Source: Lingula anatina (lineage: Eukaryota > Animalia > Brachiopoda). From it: DNA of 64,000 nt. The notes under the pieces are model-generated. The model did no database searches. It was not told the DNA's origin and was given only the letters and a program-made list of their open reading frames with translations. Location: the NCBI GenBank assembly GCA_051362555.1, contig CM120645.1, positions 4,216,001 to 4,280,000 on the forward strand, given 5' to 3'. The position numbers and the translations under genes are program-made. Positions 1 to 64,000 of this stretch are shown here, piece by piece (position 1 is the first letter of the stretch; every line of letters begins with the position of its first letter).

Positions 1-105
1 GGCTTTTCCCTTTCCCACAGTAATGATCAGCGCCTGGATGAGCATCACAACCGCCACTGGCAGAACGAACAAACTGCGAAAATGTATTGAAAGCCCACAA
101 AGCAT
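1..105 (-). CDS. Putative first coding exon (signal peptide or anchor) of a secreted or membrane protein, truncated by the window edge
   Basis: ATG at 105-103 (context AAAAATG) opens MLCGLSIHFRSLFVLPVAVVMLIQALIITVGKGKA, which stays open to base 1 and has a hydrophobic core. An acceptor-like TTCCCAG lies just upstream (125-131). No family is recognisable. Confidence 0.45.
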   Translation of the reverse strand, partial: MLCGLSIHFRSLFVLPVAVVMLIQALIITVGKGKA

Positions 106-569
106 TTTTCTCGCCCTATGGCCCTGGGAATTTCAGTTTCGATCGATAGTGGGCAATCACAATTTCAATGCATGAGTTAGTAATGAAATAAAGATGGAAT
201 ATTGTGATCTCAAATATATATATATATATATATATCCTAAAAATGAAAATTCGTTCAGGTGTGACGTGGTTAATGTTCTGTTTGAGTGAGTAAGTGGCAT
301 TTATCACAAAGGGGTATCGTAAGAGCGAACTAGCAAAATACTTTTTCTCAGACCATTGCTAGCTCTTCTAGAATATTTGAGTAGTAGCAAATACTCCTTT
401 TATGCATATAATTATTAGAAGAGTCACAACTATGTCCCTCTTTGGTGGCAGTGAGTCTAGGTTTATGTTTCTTTGTTTCTTTTTAGAAAAATGGAGCGCA
501 GCATAAATTAATACAGACGTCCATGAACTTGGTTGCGTGCACCGAAACATCGCATCTTCTAAATTGAAT

Positions 570-571
<2 letters not shown>

Positions 572-602
<31 letters not shown>
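572..602. repeat. (CA)n microsatellite
   Basis: Direct inspection. Confidence 0.95.
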
Positions 603-603
<1 letters not shown>

Positions 604-1326
604 GAATCAGCAGAGTGCTGTAAGTACCCAGCATGAAACGCCGAAAACTAAGTCCAACGCACACAAGGACCTGGTTTCGTCTACTCAACCATGGAATTCC
701 TCGATTCAACGTACAACCCACTTGGGAGGAAACATCTCTTGTTGAACATGAAAGATATCATTTTCAAATCAATTTGATTCGGTTGGCTCATCAATGTAAG
801 AACGCCCCTGCACACACAAAATGTCAAAGCGCACCTGGTGGTGGAGACGGTATTCATATGTGGCCGCTGGTGTGCAGCGTTCCGTAACAACCTCAGCGTT
901 CCTGCATCTTCATGTGCACGATATTCGGGGCCGTTTAAATTTCTAAAAATAGTTACTTAGTTCGAAAACGGGTCTTAACTTTTAAACCATACTTTTGACT
1001 ACTTCACACAAAATGAATCGGTAGTACCGTAGTAGTCTTGTGAAACAATCAAAATAAATAAATAAATAATAAACAAATATTGATTCAGTAACAGGGGATG
1101 TTTCATTGTCTTAGACCTATACTCGAAGTTGACTTTTTTCTTTGAAACCTCGCGTTTACATTGTTTAGATTGGGCTAGCCTTAAAATTTAGCAAAAGCAA
1201 GCTGGAAGCCTGTCAAGTTATGAACCAAGCCTTATAAGTGACTTGGATGCCCGTCCGTTATCAAACAGAGACAAACAACCGAGAAGATCCAGAAAGTACC
1301 GTACTGTCATTAAGTCTGGAAGGTAG

Positions 1327-1336
1327 GTTACGTAAT
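1327..1336. promoter_or_regulatory. D-box / PAR-bZIP (VRI/PDP1-type) site GTTACGTAAT
   Basis: Exact match to the RTTAYGTAAY consensus about 850 bp upstream of the cwo ATG. Function is inferred. Confidence 0.5.
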
Positions 1337-1940
1337 GGAAGCCTTGCAGGACGGTTTGTAACCGCGCATGTTTTTGGTGAATAGCCAATCACTTTGGAGC
1401 ATCCCAATATAGATTTCGATACGTTTTCATAAACTAATACAAGTCTTCATTTACTTTGTTAATTCAAAACACCTGCAGCCATCAAAACGCGTAATTTTCA
1501 TCCCCCCCCCCCCCCCCCCACTTTTATTTACTTTATTAAGTATTCATAAAGTAAGTATCCATAAAAAGAAAAGAAAGAAAATTCTTTTTAAGAAATTAAA
1601 AATATACTTTATAATCGCTTGGTCTATTTTGAACTTGTTTAAAAAAAATAGGGGAAACAAAGCTATGCCTCTTACGTGTAAAGGGAAAAACAATATATTC
1701 CAAAATCACAGGGATATCACAAGTTTATGTTTTGTTTAGAGTTTTTTTCTTCTGTTCATAAGCGATTTTATCAAATCTATTTTAAAGATGCTAAAATAAG
1801 GATCTGCACAGTCTCTTATGAGCCTAGAAAACAATCTGGGTTCAAATGAAAACAAATTCATAAATGATCTCTGATATCGAACAAATGTAGTTCTTAAAAA
1901 ACTAAATTCTTTGTGAAGTTAAAGTCAGAACGAGTTCAAA

Positions 1941-2090
1941 GGCCACGTAGTGTGATTTTTCCTTTCAGGCAGCCAAACAAACACGTGCCGATGAAAATAG
2001 GCACGCCACATGACACGTGAAATCGTAGGAGGCCGTGACGTCATAGCTTTCCTCACGTGTACTAGTGCGCTGTTAGCGATGATATAGGAA
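1941..2090 (+). promoter_or_regulatory. cwo proximal promoter: three canonical E-boxes, a CRE and a TATA-like element
   Basis: CACGTG at 1982-1987, 2014-2019 and 2054-2059; TGACGTCA at 2036-2043; variant boxes CACGTA (1944) and CACATG (2007); GATATAG at ~2081. The patch is CpG-rich relative to its flanks. Confidence 0.75.
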
Positions 2091-2174
2091 AGGAACCCGT
2101 TCAACTGCTTCAAAACAGAGATACATATTACCGAGAGAGGATAATTCTGAAACAGATATTCTTTACACACAATC

Positions 2175-3187
2175 ATGGAGGACGATTCGTCGCGGGCCTC
2201 AACGGGCGACAAGGATAGCGGGCAGTCGTCGGCGTATGACAGGTAAATATGAAGGTTTTTTCCACCGTTGGCTGTTGCCTTGCAGGTCGCAACTATCGAG
2301 TGACCTAGATATTCGCTGTCACCTTGATCGGTTAATGAAACCTATAATGGAACATTACTTTAAGCCGCCACTTTAGTCTTACGCAATGCATGGAATCTCG
2401 ACCAGGGTTGAGTATTTTGATGAATTCGATAAAATAGCCCCCCCCCCCCCACCCGAAGATCATTTGTACAGTACTGGTACGTGCTTCTAAGAGACTACAT
2501 ATTTTGAGCACAGTTTCTAGACGTTGTGGATGTGTTACCCTTACCAGTACTTTGCATACCAATTGAAGGATATAGTTGCATACCAATTGAAGGATATAGG
2601 ACTTGATAATTTATTGCAGTTAAGTGATTGTGTCTGAAAGGAATGGCTTTGGTGTTAAAGGAGCTGCAGAGTGTACCTATATTTCAGTAACACTAGCAAC
2701 CATGAAGTGAAAGTTACTAATATATATGTAGATTCAACTGTTTAGTCTGACTTCACAATGTTGCCAGTTTTTTTGTGGTATGAGAAATGCTATGACAATA
2801 ATCAATATACATGTGTACATTTGTGTATGATACCCCTGACCACAACATACAATCAATATGTTTTTCTCAGTCTTGTAAGAATAGGGTTAAAACCAGGATT
2901 ATGTCAGTGGTGGAACCAGGGGAGACCACAGAGAGGAATGCCCCCTCCCTCTTTTAGCTTAATTCTAAGTGGCCCCTCACATGGAAAGGAGATGAAACCA
3001 AACAATTTGCCAAATCGTTTGACCTACATAGTACATTGTATATTGCCCTAGCTTGTCTGTGTTTTTCTTATTTGCCAGTCAAAGCGAGGCAAAATTTTAC
3101 ATCCTTCTACGTTTCCTCAGTAGGATCATACAATGTATTACATGCAGTGATATAAACACTATGTTGTGCTCAATACATATCATACTG

Positions 3188-3218
<31 letters not shown>

Positions 3219-5503
3219 TGTGTGTGTGCATGTGTGCATGTGTGTGTGCGTGTGTATATGTGTGTGTATGTTAGTGCACCTACACTTGCAGATCTACGAG
3301 AGAATGCATTATGTATGGAATCCATGAAAGAGACTGTTTTATTGTAGGGCATTTGGGGGTAGGAGTGTGGGGGGGGGGGGCGAAGGTGAGGGAATACCGT
3401 TAGCTTCTTGTCCGATATGTGCAAGCTATAAATATATATATGTATGCTGTGTGCACCCATGTTTATCAAATTGACCTTGTGGATTTGTGGGATATGTACT
3501 TGTGTATTACTTTAGTCACGTATATAGTAAACAACTGAGAATAGACTTCTACTGAGCAGTGCAGTTGTAGAACTGTTACAGGGACAAATGATAGATGAGG
3601 TGGAAGGTGTAACATGAATGCTTCACAGATACCAGCAGTATGAATTATAAAAAGTGAATATAGTGGTCGTTTGCATATCAATGGGTATGTATGCTTAACT
3701 AAGCCGTAGCCCGGGGGATGGGGGGGGAGTTCGAGCGGGGGGATGAGGGTGGTGAATTAGCTGCCCTTTTTGCTGGAAGAGGTCCACTGTGGATAAAATT
3801 TGATAAGGTACATGAAGGTTTCCTGATAAAACGTACACTTTTTCAAAAAAGAAAAAAAAAGACTCCCCCCTCCTCTTTGAAACTTCTAAAGCTGTTAACT
3901 GATGCCGTCTGTACAGGGCCCTGTAGGTTGAAAGCATCGTGCATTGCGACTGAGCGCAAGCATCTCAATTCCATAACTCACCCATATTCGCCCCATATGG
4001 AATCTTGCGCTTGGTCGCAATGCGTAATGCTTTTGAGTTACGGGGCCCAGGTTCACAGTTCAGTTTGTTGAGGATGACAACTCAATACCCTGGATTGATC
4101 CTTGTCAAAACCAGTTAATTTAAACCTTGATACCTTAAATACAGAATAATAAGGTTATAAATGTTTTGTTCATAATGAAATTTACCCCCTCCCCCCCCCC
4201 CCCAAAAAAAAATGTTTTTTTAAACAAAAAACAATTAGGCACTAGTTTTATTTATTTTGGTATTGAGGTTAAAGGGTGCATTCCCATAGATTTTAGATCA
4301 ATCTATCCCCGTGGGGAGTCTCACTTGATTACTATCAGATAATCCGGCTTAAATGTCCGTCCCGCCTACTACAAGCTGTAAGGGGGTAATTAACTTTGGT
4401 GCCTGCCCGGCTGACAGCTATGTAGCATGAACCCTCCCAGGGAGTTAGGTCGATCTAGTTGGATCGATCTAATCTCTGGGAATGGGGTCTAAGTGTACGG
4501 TAATGACTCAGTCTTTTCAATCAGCAAATATTATCAAACTTTTAGAGGCATAATTTTACAAGCACAAAATTTAAATTTCTGTATGACGTTTGTGGTTCTT
4601 TACTGCATAGAATAGAACTGTAGAATAGCCTGCTTTTTACTTTTGTTGCTACCACTCAATAGGAATGTTCTTATGTAAGAAATTATGACTTAAAAAACTT
4701 TATCTGTAAACTCCACAATTGTCCCCACTGAAAGGATGGAGTAATTACCATAACATACAGTCGTTGCTGTCTGTAAAACACGACATGGCAAGATCACATG
4801 GCTGACACATGGCTACAGGCCACTACATAGTTACCATTTGGTCTGTATATGGTGTCTGAACTGCGATGTTGACACAGATATGAGGGTGAGGCATGTTTGC
4901 AGGCGCTTCAGATAGAGGAATAAACAAAATGTTAGATAGGGCAAAAAAAGGCTTCTTCAGTGCAGATGTCCTAACATTGAATGCAAAGGCTTTAAGTAGG
5001 GTTCGGATTGCACTGGTAGGTTTTCATTGATCCCTCTTGAAAATTAATACCTTTTTTTAACACAGTGACTTGCATGACTGAGAAAACATTTTTTTTTTCA
5101 AAGTACAATTACAGCAGTGTCTGTACATGAAAAATGATAAGTGGAGAAAGGCTGAAATATCTTTATTGCCTTCAGCTGAGCCCAGCTGTCTGTGACTGGA
5201 ATTTAGATGAAATCTCTACTATAAACTGTGTACTGCAGCAATAAGTTCTGCTAAGTTTAGCTCTGCTAAAAACAATTTTAGTGTTATTTGCAGTTCTGTG
5301 TGAATGGATGTCTCAAGTAAGGTGTTACATGCAGGTTTCCATTAATGTTGCCATAGATGATAGGCTTTAATTTAACAAAAAATAATAAAATAAAATAAAA
5401 AGCATGGCATTTTCAACATTTTTCTCTTTAACACCAAGATGTAACCTATATCAAAAAACCTCTAAAAATTATAATCAGTAAATTCATTTATGGAGTGTAA
5501 GTT

Positions 5504-5552
<49 letters not shown>

Positions 5553-8500
5553 TTTTAACCATCAGGAGTGAAATTCACCTGTTTTCACTTCATTACAAGC
5601 AAGTGACTTAAAAATGAGAAACCAAAGATTCAAAAACTAGTTAAATTAGAACCAGTTCTGTGGACATGATACGATTCACACTGATGATGAAAGTGGGCGT
5701 TTCCTGCAAGAAAAAAAAATAATGATAAGAGCAATTTTCTAAAATTCTCCTATTATCAGAACTTTATTTGACCCGTCTCTGCACTTGGTTGTGACATTCC
5801 ATGCCATTTCTGATTTTGAAATAATTAAGTTCTTATTGACCAGTCGGCTCTACATGTTTTCATTTATTAGCCAGGTTTTATTGTTTCTAAATTGGGTTTA
5901 AAATAAGTAGCTTTACAGGATGTGTATCCTGTGTTCACATGGAAAATAGGCTTTGGGGGATATTTCCAAATGAGGTAAGTTTGCCTTAAAGATGCATACA
6001 AAGTCAATTTTTTGTCACAAAAACCAACCAAATGCCAGCATATAGTTTCAAGTAGTATAACTAAGAGAATTACCAAAAGGCATTGTTTAATTTTACCCGA
6101 AAAAGGTGTTTGAACGGATTTTTCTGCTGGCATTCTAAGCTGTATGTCAATGGGGCAGGAAAGTAGGTCACGAAAGTAGGTTAAATTTACAACCAAAAAT
6201 TTAAAGAAAGGAGCAGTCTAAAGGTATTTTATGGCTGATCGAGTGATCTATTCAGTTTATCCCTTGACATGTTGAATTTATTTGAGTCATATAAGAATCT
6301 AGTAGAAGTGGTTTACATGTGTTACTGGGAATCCACGCTCCACCAATGCTCGGTTCGTATGTACCTTTAAAGGAAAAAGTGTGGACATTACCAGGAAAAT
6401 GTAATTTAGAAGTCTTGAGGAAACGGCTCAAACGTGCAGTTTAAAAAAAAAAATTTCCAGATTACCCAGTGCTGTGTGCATTAACTCAAAGCTTTGAACA
6501 GGCCAATTGACACCTGACTGATAAGGTATCTGCAGGTAGGAAGTTCCCAAGGAAAGCCATAGAATAATGCAAGGGTTTGTGTGTGAATTTACTCATAACA
6601 TTTATAGGATGTCCTGTTTACAGGAATAGATTCCTCTAAGGAAACAGATATTGAGACTTCATTGTGGGCATATTGGAATATAACTTGAGACTCAGATCTA
6701 GATAGATATCTCTGTAATATGCAGTGACTCAAGAGAAAAGAGGAATTACACAGAAAACTTTGGACTCCTGCCATTGTATTCTCTCTGCCGTGCCTCATGA
6801 ACAAGGTGACAAATTTTACCAAGGCACAGTAGAGTGTAGTATGATCTCTGCAAGAGACTGTAGGGCCTGTCTGAAGACAGTCACCAGGGGTAGGGAAACT
6901 GCCCTGTTGACTTAAAATATTCCATTCTGTATAAGAATTTGATCTAGGTCCTATGCCATTTCTTAAGTTGGGTCAATTAAAAGCAAAGGTGAAGATGGTT
7001 CATATTTTCAGGAAAAGATGCCCCCCCCTCCCTAAATTGATGACTACAGACCTAATTGTCCTGTTGTGACATGATTTTTTTTTGAAGAATAAAACACAAT
7101 TTTTGCCATTTCCCAGAAAATTTTGAAGAATATGTGGGAGTTTTCAGTTTCTTTAGTTAGAGAGTAGATAAATTAGGTGTGGAAATATTTCCTTGTCAAG
7201 ACAAAAAAAAAAAAAAAAAAAGTTGCTAGGATACTGTGTTTTAAATGGATGGGGATGTTTTAAATTTAAGTTAGATATCAGTGGACAAGGTATTGAATGT
7301 GCAACAAATACCATTTAGTAAAGTGTTTCATATGACAGTAATTTTCCCACCTTTGTGACTAACTGAAAGGGCATTGTTATGCGGATCACATAGGAAACTA
7401 TTATTTTATAAATCTTAATAATATTATTCTATTTTGGCAAAACATAATAAGTTGTTACTGACCCAACTTTTGGGAAATAACTTCTTATCATTTCTTTTGG
7501 ATTTTTCACTTAGAAGTATTTTTCACTTAGAAGTATTTGTAGGACATTCCTTTGGTAAGTGGGGGTATTAACAATTGGCTAACAACAAACAAAAAATAAA
7601 ATGCTAGTAAAGAACAAACCAAAAACATTTACCATTCCTATTCACAAATAATCTTAACTCACAAACTTGTATCTCAGACCGCATTCAAATTGAGCCAGGC
7701 TTTACAAATCCTGAGAACTAAAAATGGCGGACGTACATGAAAGAAAAACCGTCTCAGTTTAGTTTGGTCTTATCATTAAATGGATGTTTTCCTGCACTTT
7801 CAGTGACATTTACTGGAAACTGGGTTCATTTACCTAGATGTATTTCATGTTTGGTATAAGTAACAGGCCAATTTTAATTAAATGCTGAATTTAATGAGGT
7901 CATTGCCACATGGGGAGGCGTGAAAGAAGTGGAGAGACCATTACAAGATTAAGCAGTTTTGTCTTCATGTAGGTCTGCCATATTGAGGCCATGTACCAGC
8001 TAGCACTGGGCTCTTCTCATTCTGAATAACCCCTTGTGTGTTACATGTGTGCATTTACACATTATTACTCGTGATTAGAAGACGGCAGCATGGCTCGAAG
8101 CTAACATGTATTTTTTACATGTCTGGTCGGGCTTGCTGATGGCATGTTTCACCCGTAACCAGCTAATTCACATTTACCCCCCCCCCCCCCCCCAATATAA
8201 TTAGGAACAGTGTTGCAACTTGACTTTCGCTTTGCGCCATTCATGCATTGAAAACGACGTTGTCCCTCATTTTGAGGCGTGCTGCGCCGCCACGAATGTT
8301 CCTCAAAATTTCGTTGCGAGCACCTAAATAATGAAACTGAATGTTACTCTGTTTTACTTATCAATTACTCAACTTCAGCATGAACGAAGCCATATTTGTT
8401 TACTCAGCACGTGTAGTGAGGTGTTCTGAGACGTCCGTGCTTGTACAGGCGGCCGGTCACGACCAGTTTGAGCTGCCTGTTTTCGGTGTTTTGCGCAGTA

Positions 8501-10434
8501 CATAATTTCAACGCCCTCTACTAGTGTTTTTCATTAACACTGATATCTTTTTTTTTACATAAAGTCCTGGCAATGAGTTCTTTGCAGTGTAGCCTAGTTT
8601 ACAGTAAACTGTAGATCAGCACAGGACTTAAACTACTGCGCATGTGCGAAAAGTACTCTGTTTGAAATAAACAAATGGTGAAATTGACAAAGCCTGCCAG
8701 TGATTACCGTCTGGTTGATTTGATTTAATTTGCTTTCTGGTGTTGTTTTGAGAGGTTATATTAGAAATATTCTGTTGATTGTATGTCTTAAAAAGCAAAT
8801 CCATTGGACTTTCTTTAGATTAACATTTATTTTGTCTTCATTGTAAGGGGAATTCCCTTCGCATTTATAGTGTTACTTGTGGCCCCAAGGGAATTTTCCA
8901 TCCCTCCTTCACTGTTGACAAATAAAATGCTTCATTTGGCAGATTTAAAATGATTATGCAAAATGCATTTGCAGGGAGGTTAGTTTCAGGTAATGCTGTT
9001 AGCATATTCTAATGGGTGGGTTAAATGTTTAACTTCTACTTCTGCGTGTTGATCATAAGGTCTTATTTTTTGAAAGGCAGTGGCAGTGGTACCAAACAAT
9101 TACAATGCAGTTTGTAATCTCGTAAAAATTGGGTTTTTAAAATGAAGGTCACAGCTTGGCATACATCAAAAGAGTTCTCAGTTATTACTGGAATCTTCAA
9201 TAATAATTAATATGAAACATACAATATAATAAGTTCTTATGTGTGGCCTATTTCTTAGCCAAATTGATATTTCGTTGAATTAAGAGGTTACAAAACACCA
9301 GAGATCGTATCGTTGACCTATTTCACGGATCGAGGCACCATATTTTTTTCCTGTACTCTCAAGAGCCATTATTTACTTCAAAGAAGGTCATGGCTTACTC
9401 TCAAAGCAAGCTCCCTGGAGCCAACTTGCATACAACATAACTCTGCTTTATCATTTTTTTTTTTTTTTTTTTTGCTTCCCAAGCAGTAATTGTTGTGTGT
9501 TAATTATGTGAGATGGGATTTTAGACTAGGTAATGGAATTTTGTTGACAAACTTATTGAAAAAAACTGTCATCAATATCACAATGCCTGGATGCCCTTTC
9601 TTCTGTATTAGCTTTGGGTAGGTCAGATAGCTTAGGGCCTATTGTGTAACATCCATGCTACACGTATACATATGTCATGCCATCATAAGTATGTCTGCCA
9701 AAATGGGCATGTTTAAGGATTTACAGGAATGAAAAGCAGCAACTTTAGAGTTTGCTCGGCAAAGTTTTATTTAATATATTAATCAGTTTAAGTGAAATAA
9801 CGATTAACCTATCAAGAAATAATTGTAATGGGGTTGTATTTTAAAAAAAAGGAAAAAAAAAAACAAGGTGGAAAAGTAGTTTTTATGTGCAAGCTCCAAA
9901 TATAATTGAGGTTATACAAATAGCTGGTCCCACACCAGATTATACTTTCTTCATCATATATCACAAATTTGCATTTTGAACCCCTTTTGAAAGTGAATTT
10001 GAACAAAGTTTCACTTAATTTGACCATAATTAATTGGTAGAATACACATCTGAGATGTGCCTATATTGGCAATGTTCCTATTTCGGCAGGACAGTTTTAG
10101 GAACAAAGCAATGTTTAATATGTTCTGGGGTCTGACTTTTGTATTGCTATTTATAATACTACGGGAATTAAAAAACTTTTTTTTGCTCTATTTAATAATT
10201 ACATGAAAACTTTATGGCGAAGGAAGTCACTGGGCTACTTGACTTACTTGGAAGATAATAATAATTATGCAATAAGGTTTCAGAAATTAAAATAACATAA
10301 TGAAAATTAACTGAAAAAAGATGTATATATATGGCAAATAATTTTAATTATATCTTGCTTTTATTGCTTTTATAATGAGAAATTAAAGTTGCAACTGAAA
10401 ACAGTTGTGTGATTATTGACTTAAAAGGGTGCAA

Positions 10435-10517
<83 letters not shown>

Positions 10518-13500
10518 TTTCCCATAAATAAGTTCCAGGCCTGTAGCTAGGGCCAGGGTTCTGGGGGTGCGAAAGAACCCCCTTTTTACATTTTACAACT
10601 TTGCTGTCTTATTTCATGTATGGTATCTGTATATTGGTCAGTTTTGCTGTCTAGTTTATCTATTGAAATTGAATTGACTTCAAAAAGAAATAAGAGTCAT
10701 TATGTTAAGGTATGTTTGAAGTGTTCAGAAATCATAAAATGACATTTTGGTTTGAAAATATTTTTACATGGGTTATTTATTATTTTCCTCCAATACTGTA
10801 ACCTATCCCTTCTTTTTCTGCATATAAAAGACAAAATGCTGTTTTGAATATGAACTTTTTGTTTGTTTCTTCTTTTTAGCAGAATGTTCAAGTTCTCAGC
10901 TGGTACAAATCTACCATATGACGAGTTCTCACGACATAGAAAGATACGACAACCTAGGGTAAGAGTATTGCTTACCAAAATGTAATTATTTAGTACATCC
11001 ATATAAAATTACTGAAAATCCATTGTTGCTTGTTAGTAGGCATAGCTGTATGTGTTAGGTTAAAATTTAGATTGTTTTAAAAATTATTAAAAATTATTAC
11101 TTTATTTTTGTCAATGTTTGGAAGTTTGACCAGACAGTGGCCGCATTCAGAACATTCAGAACTGCGGGTCAAATATGGTGACTTTTTTTAAAAAGCTCGC
11201 CATCTAATCCGCTAATAGCCACTAAGTAGAATCCCCTTGGGAAAGTATTCAAGTGGGTCGGCCATATTTGACCCTCAGACAAGTTAGTCCACTCTCCTGA
11301 ATGCAGCCTATCATTTAGTCAAATTGACTTAGTGATAGAAATATTGTTGCCTGTTTAAGTTGGTATCTACCAGTATGTCAAATTTAATTTAAACACTCTG
11401 TGTCTTAGGGTGCTTTCTCAGTGAAACTATCATACTACTAGTAGGAAGTTCGAAGAACTAATTTAGCTCGTTCAAATTAACTCTGTTAGGACTCTTGTTG
11501 AACACAAATAGATTAACAGATTAACGTGCCTCCTCCTGGTGTTCAGTAGAATACAGAAAAGCTGGTGATTCTACGAGTACGTCGGAAACAAGAGGAGGTG
11601 TGTTAATCAGTTAATCTGATTGCTTTAAGTGAGAGACCCTGTGGGTTCATTTTGAACTGCCTGGTATGATTGCTTCACTGTGAACGTAATCCCTCAGTCG
11701 AGAAACGAGGGGGTTGAAAGTCCAAGCAAAAAGAACATTGGGTGAATTGGTAATTCTGATATTTTGTCTTTTTTTTTTACACAAGGAGCACTGAGGATAA
11801 TATGTACATAGAGTAACTTCATGCTTTGTTTTTTTTTATTGCAAATGTTTCTATAAAATATACCACAGAAGCTGAGCTTACTTCCTGTATGCCTTGATTT
11901 TAGAGTGAATACTAAATGTCATTTCAATCAGTGCGTGAGTAATCTCAACACCTTTGTTATACTTAATGACTACCCTCTACCAGGGCGACTGATAGATTTT
12001 TATGGATATTCACAGATATGTCTCTAGCTAGATAGATTGTCATTTTAACTCTGACTTAGAGTACTTAATGACCACATTTGCCAGGAAGGAAGCCAAGATA
12101 TAGTAGTACATATATTATAAGTGTGCTGTGCTAAAAAAATACAAAATGCAAGAGTTACTTCTCTGCCCAATGTAATTTTGGCTGGAGAGTTCAACCACCT
12201 TGAGAAAACAAGACCAAAGTTGCTGTTGTTTCACTTTTGAAACTGATGAAAAGAGAGAAAAGAAAGAAAAGCATCTTGTTAACTTCTCAGGATGAAAAAA
12301 AGTGCTTTTGCTCTGAATTTTCAGGATCCCATGTCTCACCGTTTGATTGAGAAGAGGCGAAGAGATCGCATGAACAACTGTCTGGCTGATCTTAGCAGGC
12401 TCATTCCACCTACCTACCTAAAACAAGTAAGTTTAGATCTAACATTCTCCTATCTCTAGACCACCTTGAAGCAATGATCAATCTTTATCTTGTAAAGCAA
12501 TGTTGTCTGTCATGGTGAAACATATTTTCTTACTGTATCAGTTTGTCAAAAAAAAAAAAAAAGCCAGGGAAATTTTAAAGAAAAAGAGAAGGGGCAATGA
12601 GAGTGGATGACAGCATATAATGGAAATCAAACAAGATAACCCAAATTCTTGCAACTTGGCAAGGGGTCAGCTTATATTTTATGGCCCATTACTGATATCC
12701 AGGCTCTAAGCTATCTCAAGTGATCACAATTAAAAAACATTCTATATTTATTGCTTTTTTTTTTCAAAGGTGCCATACTTACTAATTGTATGTTTGCCTT
12801 AGAGCCTATTCAGAACAGACAATCCAAGGATCTTCTGATCCACAGGTCAAATATGGTGGACCCTATATTAAAGGAGAGCCGACTAATCCCCTGATGGTCT
12901 CCCCGCCTCCACACGCCATTAAGTGGATTAAATCATGGGTTTAATTGTTAGACCTCTGCAAGGATGGTGCGTGTGGAAGGGGGGAGATGCTCACCAGTCT
13001 TTCATGTAGGGTCCGCCATATTTGATCTATGGATCAGTAGATCCTCGGATCTTCTTTTCTGAATGGGCTCTTACATGCATAAAACACAAGTTATGTTTTT
13101 GTATTATTTGCAAGACAGGACAAGTAACCTTTTGATTGTTTAATTTTGATCTAATGGAATTAATCGAACTGTACTGTCAACACATTAATTTTGGTTTAAA
13201 ATATCAGTTTGATTCACCAGAAAGCTGGGTGCAGAATTTTTGTACCTATTTTGAATGCAAATTTCTCCACTGAAACAGACAAACAATAGAATAAGACCAG
13301 AAATTAAATCAGTTACTGAGACACTTTTATTTTATATCATCTCTAGCAAGGTCAGGGGAGGATCGAGAAAACTGAAATAATTGAGATGGCGATTAAATAT
13401 ATTCACAATCTACGAGAGAGAGCACAGCATGGCCCACAGGGCAGACCAGGTATGTGTCAGCATATAAAGTGAAGTTTGATGTCTATGGCCCCATTCAGAA

Positions 13501-15626
13501 TAAGGGACTAGCTAGTCTGCAGGTCAAATGTGGCTGACCCACTTGGAAACTTCCCCATGGGATATCTATTAGCAGATTAGACGACAAGCTTTGTAGTGGG
13601 TCGCCATATTTGACCCTCGGACTAGCTAGCCCCCTAATCTGAATGGGGCCTATTCCAAGGGTGGGTATAATGAACTTGAATTCAGGCCTTGTTTTAAATT
13701 AAATATACTATACTTGTTTTAAATTAAATTTACTCAGCTTTTTGCTCTTAGTTTTCCTTGTTTTTTATGTGATAATTTGTGACAATTTGCAAATTGCTTT
13801 TGGTATATCATTTTATACTGCAGTAAGTGATACTGACATTTATGTTGATGTTATGATGTTTTAGAAGTGCAACTCAACACAGCGGATCTCTCCGAAGACA
13901 AATACCCAACAAAAAAATGTTGCCAACGTCATTTTTATTATGGGTTCAAGGAGAGTATGGATGAAGTGGCAACGTTTTTGGTGGAGTGTCAGGGTTCCAG
14001 CCCAGAAGATATGCTCTACCAAGGCATTATAAAACATATGGAAAGGGCAAGCCAGAAATATTACCCAGGTAAAAGAAAAAAAAATGCACTGATACCCTGA
14101 ACCCACTGTTTCTCAATGATTATGCAGAATTCTTTACACCCTCCTTACCTTATTATATTATGGTTATTTTCTTCAATGAAATAATTCATCCTTATGGGCA
14201 TTATTTTCAGTGTCTGAGTCATAGTTTATATAAGCCATGGCTCTGTTGACTACTAGTCATGATTTCTGACATTTGCTGAGGAAATGGTGATCCATGTTGA
14301 CAAGTTTCACAAAGTTCTCTTTAAATTTCTTATATTTGTACAAGGACTGGATAAAGATGTTCCTATTTTTCTCACAGAAGTTAGTCAGAGTTTTTAAAAA
14401 CCAGTAAAAAATGACTGGAGTCCTTATTTTACTGTGGAGGTTATGCGGCATGGCTTTAATACTGTCAATATGGAAGGCTGCATGAGTGTTAAAAACTTTT
14501 TGTGGAAAAAGATATTATTCAGCTTTTAAACTATGATCTGATTTTTAGATTTAAATTGAGCATTGCTTGAAACTCGTGCTTTATGCTAGCTATGGTGAAC
14601 ATTTTCCATAATTTCAAGGGACAGATGCACTTATACCAATTAATTCCAATTCTTTTAGGCAACTACAGCAGCATCCCACAAGAGCCACCAGCAATGTGGA
14701 AACCACAAGATTCCATGGAAAGCAGAAATGAAGACGAGATGCAGATGTCCTCGTCGGGCATTGGAATGACAGATCACAGTAGCACACAAGAAAACTCCCC
14801 CACAGAAGTCTCGGATTTGAGAAGCAGCAGTGGCGCTGAGATCAAAGATGATGGTTTGAAAAGCCTCCTATCGAATTTGCCAAACAGTGAGGAAAAAAAT
14901 ACAGAATCTACGACTACTGTTACTGAAATGAAGAATGATGACATTTGTGCTGGGATGGATGAGTCTGTGGAAGGAGAGTACCTTGAAAATGGGGAAATGC
15001 CGTCCCCTATCGAGGAACCTACCGACCAGCAGTGCAGTTTGGACAGCAATGGCGACAAGGTGTACAAATTCAAAAATATCATAAAACTGAGATTCACAGA
15101 GGACATGAAAAGTGGGCATCGCTACAGTAAAACTGGCACTTCGAGTTCGTCCAACAGCTCCAAGGAGGAGAACGACAGCGAGATGTTTCAGCTGATGGGG
15201 AACCAGTTAAACTCCTATTGTGGAAGCTCGTCCTCCACAAACTATCCAAACTCTAGAGACAGCTCCACCAATGGGTACAGCTCCAATGGGAATGGGTACA
15301 GCTCTCAAGGAAGTAGTGGCAGCGTGGGGCCCTCCCCGCACAAACAGCACTCCCACAGCCACAACAGTCACGTGTCGAAAAAACAAGCCAATAAAGACTA
15401 TATGGAGAGAGATATGAACGTCCCAGGTTTTGCCATGCACCCCTCAGCTACCCATTACATCCCAATTATGGTCCATTTGTCCTATTTGTCCCCCTTTTTG
15501 CAGCATTCTGAAGTGGAAAGCGTGCATCAGATTTTTCACCCAATCAGCATTCCTGTCAGGCTTGGAGGGCCTGTCATACCCCCACCTCTTGTTTCGCTGG
15601 AGGGCAAACGAGCCAGTCATAATTGA
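2175..15626 (+). CDS. cwo: clockwork orange (bHLH-Orange circadian transcriptional repressor), about 507 aa, 6 coding exons
   Basis: Exons 2175-2242, 10880-10958, 12325-12426, 13347-13449, 13865-14068 and 14659-15626 join in frame with GT-AG sites. The b[56 protein letters not shown] matches CWO. Orange domain: [24 protein letters not shown]-typical C-terminal blocks: [11 protein letters not shown] and [15 protein letters not shown]...HPISIPVRL. Exons 1-2 are less certain than 3-6. Confidence 0.9.
3188..3270. repeat. (TG)n compound microsatellite
   Basis: Direct inspection. Confidence 0.95.
3914..4050. mobile_element. Palindromic MITE family A, copy 1 (other copies at 16881-17033 and 30441-30592)
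   Basis: Ends CAGGGCCC..AAAGCATCG / ATGCTTTTGAGTTACGGGGCCCAG form a fold-back. Three dispersed copies are present in the window. Confidence 0.8.
4274..4489. mobile_element. Tourist/PIF-Harbinger-like MITE family B, copy 1
   Basis: Imperfect TIRs GGGTGCATTCCCATAGAT... / ...ATCTCTGGGAATGGGGTC. A highly similar copy at 26958-27171 is flanked by TTA...TTA. Confidence 0.85.
5504..5555. repeat. (TTTA)n microsatellite
   Basis: Direct inspection. Confidence 0.95.
7677..8033. mobile_element. Harbinger-like MITE (family C-related), sharing its left arm with 63630-63760
   Basis: GCATTC...AGCCAGGCTTTACAAA...AAAAATGGCGGACGTACATGAAAGAAAAACCG recurs at 63630 onward. The right arm TTCATGTAGGTCTGCCATATT...TTCTGAAT is the inverted counterpart. 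Confidence 0.7.
10437..10508. repeat. (TA)n microsatellite
   Basis: Direct inspection. Confidence 0.95.
11139..11307. mobile_element. Harbinger-like MITE family C, diverged inverted copy
   Basis: GGCCGCATTCAGAA...GGTCAAATATGG / CCATATTTGACCCTC...TGAATGCAGCC. The interior is the reverse complement of 13487-13650. Confidence 0.75.
11408..11693. mobile_element. Degenerate fold-back MITE
   Basis: GGGTGCTTTCTCAGTGAAACTATCATAC / GTATGATTGCTTCACTGTGAACG..CCC, with inner arms GATTAACAGATTAAC..CCTCCTC / GAGGAGG..GTTAATCAGTTAATC. Confidence 0.65.
12325..12426 (+). CDS. cwo: cwo exon 3 (basic region and helix 1 of the bHLH)
   Basis: ttttcag|GAT CCC ATG...AAA CAA|gtaagt encodes [34 protein letters not shown]. 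Confidence 0.92.
12802..13070. mobile_element. Harbinger-like MITE (long fold-back) with a TTA target-site duplication
   Basis: TTA|GAGCCTATTCAGAA...GGTCAAATATGGTGGACCCTA / TAGGGTCCGCCATATTTGATC...TTCTGAATGGGCTC|TTA. Confidence 0.85.
13347..13449 (+). CDS. cwo: cwo exon 4 (loop and helix 2 of the bHLH)
   Basis: ctctag|CAA GGT...CCA G|gtatgt encodes [25 protein letters not shown]. Confidence 0.92.
13487..13650. mobile_element. Harbinger-like MITE family C
   Basis: TIR GGCCCCATTCAGA / TCTGAATGGGGCC flanked by TAT...TAT; close copy at 33680-33859. Confidence 0.85.
13865..14068 (+). CDS. cwo: cwo exon 5 (Orange domain)
   Basis: ttttag|AA GTG...CCA G|gtaaaa; overlaps ORF 13867-14100. Confidence 0.88.
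14659..15626 (+). CDS. cwo: cwo last coding exon (Ser-rich region and CWO C-terminal motifs)
   Basis: tcttttag|GC AAC... lies within ORF 14583-15626; TGA at 15624-15626. Confidence 0.9.
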
Positions 15627-16880
15627 TAATGACGTGATGGTGTAGATGCCCTTTTGAAAGCTGTCTTGAATAACTGCCTTTCTGTTCATTTTTAACTATG
15701 TTCCCAATGGCATGATAAGTTTCTCACTGTAATGAATTATTTATTGCTGATTTTTTTTATCCATTTATCAGTTTTCCTGTTGAAACCTAAATACAACTGA
15801 TAATTTATGCTGATACAGGATAAGCTGAAAATTGGGAATAATTTCTCTCAAACAATCTGTATGTAGACTTCACTGATTCTGAGAGAGGCTGTATGTGCTG
15901 GGGCCACCTATGTTGGAAGTTCTAGTTATAAAATGTTGGGTGAAGGCTTAAAGGAAGTGGAGAAGGGGGGGGGGGGAGGAAGAAAGTGGTGGTGACCACA
16001 ATAAATTTGCCAGTGTTTGTAGCATTGTAGTTTGTAGGATAGCAATCAGACCAAACAGATCTTTGGATCTTCAATCAAGCCCCCAAAGTATAAATATAGT
16101 AACAATGTTAACTCCTGGATGCCATAAGTCATAAAAAACTTTAGACTCATTGTCAAAATTCATAACAAGACCAGCTGTGAAATATATTTTGATTGCTGAA
16201 TATGTTTAACTGTGATGTTAAGTAATGTGCGTCTGAACTAGTTTCACTGGCGAACATGATTTCATTGTCTTGTAAGTAGTGGTGGTATTAAAAAGCAAAT
16301 CATTTTGTCTCTTTAGAAACAGTTAACATTTTAAGTATAGTTTTACATTGTCATTGCAAAGCAATGGTTAACCAATATAAGGTAAGGTAACATTTGTCGT
16401 TGAAATTTATTATTATTGTTATTAGTATAAAAATTATTATTTTTGTTATTATTATTATAATTATTTTTATTGGTGGTCTCATCAGAGAAATTTATGGAAA
16501 TCAGCATTTTTATTTCTGAATATGAAAAAGACTTCTTTACCAACTTCATTCAATTTATATATATATGTCAACAAAATATAAAGATTGCTTTGTTTTTTTT
16601 TTCACATTTTTCAAGAGGATAATGTATTGCATGTAACAGGCACTAAAAAGAAGTGCCCTATGTAGTTCAGTAAAAAATCTTTTTCGTGAAGCACTCTGTA
16701 AAGTAAAACCATGCATTCCTGCTTTATTGTGAATCTTCTGAAAAAAGTATTTTGTGTATGGTGCTATTATTAGCTATTTATTATTATCTATTTATTGGTT
16801 TGAGGAATTTTTCTATAAGGCTATGACATGTATGATAAAGAGCCAGGTTAACTGTTAAGTTAGTATGTTGACCTGCAGAT

Positions 16881-17033
16881 CAGGGTTCCGTAACTCGAAA
16901 GCATCGCAAATTGCGACCGAGTGAAAGCATCTCGATTCCATACCTTGGGATTTACTAGCCCTATATTGGCCCTAACAGCCTCAAAATGAAAGGTGATTCT
17001 CAATTCGAGATGCTTTTGAGTTACAGAGCCCAG
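16881..17033. mobile_element. Palindromic MITE family A, copy 2
   Basis: CAGGGTTCCGTAACTCGAAAGCATC / GATGCTTTTGAGTTACAGAGCCCAG. Confidence 0.8.
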
Positions 17034-19801
17034 GTAAGCATTTGCAACATTACTAGTCCATATGTTCTGGCCAGAAAATGTTTAGAAATGAGCATGTCAT
17101 TCCATTTTTGCGAGTGTAAAATATCGGGACTTTTATAAAACCCTAATGTCCCAAAGTAATTACTTTTGGGCCCATGAACTTCATATTCTTTACCACTATA
17201 CCATGATTTGAACATTTAGACTGGAACTTTTTTCTATCGGTGTGGTGAGTTGGCCAGTCAGTAGGAGCAGTCAAATTGACTGGCCAACTCACTTGTGAAC
17301 TTGACTGTTACTGTTTATAAGCAATGAAAAAGAAAGCTACAAGAATGCTAGTGAGTACGGTATTGCTCAGTATGTTCTAAATTCTAAAAGGTAAAGATCA
17401 TATTAGCCATAATACCTTCTAAAGATGCCTTCCTATTAGTTCAAATGGTGTACATTGTTCAAGGACAATGAGTTATGCTTTTTACTGATGACTTGCCAGA
17501 AATTGGCACATCAGTATGTATTATTTTAGACTTTTTAAACAAGATTTATAAACATGAATTACACTCCTAATTACGGAAACGATACGTTTGAAACAATATC
17601 GAAGGACACCTTATAGACAATGCTGGTTGTTTCAGTCAGAGATGTAAAAACTACCTAAGGCTTGTAAAATTTATCGGTATAGGTCCTCTATGTTTTTTGT
17701 TAATAAGGTTTCATCGTTTGCTGTAATACTTCTTGTACAATTTTGCCAGCCTGTATAATCATTGAAATTCTCTTTGGCTTTATTTAGTTTTCCTATGTTA
17801 TTGTCTGTAATTGCTCATAGAATAGTTGAGTTTTCTATAATTATATTTAAGGGAGGCCTGGTGCCTTCTAAATTTTTTTGTCCCAGTTCTGTATTTATGA
17901 GATTCAAAATATTTTGCACATTAAAATTTATTATTATAATTTATCATTATTGTGTAGCATTTTTGGGATTCCCAAGAATGGTTGAAGGCCACTTGTTACA
18001 CCCCTTGTTATCAGGATGATATTTGTAAGTTGTTGTAAATAACAAATATTTAGAAAATATTTTGTTGTTATTTCTGTGCTCTCTTTTGGACATACTGGAA
18101 ACTTGAAAAATTAATTAAATAACAATAATAAGTTGGATCTGACAAGAAGTCATGTCAGTTAGTTATTTAAATTCAGGTTAAAAAAAAAAAAAGTGCCTAG
18201 CTGTCTCTGCATCTAACTCATGTTACACTTACTGGAAAATAATGAAAACTTTCATGCCTTCATACACCAGTGATGTGATTGTGCAATTTCAATTCAATTT
18301 GGTCTGTTTAAAAAAGTCCCTTAATATAAAGACGCACTGATGATTTTTTTTATATTTCACGTAATATTCTTGGATTTCCTGTTAAACCCCTTGTTACAGG
18401 AATGAAATTTGCTAACCATTGGCAAATTTGCGACTTTTGGGAGCCAAGAGTGTCATAGAATGTCACAGGTGGCCACCTGCTCCCCAGGCCATTTTTTTTT
18501 TTTTTTTACTTTTTCAATGAATGGCAGTCTCGTCTCCGTTGTTATCATGATGATATTTACACATTGTTTTAAAGAACAGATAGTGAAAAAAATTTTTTGT
18601 TTTTTGTTTTTGCTGCGCTTTCTTTGGATATCCTGGAAACTTAAGAAATCTATTTAGGTGATGTGTTAACACTCCTTGCACAAATGGAGGATTGATTTTT
18701 TTATGGCATCTTAAGTCGGCACAAGGCTGCAAACATGGTTCTGGGATACTCACGGTTTCAATGGGGAAGATTATTATAACCTAAGATCTAATATACCGTT
18801 TATTAGATCTTAGTTATAACCAAAATCTCTGATTTTTTAAATTTTTCAGTTGAGTCAAGATTTCTGCAGATTCTCTTGAGGCTAGTCATGTAACAAAGGA
18901 TTGGTTTGTGCACTGACGGAACACCTTTAAAGCCTCCCTTTCTGCACCTGCCATTCTGCCCCAAGTTTACAGTGTGATTTTGACACCATCCGAAGTATTT
19001 GGAAATTTCTTTGAAGGCGTAAGATTCAGTTTGTAAAGATTAATTGAGTGTTAATTTGCAGATACACAATGCTTCACTGACACCTGCTTGCCAGATGTTC
19101 CGCCTCTGTTCACACTTGCATTAATATATTTAAGTGACTATGCATTTTACTTAGAGGGATCTGACGAGAATTCATAGCAAAAAATGTTTGGTTGTAATCT
19201 AGATTGAGAAAATAGCCGTGTCTCCCTCTGCCGTATGTAATGGCAACCCCAAAACAATGAATATTATGATAATGATGCATTTATATCTAGTGCCTGATGT
19301 CACAGTTTATGATTGCAACTTTTGTTAAAGAAAATTTCCTGTACTCACTTCTAGTTATCAAATACACACAGTGATTATTTTAAAAATGGAAATGATATTT
19401 ATTTTAATCATTGGAAATATAATGCTTAAACAGCTTTGAGAAGTAGTGTCATCTTTCAAGATGAGCTAAAAACTATGACCAATTTTAGTTGTTGTTGCCT
19501 TGTGTAAGTGCAAGTCACTGCCTTCATGTCAAGGCTCTATTCAGTCTACTGCTTTTGCTATCATATCCACCCAAACAGGAAAAATGCTTTACCTATATTG
19601 CTTTGCAAGTCACACCAACCAGATGATTAAAACCAGTAATGAAGTTCAACTCAATATTACACATGTCCACATAAAGACAATGGATATGTTCAAAAAGACT
19701 TCTGGTAGGTAATATTAAGTCTGAAAAGTATCCCACCTCACTTCTGTTCTGGGCATATTTTTCCCTGTGGTTTGTCTTGCAAAACAGCTGTAACCAAAAA
19801 T

Positions 19802-22800
19802 TCAGAATTCCCTGTAACATAAAAAATCAAGATTAAAGAGACTGTAGGCACAGTAGTATCTTGTTGTACAGAATATTAATGAAATATGTGACTGAAAAAG
19901 CTTTCTCAACATTCATTATTGGCTCTCAACTGTTGCTTGAATGTATTCTAATTTTTTAAAGGCTACTTTTTTGCCTTAATCAAATAAATGATGACGAAAT
20001 TATGTATTTCTTACATTTTCACCTAGGCTAAGCATGAATATTGAACCCAGGCAGTAGATTCATTACCACATTAGTAAGACACAATGTAATATTTCAATGG
20101 GACTGGGGTTACGTCTTTGATCTAGGTACTGAAGTGCTCAGTATGGTGCACTCAAACAATCATGAGTAGCAAAGCTTTAAAAGCCAAAGACATTTATCCA
20201 TTAATTCCTTTTCGTGATTAACCTTTGGGTTAGAGACGAATTTTGACATTAAACAGGGTGCATATTGATTTTTGTCTTTATTACAGCACATTTCATTTTA
20301 TTTAAAGAAAAAATCAATTTCCCATGTTAACATAATGGATGGGTCAAAAAAGGAAATTTCATTTTTTATTAAGCATCTTCATTAAAAAAACAACTGATGT
20401 TTTGTCTATAAGCTAACCTGTATCCACGATGTTGCGTGGACACCATGGAACCGGCCAAAGAATCTTCTTCTGAATCTGTCTCATATACCGGATTATCAAA
20501 CTTACTTGATGTCAGCTTTGCTGTTGATTCTGAAAAAAAAAATGTACAAGTCTTTTTCTACACTGACACATGTAACAGTGTTATATAAGCTACACTTACA
20601 AATATACAAACTCTGCATCACTTGTCCCTTTATATTTCAAATTATTGTTTATCTTTCTCATTACATGCAGTTCCAGGCTATCAAGTATATAGGAGGGGGT
20701 ATATATTATCTATTTATTAGTAATTCATTTTTCAACTGGTTTATTTATTGCATGACACCAATGTTTACTACTTTTCTATAGCTTTAAATTGATTGATTGC
20801 TTGGTTCCTATATGACTACTGTACTTACCTCTTGTCGGTAGTTTAAATTCCCATCCAACCCACTTTAAGAAGATGCCTATCAGTATTGACAAAACAACAA
20901 TGCCACCAATCACTGAGCCCACTATAGCTAAAGTTTTATTTGACCATGCCAGCCTAGTATGGAGAAAAAAAAAACAGTTGCTTAAATTGTAATATTGCCA
21001 GCTTTTAGAGTGTTTTATTCTGACAAGAAAAAAAAAATTTCTGTAGTACTAAATATTTCACCCTCTTACATAATATAAATAGCTAGTTACCCTTACATAG
21101 ATATGTAAAGCAACTTCTTGGCATCATGAATTTTTTCAAAGATGGAACTTCACTTGGAAGCAAGGAACTTGATATAGAAATGATCCTTTAAGATTAGAAA
21201 ACTGCTGATGACGCTGCAATTTTTGATGGAAGTTACTTTTTATCTTATTTCATCTTCACCACAAAACCCCACCAATGGTCCTTTCAATTTCATGGGAAAA
21301 AGTCAACAAATATTTAAAAATAGAATCGTGTGTGTGTGTGTGTGTGTTAGCGAGAGAGAGAGAGAGAGGGGGTGGGGGAGGAGAGAGGCAGAGATATTGT
21401 ATGGTTTTTATTCTAAGAAATATAAAAAAAACAATAATAATATTTAAAAAATTTGTACAAATAATTGATTAACTGATAAACATGTACATACCATTCATCA
21501 TTTAAACCTGCACCATTCTCTTCTGTTGTCATGTTTACTGGGCTGCCAGTAGTTCCCTGCTGAAGAGCACCTGCAATACGTACATTTGATCTCAAAATTA
21601 TTCATTTTAATAAATCAAGCTTAAACTCATCCCCTGACATATTTACAACCTCGACAAATTAGAGTCAAATGCTAAATCTTAATCAGTGCCCTCAACACTG
21701 GAGAATGTTAATTAAAATTTATTAACATGTTTGTATTTTTGTTTGAAATTGCTTAGCCTAAAGCAACTTTGTTTTTTTTACAAGTGTTGTAAAGGAGATG
21801 ATTACTCAGTCTAAATTATAACACAGTTGTGAAATTCCTTAAATCAAAACTAATAAGAATTTGAAATCTTTATCGTATTTGTTAAAATCCATAAATAAGA
21901 CTTTGAATTATTGTATACTATGATCCTAGCAAAAATGTGAAAAAATAAATTCTTATCAAATGAATGAATGCAGAAAACTGTAACTGATCTCAAACTATTA
22001 TAATTTTGCCGTCCTTTACTCTACGAAAAAGGCAGAAGAGGGGGAGGTGGTGGGGCATTGTGGGACATGTGTCCCTTAGCTTTGTTGGTACCCCTTCTCC
22101 CTCCCTCCCTCCCTCCCTCCCTCCCAAAAACAGTTAAAATAATAACAAAATTAGACAAACCCACACCATTGTAATACCTGTGACCTGCATATTTGAGAAA
22201 TAACGGCTTTGGCTAGGATTTTAGATACAATTAGCACAATTAAGATGCGCGTTAATTTAAACCAGATGTTCCTCTGTTTTGCAAAAACAAAACAGGATGT
22301 TCAGTTTTATGCCATAGGAAACACTTAACAGTTTATCTGATACTGTTATGAAAGGCTGTTCTAGCTTGGAGTTTGGAGAGGTGGGAGCTGCCTCCTAATA
22401 ATGTACCACCAGCACTTGGGAAATAATATCTAACCATAATGGTTAAAAAATGAGATAGCAGTACACACACACCTGTACCATGGGGATCCATTATCTTTTT
22501 TTTTTTTTAACTTTAATCTACTTTGATTATGAAGGAGAAAACTCTGAGTTAAACAGTATAAGCAGTGGTAAAAAGTACAAGAAAATTGTAGAAGTGATTG
22601 CAATTAAGCACCTTACCTTAGAAGTCACAGCTAATTTGTTTATGCTATGAACATTTTGATTCTCAAGATGCTGTCAACTGAAAGTTTTAGGACCCTTGAT
22701 ACAATCTTTGATGATATAAAAATTAGCTTGTATATATCCTGTGGGAGTTTTAACATTATCTTTTCTGTTATTTATTTTTAATTGTTTATTTCAACTAACC

Positions 22801-25800
22801 TCAGGAGGGCCATGGGGAAGAGAATTATTATTGTATTAACCATGTTTGTTTTCACAATAAATAAATAAGCAAAATAAGAAATGCAAGCAACATAGAACAA
22901 AAAGTAATGCAAAACCTGTCATTTCTGCCTGAAAATGCGTTGTAGCCTGCCCACCACCAGAAAAACCACCAGCCGCTGTGAGCCCATCATGGGACACCTG
23001 GGTACCATAGCCTGTAGGCTGGGTGATTGCTGCCTTTGTGGGTGACACAGATGGGGATTCGGGTGACTTTGAAGCAGGAGAGGCACCAGAAGGCAAATTA
23101 CCAGCTGTAGAACCTGGTGCAATGGGAGGAGTTGGGGTTTTATCATAAGGTGTAGAAACTGGTGTAGGACCGGGTTTAATAGGTAGGGGTGGGACTTTAT
23201 GAGAAGGCAAGGAAACTGGTGTAGGACCGGGTTTAGTAGGTAGGGGTGGGACTTTATGAGAAGGCAAGGAAACTGGTGTAGGACCAGGTTTAGTAGGTAG
23301 GGGTGGGACTTTATGAGAAGGCAAGGAAACTGGTGTAGGACCAGGTTTAGTAGGTAGGGGTGGGACTTTATGAGAAGGCAAGGAAATGGGTGTAGGACCG
23401 GGTTTTGTTGGTAGGGGTGGGACTTTATGAGAAGGCAAGGAAACGGGTGTAGGACCGGGTTTTGTTGGTAGGGGTGGCACTTTATGAGATGGTGAAGAAA
23501 CTGGTGTAGGACCTAGTTTGGTAAGAGTGGGTAATTTATCAAGCGGTTTGGAAATGCTTGTGGAAGCCATGCTGCTGGGAGAAGGGGGTATGGCATAAGT
23601 AGTTGATGCTGTAGACCTTGGTATGGTTTGGGTGGGTGTTAATATCTGTTTTGGTGTTGGTGGAGAAGGAGTATTAGCTGGAGTTGTTGACAGACCTGGC
23701 TTTGGAGGGGTAGGACTACCTGTTTGGTTGGTAGAGACTCCTGGTCTGAGGGTAGGGGCTCCTGGTTTGAGGGTAGAGGCCCCTGGTCTGAGGGTAGGGA
23801 CTCCTGGTTTGAGGGTAGAGGCCCCTGGTCTGAGGGTAGGAACTCCTGGTGAAGGTGCTCTGGAGGGCCTAAGTGTGGGTGTAGGTGTGGGTGACCTGGT
23901 GGTCAGAATTTTGGGTGTAGGTTGTGGTGGGGATACTGTAAAGTTAGCTTCTGTACTTGGTACACAAACAGGATATCTCAGGTGGCTTGTCCAAATACAG
24001 CTGCTCATGGCTGTGCAAGCTTCTTGGCCTTGTCTAAAAAAAAATGTTAGTCTTTTAAATCAGATTTCTGATTTTCTAGTTAATGCTACACCAATCTTTT
24101 TCTTAAAGAAATGGGTGAATAATGCACATGAAAACACAAAATGCAAAAGTACTAAGTTACTTTATTCTTTCTTTCTTTTTTGTGTCTGCAAGCATGGATG
24201 ACATGTTTTGTGTCTGCAACCATGGATGACAATAATTAAAATCTTGAATTTGACTGCACTGTTGGTCAGTTTTTAACTTCATTCTGTACCTGGGTCCATC
24301 AACCTTTAATTGCCCCCTTGTCATGAAAGTACCCCTCCCTCAATATAAAAGTGAAAGGAGGCAAATGATTGGAAACTTAAAGCTGAACAATTTTTTCATC
24401 CCAGTTATACATGATATAGTAAAATTCCCTTCAGTGAGTTTTTTTTCATATTTTTACCCCTCCCCAAAAGCCAAATCCTGGATCCAGCAGGGCACCTGTT
24501 TGTGTAGAGGTGTTACCATTTTAAGCTACTTACACTTCAGCACAAGACCTGGGACATGGTGGGACACCAGGTACGGCCACTGTTGGTTTCACGTCAATAG
24601 TCTTTGACCTGCTTGTTACTGAATTCAAGACAGAGCAACCAAAATGCAAGTTTTAATATACATATCACAAGGAGAAACTTGTACATTTTATTTTTAAAAA
24701 TCTATGGCATGCTTCCGTAAATTTAAAGTTATGTTAAACTTAAAAATCTAAATAACTTAGAGAGCATTATATTTTATTTATATTCTTAATCACAGCTTTA
24801 TACAGGAACTTTAAGACAATATACCTGGACAAAGAGAAGTCAAACTTGTGATTCCATCAGAATCTGAGCACAAAGATGCACTTCCGCTCTCCTTACAAAG
24901 AAGCTCAGAAGAACAGCACTGAAAATATTCTTTGTTTTACTTTTAGAAGAACAAATGTATTTCAAAGAAAAAAATTTATATATGATAAACATGAATTTTG
25001 TAAGAACAGACAAACAATACTCTCTTGCAGCACCATGAACTTGTTTGAAATCTTAGTATTCAATATATTTAACAATTTTGCCTAAGGAGACTAGAAAGTT
25101 TGGCTGACTTTCAATTTTCCCATTGTCTTCTGTCTTGTAATTGGCTATGTAATAAAACCAGAAAATCTCATATTTTCACACTGATAATGTACACAGAGGA
25201 AGGTGGGAGGAAGGGAGGGAGGAAGGAAGGAATTAAAGAAGGAATAACAACATAAACACTCCAATAAACAAACAAATACAATACAAATACCTCCTTAGTC
25301 TCCCTCTGCTTAGGAGAGGGCGGACATGTTGAATTGCCTAAAACCACCAGCAGGTACATGTTTGTGTCAAGTATTCTCTGCAGAACAAACTGTTGGCAGC
25401 CCCCATTGACCTGGTACAGACTGCTGGTGTTCAGTGCTAACTGGTAGGAAGGACCAGAACTGACTGGAAAACAGCATTCCTTGGCCTGTGAAAGGGAATG
25501 CAAGAACCTTTACATCATCTGAAAATTTATCATTTTAATTGCACAGAAAAACAATATTCAAGAAAAAGAGATGTTGAATGGTTACCTATGTAAACATTTC
25601 AATCGTATGACTTTCATAAGTGAATTATTCACATGCACATAATTCTGATGAATCAGACCCTAATAATATTTTCAGGATATTTGAAAAATGGAATAGAATA
25701 ATTAAGTCAGATTTTGTTGATGTTGATGTTGATAAATCAATACATTTATAAAAAGAAGTGGGATGTCTTGGATGAGAACTGCACTCTCTGAGCACTAATA

Positions 25801-26545
25801 CGTAAATTCAAATATATATTCACATATAAGAATAAATAACATCACAATGCTGTATTTTAAAACTTAATTCACCTTCAGATACCCATAATTTAACAAGGTA
25901 TCTGCCACGACCGGATAGGCATCTGTCAAATGTTGTGTCTTGTTACTGTTGTCACGATTACCAATAATTATATATCTGAAAAAAAATACATAATAGTTCT
26001 GATATTGTAATATCTAAATAATTTTGATACAAAACTTTTGAATTACATGTATAGGTTATCAAAATGAGATGTATTTTTATTTGAGGGCAAACAATTCAAA
26101 TGTGCATGTATCAATCAATAAAATTATACATCATGTAATACTGCTCACAAATTACCTTAAAACACCTTTCCAATCAAGATTTTTTAATTCCACCTTTTTG
26201 ACCTTACCCAACTCCCCCCCCCCCCCCCCAGGACTTACCCTCGGTTGTCCAGCAGATGGCAAGTTATGTTTTGATCCAAGCAAAGCCCAACCTGAAACCA
26301 ATATTGAAATCAATTCATTTCTTAATTGGTTGTTCCATATCTGACATGTACAGGAAGGTAGGGGTTCTTAATAACTGAAATCACTGGCCTGTCATTTAGA
26401 ATATATCAAATCAACTTAATAAAAAAAAGAATAAAACATCAAATCTAAGTGCAAGGATGTATCGAGCAACAACTTGTGCGCAGGAGTAAATTGCTTTTTT
26501 CCTGTGTAAAATGAATATTGTGAGATACATCCCTTTTAAAGTACC

Positions 26546-26591
<46 letters not shown>

Positions 26592-29500
26592 GAGAAAGAG
26601 GAAGAAGAGGATCGATCCTGTAAGCTAACCTTCTCCAGCAGGAGTGACTGGAGTAAATGAACACTGACATCAGCTCCAACCACAGCACTTACTGGGTCAA
26701 GCCGAGAATGGCGGGAAATACCACTTCTACAAAGTGAAATGTAAAATTATAAGAACTGTACAATGACTGTAACATAAGACTTTGGTTGTGCTTTATTTAG
26801 ACAAATATTCTCCACCTTCAACAGATTCAGTGCCAAAGTGACCAATCCTTTAACAAGTCCGCATACACTATTTTGGACTGTCATTTATTTCAATAAGGTC
26901 CATTATAGCCACAATATAATACTTAGAGATATAACTTCCTTCAGAATATTTCTCTTAGGGTGCATTCCCATAGATTTGAGATCGATCTATCCCCATGGGG
27001 AGTCTCACTAGATTACTATCAGATAATCTGGCTTTAATGTCCATCCCGCCTACTACAAGCTGTAAGGGGGTAATTAACTTTCGTGCCCGCTCGGCTGACA
27101 GCTATTTAGCCTGAACCCCCAGGGAGTTAGGTCAATCTAGTTGGATCGATCTAATCTCTGGGAATGGGGTCTTAAACCCATAAGCAAAATAAATAAATAA
27201 AATAAAATATAATAAATGATAATTACTGATTTAAAAGCAAGTATTTGACAAATGTGTATTCATTATGACAAAAGACAAACAAACCTCTCTTCATAAATGG
27301 CCTTGCTGACAGAAAGCAACCTAGATCTGTCAGTGGGAGGTCCTATTAAACTTGGTTCTGGGGACACCACAGTGATCTGTGAGAGTCTTGCAGCATTTCT
27401 GTACCACTGCTGTTCTCTGGGGTCAAAGCCGCCATCTAATAACTGGCCAGGGTACAGGCGAGCCACACCATTTCTAGTGCCGAGGTATCTAAGAGAAAAT
27501 ACCAGACTGGATTTAAATAATGAAAGAATGATTTTGGTTAATGTAGAAATGTAGAAATTGAAAAGTTGAAAATTTCCTCTACTATGATTCACACTACAGG
27601 TTTGCTTTCAGTTAGTGTAGAAATTGAAAAGTTAAACAAGGCAGCAAAGCTGTCAAATGTACAGACAAAAAACAGGAAATAACTATGCACAAAATAGGCT
27701 ACTGTCAATTCTGATGCAAAAGTACATTATGTTAAACTGCAAATTCAACATCAAATTTTAATTATGCTCAACAGGTAATACCAATGTAAGTAAAATGTGT
27801 AACAAGTTCACACTTTGAAAATGTATAACTTCCAGAAAAAGAAGCCAATTAGACTGCTTTTCCAACTCTGCATTTTAGTCCTGTATTTCTTTTTTTTCTT
27901 TTTCTTTTTTGAAAGTTTGGCAATCATAAGTAACATGGTTTTCCCATAATGGTCATCATGGCAGCAGCACCCAAAATTGTGTTTTCTTCTATTCTGATGC
28001 CATATTACATAATGGTTAACAGCATAATGACCGTTAATTTTTAATAATACAATATACGTATCATGGATTTTCAGAAAATGTGACTATCATGGGTCTTCAA
28101 GCCCATGGAACTTCAAAGTCACACCTTGAAAATATGTGAAAAATTAAATTTTCACAAAAAAAAAAAAAAAAAAAAAAAAAACAAAAAAAAAACGTTTAAC
28201 TTGCAGTAAGAATTACCAAACAGACTGCATTGCCTACTGAAGCTGTATTTTAGTCCCATGTTTCTTTCCTGTAAGTTTGAGAACAGTAAGTGACATTTTT
28301 TTTTAATGTTCATCAAGGGAGCAGTGCCCAAAATAGTTTTTTTTTTTCAAATTTTGATGCAATATTACATAATATTTAACAGCATAATGACCATCAATTT
28401 TAATAATAAAATATCAGTATTATGGATATTCAGAAAATGTGACTAGCAAAGGTCTTCAGGCCCATGGAACTTCAAAGTCACAACTTGAAAATGCCAAAAT
28501 GGAAACAAGACAGCAATGTTCTGAAATTTTTTTCCCAGTTTTAACAATTTCTAACATAAAACAAAATTAACAGTTTACTACAGTTTTTATATGATCAACT
28601 AAGAAAATTGATGAGATGGGAAAAATATTAATAGAGCAGCGTTAAATGTCCAATTTCTTCCATTCTGAGATTCTGAACATAGTGAATGATTGAATCTGAC
28701 AAACTGCAATGATATGAGTTTATTTCCATTTTTTAAACTTTATTACACAATACACGATAACAAGTTTACCATCATTTTTACATAATCAAGTAATGATGTT
28801 GTAAAGATGCAGGAAATGCCAAACAAACACTTTTACGTATCTTATTAATTAAAAATTGAAACTGTTAACATGCCTAAAAATTTAATCTGAGGAAATGTGA
28901 AAAAACAGCATAACTTTAATATAATGGCCCGATTATGCTGATTTTTGAACTCAACTTGCGTTTTAGCAAAAATGACCACTCCTGTGAGTTTAATGACAAT
29001 TGGCCTGTCTGTTTTTCGTATATTGTGTTTACAGTGTTGCATATATGCTGAAAAATGAAAAAACAGCATAACTACCAAAGTAGTGGCCCTATCATGCCGA
29101 TTTTCGAACTTGACCTGTGTTATAGTAAGATCGATTACTCCTGTGAGTTTCATGACAACAGGCCTATCGATTTTCCTTGAAATGTGTTTACAGTGTTGCA
29201 TATATGCTAAAAAGTGAAAAAATAGCATAACTTCCTCAATAATGGCCTGATCATGCTGATTTTCGAACTTGACCTGCATTTTATGAATATTCATCAGCTC
29301 TGTAAATATAAAGCCAAAAAGTAAAACTGCCTTCCACTTATCGTGTTTACAAGGAAAGTGCACGGCGCCGGCGACAGTGACGGCGACAGTGACGGCGACG
29401 ACGACAGATGCAGGTGATGGCAATATGTACAGACACATCTGTACTTATTTACTGTACTGTTTGAGAACAGTAAGTGACATGGTTTTTCTTAAATGGTCAT

Positions 29501-32500
29501 CATGGGAGCAGTGCCCAAAATAGATTTTTTCAGATTTTGATGCAATATTACATAATGTTTAACAGCATAATGACCATCAATTTTTAATAATAAAATATTA
29601 GTATCATGGATATTCAGAAAATGTGACTAGCAAAGGTCTTCAGGCCCATGGAACTTCAAAGTCACAACTTGAAAATGCCAAAATGTAAACAAAGACAGCA
29701 CTGTTCTGAAATGGTTTTTTTTTTTTCATTTTTAACAATTTTTTTAACATAAAACAAAATAAACAGTTTACTGCCATTTTTATACGATCAACTAAGAAAA
29801 TTGATGAGATGGGAAAAATATCAACAGAGCAGTGTTAAATGTCCAATTTCTTCCATTCTGAGATTCTGAACATAGTGAATGATTGAATCTGACAAACTGC
29901 AATGATATGAGTTTATTTCCATTTTTTAAACTTTATTACACAATACACGATAACAAGTTTACCATCATTTTTACAAAATCAACTAACAATGTTGTAAAGA
30001 TGCAGGAAATGTTAAACAAACACTTTTACGTATCTTATTAGTTTAATAATGAGACTGTTAACATGCCTAAGAATTGAATCTGAGGAAATGTGAAAAATAT
30101 GCTGAAAAGTGAAAAAACAGCATAACTTCTACAATAATGGCCCGATCATGCTGATTTTCGAACTTGACCTGCGTTTTATGAATATTCATCAGCTCTGTAA
30201 ATATAAAGCCAAAAAGTAAAACTGCCCTCCACTTATCGTGTTTACAAGGAAAGTGCACGGCGCCGGCATCGCCATCGCCATCGGCATCGCCATCGGCGAC
30301 GACAGACGCAGGTGATGGCAATATGTACAGACACATCTGTGTCTGTACATAAAAATATTCTTCAAAATGATTATTCTTGAATGATTCTTCAACACTATTA
30401 CACAGATCAACTTCCATAAGAAAAACATTTCTGGTTAGATCAAGGCCCCGTAACTCTAAAGCATCGCGCATTGCGACCAAGTGCAAGTGTCTCAATTCCA
30501 CACCTCACCCATACTCGCCCCATATGGGAGTTATGGAATTGAGACTCTTGCGCTGAGTCGCAACGTGCAATGCTTGTGAGTTACGGGGTTGGCCAATTCT
30601 GGCTGAACACAGGTGTACCAACCTCTGGACAGGTAACTGGTCATGCTCCCGCCAGGTGCTAACCAGTTCATCAGATCTGTAGGTATCAACTAAGATAGCC
30701 TTGGCAGTGGTGGGGTCTGAAAAACAAGAAAGATTTAGAAGTTTTAAGAAGAAAAATTGCTTCATTCATGAAAAGGAATTTAGTGTTTATTAAGCCGTAG
30801 ATCATGTACCATGACTTCAATTAAATTAAACTTATCATTTTGTAATTAAAAGTTATATTTCCATAAAATATAAAATTTATAATAATAAATGCTATTCCTC
30901 ATCAATCACATTTATTTTTACAGATCTGTGCTGGTATTAGGAATTTCACTGGGTAACTTATCAGCATAGGTGATACCCTATTTTTTTTTTGTTTTTCCAA
31001 TTTCTGGCTGTGAAATATGCATACCTCTCAGAAAAGTGCCATTTCGTCCTGTCCTTAAAAATGTCTGCACAAATTCTGCATGTGTGCGCGATTCTTTCCT
31101 CCATGGATAAAAAGGGTCGCGAAAAACATTTGGGGACAACTGTAAGAAAATGGAAACTTTGTCAAATCAAATACATCTCTGAAAATGGGGATAATAAATT
31201 ATAATGTCATTCACCAAAATGCTTTTTTGGGAGGGCAACAAACATGAAATCTTTATTCATGCTTCTTGGAAGAGCCATGTTGCTTATGGTCTTGGGAATT
31301 GAAGTGCATTATTTTGATAAACATTTCATTGTAACTAATTTAAATGTCTCAAAACTGCTCATTTAAACTCTTAATTCAACCCCTTAGTGGTTAATATTCA
31401 TCAACAGTCCTACCAGCTGTTATTTCTAAACGTCAAATTGAATTGCATAAGGAAAAAATGAATCTATGGTTTGAGGTGAAAGTTATTCACTCAAGCACAT
31501 GTTAGTACATGTGCATTCATGTCCTTACCTTAATTACAGATTGATGTTTTGCTACTGGTATGCCTGCACTGTTACACAAAGTTGGGTCTCTGCCCATGTT
31601 ATCTAATATGTCATAGCGATAATAATAGGCCTCTGGTTTTGGCTGGTAGTGATACTGTCAATAAACAAGTATTCATCATCATTTTAGTTGGGATACTCAA
31701 AAAAAAAAAAAAAAACTGATGCTTATTGTTATAAATTACTTTTCAGGAGCAATGAATCTATTTAACAATTAATCTATTGATTTAAAAATTCTCCTGTGCT
31801 GATGAATTATGTTGTGCACTAATCATGTATAATTCAATTTAAAACAGCGCAACTTTACAAAATTTCATATTTTATGTACTGCAACTTTTTTCTCATTGTG
31901 TTATAAACAAATGATGGAATTGCTTCAGATTTAAACTGGACAAATGTTGTTCATCTTAAACAAAAAGCAGCATAATATTATCCACATACATCGTTATAGT
32001 ATCTTCGGGTGTCACCATCTACCAAAACAAGGATGATTGCAAAAGGTGATTTTTCCAAAGGTGATATTGAAAACAAAGCTCGTTCTGAAATCAGTTCTTC
32101 ACGGACATCATCTGGTACATGTCTTGTGGCCTTAAATATAATCAAAATCCTGAATAATTTCTATCTACTATTATGTATTTTTGACCCACTGACTATCTAA
32201 GCACATGTGCATAGTTTATGCAAGGGGAAACTAGAGACCTACGCAATTTACAAATTATTAACACATTTTAGATTAAGTGTGAAATTGTATAACAGCAAAA
32301 TAGTACACATGTAAGCTGAAAGAAATTGTCATCAAATCTCCAATCAAGTCTGATAGGTTAAAATGTCTTTTCCAAAAGAAGTATCTTGAAATGAAATCCT
32401 CCGGCCATCATTAAATCATTTACCTTTCCAGTGACATTAATCCTGTTATGTCCTCTATAAAGGTCTTGCAATAAACTCTCAGGTAATTGAGGCTCTATAT

Positions 32501-35500
32501 CTGTCACATATAGGGTCGGTATCGCAGTAAGTAACTCAGAGGGTAATGGTAGTCTTGGGTGGGCAATTACATTCCCTTTATAATAAAAGACACAAATGTA
32601 GTTCATTTCAATGCACATGCACATTAATGCTAAAACAATTTAATGAATGAAATTAATCAATTAGTTAATTAGTTGAAGACAATCAGAAAGTAGAGGGTAC
32701 AGCCACTCTTCCTCTATTGGGTTACCCCTCTCACAATGTTCAAAGATGCATAAGCACAAAGAAATAAAATTCTTAGTAAACTTTATATGTATAAGTAAAT
32801 AAATAAAAATCTTAAGGCTAAACTGGATGATTCCCATAGTTAGGGGCAGCCATATCTTTAACATATGTTAATCAGGCATTATCATACCTGTTCTTCTGTC
32901 TACAACAAATGCATAACTTTTTGCACCAAGCTGACTGCCCAGCACTGGTCTGAACAAGGTTGCCACGGAAACATCGATGGCCACTACCCCTTTTGTGCCA
33001 TTCTCTGTAGAAAATGGTGCCCCAATGGTAAAGGTCATGCCTAGGAAAAGTGGAAACCCAGCAAATGAAAAAAGTAGCTATATACCACTACCAAGTCCAT
33101 TTCAATGGCAGTTTACAGTGGAAAAATGATTTTTAAATTATTAAATTACTTTAAATGGCCTTTTTTGGGCCTAATTTTAGGAGTGGAAATTAATACCTTG
33201 TCATTACAAAAACACTAGCTGTCATCAGGCTCACATAGCTAAAATATGATCAGATGCATACTTCTAACATGTATATATTCACTAAATGTCCTGTTCTGCA
33301 ATTCACAGGTTCTATAATGGATGTATTTTTGGGGTAAAAATGTAATTATCTGTTTCAAAGATTTCTCCATGCTCAGAGCAGCTATCAATTAATACAATTT
33401 TAAGGGTAATGTGCAGCTACTGAACAAGGCTATAATACACTGCCTTGCATTTTTCTTCACAGGAATTGTTCAGATTTTAGCAGTTTTAGTGCAATGCCCT
33501 TGCTACAACTAAAAAGTCTAAATTTACTGTTGGCTAAAGATCAAAGGTGTAAACATTTCAAACTTAAGTCTTTTAGAAAAGATTTCCAATTGTACTGATT
33601 CTAAACTCCATCTAAGTTTTTTCATGAGAGAGGCAAATAAAAAAGACTACAATAAAGTACGAATTGATAAAAAGTCATAGGCCCCATTCAGAAATCATGC
33701 AGGACTAACTAGTCTGAGGATCAAATGTGGCCGACCCACTTGAATACTTCCCCACAGGATATCTTTTCAGTGTCTATTAGCGGATTAAGATGACAAGCTT
33801 TGTAGTGGGTTGCCATATTTGACCCTCGGACTAGATAGTCCCCTATTCTGAATGGGGCCTTATGTGTTAAGATGCAAGCATTACCCACCTACAGAGGAAT
33901 CATAATGTGGTCCAAAGTAAATATAATCCTGTCCTGGTGGAAGAACACTGGGTGGCAAATATGTGTAATAATCTGCCAGGTTCTCATAAATATCAAGAAC
34001 TACTGTTTTGAGGCCTTTTGTTGCCAGACTGGATAATGTGCTGTTGTCTAAACCATATAGGAATAGATAGGCAGGGGTAGCCTGAAAATTTTGCATCTTT
34101 TGAAATTTGTGGTATCACTGGAAGCTAATTCACCATCAGGAAAAAATGCTTCATCTGAAAAGTGATGCCAATTCAAACTTTTGACCATTTTGAAGTCACT
34201 AAATAACTACAAATGAGTTAGTCACAGACAATAGGAGCACAGGGCCATATCCACAAAATGCTGTAACTTACAAATTCACATGAATAGTTAAAAACCATTG
34301 TAAGTTACAACCTTCGATATATACGTCCCATGACTTAAAATAATTAGTCTTCATTTTTTCATTTGAAACTACTGACTTACAAGTTGGTCTTGCCCTTGCT
34401 CCATTGCTTTCACAACCTCAGTGGCACCTTCTTCAATACCACTTGTGATGAAGAGCAGTGCATTTTGGTAAATTGGTAGTGACCCTTGCTAAAAGCAAAG
34501 AACAGAAGCGACAATGCTATTAATAATGTTGTTTTATTATTTTAAAGGTCTGCATTTGATAAATATTTGATATTTGATATTTGATAAATAGCAGGATATA
34601 TAGACTTTGTGGCATTCTTCAATTATACCTTAAGATAAAAACTTAAGTAAAACAGTTTTGAAATAGAAGGGCTGTGTACACATCAAATCGGGTAAGTAAA
34701 TCCTGCTCACTTCAAACCTGACAGATGTTTTGGTATTATACAAAAAGTAGCATACCAATATCTAGAAGAGATACTTTTGTTTTAAGTTAAAAAAAAAGGC
34801 AGTTTCTTTTTACCTAGGCTTTTATAAAAGTTAATAAAAATACTGTTAACTCTGCATAGATAGGGCACTTTGGTCCAAAATTTTGTTCCAGCTTATTTCA
34901 GCTAATGCCAAGGAAATCATCTGTTCCACAAGGGTTTTTTCAACTACCATGATAGTCTTGCAATAAGGTGACAAGGGAAGAAGAGTTGACTGTAAATTTG
35001 ATGAAACCTGAAAATCAGAGATTGCAGACCTTTATTTTTACTTACCTCAACTGTTGAACTTGTATTGAGAGCTTGAAAGGCTAAATTCACTGCCTCTGAA
35101 ACATCTGCAGACTTAACAACTTCTGAAAATAGCAATATATTGCACTTAATTTCATGTATTGGAAAACTATAACCAATCAAAGCAATTCATTCTATTCCAA
35201 ATGCTTTAAATAATCCATAATTTCAATTAGTCTATGGTGAAACTGGCTGGTTGAAGCCAAGATTAATGATCAACAGAACACCAGAGTAGTCTTTAAACAA
35301 ATTGTTCTTTATCTTGTTCTCCTTAACTTGAATATGGCACACTAAATAGAACCGAATGAGTAAAATTATGATCTTGATAGAAATAACCGCTTAACATATC
35401 ACTTACCTGGTAGACCATGAACATTTCTCAATTTGTTCTTTATAACATCAATGTTGTATCTGTTTGTTTCCAAAGTCTGGTTTCCACAACCATGTAGTGA

Positions 35501-38500
35501 TACCACATTTGTTCCATTGACTAAAAAAAGTGCCACCTAGAAAGGATAATTGAAAATTACTTTGTAACTAGACAGCAAAGCCAGCAAATATACAGACACC
35601 ATACAGGAAACAAGGCAGCAAAGCTGTTCAGACATTATGCAGAAAAAAAGTGCACAAAATAATGTTTTGGTAAATTTTGAAGCACTGTTACAAAATGCCT
35701 TAAAACAGCATAATCACTTTTACCCTCTTACATAATGAAGTACAGGTAACAAGTGATACAGTTCCATGAGATATAAAAGCCACTGAAAATGCCAATGTGT
35801 GAAAAATGAATATGAAAAAAGAAAAAAACAGAATAATTACAGTGAATGTAAACCAATCATGCCGTTTTTAGAAAGCAACCTACCTCTTCACCAAATAAAG
35901 CCACTCAGTAAATTTTAAGTAAAACAAAATACTGTTTTGAAGAAATGGGGCAAACGTGCAAACGCCACCACAGTTGTGCAAAAAAAAAAAAAAAAAAAAA
36001 TTGCTGTAAATGTAAACCATTCATGCTATATTTTAAAAGCAACCTGCCTCTTTGCCAAACAAAGCCACTCAGTTAATTTTAAGTAAGACAAAAAAAAGTT
36101 TGGCAGGTATAGGGTGAAAGTCATGTGATGGACAGCAGGATGGCAATGACATAGACAGACAGACCGATCAGAATATGTACATGCAGACACTATATATACA
36201 TTCAATATAAAAAATGCCTGGAAAATATACCCACTGAGATTGGTTGTACCAAGATAGATCAACCCAACTTGACTAGAAACACACTCACTAAGATTGGCCA
36301 TATCAAGTTAGATCAATCTTATTTCACTAGAAACAGGTCCACTGAGATGGGATTTGCCAAGTCAGGTCTTCACAGATACAAAAAAAATTATCTCAAAAAA
36401 ATTATGATGCAAATTCAAATTAGTTTATAAAGATGTATAATGATATCTGAATGAAAACAGTACATGGTATTGTTTTTTCCTTTTATGGATTCACCTTGTC
36501 AGCATCAAATAAAGTCTCCAACACATTTTCCAATGTGTTAATCACGGCTTCCCAAATTGTGATGTTAGCCACTGCAATCACAATGGCCATGTTCCGGTGC
36601 GCAGAACCAAAATGGGAGGCCGCTAGGAGACGTCTGAAAGAAATGTCATGACGGATTATGTTCTAATTAGGTGATAATTATTGGTTATACAACCAGGTTA
36701 TACAACACTTTTTTATGGAAGTGTTTATTGCACTTAAGAGTTTTACATTTCCCATATGACAAATGAAAAACCAAGTTTTGAATTCAAATATAAAATAAGA
36801 GAAAATTAAAAAACAAGGTAGCAATGCTGTCAAATGTACAGACATAAAGCAGGAAAAAATGTCCCATTTCAACACCTTTTCATATAGTTCAAAATAACCA
36901 ATTTACGTAGTATCCTTTTTATATAATCAACTTACAAATTGTTGAGATCAGAAAATATCAATAGAACAATTTTAAGTGTCCAATTTGTTCTATTCTGAGA
37001 TCCTGAACTAGTGAAAGATTGAATCTGACAAACTGCAATGTTATGAGCTAATTTTCATTTTTGACACTTTAATACACAATACACAATAACAGATTTACCA
37101 TTATTTTTATATAATCAACTAACCAAAATAGTTAAGATGCAAAAAAAAAAAAAAAAATGTCAAAAGAGCACATTTACACATGTAATTAGTTCAATAATTA
37201 TTCTGTTAACATGTCTAAGAATTGAATCTGGGGAAAAAAACACTTATATACAAAAAAAAAAAATAATAATAAAACAGCAAAATTAGCCATCATAGGATTT
37301 ATATAACAGGTTTATGCTGTCAATTTTAGCAGTCTGATATGACTCTAGTTAATGGGGGATGGGAACAGAGGGAGAGAATGCTTTTGAAAATTTTTCATTT
37401 TCTTTTCTTTTTTGAGGGTGGGGTGGGGTGGGGGTAGGGGGGTCAGGGCAGTCAAGTGGGGGTAGACAATTCTAAATGATTGTTTTGGCACATATCGTAA
37501 CTGCCAAATGATGTGAACTAACAGTTCAGATGAAAATGTCATTTGCTCACCTAGAAAACTCTGATGCCTGTTTGACAGAGGTATTCTGTTGTTGCCCTAT
37601 TGGAAACTGGTACAGGTCCTTTTCTTCTGTCACAATATAATGCCATGAGGCAGAGGATGAGTTCTCTACACTTTCCTGCAATAGACAAAAATATTTTAAA
37701 TAATTCACGCCATTCACACTACTTTAGTTTCAAAACCACTTGGAGGGCTATTTTAGCTCAAAAGAATTTTGTCAGAAAATTTTTGTCAGAAAAGTTTCAC
37801 CCACAGTTTCAAATTGAAATAAACATTGGGCCTTCAATTTAAAGTTTGAAAAGAAAGAGACTTTGCCAAATGTAAATTTTCCTCATATGAAACATTTAAG
37901 GCCCCAAACCCCCAGTGTATGACAATAAACAGTCCCCCTCATTTTTGTTTTTTTTTTCTTCTTAAATGTGTTCCTGTCTTACAAAACTAACTAAATAAAT
38001 AAAACTGTTGATAACAATGCTTACTGCTTTATTCAGAGTGGTAAAACACCTGAAATGAAAGAATATGCAGTCAAATATATATTTTTAAAAAACATGCCTA
38101 AAACTGAACAACTTCCAAACCTGAAAAATGAATGGTTCTTTACAATACCTTTAAGAAGTGTTCTTGCTCTTGGATAACAATGTCTATTTCCTGCTGTTTC
38201 CTGTTCAGCAAACAGGATTTCCAATGGATTCCTTGTCGAAATTTGGCACTATAAGACCATGGACCATTGAAAGTGGAACAGTCCTGAGCTGTGGGCATTT
38301 TATGCCGTTGTGTATGTGAACCTTCAAGTTGTTTTTTCAGCACATCCAAACTGTTTTCTACCAACAGAAGCTCCTTTCTTAGATCATTATGTAATTGATG
38401 TTGGAGTACATTCTTGGATTCCATAGGGATGTATTTCGTATTTTTTCCGGCATCATATATTTTTTGGAGCTTCTTTGCTCCCAGGACTTTTTCAAAGAAG

Positions 38501-38652
38501 TCAGCAAGGTCAGTTGAAAATAATGAAATTTGCTTGTCAATTTGAGTTTTGTTTAGTTGTAATGCCTTTCCTGGGCTAATTGTCAGAATAAACATAAAAA
38601 ACACCCACATTCTATATTTACCGGACTGTCCAGACATTATTGAACAATTCAT
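19802..38652 (-). CDS. Divergent CACHD1/alpha2delta-like VWA + double-Cache type I membrane protein with a mucin/extensin-like stalk and an NPxY tail, about 1430 aa, ~25 exons
   Basis: In-frame GT-AG exons (minus strand): 38149-38652 (signal peptide from ATG 38610), 37551-37675, 36495-36633, 35407-35536, 35046-35122, 34381-34488, 33889-34081, 32888-33040, 32424-32575, 31990-32130, 31529-31654, 31025-31139, 30623-30716, 27285-27488, 26630-26726, 26239-26291, 25873-25975, 25291-25485, 24825-24918, 24534-24618, 22916-24033, 21492-21570, 20829-20953, 20418-20529, and tentatively 19802-19811. Cache motifs GPHYDSSVGMTFTIGAPF..GVVAIDV, SYAFVVD..GNVIAHP, RYLGTRNGVARLYPG..FDPREQQWY and CHLLDNRGYII follow the CACHD1 order. 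TM: LAIVGSVIGGIVVLSILIGIFL. The start codon and last exon are uncertain. It is too divergent to assign the CACHD1 symbol. Confidence 0.8.
20418..20953 (-). CDS. TM exon (20829-20953) and cytoplasmic-tail exon (20418-20529) of the CACHD1-like gene
   Basis: WLAWSNKTLAIVGSVIGGIVVLSILIGIFLKWVGWEFKLPTR followed by ESTAKLTSSKFDNPVYETDSEEDSLAGSMVSTQHRGY, with phase-consistent splice sites. Confidence 0.75.
22916..24033 (-). CDS. Large Pro/Thr/Ser-rich stalk exon of the CACHD1-like gene
   Basis: ttttag|A CAA GGC... overlaps ORF 22836-24008. The Cys module CTAMSSCIW..PVC is followed by low-complexity repeats. Confidence 0.85.
23155..23525 (-). repeat. Coding 57-bp tandem repeat (~6.5 copies; 19-aa unit TKPGPTPVSLPSHKVPPLP)
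   Basis: GTAGGACC recurs every 57 bp in the core of the array (e.g. 23221, 23278, 23335); the units are nearly identical. Confidence 0.95.
23735..23850 (-). repeat. Coding 21-bp repeat with 42-bp higher order (PGVPTLR/PGASTLK)
   Basis: Alternating CCTGGTCTGAGGGTAGG and CCTGGTTTGAGGGTAGA units. Confidence 0.9.
26549..26588. repeat. (GA)n microsatellite
   Basis: Direct inspection. Confidence 0.95.
26958..27171. mobile_element. Tourist/PIF-Harbinger-like MITE family B, copy 2
   Basis: TTA|GGGTGCATTCCC...GGGAATGGGGTC|TTA; matches 4274-4489. Confidence 0.85.
27634..30355 (-). mobile_element. Helentron-associated non-autonomous element (HINE / pearl-type) with internal tandem core repeats, partly duplicated in tandem
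   Basis: Minus-strand 5' end: TTTTT + ATGTACAGACACA-GA-TGTGTCTGTACAT hairpin (30323-30350), then ATTGCCATCAC and a GC-rich microsatellite. Core repeats have a 159-bp period (near 28981 and 29140). The 3' end has subTIR TGTCTGTACAT + GACAGC-TTT-GCTGCC hairpin + TTGTT (27634-27667). 28277-29460 is repeated at 29461-30350. Confidence 0.8.
30441..30592. mobile_element. Palindromic MITE family A, copy 3
   Basis: CAAGGCCCCGTAACTCTAAAGCATCGCGCATTGCGAC / GTCGCAACGTGCAATGCTTGTGAGTTACGGGG. Confidence 0.8.
33680..33859. mobile_element. Harbinger-like MITE family C
   Basis: GGCCCCATTCAGAA / TTCTGAATGGGGCC; matches 13487-13650. Confidence 0.85.
35570..36205 (-). mobile_element. Decayed HINE-type element related to 27634-30355
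   Basis: 3'-end motif AAACAAGGCAGCAAAGCTGT (~35608), two ~165-bp cores (35841 and 36006), (GACA)n and a decayed ATGTACA hairpin near 36140-36205. Confidence 0.55.
36231..36365. repeat. 54-bp minisatellite, ~2.5 copies
   Basis: CCACTGAGAT-like starts at 36231, 36285 and 36339. Confidence 0.7.
36811..37231 (-). mobile_element. Partial HINE copy (3' end plus interior)
   Basis: AAACAAGGTAGCAATGCTGTCAAATGTACAGACA matches 27634-27667; 36940-37231 matches 28605-28892. Confidence 0.75.
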
Positions 38653-41600
38653 TGGCAGTTTATCAAATCACCTCTTTTCCTTTTACAAAATTCTTTGCAA
38701 GATGAGTCAGCAACAGTATGTCATTTTCACTTATTTGCCAAGATTCTCACCTTTTCCACAAGAAGGAAAAATTAATTAAATTCCAGTTGCATAAGCTGAC
38801 ACTTAATTAGCAAAAAATATTGCTGTGGTGATGAAAAAAATCTCACGACATCAATGGAAAAGTCCTCTCCGTGTTCTGTTATCCCTGCATCTGAGAAACA
38901 AGCTCCAAAATCAACGTTATCTCTTAATGACAAGAGTGTTTAATAAAACTTGTACAAGGGGACAGCCAAGTAGGTTATCACCTTCAATAGAGAAAGGTCA
39001 ATTAAAATCCTGCCAATACTTTAGTGGCTGCTTGTTTTTTCTCTTACAGCCGTTTACACAGTGGTAAATCCTCGTCTTCAGTTTCTCAGCTTGAAAATCA
39101 GTCATATCAAAATGTCCACACTCAAATGTTATCAAATACGTAATGCTGTTACATACACAGCAGTCCATTATAGCATCCACGATCTCTTAAAAAAGAAATT
39201 TTCTACAAACACCCAAGGTTTAAGAGTTCCCACCCACTCAAACATCTAGTTACCATAACCTTCACTTTATACAATGCCTTTATCGCTATGCTTTGGCAAT
39301 ATTAATGACAAGTTTATCTCTTTTGTTGGTCTGCATGGCACTTAACAGATTATTTGGGGCTTTTTATCATGTTCTGGGGTTTAGAATTTAGATAGCTACA
39401 ATCAGACAGCATACAAACTTAGTGTAACTAATCTAATTCCTGAAGAATTTCTGTCCTAATGGGTAATTTGCTACCTGAACAAACGTGATGGGATAAGGTG
39501 TTGAGTCATGGGTCATCAGTGGTTGGTAATACATTTGCACCCTGAATTAAATTCTGTTTGTTTGTCCTGTTTGTTATGTCCAATATACACTGGGCAGCGA
39601 CCCTTCCAAAAACATAGTGATAGTGCAATTTTGGTAGCTTTCACAAGTCTCAGCCATTCTCTGCTTTGGTCACAAGTCTCTGCTTTGGTCAGAAGTCTCG
39701 GCCATTCTCTGCTTTGGTCGTCAATTTCTGCTGCACAGTAAACATCAATTGACAACAAATGTTACCCATGCCAAGTAACTTCAGTCCATTACCATTTGGT
39801 AAAACCCAAAAGGCATGGATTGTGAGGCAAGCAAGAACACTGGGACACCACTTTGCAGCCCCTGAGCAGTTCCCTGTGACCAATGACAAGGGGAAGTCAA
39901 GAAACAATATGCAAGCAGTCACAAGCATAAAAGTGGCTTGAAGAAAGGCTCTTATAATTACAAACTATTTTAGTTTTATCAATAATAAAATATTAACAGA
40001 GAGAGAGAGATTGAACTTTTCTGATGCCAGTGGCTAGAAGAAGTGGTTCAGATGAATTGCATGAAACTACAGATTAGCAGCACCAATTGAAAGTAACCAA
40101 CGCTTAAGTCTGAGGAATTCACAAACACATAATGAAAAGGAAGTAGCTTTCTCAAAAAGCAAATCAAATTACACAAAGTTGAAGGTTGAAAGTGGCCTAT
40201 TCTAGGCTAATCAAGAGCATGCAATTTTTTCAAAATTTATCAGTGACATCTTTCTTTCAGCAAGATTTCACAAACTTATTATCGATTTGGTTTTAGGGCA
40301 ATTGCTTAAAATGGACAAATAATAAAGAAATTGGAAGCACGATCCCATTTTCTACTGATTAGTTGCCACCACATACGTGCCAAGATTATGTTTTTATTAA
40401 GGAGTTAGAGACCCTAATCTTTTAATTAAGAAGGGCCACTTTTTTCTGTCTTTATTTAGCGAAGAACTAACTGGTATTCAAACACAGCAGGATCATTATG
40501 GATCATGGAGTTGGCAAGACTTAAGCTATTACAACAAACTAGCTCTTTTTCCCGATTAAATTTCAAGAGGCACCCAATCTCTTAATCCGTTAAAGTTAAT
40601 TTCCCGTTTTTTAATTTCAATTCAGAGAATCATAAAACACTTCTTAAATGTGAACAATTTCCAATGGTTGTTAAAATGTAAACCTACTATAATTTCTTTC
40701 TTGAACTTAACCCCCCCAAAAAAACCCAAACTTTTTTTACATATTTTTTTAGATATTAAAATTTGAGTGTTAAATTTTAACTGGCAAACAAACAAATATC
40801 CATTGACAACAAAACACAGTGGAGTTGTATACATATTAAAAAACATAGTTTATTCAAAGATATACAAACATTACTCTAAATTTCCCTTACTTCCATCTTC
40901 CATCAGTCACTAAAAGAGATAAAATAAAAAAAAAAGATCCATAGAATCCCAAAGATTGAAAGGATTTCTCAAAACATCATTACAATGTGCTTGAAATAGG
41001 TCTGGCAAATATTGTTTAGAATCCCCCCTAAAAGAACCCAGTATAATTCTTGCCAAAACTCAATCTTACTAAAAATTAGATCAAAAAACCCATTCCTTGA
41101 CCATCTCCTGTCTGGTGAAGAGCGTTTGAAGAATCAGAAGTTTTAAAAGTTCAAAACTTGAATTAAACTTTCTAATCAAATCTTAAAATAAAATTCAAGT
41201 TGGTTGCTTCTTAAAACAAGTTTCCCTGGCTCTGAAAACTCAACTCACAAAATCCTTGGCAACATGGACTCTACCTTCCTTTCTCAATCTCCTGAGACTC
41301 CAGAAAAGGACGAGAACTACGCAAGATCTAACCTACAAAGCACAGGAAAATATTTACAGCTTTTTATATCAAGTTCTGCATATACTACACTTTACCTTTG
41401 TACACATAACCTAGTACTCACATTTCATTTCCCGGTGACGGGCATGAATATAAAATTATACTTTTTTTTATCTAAATCTGTGCTACGTACTTACATAGAA
41501 CTAACACGTATCAAAGAACATTTTGCTTCTAGACACTTTGAAGTCAGTCAAGATTAGGCTGGATTGCTGTAAAAATCCACAATAGATAGGCATAATAACT

Positions 41601-43506
41601 CTACATATTTCACAAAAAGTTAGAACAGCTACCAATACATTTTAGAAATGTAATCACTGTTCTGCACAGACTAATGATATCATAACATGCATTTTAGCTA
41701 AAAAAAGAGAATGTTATGTAAAAATACAGTTTACCAAGAAAATCCTACAAATACAGGTCATATAATGAGGCGACAGTAGCATTCTTTTAAATAAATAAAG
41801 CAAAAAATTTAACTTAAGACTAATTACAGTATTTATTACAGTGGAAAAAATGCAATTCACCCCTCAAGTGAATATTTAAATGAGAAAAATAAATGTTAAT
41901 TCCATTTTTCCTAGAAACCAACAATGATAGTGCTAAAGCTCTGAAATTATTTAAAAAAATTTTTCTAATGGCTGCTCATAAAATTATACGTTTCAGAATA
42001 ATGATCCAAAATATTGCAAGGGTGTATAACTCTAGCAATCTGAAACCACCAAAAAGAATTTTGGTCAAAAGGGAAGAAATTGCAGGAGTGCTTGCATTAT
42101 CAGAAATCTCTCCATCTCTTGGAAGCACCTCAGAAACCAATACAGCATTTTGCTGTAACACAAGGAGGGTTTTAAAACTCACGTCTACAGAAATGCCCAC
42201 AATCTTAGAACTGCTCTTGTCAAGAATTTGATTATGTAGAATATCGTTATTCACACGAAATGTAAGCATTATACAGTATCTGTATACCCAGCAGTTCAGT
42301 ATTTTTTCACCTAATTTTTTTCTAGTTCTAGCACCTTCAGCAAATGAAATGACCACAGATATAATCAGGCCGACTTGTTATTTGCCTGTGTAGTTGAAAA
42401 GTTTATCAATAATTCAGAGCATGCAATCAAATGCAGTGTTAGTGCATCAAAAAAAAAATTGGTCTTGGTGAATTCTTTGTAAAATACCTTTTTTCTTCAG
42501 GCATAGGGGGCAAATTGAAGGTACCAACTCCTTCATGATACACATTTTAATCACATTTTATTTCCGTTTTTTCTCTTTAAGCAGCAAGACAACTCTGCTA
42601 TATTCACTCATCATTTACATCAATCACAATATTCGAATATATTTAATTCCAGTTTATCTTCAAAATTCCTTTCTTCCAGCAGAATTCCTTGCCGCTCCAA
42701 ACCATAATGACTTTGACTCAACTTTTGGTGTTAAAAAAAAATTCTACTACTAATGAAGTTAAAATGTTTTACACATTTATACATCTTGAATTCACATAAT
42801 GGTTATTAATTATAAAAGCCTGCCTTGTCATGATATAAAACATTTGCCTCCTATGCCTTTGATGTGGTAAATTCACCAATCATAAATGTTGGCAGTCAAA
42901 TCGTGGGACCCTATTTGGGATGTGTGGAAATTTTCTGGAATGTTCTGTCACAATGTCAAAAATATGTATTTCCCTTAGCTGTACCGTCATTTCTCTAATT
43001 GCTATCATGGTGATTTGACACTTAGAAATTCAAATATCTTAACTTTTTCTCACATATGTACTGAATTCAAGGACAACCTGTCTTACTTTTAACATTCAAT
43101 GTAATATTATCCCAACAGATCTTAAATTTTCTTTCCAAGACCTTTAGAGCTAAGTGAAGATCTTCTTCCCTTCAAAACATCTCAAAGACTTCCAAATTTC
43201 TTAACATCCAACAATCCCTATACACATTCTACAGAATTCTTCAGGAAGGTCAATAAAAACGCTCATTTCTGTCTCAGGCTCATGCTATGCAACCTGTTTG
43301 CATTCGATACCTTGATATACTTTAATAAACTATTTATTTATATACTGTACAATTTCCGTGGCACCATCTGTGCCAAGGAAGGTTTAAGAGTACCTGTACA
43401 ATGCAGATCTGTACAAAAAAAAGTTCACACACACACTTCCACCATGAGCAACTTTAAATTATGTCCCACATGACGCAAAACGTGAAAGTGCCCACGCCTG
43501 CCTTGG

Positions 43507-45006
43507 TTACTGGCCATCGCCCTCGCCTTCTAGTTTGATTTTCTTGGTGGCTTGTTGAGCTGCGCCTCCCTGTGTCACTGACACATTTAGGATAGGTTTA
43601 CTGTGAAAGAAAATAAAATAAAACGTTATGCACAAATTCAATTTCTTTTCCCTTTATTTCAACACATTTAGAATAGGTTTATGGTGAAAGAATACAAAAG
43701 GATCATTATGCTCAACTTGATTTTCTTTTTCCTTCCTTATTTATATGTATATCATCTTTTCTAGAATGTATCCTATAAATTTTGATCTGCCTAAAGATAG
43801 GTTTACTATGAAAAAATACAAATGGGTCATTATGCTCCACTAGATTTTCTTTTTCCCTTCTTATTAAAGGGATAATGACTCTTCGTGTGAGGTCTTTTTT
43901 TCACAATAAAAACATTGTGAATAACTCATAGAAATATAATATATTCTGTTTTACCACAAAAACAGCAGTTATAGCTATTATTCTGATATCTGAGCTTGTC
44001 TTCAGACCATGTGACCTCCATTGATGGCTATACTCTGTTATAATTTCTTAAGAGATTTTAACAAAAAACCAAACTTTTTAGAAAAAAAACAGGGACTAAC
44101 TTTGAATGTAGAAATGGATTCGTTAACCATTGGTAAGTATGGGAAAATTTTTGTTTACTCCATAAAAATTCATTTTTTGACCAAAACGAAGAGTTATTAT
44201 CCCTTTAATATGTATATCACCTTTTCTAGAATGTATCCTATAAATCTTGATCTGCCTAAAACATGCTAACATTATTCCATGAATTCATTAAATTAAACAT
44301 ATAACTATTGACAAAAAATTCAGGAAACATCTGATTATCAAATTATAGTTTGAGAGTTCACCTTGAAACAAATGATCTAAGATGAAAAAAGAACAAAAGC
44401 TGATAGCATGCTTGAATCTAATTATGTTTCCATTATTATAAAGTTCCTGTCAGGATAGCATGCTTGAAACTAATTATGTTTCCATTATTATTAAGTTCCT
44501 GTCAGGATAATATATCAAAATACACTTCTGTTATAATTAAAGAGGCACTGGACTGGTTGTCTTTATTACCACTTGGTACAATTAAACATTAACAACATTA
44601 ACATCCACATACTGCAGTAAGTGGAAAGCAGCACGAGTTATCAAAAGAACTATTTGCAAACCAACCCTAAGTGTGTATTGTTCATGTAATCTTATCCACA
44701 TAAATGTCATCAAAGCTAACATTCTTATCCCCAAGTCACACGCACCTGATAATAACAGTGAGTGTCAAGCCAAGTGCACAGACGATGGCAGGATTCTATA
44801 TACTATATAATATTATTAGTCATGTTTGAACTCAGGGTGCATGTTTCTGCTAAAGCTCAGCCGACCTTACTTTGCCTGACCACTGCCAATGAGCCATTTT
44901 ATTATGATCATGCTACCACCGACAGCCGCATTAATCTCCCTTTGTTGTCTGCCCCACCTCCATTGGATCTGAGGCTGGTTTAATGGTATCAAGTTAATCG
45001 TAACCA

Positions 45007-45076
<70 letters not shown>

Positions 45077-48000
45077 CGAAAATACCCACCTGTCTCCAAG
45101 TGGCATTGGTCTCTTCACTGGTGTTTTTACTGGAACTGCTGGTGCATTGGAGGTGTCTGCCAAAGATGGAAAATAGGCTCAACTGTTAACATTTTGATAT
45201 CTTTACAAAATTGGAAAGGCATAGAGAGTGACAGACATGTGAAACACACATACAAAAAAACAGCTAGAAGATATGGCACCTTCTTTGAAAATATTGCACA
45301 CTATATGCCTGCTTATACATATTTTTTTTGATTTTCAAAACTTACACCCTTGCATTCACAAAAGAATTAAAAACTTTTTAAAAAAATCCTACTCACCCTG
45401 TAGCCACCTGACTTGTGTTGCTGGTCCATACCCCTTCTCATTCCTGGCTGCTATCCTGAATATAATGGCAGGCTTGGTGGTGTAGTCTATATGTGCGGAG
45501 CCCAGACTGTTCTGATGGACTACACACGATGGATTCGGGCCACAGTAAACCCGTACAAATGCAAGCTGTGCTGGCATGCCTGCCTTTTGTTCCACTTGAG
45601 CATTGCGCACTGCCAGGTATACGGAGTACTCAATAATTTTGCCTGCGGTGTTCTGTGGGGGCTCCCAGGATAGATGGGCTCCGTCTGTGCTCTGAAAAAA
45701 TGAAAAGCCACACAAAAGTTAAAAAGTTTCAAAAACATCAAAAAATATATTCTGTTAAATGCATGCACCAACTTTCAACTCAAATAATTTGGTGTTAAGA
45801 AAGTGAAGTGTTCACTAGGCTCAAAATTTACAAATATTAGAATAACATATAACATAAATATAAAAGCTATAATTTTAGAGAAGGCCATCCTTAGAATTGC
45901 AACTGATCCTAGTGATTTACTACATAAACATGCACACCAACTTTCAGCTAAAACAGACCACCTATTCTTAACAATTCAGTGCCTAAAACCAGGAATGAGA
46001 TTGCCATTCGAAGTCAGAAAATATGGCATGGGGCCACCTGGCTCCCAAAAAAGGCAGAAATCCCCCAAAAGTCTGAATAAATCTCATCATTGCACTAGTA
46101 GTACCTAGTAGAGAAACAAAATTCAGCAATCAGATGTTTTACAATACTCACTTTGCTGATTTTAATTGCTGAGGGTGCCCCAGGGAAACCTGGCAGGCAA
46201 GTTTTAAATGCAGATATTTCACTAAAGGGACCTCGGCCGCAGGCGTTGATGCCCGCCACGCGGAATTTATAGGCCGTCCCTGGAAGAAGTTCCTGACGTT
46301 TTAGCACAGAATGGTCTGGCACGCTGACTACATCTATGTCCTGGGGAGAAACATAGGAAAAGCAATGAAAATTATGTAATCAACTGATATATATCCACTT
46401 TATTGGCTAGTTAAGTAATACATGATTATGACAAAAACATGAATGATTATGCAATAAAAATCATTTATTTTTTGCAGTTTAATACGTATTACATTCAAGA
46501 AGGTAAATATGTTCAAATTCTGCCACCGAATCTAGCCAAGATTTTATGAGTATTATCCATTTCTTTACTCTATTCCAACAATTTCAATCTTCCACAACTA
46601 ACATCTGTCAATTCCATTGCACTGATTCTGATGGAAAAACCCAGAATTATTATCATCTGTCCACTTTGTTTTTCAAGCACAATATTTTCTTTCCAGAACA
46701 ATTTTCAACCTCTCATAAAAACTTACGTCTCCATTTCCTTGGCCCGCCTCAGAGGGTAGATGATAGTGGGACACTATGGTGGACGTGCTCTTGATGATCC
46801 CCACATCATACCACTGGTTTGTGTCTTTTTTCACTGACCCACTAGGCTTATTGGGAGACTCAGACTAGAAAGAAAAAAAAAAACAATTTATAATCAATTT
46901 ACACTACTTTTCTCTATGGTGATAAACCTTTTTTAAAAATCTAAAAGGAACTTTTATTCTCTGATAGATAAATAGGCCTGACAAATTTAAATTATCAACA
47001 AAATATCTTACATCATAAAACTGATTTTGAAATGAGTAAGATAGTGTAAGAATATTGCTGTAGCTACTCCAGAAATGTTCTGGCATACCACTTGCCATTG
47101 GATAGAAGCATCTAAAGACTAACATTTATCCTTCTTTCAGAGGGACACATTTCACAGCCATGAAGAAAGCTGTTTGTTATGCATAAGAAAGAAATGTTTC
47201 AAGTATTATTCTAACAAGTCACTCTGTCTACTATCACAGTGTAACTTCTTGAGTTCACACTGCAAGTTGGACATGAGAACAAGAAACTTTGAAGAAGGGT
47301 CGAAAATTTGTGCTTCAGTTAAAATACATATTAATTCACTTTAAAAAAAAGGATCGAACTTTTCCCCTTTTAGCCAGTTGCTTTTTGCACTATTACGAGG
47401 ATGGAATCTATTCCTGAGTACTTACAGGCTTGTCTTGTGTGTCAGCCTTGACCCCATTGGCTGCCCCGTTGGCATCTGGCTCCTGCTTTATTGCGGGGGC
47501 AGTAGTCAGACCTCCGCTTGCTGACGAGATGGCTGCCGATGCCAAGGTCGCTAACGGATCTGAAAAAACAAAAGATATTTTCAATTTAAAATACAGCAAA
47601 GGAAGTAAAAAAGATAAAAGAAAACAAGCCAGTCAAAGCTGACATATGGATGGACAATATTTGAAAGTGCAAAATATGGAAGGGTGACAAAATAGTACAG
47701 CAATATACAAGGAGCAACAAATAATCTGATCTGACCCCTTTCTTAAAAATGTAAGATCAAAGCATTTGAATAATTTGATAGCCATCTTTGCACATAAACT
47801 ATTGTTCAATCTTCTATGCGTACAATCACCATTCAGTATTACATACATGAAACACAATAACAAAAGGGCCATAACCAATTTAACAAAGCCACCACAAACT
47901 CCTTTCTGTCGTGACATGAATGAAGCAAATCAGTCCTATAGAGAAAATTCATAAAGTAAAACCAACAATGGTATATAGTGAAACAACAGGAAATGACTCA

Positions 48001-51000
48001 ATTACCTTCTGATATGCTAGGCTTCTCCTCAGCTTGACTTGTCTCCATGGGCTGTTCAGCTGGTGCCTGTTCACCACTGGTGTCAGCGGCAGGGACAGTA
48101 TCCATGCTCTCGGGTGCTGGCTGTGTGGGGGCAGCACTGCTGCTCTGCTGGGGGTCCTGACCTTGACCCTCTTTGTCCTCCTCGACCTTGACATTGCTGG
48201 CTTCTTGTGTTGTCCCAGCCGTCGTTGCTGCTGTTGTTGTTGCCGTTGATACTGCTGTCACTGCTGTGCCTGCAGTTGTTGATGTTGCTGTTGTTCCCTC
48301 TGTCGCCCCCTCGGATTCGTCCATAGCAAATAATTGTGCTGGGGGCTGAGCTGATATGGAGTTGGCTGATAGGGAGAGACTGAGGCTGGTTGAGGAAATG
48401 CTGCTGTTTGCGGTTGGAGTGGCTGTGGCAGTGAGGAGACTGCTACTTGGGGTAATGTTGGTGCTTGGGGTTGATACTACTGCTGCTGCCAGGGATGTAG
48501 TGGCACTGACTGCTGTTGTCCCTGTGCTGATTGTGGCTGAGGGAGTTGATGCTGCAGCTGTAGCAGAACATTTAAGTATCTTTGAATGGTTAGTTTTTCA
48601 GGCTTATTTTATATCCAGTTGAGTTTATATATCTACATACAGAATTATATGTATAAAATAGAATTTGAAAAAATCTATACACAGAAATCAACATACTGGA
48701 CTGAGTTTAAATGAAAAGAACGTGTCCCGACTATGACTTTCTCAGTGATGGATCTTGTACTGTATCTAGTCTTGGCTAGCAATTCATCAGACTGCCACTT
48801 TGCAGTCACATCTAACACACTCCAGCACACTGTCACATCCAACACAATGGCTTCCTGGGCCCACAGTGCACACTCACCTGGCTGTGTTATGATAGATATT
48901 GCCGGTTTAGGTGCTGCCAATTTGCTGACTGGAGTGGTTATTACCGTCTTGGCCTGAGTCATCACTATGGAGGAAAGAATGAGAGATGATGCATGGTTAC
49001 TGGAAATATACTATGTCCTTTAGCTAAAGACTAATGCATGGCTTTTAAGTCTGTACTTAAGTGAGGTAATTTTTAATTTTTATAATTTTAAAAAGTGTAT
49101 TGAAATGTACGAAAATGGAATGTGCTATATGAGATATAAATACCATTATTATAATTATGTCCAAATAAACTTGAAAAGATGGCATTTCTAAGGTGTATAT
49201 AACATGGCTAAAACATTTTTTTTTTCGTTTTTTTTCTCTCCGCCTACCTGGCTTTGTCACCACTACTGGACTCGACAGCTGACTGGTAGAGCCCTGAGCA
49301 TTCACTACAATGATCTGCTGCGATGAAGTAGGAGTGGACAACTTTGGCATAGTCGTGATAAATTTGGTTGGGGTGGCACCTGTGGTACCAGCACTATTTT
49401 TCGGTGCCGCTATGACAATGGTCTGTTTGCCTGGGGTACCACTGATGGTACCCACGTTAGGCTTCCCACCCACCGTGATCATAGATGTGGGTAAGGTCTT
49501 GAGGATTGTTGTGCCTGTCTTTGTATTTGTGCTCTGAAATGCAAGGAGCATAACCTGTTTTAACAAATTCATTCACTTCGATTCAATCCCCTTACCCTCC
49601 CAAACAGCCCCTGCAATGGATATGCAATTAATCAAACAATCCACACGTCTATCCTATTCCATCTGCCAATCACAAACCTTCTTACACATTCAACCTCTGA
49701 CCCTGCAACTGAATTACAACCAATCAAAACACAAGACACATCTAGTTCACCAATCACAAATCTTCTTACATCACCAACCTGTGGCTGCACACTGCTGATC
49801 CCCAGGATAGTGGAGGGTGTCTGGCCTGCTTGTGTGGTGGTGATGATGGCAGTGGGCTTGCCAGAACTGCCGTGAGTCGTCACCAGCTTGACTATCGTAG
49901 CACCTTGGGGAAGTTGAGACTTGCTCTGAAGAGAGTAAAGAGGAAAATGTTAATAACATTGGCGACTGCAGAAGAGGCATGCTTTTTTAGAGCAAAATAT
50001 CATTGTTTCTATGTGAAAATCTGCACGATAGTGCAGTGGTGCAGTGTAAAAGAATATTTCCAGTCACATCTTTTTAAAGAAAACCATTATCAATTTCCTA
50101 TTAACAAGCTTAAGTTTCTACTAATAAGTGACTTTTGTACTAAGTAAAAAATAAAAATAAGTGAGTCAGTGAATGTTTTGGATTCATATTCATGGGAACA
50201 TAAATCTCTTTTTTTTTCATTTTCATGTAAAAGGAATTCTCCTAGAACATTTAATGTTAAAAAATCCACCTGACTAAAAAAATCTACAGATTAAAAAAAG
50301 AACGATATACAGAAATAACATACAAATACGTGGGCCATGCCAAAGCATCTATCACCAAGATGACTTCTAAGGTGTACAGAGTACAAAGATTAATACCATG
50401 CATTTTACGTCAAGGTCTTTGTAAAAACAGCACGACCTGGAGACAATTCTAAGCTCGTCTTCCCGTCCTCTCCTACAACATGCAGTACGGGCCACAATTT
50501 CCCTCTAATCTACCACCAAGGCACAAATAAGTGAGCACAACAGAACTTAAGAAAACCAGGATTACCAAGACCAACACTTTCACAGAAAGCCTCAACAGCT
50601 GCCTTGAACATCAAGTAAAATGCAGGGGTTTGAAGACAGGATCACCGCTGTTTATATTTCAGAAATCAACAGGGAACTGTGCAAAAATATGAACAAGTAA
50701 ATTTCTACAGTTATAGACCATTGATCATCCTATATACAACAGAGAGTTGAAGCAGGGACAAGATGCAACACCCATTACAAAGCAATGCTAAATAAAAACT
50801 GAAATCCCTTAAAAGAATCAATACAAGGATATAATTGTCAATAAACATTGCAGTGCTTATTGTATCACAAATGTTTTGACATAAAAAAAAACTTTGTACA
50901 TAACTGATGATGTGCCATGCTTCATGCAATGCTGGAGAGAAAACTTGATATGTACAGCAAATCTAGAAGATAGAGCTCGGAGGTCATTTCAAATAAATTA

Positions 51001-53577
51001 TCATGAACTTTTAAGTAGGGGCCTCGAATTTCATTTATATTTCAAAGGAAAAAGAGAAGATGCCAACCATAGCAGATATGACATGCAAAGATTTCACAAC
51101 CACCGAATACAAACATGCAACCAGCCTGGTAACATATCTTGGTGCCGTCAATACAAAACCATATATATATATACTGTGTACAGCACGTGCCCTAACCTGA
51201 ACAGGTTGGCCGACAAGATGAGCCAAAGTTGAAGTGGTGGACTTATGTGGAAGTAATGTCACTTTGGGCATCTAGAGAAAAGCAAAGAAAGTGTATGTAG
51301 TTTACATTATTCTTTTCATCCCTCGAACAAGTTCCACTGAGATAAACAGGATGTTAGTCCATTCAGTGGATTTCAGTTGAAGCCTTAAGGAGGTAAAGAT
51401 AAGTACAAAAACACAAGATATAGAGGCACTGTAAAACAGTGCAATGTTTTCAGAAAATGTTTTAACAGAATATTTTAAGCAACTTGACACTTCTGCTTGT
51501 AACAAGAAAACGAGACTCTAAAATTCAGCGAAATATTTTGGGAAAAATATTGACGTCTTCAGGCAATATATTATTCCAACAAATAACTTGCCAAAGGCCT
51601 AGGAGAATTTAACTCTGCAATAATATACATTTACCTGAACAAATGAGCAATATCATCTAAATTCAGAACCTCTAATCTTAATTTTTTTACCACCCTGGCT
51701 TTTATTGGCCTCTATAATATTCAAATTTTGAAATGGTATTGGAAAAAAAAACCTAAACCTCCTCCAATAATAAATAAATAAATATTTAAATAAAAATAAA
51801 TAAATGGGTGGATGGATAGACAGATGGAGGGATGATAAAACCATGACAACTTACAGAGGCGACTGTCATGCCCTGTGTTGTCTTGACCAGTGTGACAATC
51901 TGGGGTTGGTTGGAGGAGGTCACTCCAGTCTTGTGGACTGTGATGATCTGTTTGCCCTGGAGGTTCTGCTGACCAGGCTTCAGAATGGTGGTGGGGTTAG
52001 CCATCCTCACTGTCTGGCTGCCCGGGGATTCTGTGGAGAGAGAGAGAAAGCTTTTATGCTACACTGAAACTTGGGTGACACAAATCTCATTCTTATCATC
52101 AAAAACAAATCTAGTTTTTATATATCTTTAAAAGACTTCATCCTATATGGAGTGAAAATAAAAAGATCTGCCACTCCCTCCCGCACAGACATACACAAAA
52201 AAATATCTTTGTCTTCCTACTTACGTGGCACAGACTTGACTGTCATTCCTGTAGATGTCACTATGGTCGGTGTGACCACTTTAATCCCGCTGGCTGGTGT
52301 GGTGGTGGTGGAGCCACTGGTGGTGTTAATCTTCTGTGTTGCCGCGGCTGCAGCTGCCAGCGCTGCTATACCACTCATCTGTGTGCCCTGACTACCACTC
52401 TGAATGATAAATAAATAAATAATTTATATTTTAATATTCTGACTTGGTCTTTTGAGGCCAGTGGCCCTCTAGATGACATCTGGGCTGCTCTCTGAGGAAA
52501 ACCAAGACAAAGAAGTGACATGTATGTTCACTAAATTTCTTTTATGACAAAATTTTTTCATGAGAAAGGGAAAAATCTACGTTGTCAAGCGAGCACCTTT
52601 TTTCACCCACTACATGCCAAAAAGCACATTAGCTACCTCCTTCATGCTTTGTAGTTTTTGAAGTCTCCCTTACATCAGGGTTGACACTCACCAGCACAGG
52701 GATAAGACTGTCATTTTGTGAAAAAGTCTGAATATATGGCATGGGGTCCAGACCCACCCCTCCTTTCCTCTCAGTATTTATTGGAAATCTACTTCTCAAA
52801 ATGATATTTTTGGCCCCTTTTCATCATAATCATCATCAACAGCAACAACAACAATAATGGCGATACTCACAACAACAACAACAACACTGTCACTACTTAC
52901 TGTAGGTGTGCCAGGTGTTCCAGGTTGTTTCTGTGTGACATTGATCACCTGAGCGTTGGGCCCAGTCCCCACCACCTTGTATGCTGTGGTCACACCTGAC
53001 TTCAGACCTGGTCTGATCACAGTAGGGGACGTCATGCCTGCTGGGGTCACTGGAATATAGCATAATAATAATAATAATAATAATAATAATATTTACAAGA
53101 AAATAATGCTGCTACAAAGAAAACTAGAAAGTCATGTCATTTCATTTCTTTAAACAACATTGGGGCAATTCTTTTTCAGTGAACAAAAATAAATAGTGAC
53201 TGTTGTACAGTCAAATGTTAGAAATAGGAATAAGTGTAAGTTATCATAAAATGTAGCATAGAAAAAATATGGGAGATCTCTTTAGTTTAAATTAATTGTA
53301 ATTTTAAAACAGCTAGTCAGCCATCCAGTTTGCTGAAAATGAAGTTTGTTTACAACTGAAGGAAAAAGTGCTCAATAAGAAAGGAAACAAAACTCTGTTT
53401 CATACATTGTTAGTCAAGGTTGCAAAAATAAAGAAATATGTATCTACTAATGATCCAAACAATGAACTAATGAAAAAATAGCAGGGAATTATTAGAGACC
53501 CAATATAAATATGTGTATAAATGCATCCCCGAGTTAAAATTTCTTTATTATGGTTAACAAAATACCTAAGCACAAAA

Positions 53578-53624
<47 letters not shown>

Positions 53625-56600
53625 AAAAGAACCTTAGAAATTGCACCTTCTTTTAAAAAAAACACATCTAGTCTCTAATAAGTCATTTAATACATCTTCT
53701 TGAGCACAAAGAAAAGATGCTTATCTCTCACATGATTTTATTTGATTTCTGGATCCAATCTTAACTTCCATTAATAAAGAGAAGTCCATTAATTGTACAA
53801 TTAATTATGAGAGATCTGAACCCTCTTAACCACGAGGTAAAACTATCAATGATCTTTTTTTGCTGGAAATCTTGCATAAAAAGCAAAGGCTTCTCAGGTA
53901 ACTTTCTCATTCGGGTACATTTCATCACCGCCACCAGCTCCAAGATAAAGGCATCATCTTAACTGATGTCCGACTAATCTAAAAAGAAGTTTGGACAGAC
54001 AAACGAACTGGGAAGTCCTCAAAGCAAGAGCCACAACTGAAGAATTGACAAGTCATGTTTGAGGAACAATTTCGGTGCATCTTTTCATTGCAAAATATTA
54101 TTGGCAAAAAGTCAACTCCCCCCCCCCCCCAAAAAAAAAAAAAACTTATATGAGGGCATGGATGTTCTGATTCATCCAGTTCATTGATATCACGTAAGAA
54201 GAAAAAAAAATCTCCATTAGACTTACAAAGTTATAATGCAATGAATTAACAATTTGAAGATTGGTGGTACCAAACACCATTTCAACTTGTTCCATATTTA
54301 TTCTATAAATTAAACCAGAATAAGATTTTTTTTTCTCCTTCAAAATTTAGCAAGAAAGTTACAAGCTAGATAGTAAGCTACAATAGCTTAATCATTGGCT
54401 CTTGTTCTTACTGAAGTGGAAACACCCACCAAGTGGAGATGAAAACATCGCAAGGGGGAAATAGCTGAAATATATTAATGAGCAAAGCATGCATAGTGAG
54501 AAATGTTGCACAAACCTCGTATAGTGTGTGCAGTAGAGGCGAGCGTAGCAGCCAGTGTGGTGGTGCCCCCTACTGGACGAATTGTTTGAATGCCTGCAAT
54601 GAGAGAGGGGTAGTGAGAGATAAGATAGGAGAGGGGGGGGGGGGGGGGGGGGGGCTAGTGGTCTGGCTTAAAGTGAGACCATGGACTCTCTATGATGTAA
54701 CTTACTTTAAGGAATAAAGAGATAAAAGAGCATGACAGGACATGAGGATTTTTTCCTTTCTTTAGGGTGGGAAGAATTACCAAACTAGAAGAGTCACTTG
54801 ACCTTGCTGATTGATATGCTTGAATAGAAAATGAAAAACTCAGTGAGTAAAGCCACAGTGCTGAAAGAAAAACATTGTTTTACTGTTCACATATCTCTGA
54901 TAACCAATTTATTCTTAGTAAACAGAAAACAATTTTCTGGTACAGCTTTATCGAAAAGACTGAGCTCAAAAAGAAGAAACACAATCGGAAGATAACAGAC
55001 CAAAATTATTCCTGCTACTCTTTACAAGAGGACTAGTAAGGAAGGAGGACGTTGACAATGACAAAACTAAAACAAAGGGCACTCACATACAATAAAGATT
55101 TTCTCAACACAGTAATCATGTCTGAATTCTACAAAGCATTGATCCCCTGAGCTCTATGTTATGGCTGAAGTGCATTATCTATTAAACAGATCAGATCTTT
55201 GTGGTAAATATCATCACTGGCACTGAATAAAACATCCTTAGGCAATTGTATTCATCAAAAGTGATGAGAAAGTAGACGAAATCAAATTATTTTTCAGTAG
55301 AGTGACTCATCTATTAAATCAACTGCACACACAGAATAAAAGGTCAAATTAATCTACATTCTCTTTTTTTTTGTGAAAAAATGTTAAACAAAACCACAGC
55401 AAAAGTGATCATCCTAAATCACATCTACGAAATGGAAAATTAGAAACGAAAGATGTCAAAGCCTTCATTGGTTGCCATGACGACTACTCACCTTGCCTGA
55501 CCATGGCGCCCCCTATAGCATTGGGGGTCAGAGCTTTCACCAGGGGATTGGTCTGTGGGACGCCGGTGGGCGTGGCAGCCTGGGAAGGAGGCATGTCATA
55601 CTTCTGCAGCTGTAACAGGTAGGCATCTGCCGTGGGAACTGTGCCCCAGCAGACCTCAAGTGTGTTGGTACTGGCACGCACTAGCTGAACTCTAGAGGGC
55701 GCTGGGGGCTTCTCTGTCTCCAGGAACCATAGGTCTTTGAAACAAACCTGGAATTTTTTTGAAGTCTTAATGTTTTCTTCAAGCGCATTGGTAAATGAAT
55801 ATTAATGTGAGTATTAATATTCATTGGTAAATGAATATTAATACTCACATTCATATAAGGCAATCATTAGAACTTAAAATACTTTCATAAGTTTGGAGAA
55901 AATAGATAACAATCTTCACCAGAAATTAAGCATTTGTTAATTAAAGGCATGCAAGCAAACCATCTTACAAATAATATAACCACATCCACCAATATTGTTC
56001 CCATACCTGGTTATTCCAGGCCTTCCTGTAGCCATCTCTGCCACTCCAGATATACAACCTGGTATTGATAGCTACAGAACACTGACCTGCCCTGGCCCTG
56101 GGGAGGGCATCCTCAAATACCTCCATTGCCAGGGGTTCCCAAGTCATGGTGTCTGGAAGAATAGGGTATAGATTATAGAACATGGGGTCAGCTTCTTTAC
56201 AGAACTTATGCCCTTATTTTATTTATTTTTTTTTTTTCAATTTTTGAGTCTGAATAATTTGAAATGTGTTAAAATAAATCCAATGAAGATGGGATGGTTA
56301 TACAATAGCAAAATGTAAATAATTTGAAAATATAGATCAATTTCATTAAAATTGTTGCTTATAAAAAAACCTGTACTCTACCACAAACATTTGTATTGCC
56401 CTAAAAAAAGAAAAATTAATTTCTTTGCTCATACCTAGATTCAAAGATGCCAGCGTGTTCGTGCACTTCCACTCCTTCTCGTGGGTTGCCACCTTGGCAT
56501 CCTCCATCACAAGAGGCACCCAGCCCCCGAACACAAACATTCTGTTGCCGATGACTGTGGCAGAGTGCAAGCTACGGGGGAGGGGCGGGATACCCTGAAT

Positions 56601-59600
56601 CACTGGCTTTGTCCAAGTGTGTGTATCTGAGATGTGGAGAAGAACATTTGGTTACAGGTAATTAAGTATGGCATCATTTAAGGGTACATTCAGTTCTTCA
56701 ATTCTGCTTATAATACAGTTTTCATTTCTTTCGTTCTTTTTTTTTTTTACAAATTTCCTTCTGTGAAACTACAGACTACTGTATAAGAACCTACCACAAT
56801 CAAGCTGCCACAGATCTCCCAGGCGACAGCCACTCATTCCCCCGTAGATAATGAGGCGGGGATTTTTGCCAAATTTCTCTGTGTAAGCAACTGCAGAATG
56901 AGATTCTCTGGGGGGCGGGAGTGGCCCACTGACTGCAGGGAAGTCCCAGCTGAGCTGAGAAGACAAAGGTTTCAGCTCCAGGGCATACACATCATTCAGA
57001 TACCTGAAAGTAACCACAGCAACCTGTGATAAAATGTGGTTTGTAAAAACACAAAGGGGTCCAAATTCATTGTTTTTCTTTCCTCTAATATACAGTGAGA
57101 CAAAAAGAAATCAGACTTTACAGGACTCTGACACTTCAGGACCAGAAAATCAATGCATATTGGCTCATACCAAAAAAAAGCAGCTGTTCCACTAGATTTG
57201 TTTGACATAACTAATAAGTACATTTATAAGGCGACTGGTTATGCAGAGTCAACTGTGCACATTTATTCAATGAGCGTTTTAAACACTGAATAATAACAGC
57301 CCAAGTCAGATCATGTCATTCAACAGTTCAAAATTAATGGTTTGTACTACTGGTCAGGTTTTACTTGGTAACAGTCTCTATAATTCCAGTCCTTCACTAA
57401 AAAGCACTGGATGGGGTAACATATTTTTAAACACCGTGAAGTATGTGCCCTTACCTTGGAATATTATTCTTAGGGTCTTCACTGTCATTGGCCAGACCAC
57501 CAAACAAATACCCCTTTCCATTCAGCAGAGTAAAAGAGTGCCCTAGACAAGACAGAATGAAACATGAATGCAATATAACAAATGGAATTAGTTGTAAAAG
57601 TAAATATCTTAAATATGTTAATTTTAGACATTAAGCTGCACCCACACGACTAATTCATACTGAAAACTGGGTTCACTAGTTTTACCAGATGATCAGAATG
57701 CATGCAGACAGAATGTATGGTGGCTTTTGCTGACAGCTTTTTTTGCCGAGTGCTAACTCACTGCATGTCTCTAACTACAATTTACTGCTCCTTCAAGTGA
57801 GAGAAGTGATCTTTAAATCTACCATATCCCTATCTTTATTTATTAAGATATAAAACCACCATCTCAAGGAACCCGTAATATAATCTTCCCACAGCATCAT
57901 GCAAATCGTGACTAATGTAGGCATCACAGAAGTAAAAATAGTTTTATCATGTATTTTCCTATTAAGACATGCGATCAGTCAAAGACACGCATGTAGATGC
58001 AGATAATTCTGGAAATTGTTTTTTATTTCACCAACATATCCCCCCACTCATCCACCCCCTTGGGCAAAAATTTTAAATGTGGAACAGAGTAACCCAATCT
58101 CTAAGCCTAGTTGCCCTCAGCAGCAATTGAGTGACATCATTTAATGTCAATCTCTGAAGCTGCATTCTGCACAGCATATTTGAATTTAAAATGATCAGCT
58201 TCATGATTAAAATCACCAGAAAACTTGGATTTCCATTCCGCCTGAGACTTCTTTTATCCCATATCAAGGAATCTGATTATGTCAATTAGTTTATTCCTGA
58301 TCTGACCTAGGTTTTGTTAAATTGTCAGAAAAAAAGAAAATTTTCTTCAAAGACAGCATAACTTTTGTGTCCATTCTGTGTCTCTTTAAAATGTTAAAAA
58401 AATATTCCAACTTTTTTAAGGGCCACACTTACCAAGTCGCGGACAGGGTGGAGGGTGGTTTTTGGGAGGTTTCGGCCGCAGTCTCTTCCACTCCCACCTG
58501 CTGGCCTGCAACTCGTATAACTCATTGGAATATTTCCCATACTCCACCATCCCACCGAACACCAGTATACGCGTGCCGTCACAGATGAAGCCGTACGCAG
58601 CGCACCCTGGTGGGATATCTCCCCGCACTGCTGGTACAAACCATTGGTTGGTAGCTGGAAGAAGGAAATTTTGGAAATCATTAGGTTGATGATGATGGTG
58701 ATAAAGGCTTTCCCCAGAAAGCCATCCTGCTATCATATAGACAACCATTAGCCTCAAAGGATGGACCTATATTTTCAAAGACAGAAAGACAGCTTGCAAG
58801 TACATATTTTTGGGGTTGGTCAGTTGGGCTTGCTTGGGTTGGACTCCCCTTCAATCAATGATCAAATTATAGATGCACATTTTAAACTTTCTGTACCCCA
58901 AACCCTGTGGAAATCCCTGGTGATGATAACAGTTGTTTATCAAGTAAATTGGCAAGTTGTTGAAAGGTTGAATATTTGCCAAATGATATGAAAATTCAAA
59001 AATAAGTCAGCTCTTAGGGCATTTCATCTGGGTTATCATGGTCCATGCTAGTATTACTCTTTAAGATAAAAAGTGTGTGTCACTTTTCTGAGAATATTGT
59101 TTGCTCTTGAAGGCACAGTTGGTGAAAATGTTAATGATACTTAAAGAATTTTTTTTGAATGACTAAAAAAGCAAAAAATCATAATGGCCCAAAGTTTGTT
59201 GCAGTGAGCACACTTAAATCTGAAATAAATATTTTAATATAACCCATCAGCAAGAGCATTGCAGTAAAAGGTATCCAGCTTAGTCTAAGTGAACAGATAT
59301 AAATAATATGTCTGCTGGGTGTGAATTAGCCAAGTGTTTCTTCTGAGACAGGGCTGTATTATAGCCAGGCAACCAGCTATCTTTCGGAGTCTCCATATTA
59401 TTTCTGGCTGGTCATTTTTTGCATTTTTTGTTACAGAATTTCATTTCATCACTGGAGCTTAATATATGGAGCCTGGGCATTCCATTTTAGTAAAAAAAAA
59501 CTTAATTTGACCTCCATATTTTTCCATCTTCTAAAATCCTGGCTACTCCCATGTACATAGAGTATGCTCTTTTTAAATGCATTAACCCACTGTGTAAGGG

Positions 59601-62415
59601 TAGATCATGAATTTTAAGTTTTTTATGACTTCTGTAGCACTTTGCACTTCAGACTAAAAGAACTGGCAAAATGCAATACATCATTCTCAGATGATTCTTT
59701 CATCTTCTCCATCAAAGCTTTCCCTTATTAATTTGTACCCACTTTCACCGTCAATATAAATCTCTGCTTTCCATTCTATATCAGCAACTTATAGTACAAT
59801 CTTCGATTTTCATTTTTGAGACAACTCTTAAAAAACAAGTAAATCCATAAAAGGGAAAAAGTAAATTTAAAAAATACATTTTAACACACATCTGAACTTA
59901 ACACGCACTATTATACTCTATGAGTTAAGTTCTCATTTAAAAGAGAGCTTTGCGAGTATTCTGAATGGGTTGCCCTGACCTAAGCAATACATGTTATCCA
60001 AGTTGTGCACCATTCTCTCTTTCTCAGGGCTAAGACAGAAATTTGCTTATCTTTAACCTTGATCCGTGTAAGGGCTGGCCAGTAGTTTTGTTTAACCCCA
60101 CCCCTCCATCAAAAAAACAATATAAATTTCCCATTTTCTTGAAAGAAAAAATCGACTTAAAATCAGCTATTTCTTTCTTAACAATTAAGTTCTTAAAATA
60201 AAGAAAGTACACCAAATATATTTTTTTCAACTAAACTAGATATTGCATGGCATCAGGTTATCACAACATAAAAAATAGCACAAAAAATCAACATGTACTC
60301 AAAAAGATATGTTGGTTTATTTTAAAATTATCATCATACTTATCGCATACCCTTTTCACTTGTACTGGTGGACACAAGATAATCCACAAAATGCTATTCA
60401 CAATGTTTTTCCTGGCTTCACAATTCAAACTTAAAGTCAGAAAAACTAGCCCCGCATGCCCCGAAGGAAAACCATATCAGTAACCAGTAAGTAAATTCAG
60501 AATTTCTGACAGCACAGGTCAAACTAAGCTATTTTGAAATAAAATAGATTCTTTTTTCTATCATATGCATGTAACGCTGGTACTATCTTACTCCTTCTCT
60601 ACTTAATTCCTCCTTGGCAGAATTATTACCATGCTTACTCTTCACTCATTCAAAACATTCAAGCCTTAAAAGAGTTTTCTTCATGATATGACTTTGTATT
60701 CATTTCTTACACATACTCTTAAGTAGCATGTGCTTATTTTAAGAGCCCATAATAGTGGGCAATTTCCAATGATTACTTCATAGGCAAACCGAATATATAT
60801 CTATCACTATTATATGAAAAAAGTTAATTTCTTTAATTTTAATAATATAACTTTTGACACCAGCACGTATTTCCCTAAAAGATAATGTGAAGACTCAAGA
60901 CAAAGAAAAATCCTGTACAATGCAATCTTACTAAGTTAATTCTAGTACCCACACACATGTAGCATACTACTGATGGATCTGTCTAAGCTATATAATTCAG
61001 AGGTACCAGCAACTTTGGTTCATGTCTCACATAGTAATGCAAATTAGATATGTACCCTTTTTAGAATCCCTTGGAAAAAAAATGGGTCTAATTTTCATGA
61101 GTATTATTTTACAACAGACCTGTTTACAGAATCGAGGAAACTATTAACTCAGCTCTAAATAATTTCCACCTACAGCTGAAAATGATCAATTTTCTCCAAA
61201 ACTTCTTTTTATTACGTCCACCTCTTATATACAATAAAGATTTTCATAAGTATTCCATCATTAATTTAGTTCCATCTGATGGGCTTAAAATGAAAATTAT
61301 GCAAGCAAGAGATCAACTATTCATTGCTTCTTTTTGTTTGGAAAATAAATAATCCCCATCATAGCAATTGTAACCATTCCTGCTGCTTTACTCATTAACC
61401 CCCCTCCCCTCCCCTTTATTTATACATCTTCCAAAATCTACCACAACACCGAGGAAACAAATCAATACTGTTGACAGCAAAAATGATTGCTCGAAAATAC
61501 ATTTACACAAAATGAATTATATGTTTGTTTCAAATGGGATGGCTGGGTGTGACTTTTGCCACCCTTAAACACCACATACACTACTTAGCTACAAAATTAT
61601 ATGCAGTTCAATAATTTACCGCCAGATGTCACTACCTACCGACGAGTCCATCTCCCACCGTATAGAAAAATATCTGCTAAGCAATTTTTGCACAACTAAA
61701 TACCTGTAAATTTCTAAAATACTTCTATGGTTATCACGATCCCCAATCAATCATAAAAAAGCAATTTAATGAGATTAAAACTTTGTCAGATCTCGCACCT
61801 GCGAGACAAAAACAAATTTGGCTCCGACGACCGACGCCATATTGGCTGCAACCCTCAGCGGTAAATTAAAATATAAATATCCTAAAAACCTCCCATTTGA
61901 TTTACTTCAAACTTATCCAAAATACTATCCACCTCTATATCTATCAACTTTGTACAGCTTTTAAAATAATCTTCATTTTTATTAACAGAAATTTTAATTT
62001 TTACGTCCGTTCATTAGCATTTGTTGGGCGCCGCCATATTGGATTTTGGAAGGGCGCCGACTAAAAAACAATCACTTCTAAGCGTTTGATCTAATTCAAA
62101 TTATCACAAAAGAGAAAGATGATAGAAACGTCTCTCTCCTTTCGTCCATAACTAACAGACTTTGCCTATTTTAAAAGATATCCAAAAAGCTTGGCGGCCT
62201 TCAGCAAGAGGCCGCCATATTGGACGAACCTAGCCCCGTCAAATTTTGCACTTACTAGTATTGTAAACATGCAGTTCATCAACGATTCCTTCATTTCCTC
62301 CACCAAAGACAATCATTAAATCCTTGATAGAAACCGCCCGATGACCGTGGCGAGGACGAGGACATGGTCCCGTCGTGTTTGTCACCCGCTTCCATTTCAG
62401 AATGGGTGCCGCCAT
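43507..62415 (-). CDS. HCFC1: Host cell factor 1 homolog (Kelch, FN3, basic, acidic, FN3, NLS), about 1304 aa, 22 coding exons
   Basis: In-frame exons (minus strand): 62256-62415, 58433-58654, 57455-57542, 56795-57003, 56435-56626, 56007-56152, 55492-55747, 54516-54593, 52901-53049, 52225-52399, 51855-52030, 51197-51271, 49779-49925, 49248-49533, 48878-48964, 48006-48557, 47426-47559, 46727-46864, 46152-46340, 45397-45691, 45090-45156, 43507-43600. Diagnostic peptides: [133 protein letters not shown], and the NLS KKIKLE. Confidence 0.95.
44402..44510. repeat. ~53-bp tandem duplication in the last HCFC1 intron
   Basis: GATAGCATGCTTGAA..TAATTATGTTTCCATTATT..AAGTTCCTGTCAG occurs twice. Confidence 0.85.
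45009..45067. repeat. (TA)n microsatellite
   Basis: Direct inspection. Confidence 0.95.
45397..46864 (-). CDS. HCFC1: HCFC1 C-terminal FN3 exons (46727-46864, 46152-46340, 45397-45691)
   Basis: [10 protein letters not shown]...; [21 protein letters not shown]; [12 protein letters not shown]...PATQVRWLQ. Confidence 0.95.
53575..53625. repeat. (TAAA)n microsatellite
   Basis: Direct inspection. Confidence 0.95.
55492..62415 (-). CDS. HCFC1: HCFC1 Kelch-domain and SAS1N exons 1-7
   Basis: ORF-track fragments 62239-62433, 58416-58757, 56769-57017, 56346-56603, 55965-56183 and 55484-55681 all match HCF Kelch repeats or the N-terminal FN3 half. Confidence 0.95.
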
Positions 62416-62436
62416 GTTGTTTCCTACCCACAATGC
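61835..62436 (-). promoter_or_regulatory. HCFC1 5' regulatory cluster: four co-oriented YY1-type motifs and a ZNF143/Staf-type site
   Basis: CGCCATATTGG at 61835, GCCGCCATATTGG at 62030 and 62211, GCCGCCATGTT at 62408 (overlapping the ATG); TACCCACAATGC at 62425-62436. Confidence 0.6.
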
Positions 62437-63429
62437 TGGGGGTAAACAAGCGCAATACCCGTATGTGTAAACAACAGTTGTGACATTTCAGAAAGATTCT
62501 CCCCGTTCTGTCAATCCAAGTTTTTGTATTGTTATTCTTTTGCTTTTATACTTCAATTTATAAATTGATACTATGGCAAAATTAACAGATATTGATTTTT
62601 TGTGATCATACCGTGAGCCTCCAACGGCCCCCGGATGGCATAAATTAGGCCACATGACAGCACCTTCCCATTGCCAGCATCAATTTATCGCTGGTGTTCT
62701 GAGTTTAGTTAAAACAGTTGAACTAGTAGAATTAAAGTATGCGGTGCACTCTGTACACTGAGGACTTGCAAATGCATTACTGAAAATGTAAATGAAAATC
62801 TCTAGGATCGTCAAATATTATTTCAATATTAGTGGTTTAAATTTTTTCAAAACCATTTTATTTAGAGTGCTATATAGGCCCCTATGTACAGCTTCTTGCG
62901 CGTGTTCTTCAACGCATCAGAAACAATCTCGGTATTTTTACCAGACATTAAGATAAGATTGCGCCAATTACAGTTGATACGTATGGTGGAAAATGTATCA
63001 TATCATCATATTGATCTGTTTCAAACATAAAATTAAAACATCAACTTATATTTGCCTATACTCTCGGTTTAATCCCTTTAGGCCTATCTATCCATTTGTG
63101 GACGTCTGTGATGAAATGCAGCTACCGGCAGCTCTGCTTGTTATTGATGACCTACATGTATGCATGTTCTGAACTTGGCATGATAAATCATTTATATCCT
63201 ATTACCTAAAAAACGACGCTAAAAATTTATCAAGAATCACGGTCATACAGACACTCATTCTCAATATAGGTCTCTATTGGCCCATTTGAAGAAAACAGAA
63301 AAATGGAAGTTTAAGATATATCCGCCAGTTCTACTTTTCCTAAATCTCTTGTGACAGAATGTGATAAATTAAGCTTCTTGTGTACATCATGGAGAATTTT
63401 AAAATTCATGCCTTGCTATTATGGGCAAC

Positions 63430-63600
63430 AGGGGTGGAGCCAGCTAGGATTATTTGACGGGGGGGTCTGCAGATGCAATCCGACCCTCAGCCCCCCCCCC
63501 CCCCCCCCCCCAACTTGGGTGGGGATTCGGGGCCCGCTGAAGAGCCCCGATTTTTTTTTTTCATTCTAGAGGGCGAACGGTACCATTTGGTGCGGTTTAG
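63430..63600 (+). repeat. Probable left end of a non-autonomous DNA transposon (CAGGGGTGGAGCCAG...GGGGGG type)
   Basis: Resembles end fragments at 2905, 10537, 24470 and 59535 (CAGGxxxGxAxCxAG / AAATCCTGGxTxCxCC). Only fragments are seen. Confidence 0.4.
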
Positions 63601-63629
63601 AACTTAGACCTATAAATCAGCTAGTCAAA

Positions 63630-63765
63630 GAGCGCATTCTCAACGAATTAAGCCAGGCTTTACAAAGCCGGTGACCTAAAAATGGCGGACGTACATGAAA
63701 GAAAAACCGCCTAATCTTTTAATAGTCTCTCCGCCTCTCACACGCCTCCCCACACGTCGTCCCTG
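63630..63765. mobile_element. Left arm of a Harbinger-like element related to 7677-8033 and 12802-13070; probably continues beyond the window
   Basis: Shares AGCCAGGCTTTACAAA..AAAAATGGCGGACGTACATGAAAGAAAAACCG and GTCTCTCCGCCTCTCACACGCC with those copies. Confidence 0.7.
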
Positions 63766-64000
63766 CGGGGTACAGTAATTAAATCTCGGCTCCGAACATT
63801 AATATTTCCGTGAATATCTCTGGTGATATTATCTCCGTAGATAGTCGATTCATTGCTGCTCTATGGGCCAAATTATTCCTTTTTCGTCTCTGTTTTCAAA
63901 GATAATAGAACAGAAGAGCTTTTTTCCTTCGATCGCCTTCAGCCGCCGTGCTTTCTTCACCACGAGTTTAACTGATGAGCATGCGCACTTAATATTTCTC

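What the first reader, a model, noticed from the sequence alone, without database searches (positions are those of the whole stretch)
19802..38652. A CACHD1/alpha2delta-type Cache-VWA head rebuilt as a stalked, probably endocytic receptor
Seen: the 25-exon model gives signal peptide, Cache/VWA/Cache head, Cys-rich module, ~340-aa Pro/Thr/Lys repeat stalk, TM helix and a short tail with FDNPVY plus an acidic cluster. Known: alpha2delta and CACHD1 are calcium-channel or Wnt-receptor auxiliary proteins whose head sits close to the membrane, whereas an O-glycosylated stalk plus FDNPVY is the LDL-receptor layout. Inference: a bacterial-type small-molecule sensor fold has been repurposed as a ligand-capturing, scavenging or adhesion receptor projected far from the membrane. 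I do not recall this architecture being described. This is the best candidate for a novel system in the window.
Basis: partly seen in the sequence, partly recalled or inferred. Interest (0 to 1): 0.8.

Follow-up and report, generated by a model that had tools for sequence, protein, structure and literature searches.

The report
Stalked CACHD1-like receptor of shelled invertebrates
A lamp-shell (Lingula) gene is predicted to encode a relative of the channel and Wnt-receptor helper CACHD1 whose head lacks the usual amino-acid- and metal-binding residues and sits on a proline/threonine stalk with an LDL-receptor-type tail signal; a scallop protein is built the same way, so this is likely an undescribed invertebrate receptor branch that would catch cargo and pull it into the cell.

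Summary
25 minus-strand exons, all AG/GT, give one 1443-aa frame: CACHD1-fold head, Cys-rich module, Pro/Thr/Ser stalk, one TM helix, 53-aa tail with FDNPVY plus acidic cluster. The gene is 98% identical (exon 1) to Lingula anatina XP_013380680.1, whose model has the same layout but a ~113-aa stalk from an earlier donor. Sparse RNA reads cover the long stalk and join head to stalk; no read joins stalk to TM. It is not CACHD1 itself (AU p=0.0005; Lingula has a separate CACHD1) and not unique: it groups (100/99) with bivalve and gastropod paralogues. Two of them share the stalk and a positionally matching tail (FDxxx[FY], then a terminal YxxPhi); strict FxNPxY is Lingula-only in my sample. Among 72 membrane-anchored relatives only those two have such a stalk. 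The MIDAS and both amino-acid-binding motifs are lost, so 'small-molecule sensor' is unsupported. Best reading: a macromolecule-binding receptor held off the surface and recycled by clathrin adaptors; ligand and tissue unknown. A new variant of a known family, not found in the papers searched; moderate interest.

The parts
38149..38652 (-). Exon 1: likely signal peptide and the two long N-terminal helices of the nested dCache head (aa 1-168)
   Evidence: 98% identical to XP_013380680.1; helices 35-57 and 80-112 in the model
33889..37675 (-). Exons 2-7 (37675-37551, 36633-36495, 35536-35407, 35122-35046, 34488-34381, 34081-33889): first dCache part and inserted VWA domain with MIDAS lost
31529..33040 (-). 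Exons 8-11 (33040-32888, 32575-32424, 32130-31990, 31654-31529): rest of first dCache
   Evidence: dCache_1 hit on exon 8, E=0.004; aligns to CACHD1 chain 8s7c
25291..31139 (-). Exons 12-18 (31139-31025, 30716-30623, 27488-27285, 26726-26630, 26291-26239, 25975-25873, 25485-25291): second dCache with degenerate amino-acid motif
   Evidence: exons 16-17 are missing from the RefSeq model but present in paralogue P0002 and intact here
23960..24918 (-). Exons 19-20 (24918-24825, 24618-24534) and start of exon 21: Cys-rich module homologous to the C-terminal ectodomain region of CACHD1 (FZI region), first Cys cluster shortened
   Evidence: alignment with fish CACHD1 and relatives; joins 19-20 and 20-21 seen in reads
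22916..24033 (-). Exon 21, long form: Pro/Thr/Ser/Lys stalk; alternative donor at 23720 gives the short RefSeq form
   Evidence: frame open over 293 codons, 0 of 2000 shuffles open; GC 0.50 against 0.33 in the intron; sense-strand reads in 4 of 4 runs
23730..23850 (-). 21-bp tandem repeat x5.8 (7-aa unit), in both stalk forms
23155..23513 (-). 57-bp tandem repeat x6.3, 95% matches (19-aa Pro/Thr/Lys unit), long stalk only
22836..22915 (-). Read-through of the long-stalk donor: 18 hydrophobic residues, stop, then AATAAA at 22790 and 22776 (possible tail-less anchor isoform, or chance from a T-rich intron)
   Evidence: untested
21492..21570 (-). Exon 22: juxtamembrane end of stalk
   Evidence: 100% match to RefSeq model
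20829..20953 (-). Exon 23: transmembrane helix (about 20931-20866)
   Evidence: hydropathy 2.7; helix 1045-1072 of P0001 model
20418..20529 (-). Exon 24: tail with FDNPVY (20500-20483) and acidic Ser/Thr cluster
19802..19811 (-). Exon 25: last codons and stop; completes a C-terminal YxxPhi motif across the last intron

Best explanation
The gene encodes a predicted single-pass surface glycoprotein of a brachiopod-mollusc CACHD1-like subfamily that likely binds a protein or glycan ligand with its head, is likely held tens of nanometres off the membrane by an O-glycosylated stalk, and would be taken up and recycled through clathrin adaptors reading its tail. Shown: exon chain and frame, CACHD1 fold, loss of MIDAS and amino-acid-motif residues, stalk composition, tail motifs, the clade, low-level transcription. 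Inferred: the stalk-to-TM splice, glycosylation and extension of the stalk, macromolecular ligand, binding of Dab/ARH-type PTB adaptors to FDNPVY and of AP-2 to the terminal YxxPhi, and a role in uptake or clearance at an epithelial surface.
For: Fold and family. Pockets lost: second-dCache motif Arg and third Tyr are absent in 7 of 7 stalked-clade rows shown, and MIDAS DxSxS is absent in the 6 that cover it; these residues are needed for amino-acid binding (PMC8915833 passages). CACHD1 binds proteins through its N-terminal Cache helices and FZI region (PMC7615972 passages), and both regions are kept here. Tail: FxNPxY is the ARH/Dab2 internalisation motif, and the Dab route works in an invertebrate (PMC3564534 passages); downstream acidic residues assist LDLR tyrosine signals (PMC2120116 abstract). 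FDxxx[FY] lies 22-25 aa from the TM, with YxxPhi in the last 12 aa, in the window protein, P0025 and P0031; outside the clade 1 of 55 and 7 of 55 tails do so. The two amphioxus members with short tails also end in YxxPhi.
Against: No ligand, tissue or uptake data. The two relatives have FDxxxF, not NPxY, so the PTB motif itself is not conserved; the Aplysia member P0144 has neither motif and only a 51-aa stalk. Whole-tail similarity is weak: P0031 ranks 1st (z 2.8) and P0025 4th (z 1.9) of 58, with non-clade tails in between. The FDxxx[FY] pattern was defined after seeing the three tails. Plain NPxY occurs in 6 of 72 relatives outside the clade. Expression in the 7 runs laid was very low (mean depth over the exons mostly 0-3), unlike a bulk scavenger in those samples, whose tissues are not known to me. 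No read joins stalk to TM.
Confidence: 0.5

Rival explanations
1. Adhesion or glycocalyx protein: the head binds matrix, shell, mucus or a neighbouring cell, and the tail motifs serve polarised sorting or anchoring to PTB/FERM scaffolds rather than cargo uptake.
For: Sister members of the wider clade carry ZP and chitin-binding CBM14 domains and Thr-rich stretches, typical of apical matrix proteins (recalled). Five 'VWFA and cache' proteins occur in a coral skeletal proteome (bioRxiv 10.64898/2026.03.24.713908 passage; subfamily not known). LDLR tyrosine-plus-acidic signals also direct basolateral sorting.
Against: MIDAS, the usual adhesion site of VWA domains, is lost. No mention in the supplements searched for the Lingula genome paper; the lophotrochozoan skeleton proteome supplement has one CACHD1-annotated row that I did not assign to species or subfamily.
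Confidence: 0.25
2. A CACHD1-like regulator of Wnt receptors or calcium channels that acts at a distance (in trans, or as a decoy) and removes its partner by endocytosis.
For: FZI-like module and N-terminal helices retained; CACHD1 binds FZD and LRP6 and alters CaV2.2 endocytosis without an intact MIDAS (PMC6231325 passages).
Against: Only about 19% identity to fish CACHD1; grouping with CACHD1 rejected; Lingula keeps a canonical CACHD1; the first Cys cluster of the FZI region is shortened; the stalk would lift the head above membrane-proximal partners.
Confidence: 0.15
3. Model caveat: the long stalk belongs to a tail-less isoform ending in a hydrophobic (TM or GPI-type) anchor, while the FDNPVY tail goes with the short RefSeq stalk.
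For: Donor 22916 is the weakest of 24; the frame runs on to a hydrophobic end with AATAAA 50-60 nt past the stop; three X2 reads near 22929-22986 have no matching depth on exon 22; RefSeq uses 23720.
Against: GC falls from 0.50 in the long stalk to 0.33 in the intron below; T-rich intron sequence gives hydrophobic residues by chance; AATAAA is frequent in AT-rich introns.
Confidence: 0.2
4. Small-molecule (amino-acid) sensor or scavenger using the Cache pockets.
For: The head keeps the dCache fold, with Trp-Tyr and the final Asp of the second pocket and PHYD/Asp of the first.
Against: The carboxylate-binding Arg is missing from both pockets and the amino-binding Tyr from the second; R126A alone cuts PctA affinity 61-fold; the protein is absent from the AA-motif dataset.
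Confidence: 0.07

Closest known systems
CACHD1 (PDB 8s7c, 9eq6; fish XP_018609330.1 = P0088)
   Same: Nested double dCache with inserted VWA, Cys-rich C-terminal ectodomain region, type I TM, disrupted MIDAS; top hit by sequence and by fold.
   Different: Separate clade (AU p=0.0005); CACHD1 keeps the amino-acid motif in dCache 2, has about 30 aa between last Cys and TM and a 160-200-aa tail; here motif lost, 113-385-aa stalk, 53-aa tail with FDNPVY.
alpha2delta subunits (CACNA2D; PDB 7vfs, 5gjv)
   Same: Same head fold (TMq about 0.5).
   Different: Intact MIDAS and GPI anchor, amino-acid motif in dCache 1; none of these here. No alpha2delta sequence was identified among my hits, so none was in my trees.
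Unstudied stalked paralogues: Argopecten XP_069142408.1 (P0025), Mytilus californianus XP_052104921.1 (P0033), Aplysia XP_035825804.1 (P0144), Bulinus KAH9505014.1 (P0051), unnamed P0031 and P0026
   Same: One clade with the Lingula pair (100/99; 93/87 with P0144 on the C-terminal half); dead MIDAS and pockets; Pro/Thr-rich stretch after the Cys module where the record reaches it; two share the tail layout.
   Different: Only 20-28% identical; stalks 51-168 aa; FDxxxF in place of FDNPVY; three records are truncated before any TM.
LDL-receptor family
   Same: Layout only: O-linked-sugar-type stalk, TM, short tail with FxNPxY followed by acidic residues (motif function; identity of the hexapeptide with LDLR is recalled).
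   Different: No LA, EGF or YWTD repeats by Pfam; unrelated ectodomain; no atlas look-alike for the stalk-TM-tail part.

Membership tests
alpha2delta/CACHD1 superfamily (double dCache with VWA insert) | Nested double dCache with inserted VWA fold | tested here: met
   AF2 model of P0001, mean pLDDT 73; Foldseek top hits CACHD1 E=5e-43, alpha2delta E=3e-32
CACHD1 orthologues | Groups with vertebrate CACHD1 | tested here: not met
   CACHD1 clade 100/100 excludes it; AU p=0.0005
CACHD1 orthologues | Amino-acid motif intact in second dCache | tested here: not met
   Arg replaced by Gln, third Tyr lost
CACHD1 orthologues | Cys-rich FZI-type region before the TM | tested here: met
   aligned Cys pattern, first cluster shortened
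CACHD1 orthologues | Binds FZD/LRP6, modulates CaV | not testable with these tools
alpha2delta (CACNA2D) | Intact MIDAS DxSxS | tested here: not met
alpha2delta (CACNA2D) | Amino-acid motif in first dCache | tested here: not met
   N-terminal YxxxxRxWY absent
alpha2delta (CACNA2D) | GPI anchor, no cytoplasmic tail | tested here: not met
   TM plus 53-aa tail in both models; a read-through hydrophobic end is possible but unproven
LDL-receptor family | LA, EGF and YWTD ectodomain repeats | tested here: not met
   Pfam scan of P0001
LDL-receptor family | FxNPxY tail signal behind a Ser/Thr/Pro stalk and TM | tested here: met
   (works-like feature, not membership)
LDL-receptor family | Clathrin-mediated uptake and recycling | not testable with these tools
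   needs an internalisation assay

The most novel reading that the evidence does not exclude
An unrecognised endocytic receptor family, conserved from brachiopods to molluscs for over 500 million years, in which the CACHD1/alpha2delta head lost its metal and amino-acid sites, became a macromolecule-capture module on a mucin stalk, and converged on the LDL-receptor layout down to the FDNPVY-plus-acidic signal; its sister branches bolt the same head onto ZP and chitin-binding modules.
Probability: 0.3. Interest if true: 0.72.

Novelty: new variant of a known kind. Interest (0 to 1): 0.5.

Why it matters
The alpha2delta/CACHD1 head is known only as a membrane-proximal helper of calcium channels and Wnt receptors. 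Invertebrates carry many unexplained paralogues. If this branch is a stalked uptake or adhesion receptor, the gabapentin-target fold has a second life as a general ligand-capture module, and one group of those paralogues gets a testable function. [quoted passage not shown]

Tried and rejected
No whole genome is held, so paralogue loci and the canonical CACHD1 gene could not be inspected directly. Run search: no RNA holder listed; raw-read runs were added by species label. Word-based search with the head found only 3 proteins. Atlas search with the stalk-TM-tail part: no usable hit. Fold of the C-terminal module of sister protein P0172: pLDDT 37, too poor to search; a SEA-like fold is suggested by strand-helix order only and is not claimed. 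Supplement searches for CACHD1/cache in the Lingula genome paper and the amphioxus gut atlas found nothing; PMC6199404 is not held; bioRxiv supplements could not be seen and may list subfamily members. Earlier-findings look-ups by sequence and by eight words were empty; 'CACHD1' alone gave archaeal and viral cases. No complex was predicted (no partner sequence available). Rejected: separate gene for stalk/TM (head-stalk join in reads, RefSeq model, collinear relatives); pseudogene (intact frame, reads); CACHD1 orthologue; tail captured from an LDL-receptor gene (less likely, because two relatives have a positionally matching tail; not directly tested).
Full report
Gene model. The region 19802-38652 holds a minus-strand gene in an AT-rich animal genome. 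Splice candidates were listed by coordinate and 25 exons joined in a script: every intron has GT-AG ends, phases agree, and the 4332-nt frame gives 1443 aa with a single terminal stop. Exon 1 found a 98%-identical protein of Lingula anatina, XP_013380680.1 (P0001, 1122 aa), and an 80%-identical head-only paralogue, XP_013419896.1 (P0002). P0001 maps to the same exons and has the same order head, Cys-rich module, stalk, TM, FDNPVY tail. It differs in two ways: it skips exons 16-17, which P0002 and the window keep, and it leaves exon 21 at a donor at 23720, so its stalk is 113-117 aa instead of 381-385. The neighbours are an HCFC1-like gene and a probable bHLH-Orange gene.

Is the long stalk real? 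The part beyond 23720 is open for 293 codons in the right frame only (0 of 2000 shuffles open), has GC 0.50 against 0.33 in the intron below, and contains a 57-bp repeat x6.3. Sense-strand reads lie on it in 4 of 4 runs at depth 0-2, like the short part, with none in bins 22136-22813. The join 24033/24535 (Cys module to stalk) appears in 2 reads each of X1 and X3, and the exon 19-20 join as a 3-read loose end in X3 (my reading of its consensus). Many of these reads differ from the window by 5-12%, so they may come from the paralogue. No read joins stalk to exon 22 or the TM. The donor at 22916 scores lowest of the 24, and read-through would give a hydrophobic end followed by AATAAA. So the long stalk is transcribed, but its link to the tail is inferred.

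The head. By sequence the best solved relative is CACHD1 (8s7c, E=7e-24; no alpha2delta among 13 hits). An AF2 model of P0001 from a 46-row alignment (mean pLDDT 73; stalk and tail disordered; exons 16-17 absent) matches CACHD1 first (TMq 0.62) and alpha2delta next (about 0.5). The atlas returns CACHD1-like clusters at 0.96-0.97. Pfam sees dCache_1 but no VWA, because the VWA is degenerate: DxSxS and the later Asp are gone. The amino-acid motif defined in PMC8915833 (passages read) lacks its N-terminal half in dCache 1, and its Arg and third Tyr in dCache 2. Neither Lingula accession is in that paper's motif datasets, which list another Lingula protein, XP_013403576.1, in the CACHD1 column (supplement rows). 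The Cys-rich module aligns with the region that PMC7615972 (passages) calls the FZD-interaction domain, with its first Cys cluster shortened.

Relatives. A full HMMER search gave 190 hits at E<=0.001, of which the best 150 were listed; with 19 I held 166 proteins. 72 of them (P0001 excluded) had a head match reaching model position 800 and a predicted TM; the others were fragments, lacked a called TM or matched only the stalk repeats. Median distance from last Cys to TM is 21 aa; 2 of 72 have 100 aa or more at 40% or more Pro/Thr/Ser: Argopecten XP_069142408.1 (P0025) and unnamed P0031. A FastTree of 110 head alignments and an IQ-TREE of 52 chosen rows (LG+G4) place the Lingula pair with P0025, P0031, Mytilus P0033, Bulinus P0051 and P0026 (100/99), inside a clade (100/100) with Nematostella, Mytilus trossulus, another Lingula paralogue and amphioxus proteins that carry long extensions, including ZP and CBM14 domains. 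I named these groups after seeing the first tree; branches are long (Lingula stem 1.2), no mixture model was used and no alpha2delta row was present. Holding the Lingula pair with CACHD1 is rejected (28 rows, AU p=0.0005). The partial Aplysia protein P0144 joins the gastropod members. P0033 and P0026 end in a Pro/Thr-rich stretch without a TM, P0051 ends earlier. All seven stalked-clade rows have lost the pocket Arg.

The tail. Strict FxNPxY occurs in none of the 72 relatives; plain NPxY in 6, all outside the clade; 18 have PPxY/LPxY instead. The window protein, P0025 and P0031 align over TM and tail, with FDxxx[FY] 22-25 aa from the TM and YxxPhi in the last 12 aa; outside the clade 1 of 55 and 7 of 55 tails do so. 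Both short-tailed amphioxus proteins end in YxxPhi; P0144 has neither motif. Overall tail similarity is weak (z 2.8 and 1.9; ranks 1 and 4 of 58) and the pattern was chosen after inspection. This supports one gene from head to tail and an inherited sorting layout, while the PTB-type NPxY itself is so far Lingula-specific.

Mechanism. Most likely (0.5) the head binds a macromolecule through the surfaces CACHD1 uses for proteins, the stalk is O-glycosylated and extended (about 30 to 95 nm at 0.25 nm per residue, a recalled rule of thumb), and Dab/ARH-type adaptors and AP-2 take the receptor into coated pits (motif function from PMC3564534 passages, and the PMC2120116 abstract). Rivals are adhesion or glycocalyx function with sorting signals (0.25), a CACHD1-like regulator of Wnt receptors or channels acting at a distance (0.15; PMC6231325 passages), and small-molecule sensing (0.07). 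Independently, there is about a 0.2 chance that long stalk and tail belong to different isoforms.

Novelty. Seven full-text searches (CACHD1 with invertebrate, with Wnt receptors, with endocytosis terms, with evolution and mollusc; Lingula shell matrix; 'VWFA and cache' alone, 14 papers, and with mucin or gut terms) showed no description of stalked CACHD1-like proteins; I saw listings and abstract starts only, apart from the passages cited. PMC8915833 notes that invertebrates have variable numbers of CACHD1 paralogues with differential motif loss. The library lacks most subscription journals. Verdict: real gene, known superfamily, an apparently undescribed brachiopod-mollusc subfamily with an LDL-receptor-like layout; function untested. 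Interest 0.5.

Noticed in passing
window 45.3-62.5 kb, minus strand: Host cell factor 1 (HCFC1)-like gene: Kelch_HCF hits on three exons and an fn3 hit.
   Followed up: partly
window 13849-15623, plus strand: Probable bHLH-Orange gene: weak Hairy_orange hit (E=0.002) and a 351-codon last exon.
   Followed up: partly
window 27.6-30.4 kb (intron 13), 26.96-27.14 kb, 33.2-33.9 kb, 35.5-35.9 kb: Dispersed repeats with RNA depth up to several hundred, including 159-bp tandem units; the 27.6-30.4 kb reads are strongly one-stranded in two libraries.
   Followed up: no
window 21684-21909: Sense-strand reads inside intron 21 in X1 and X3, near an AATAAA at 21723; could be the 3' end of a tail-less isoform, retained intron or a repeat.
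   Followed up: no
proteins P0023, P0024, P0168 (amphioxus): CACHD1-like heads with intact MIDAS fused to ZP and, in P0023, chitin-binding CBM14 domains, in a gene cluster of paralogues.
   Followed up: partly
proteins P0094, P0102: Cache-VWA proteins with an N-terminal folate-receptor domain.
   Followed up: no
proteins P0023, P0037, P0169, P0172: A shared ~200-aa repeated module after the Cys-rich region with no Pfam hit; the low-confidence model has beta-alpha-beta-beta-alpha-beta order.
   Followed up: partly
18 of 72 membrane-anchored relatives: Many invertebrate CACHD1-like paralogues with intact pockets carry PPxY/LPxY tails, suggesting ubiquitin-ligase coupling in another branch.
   Followed up: no
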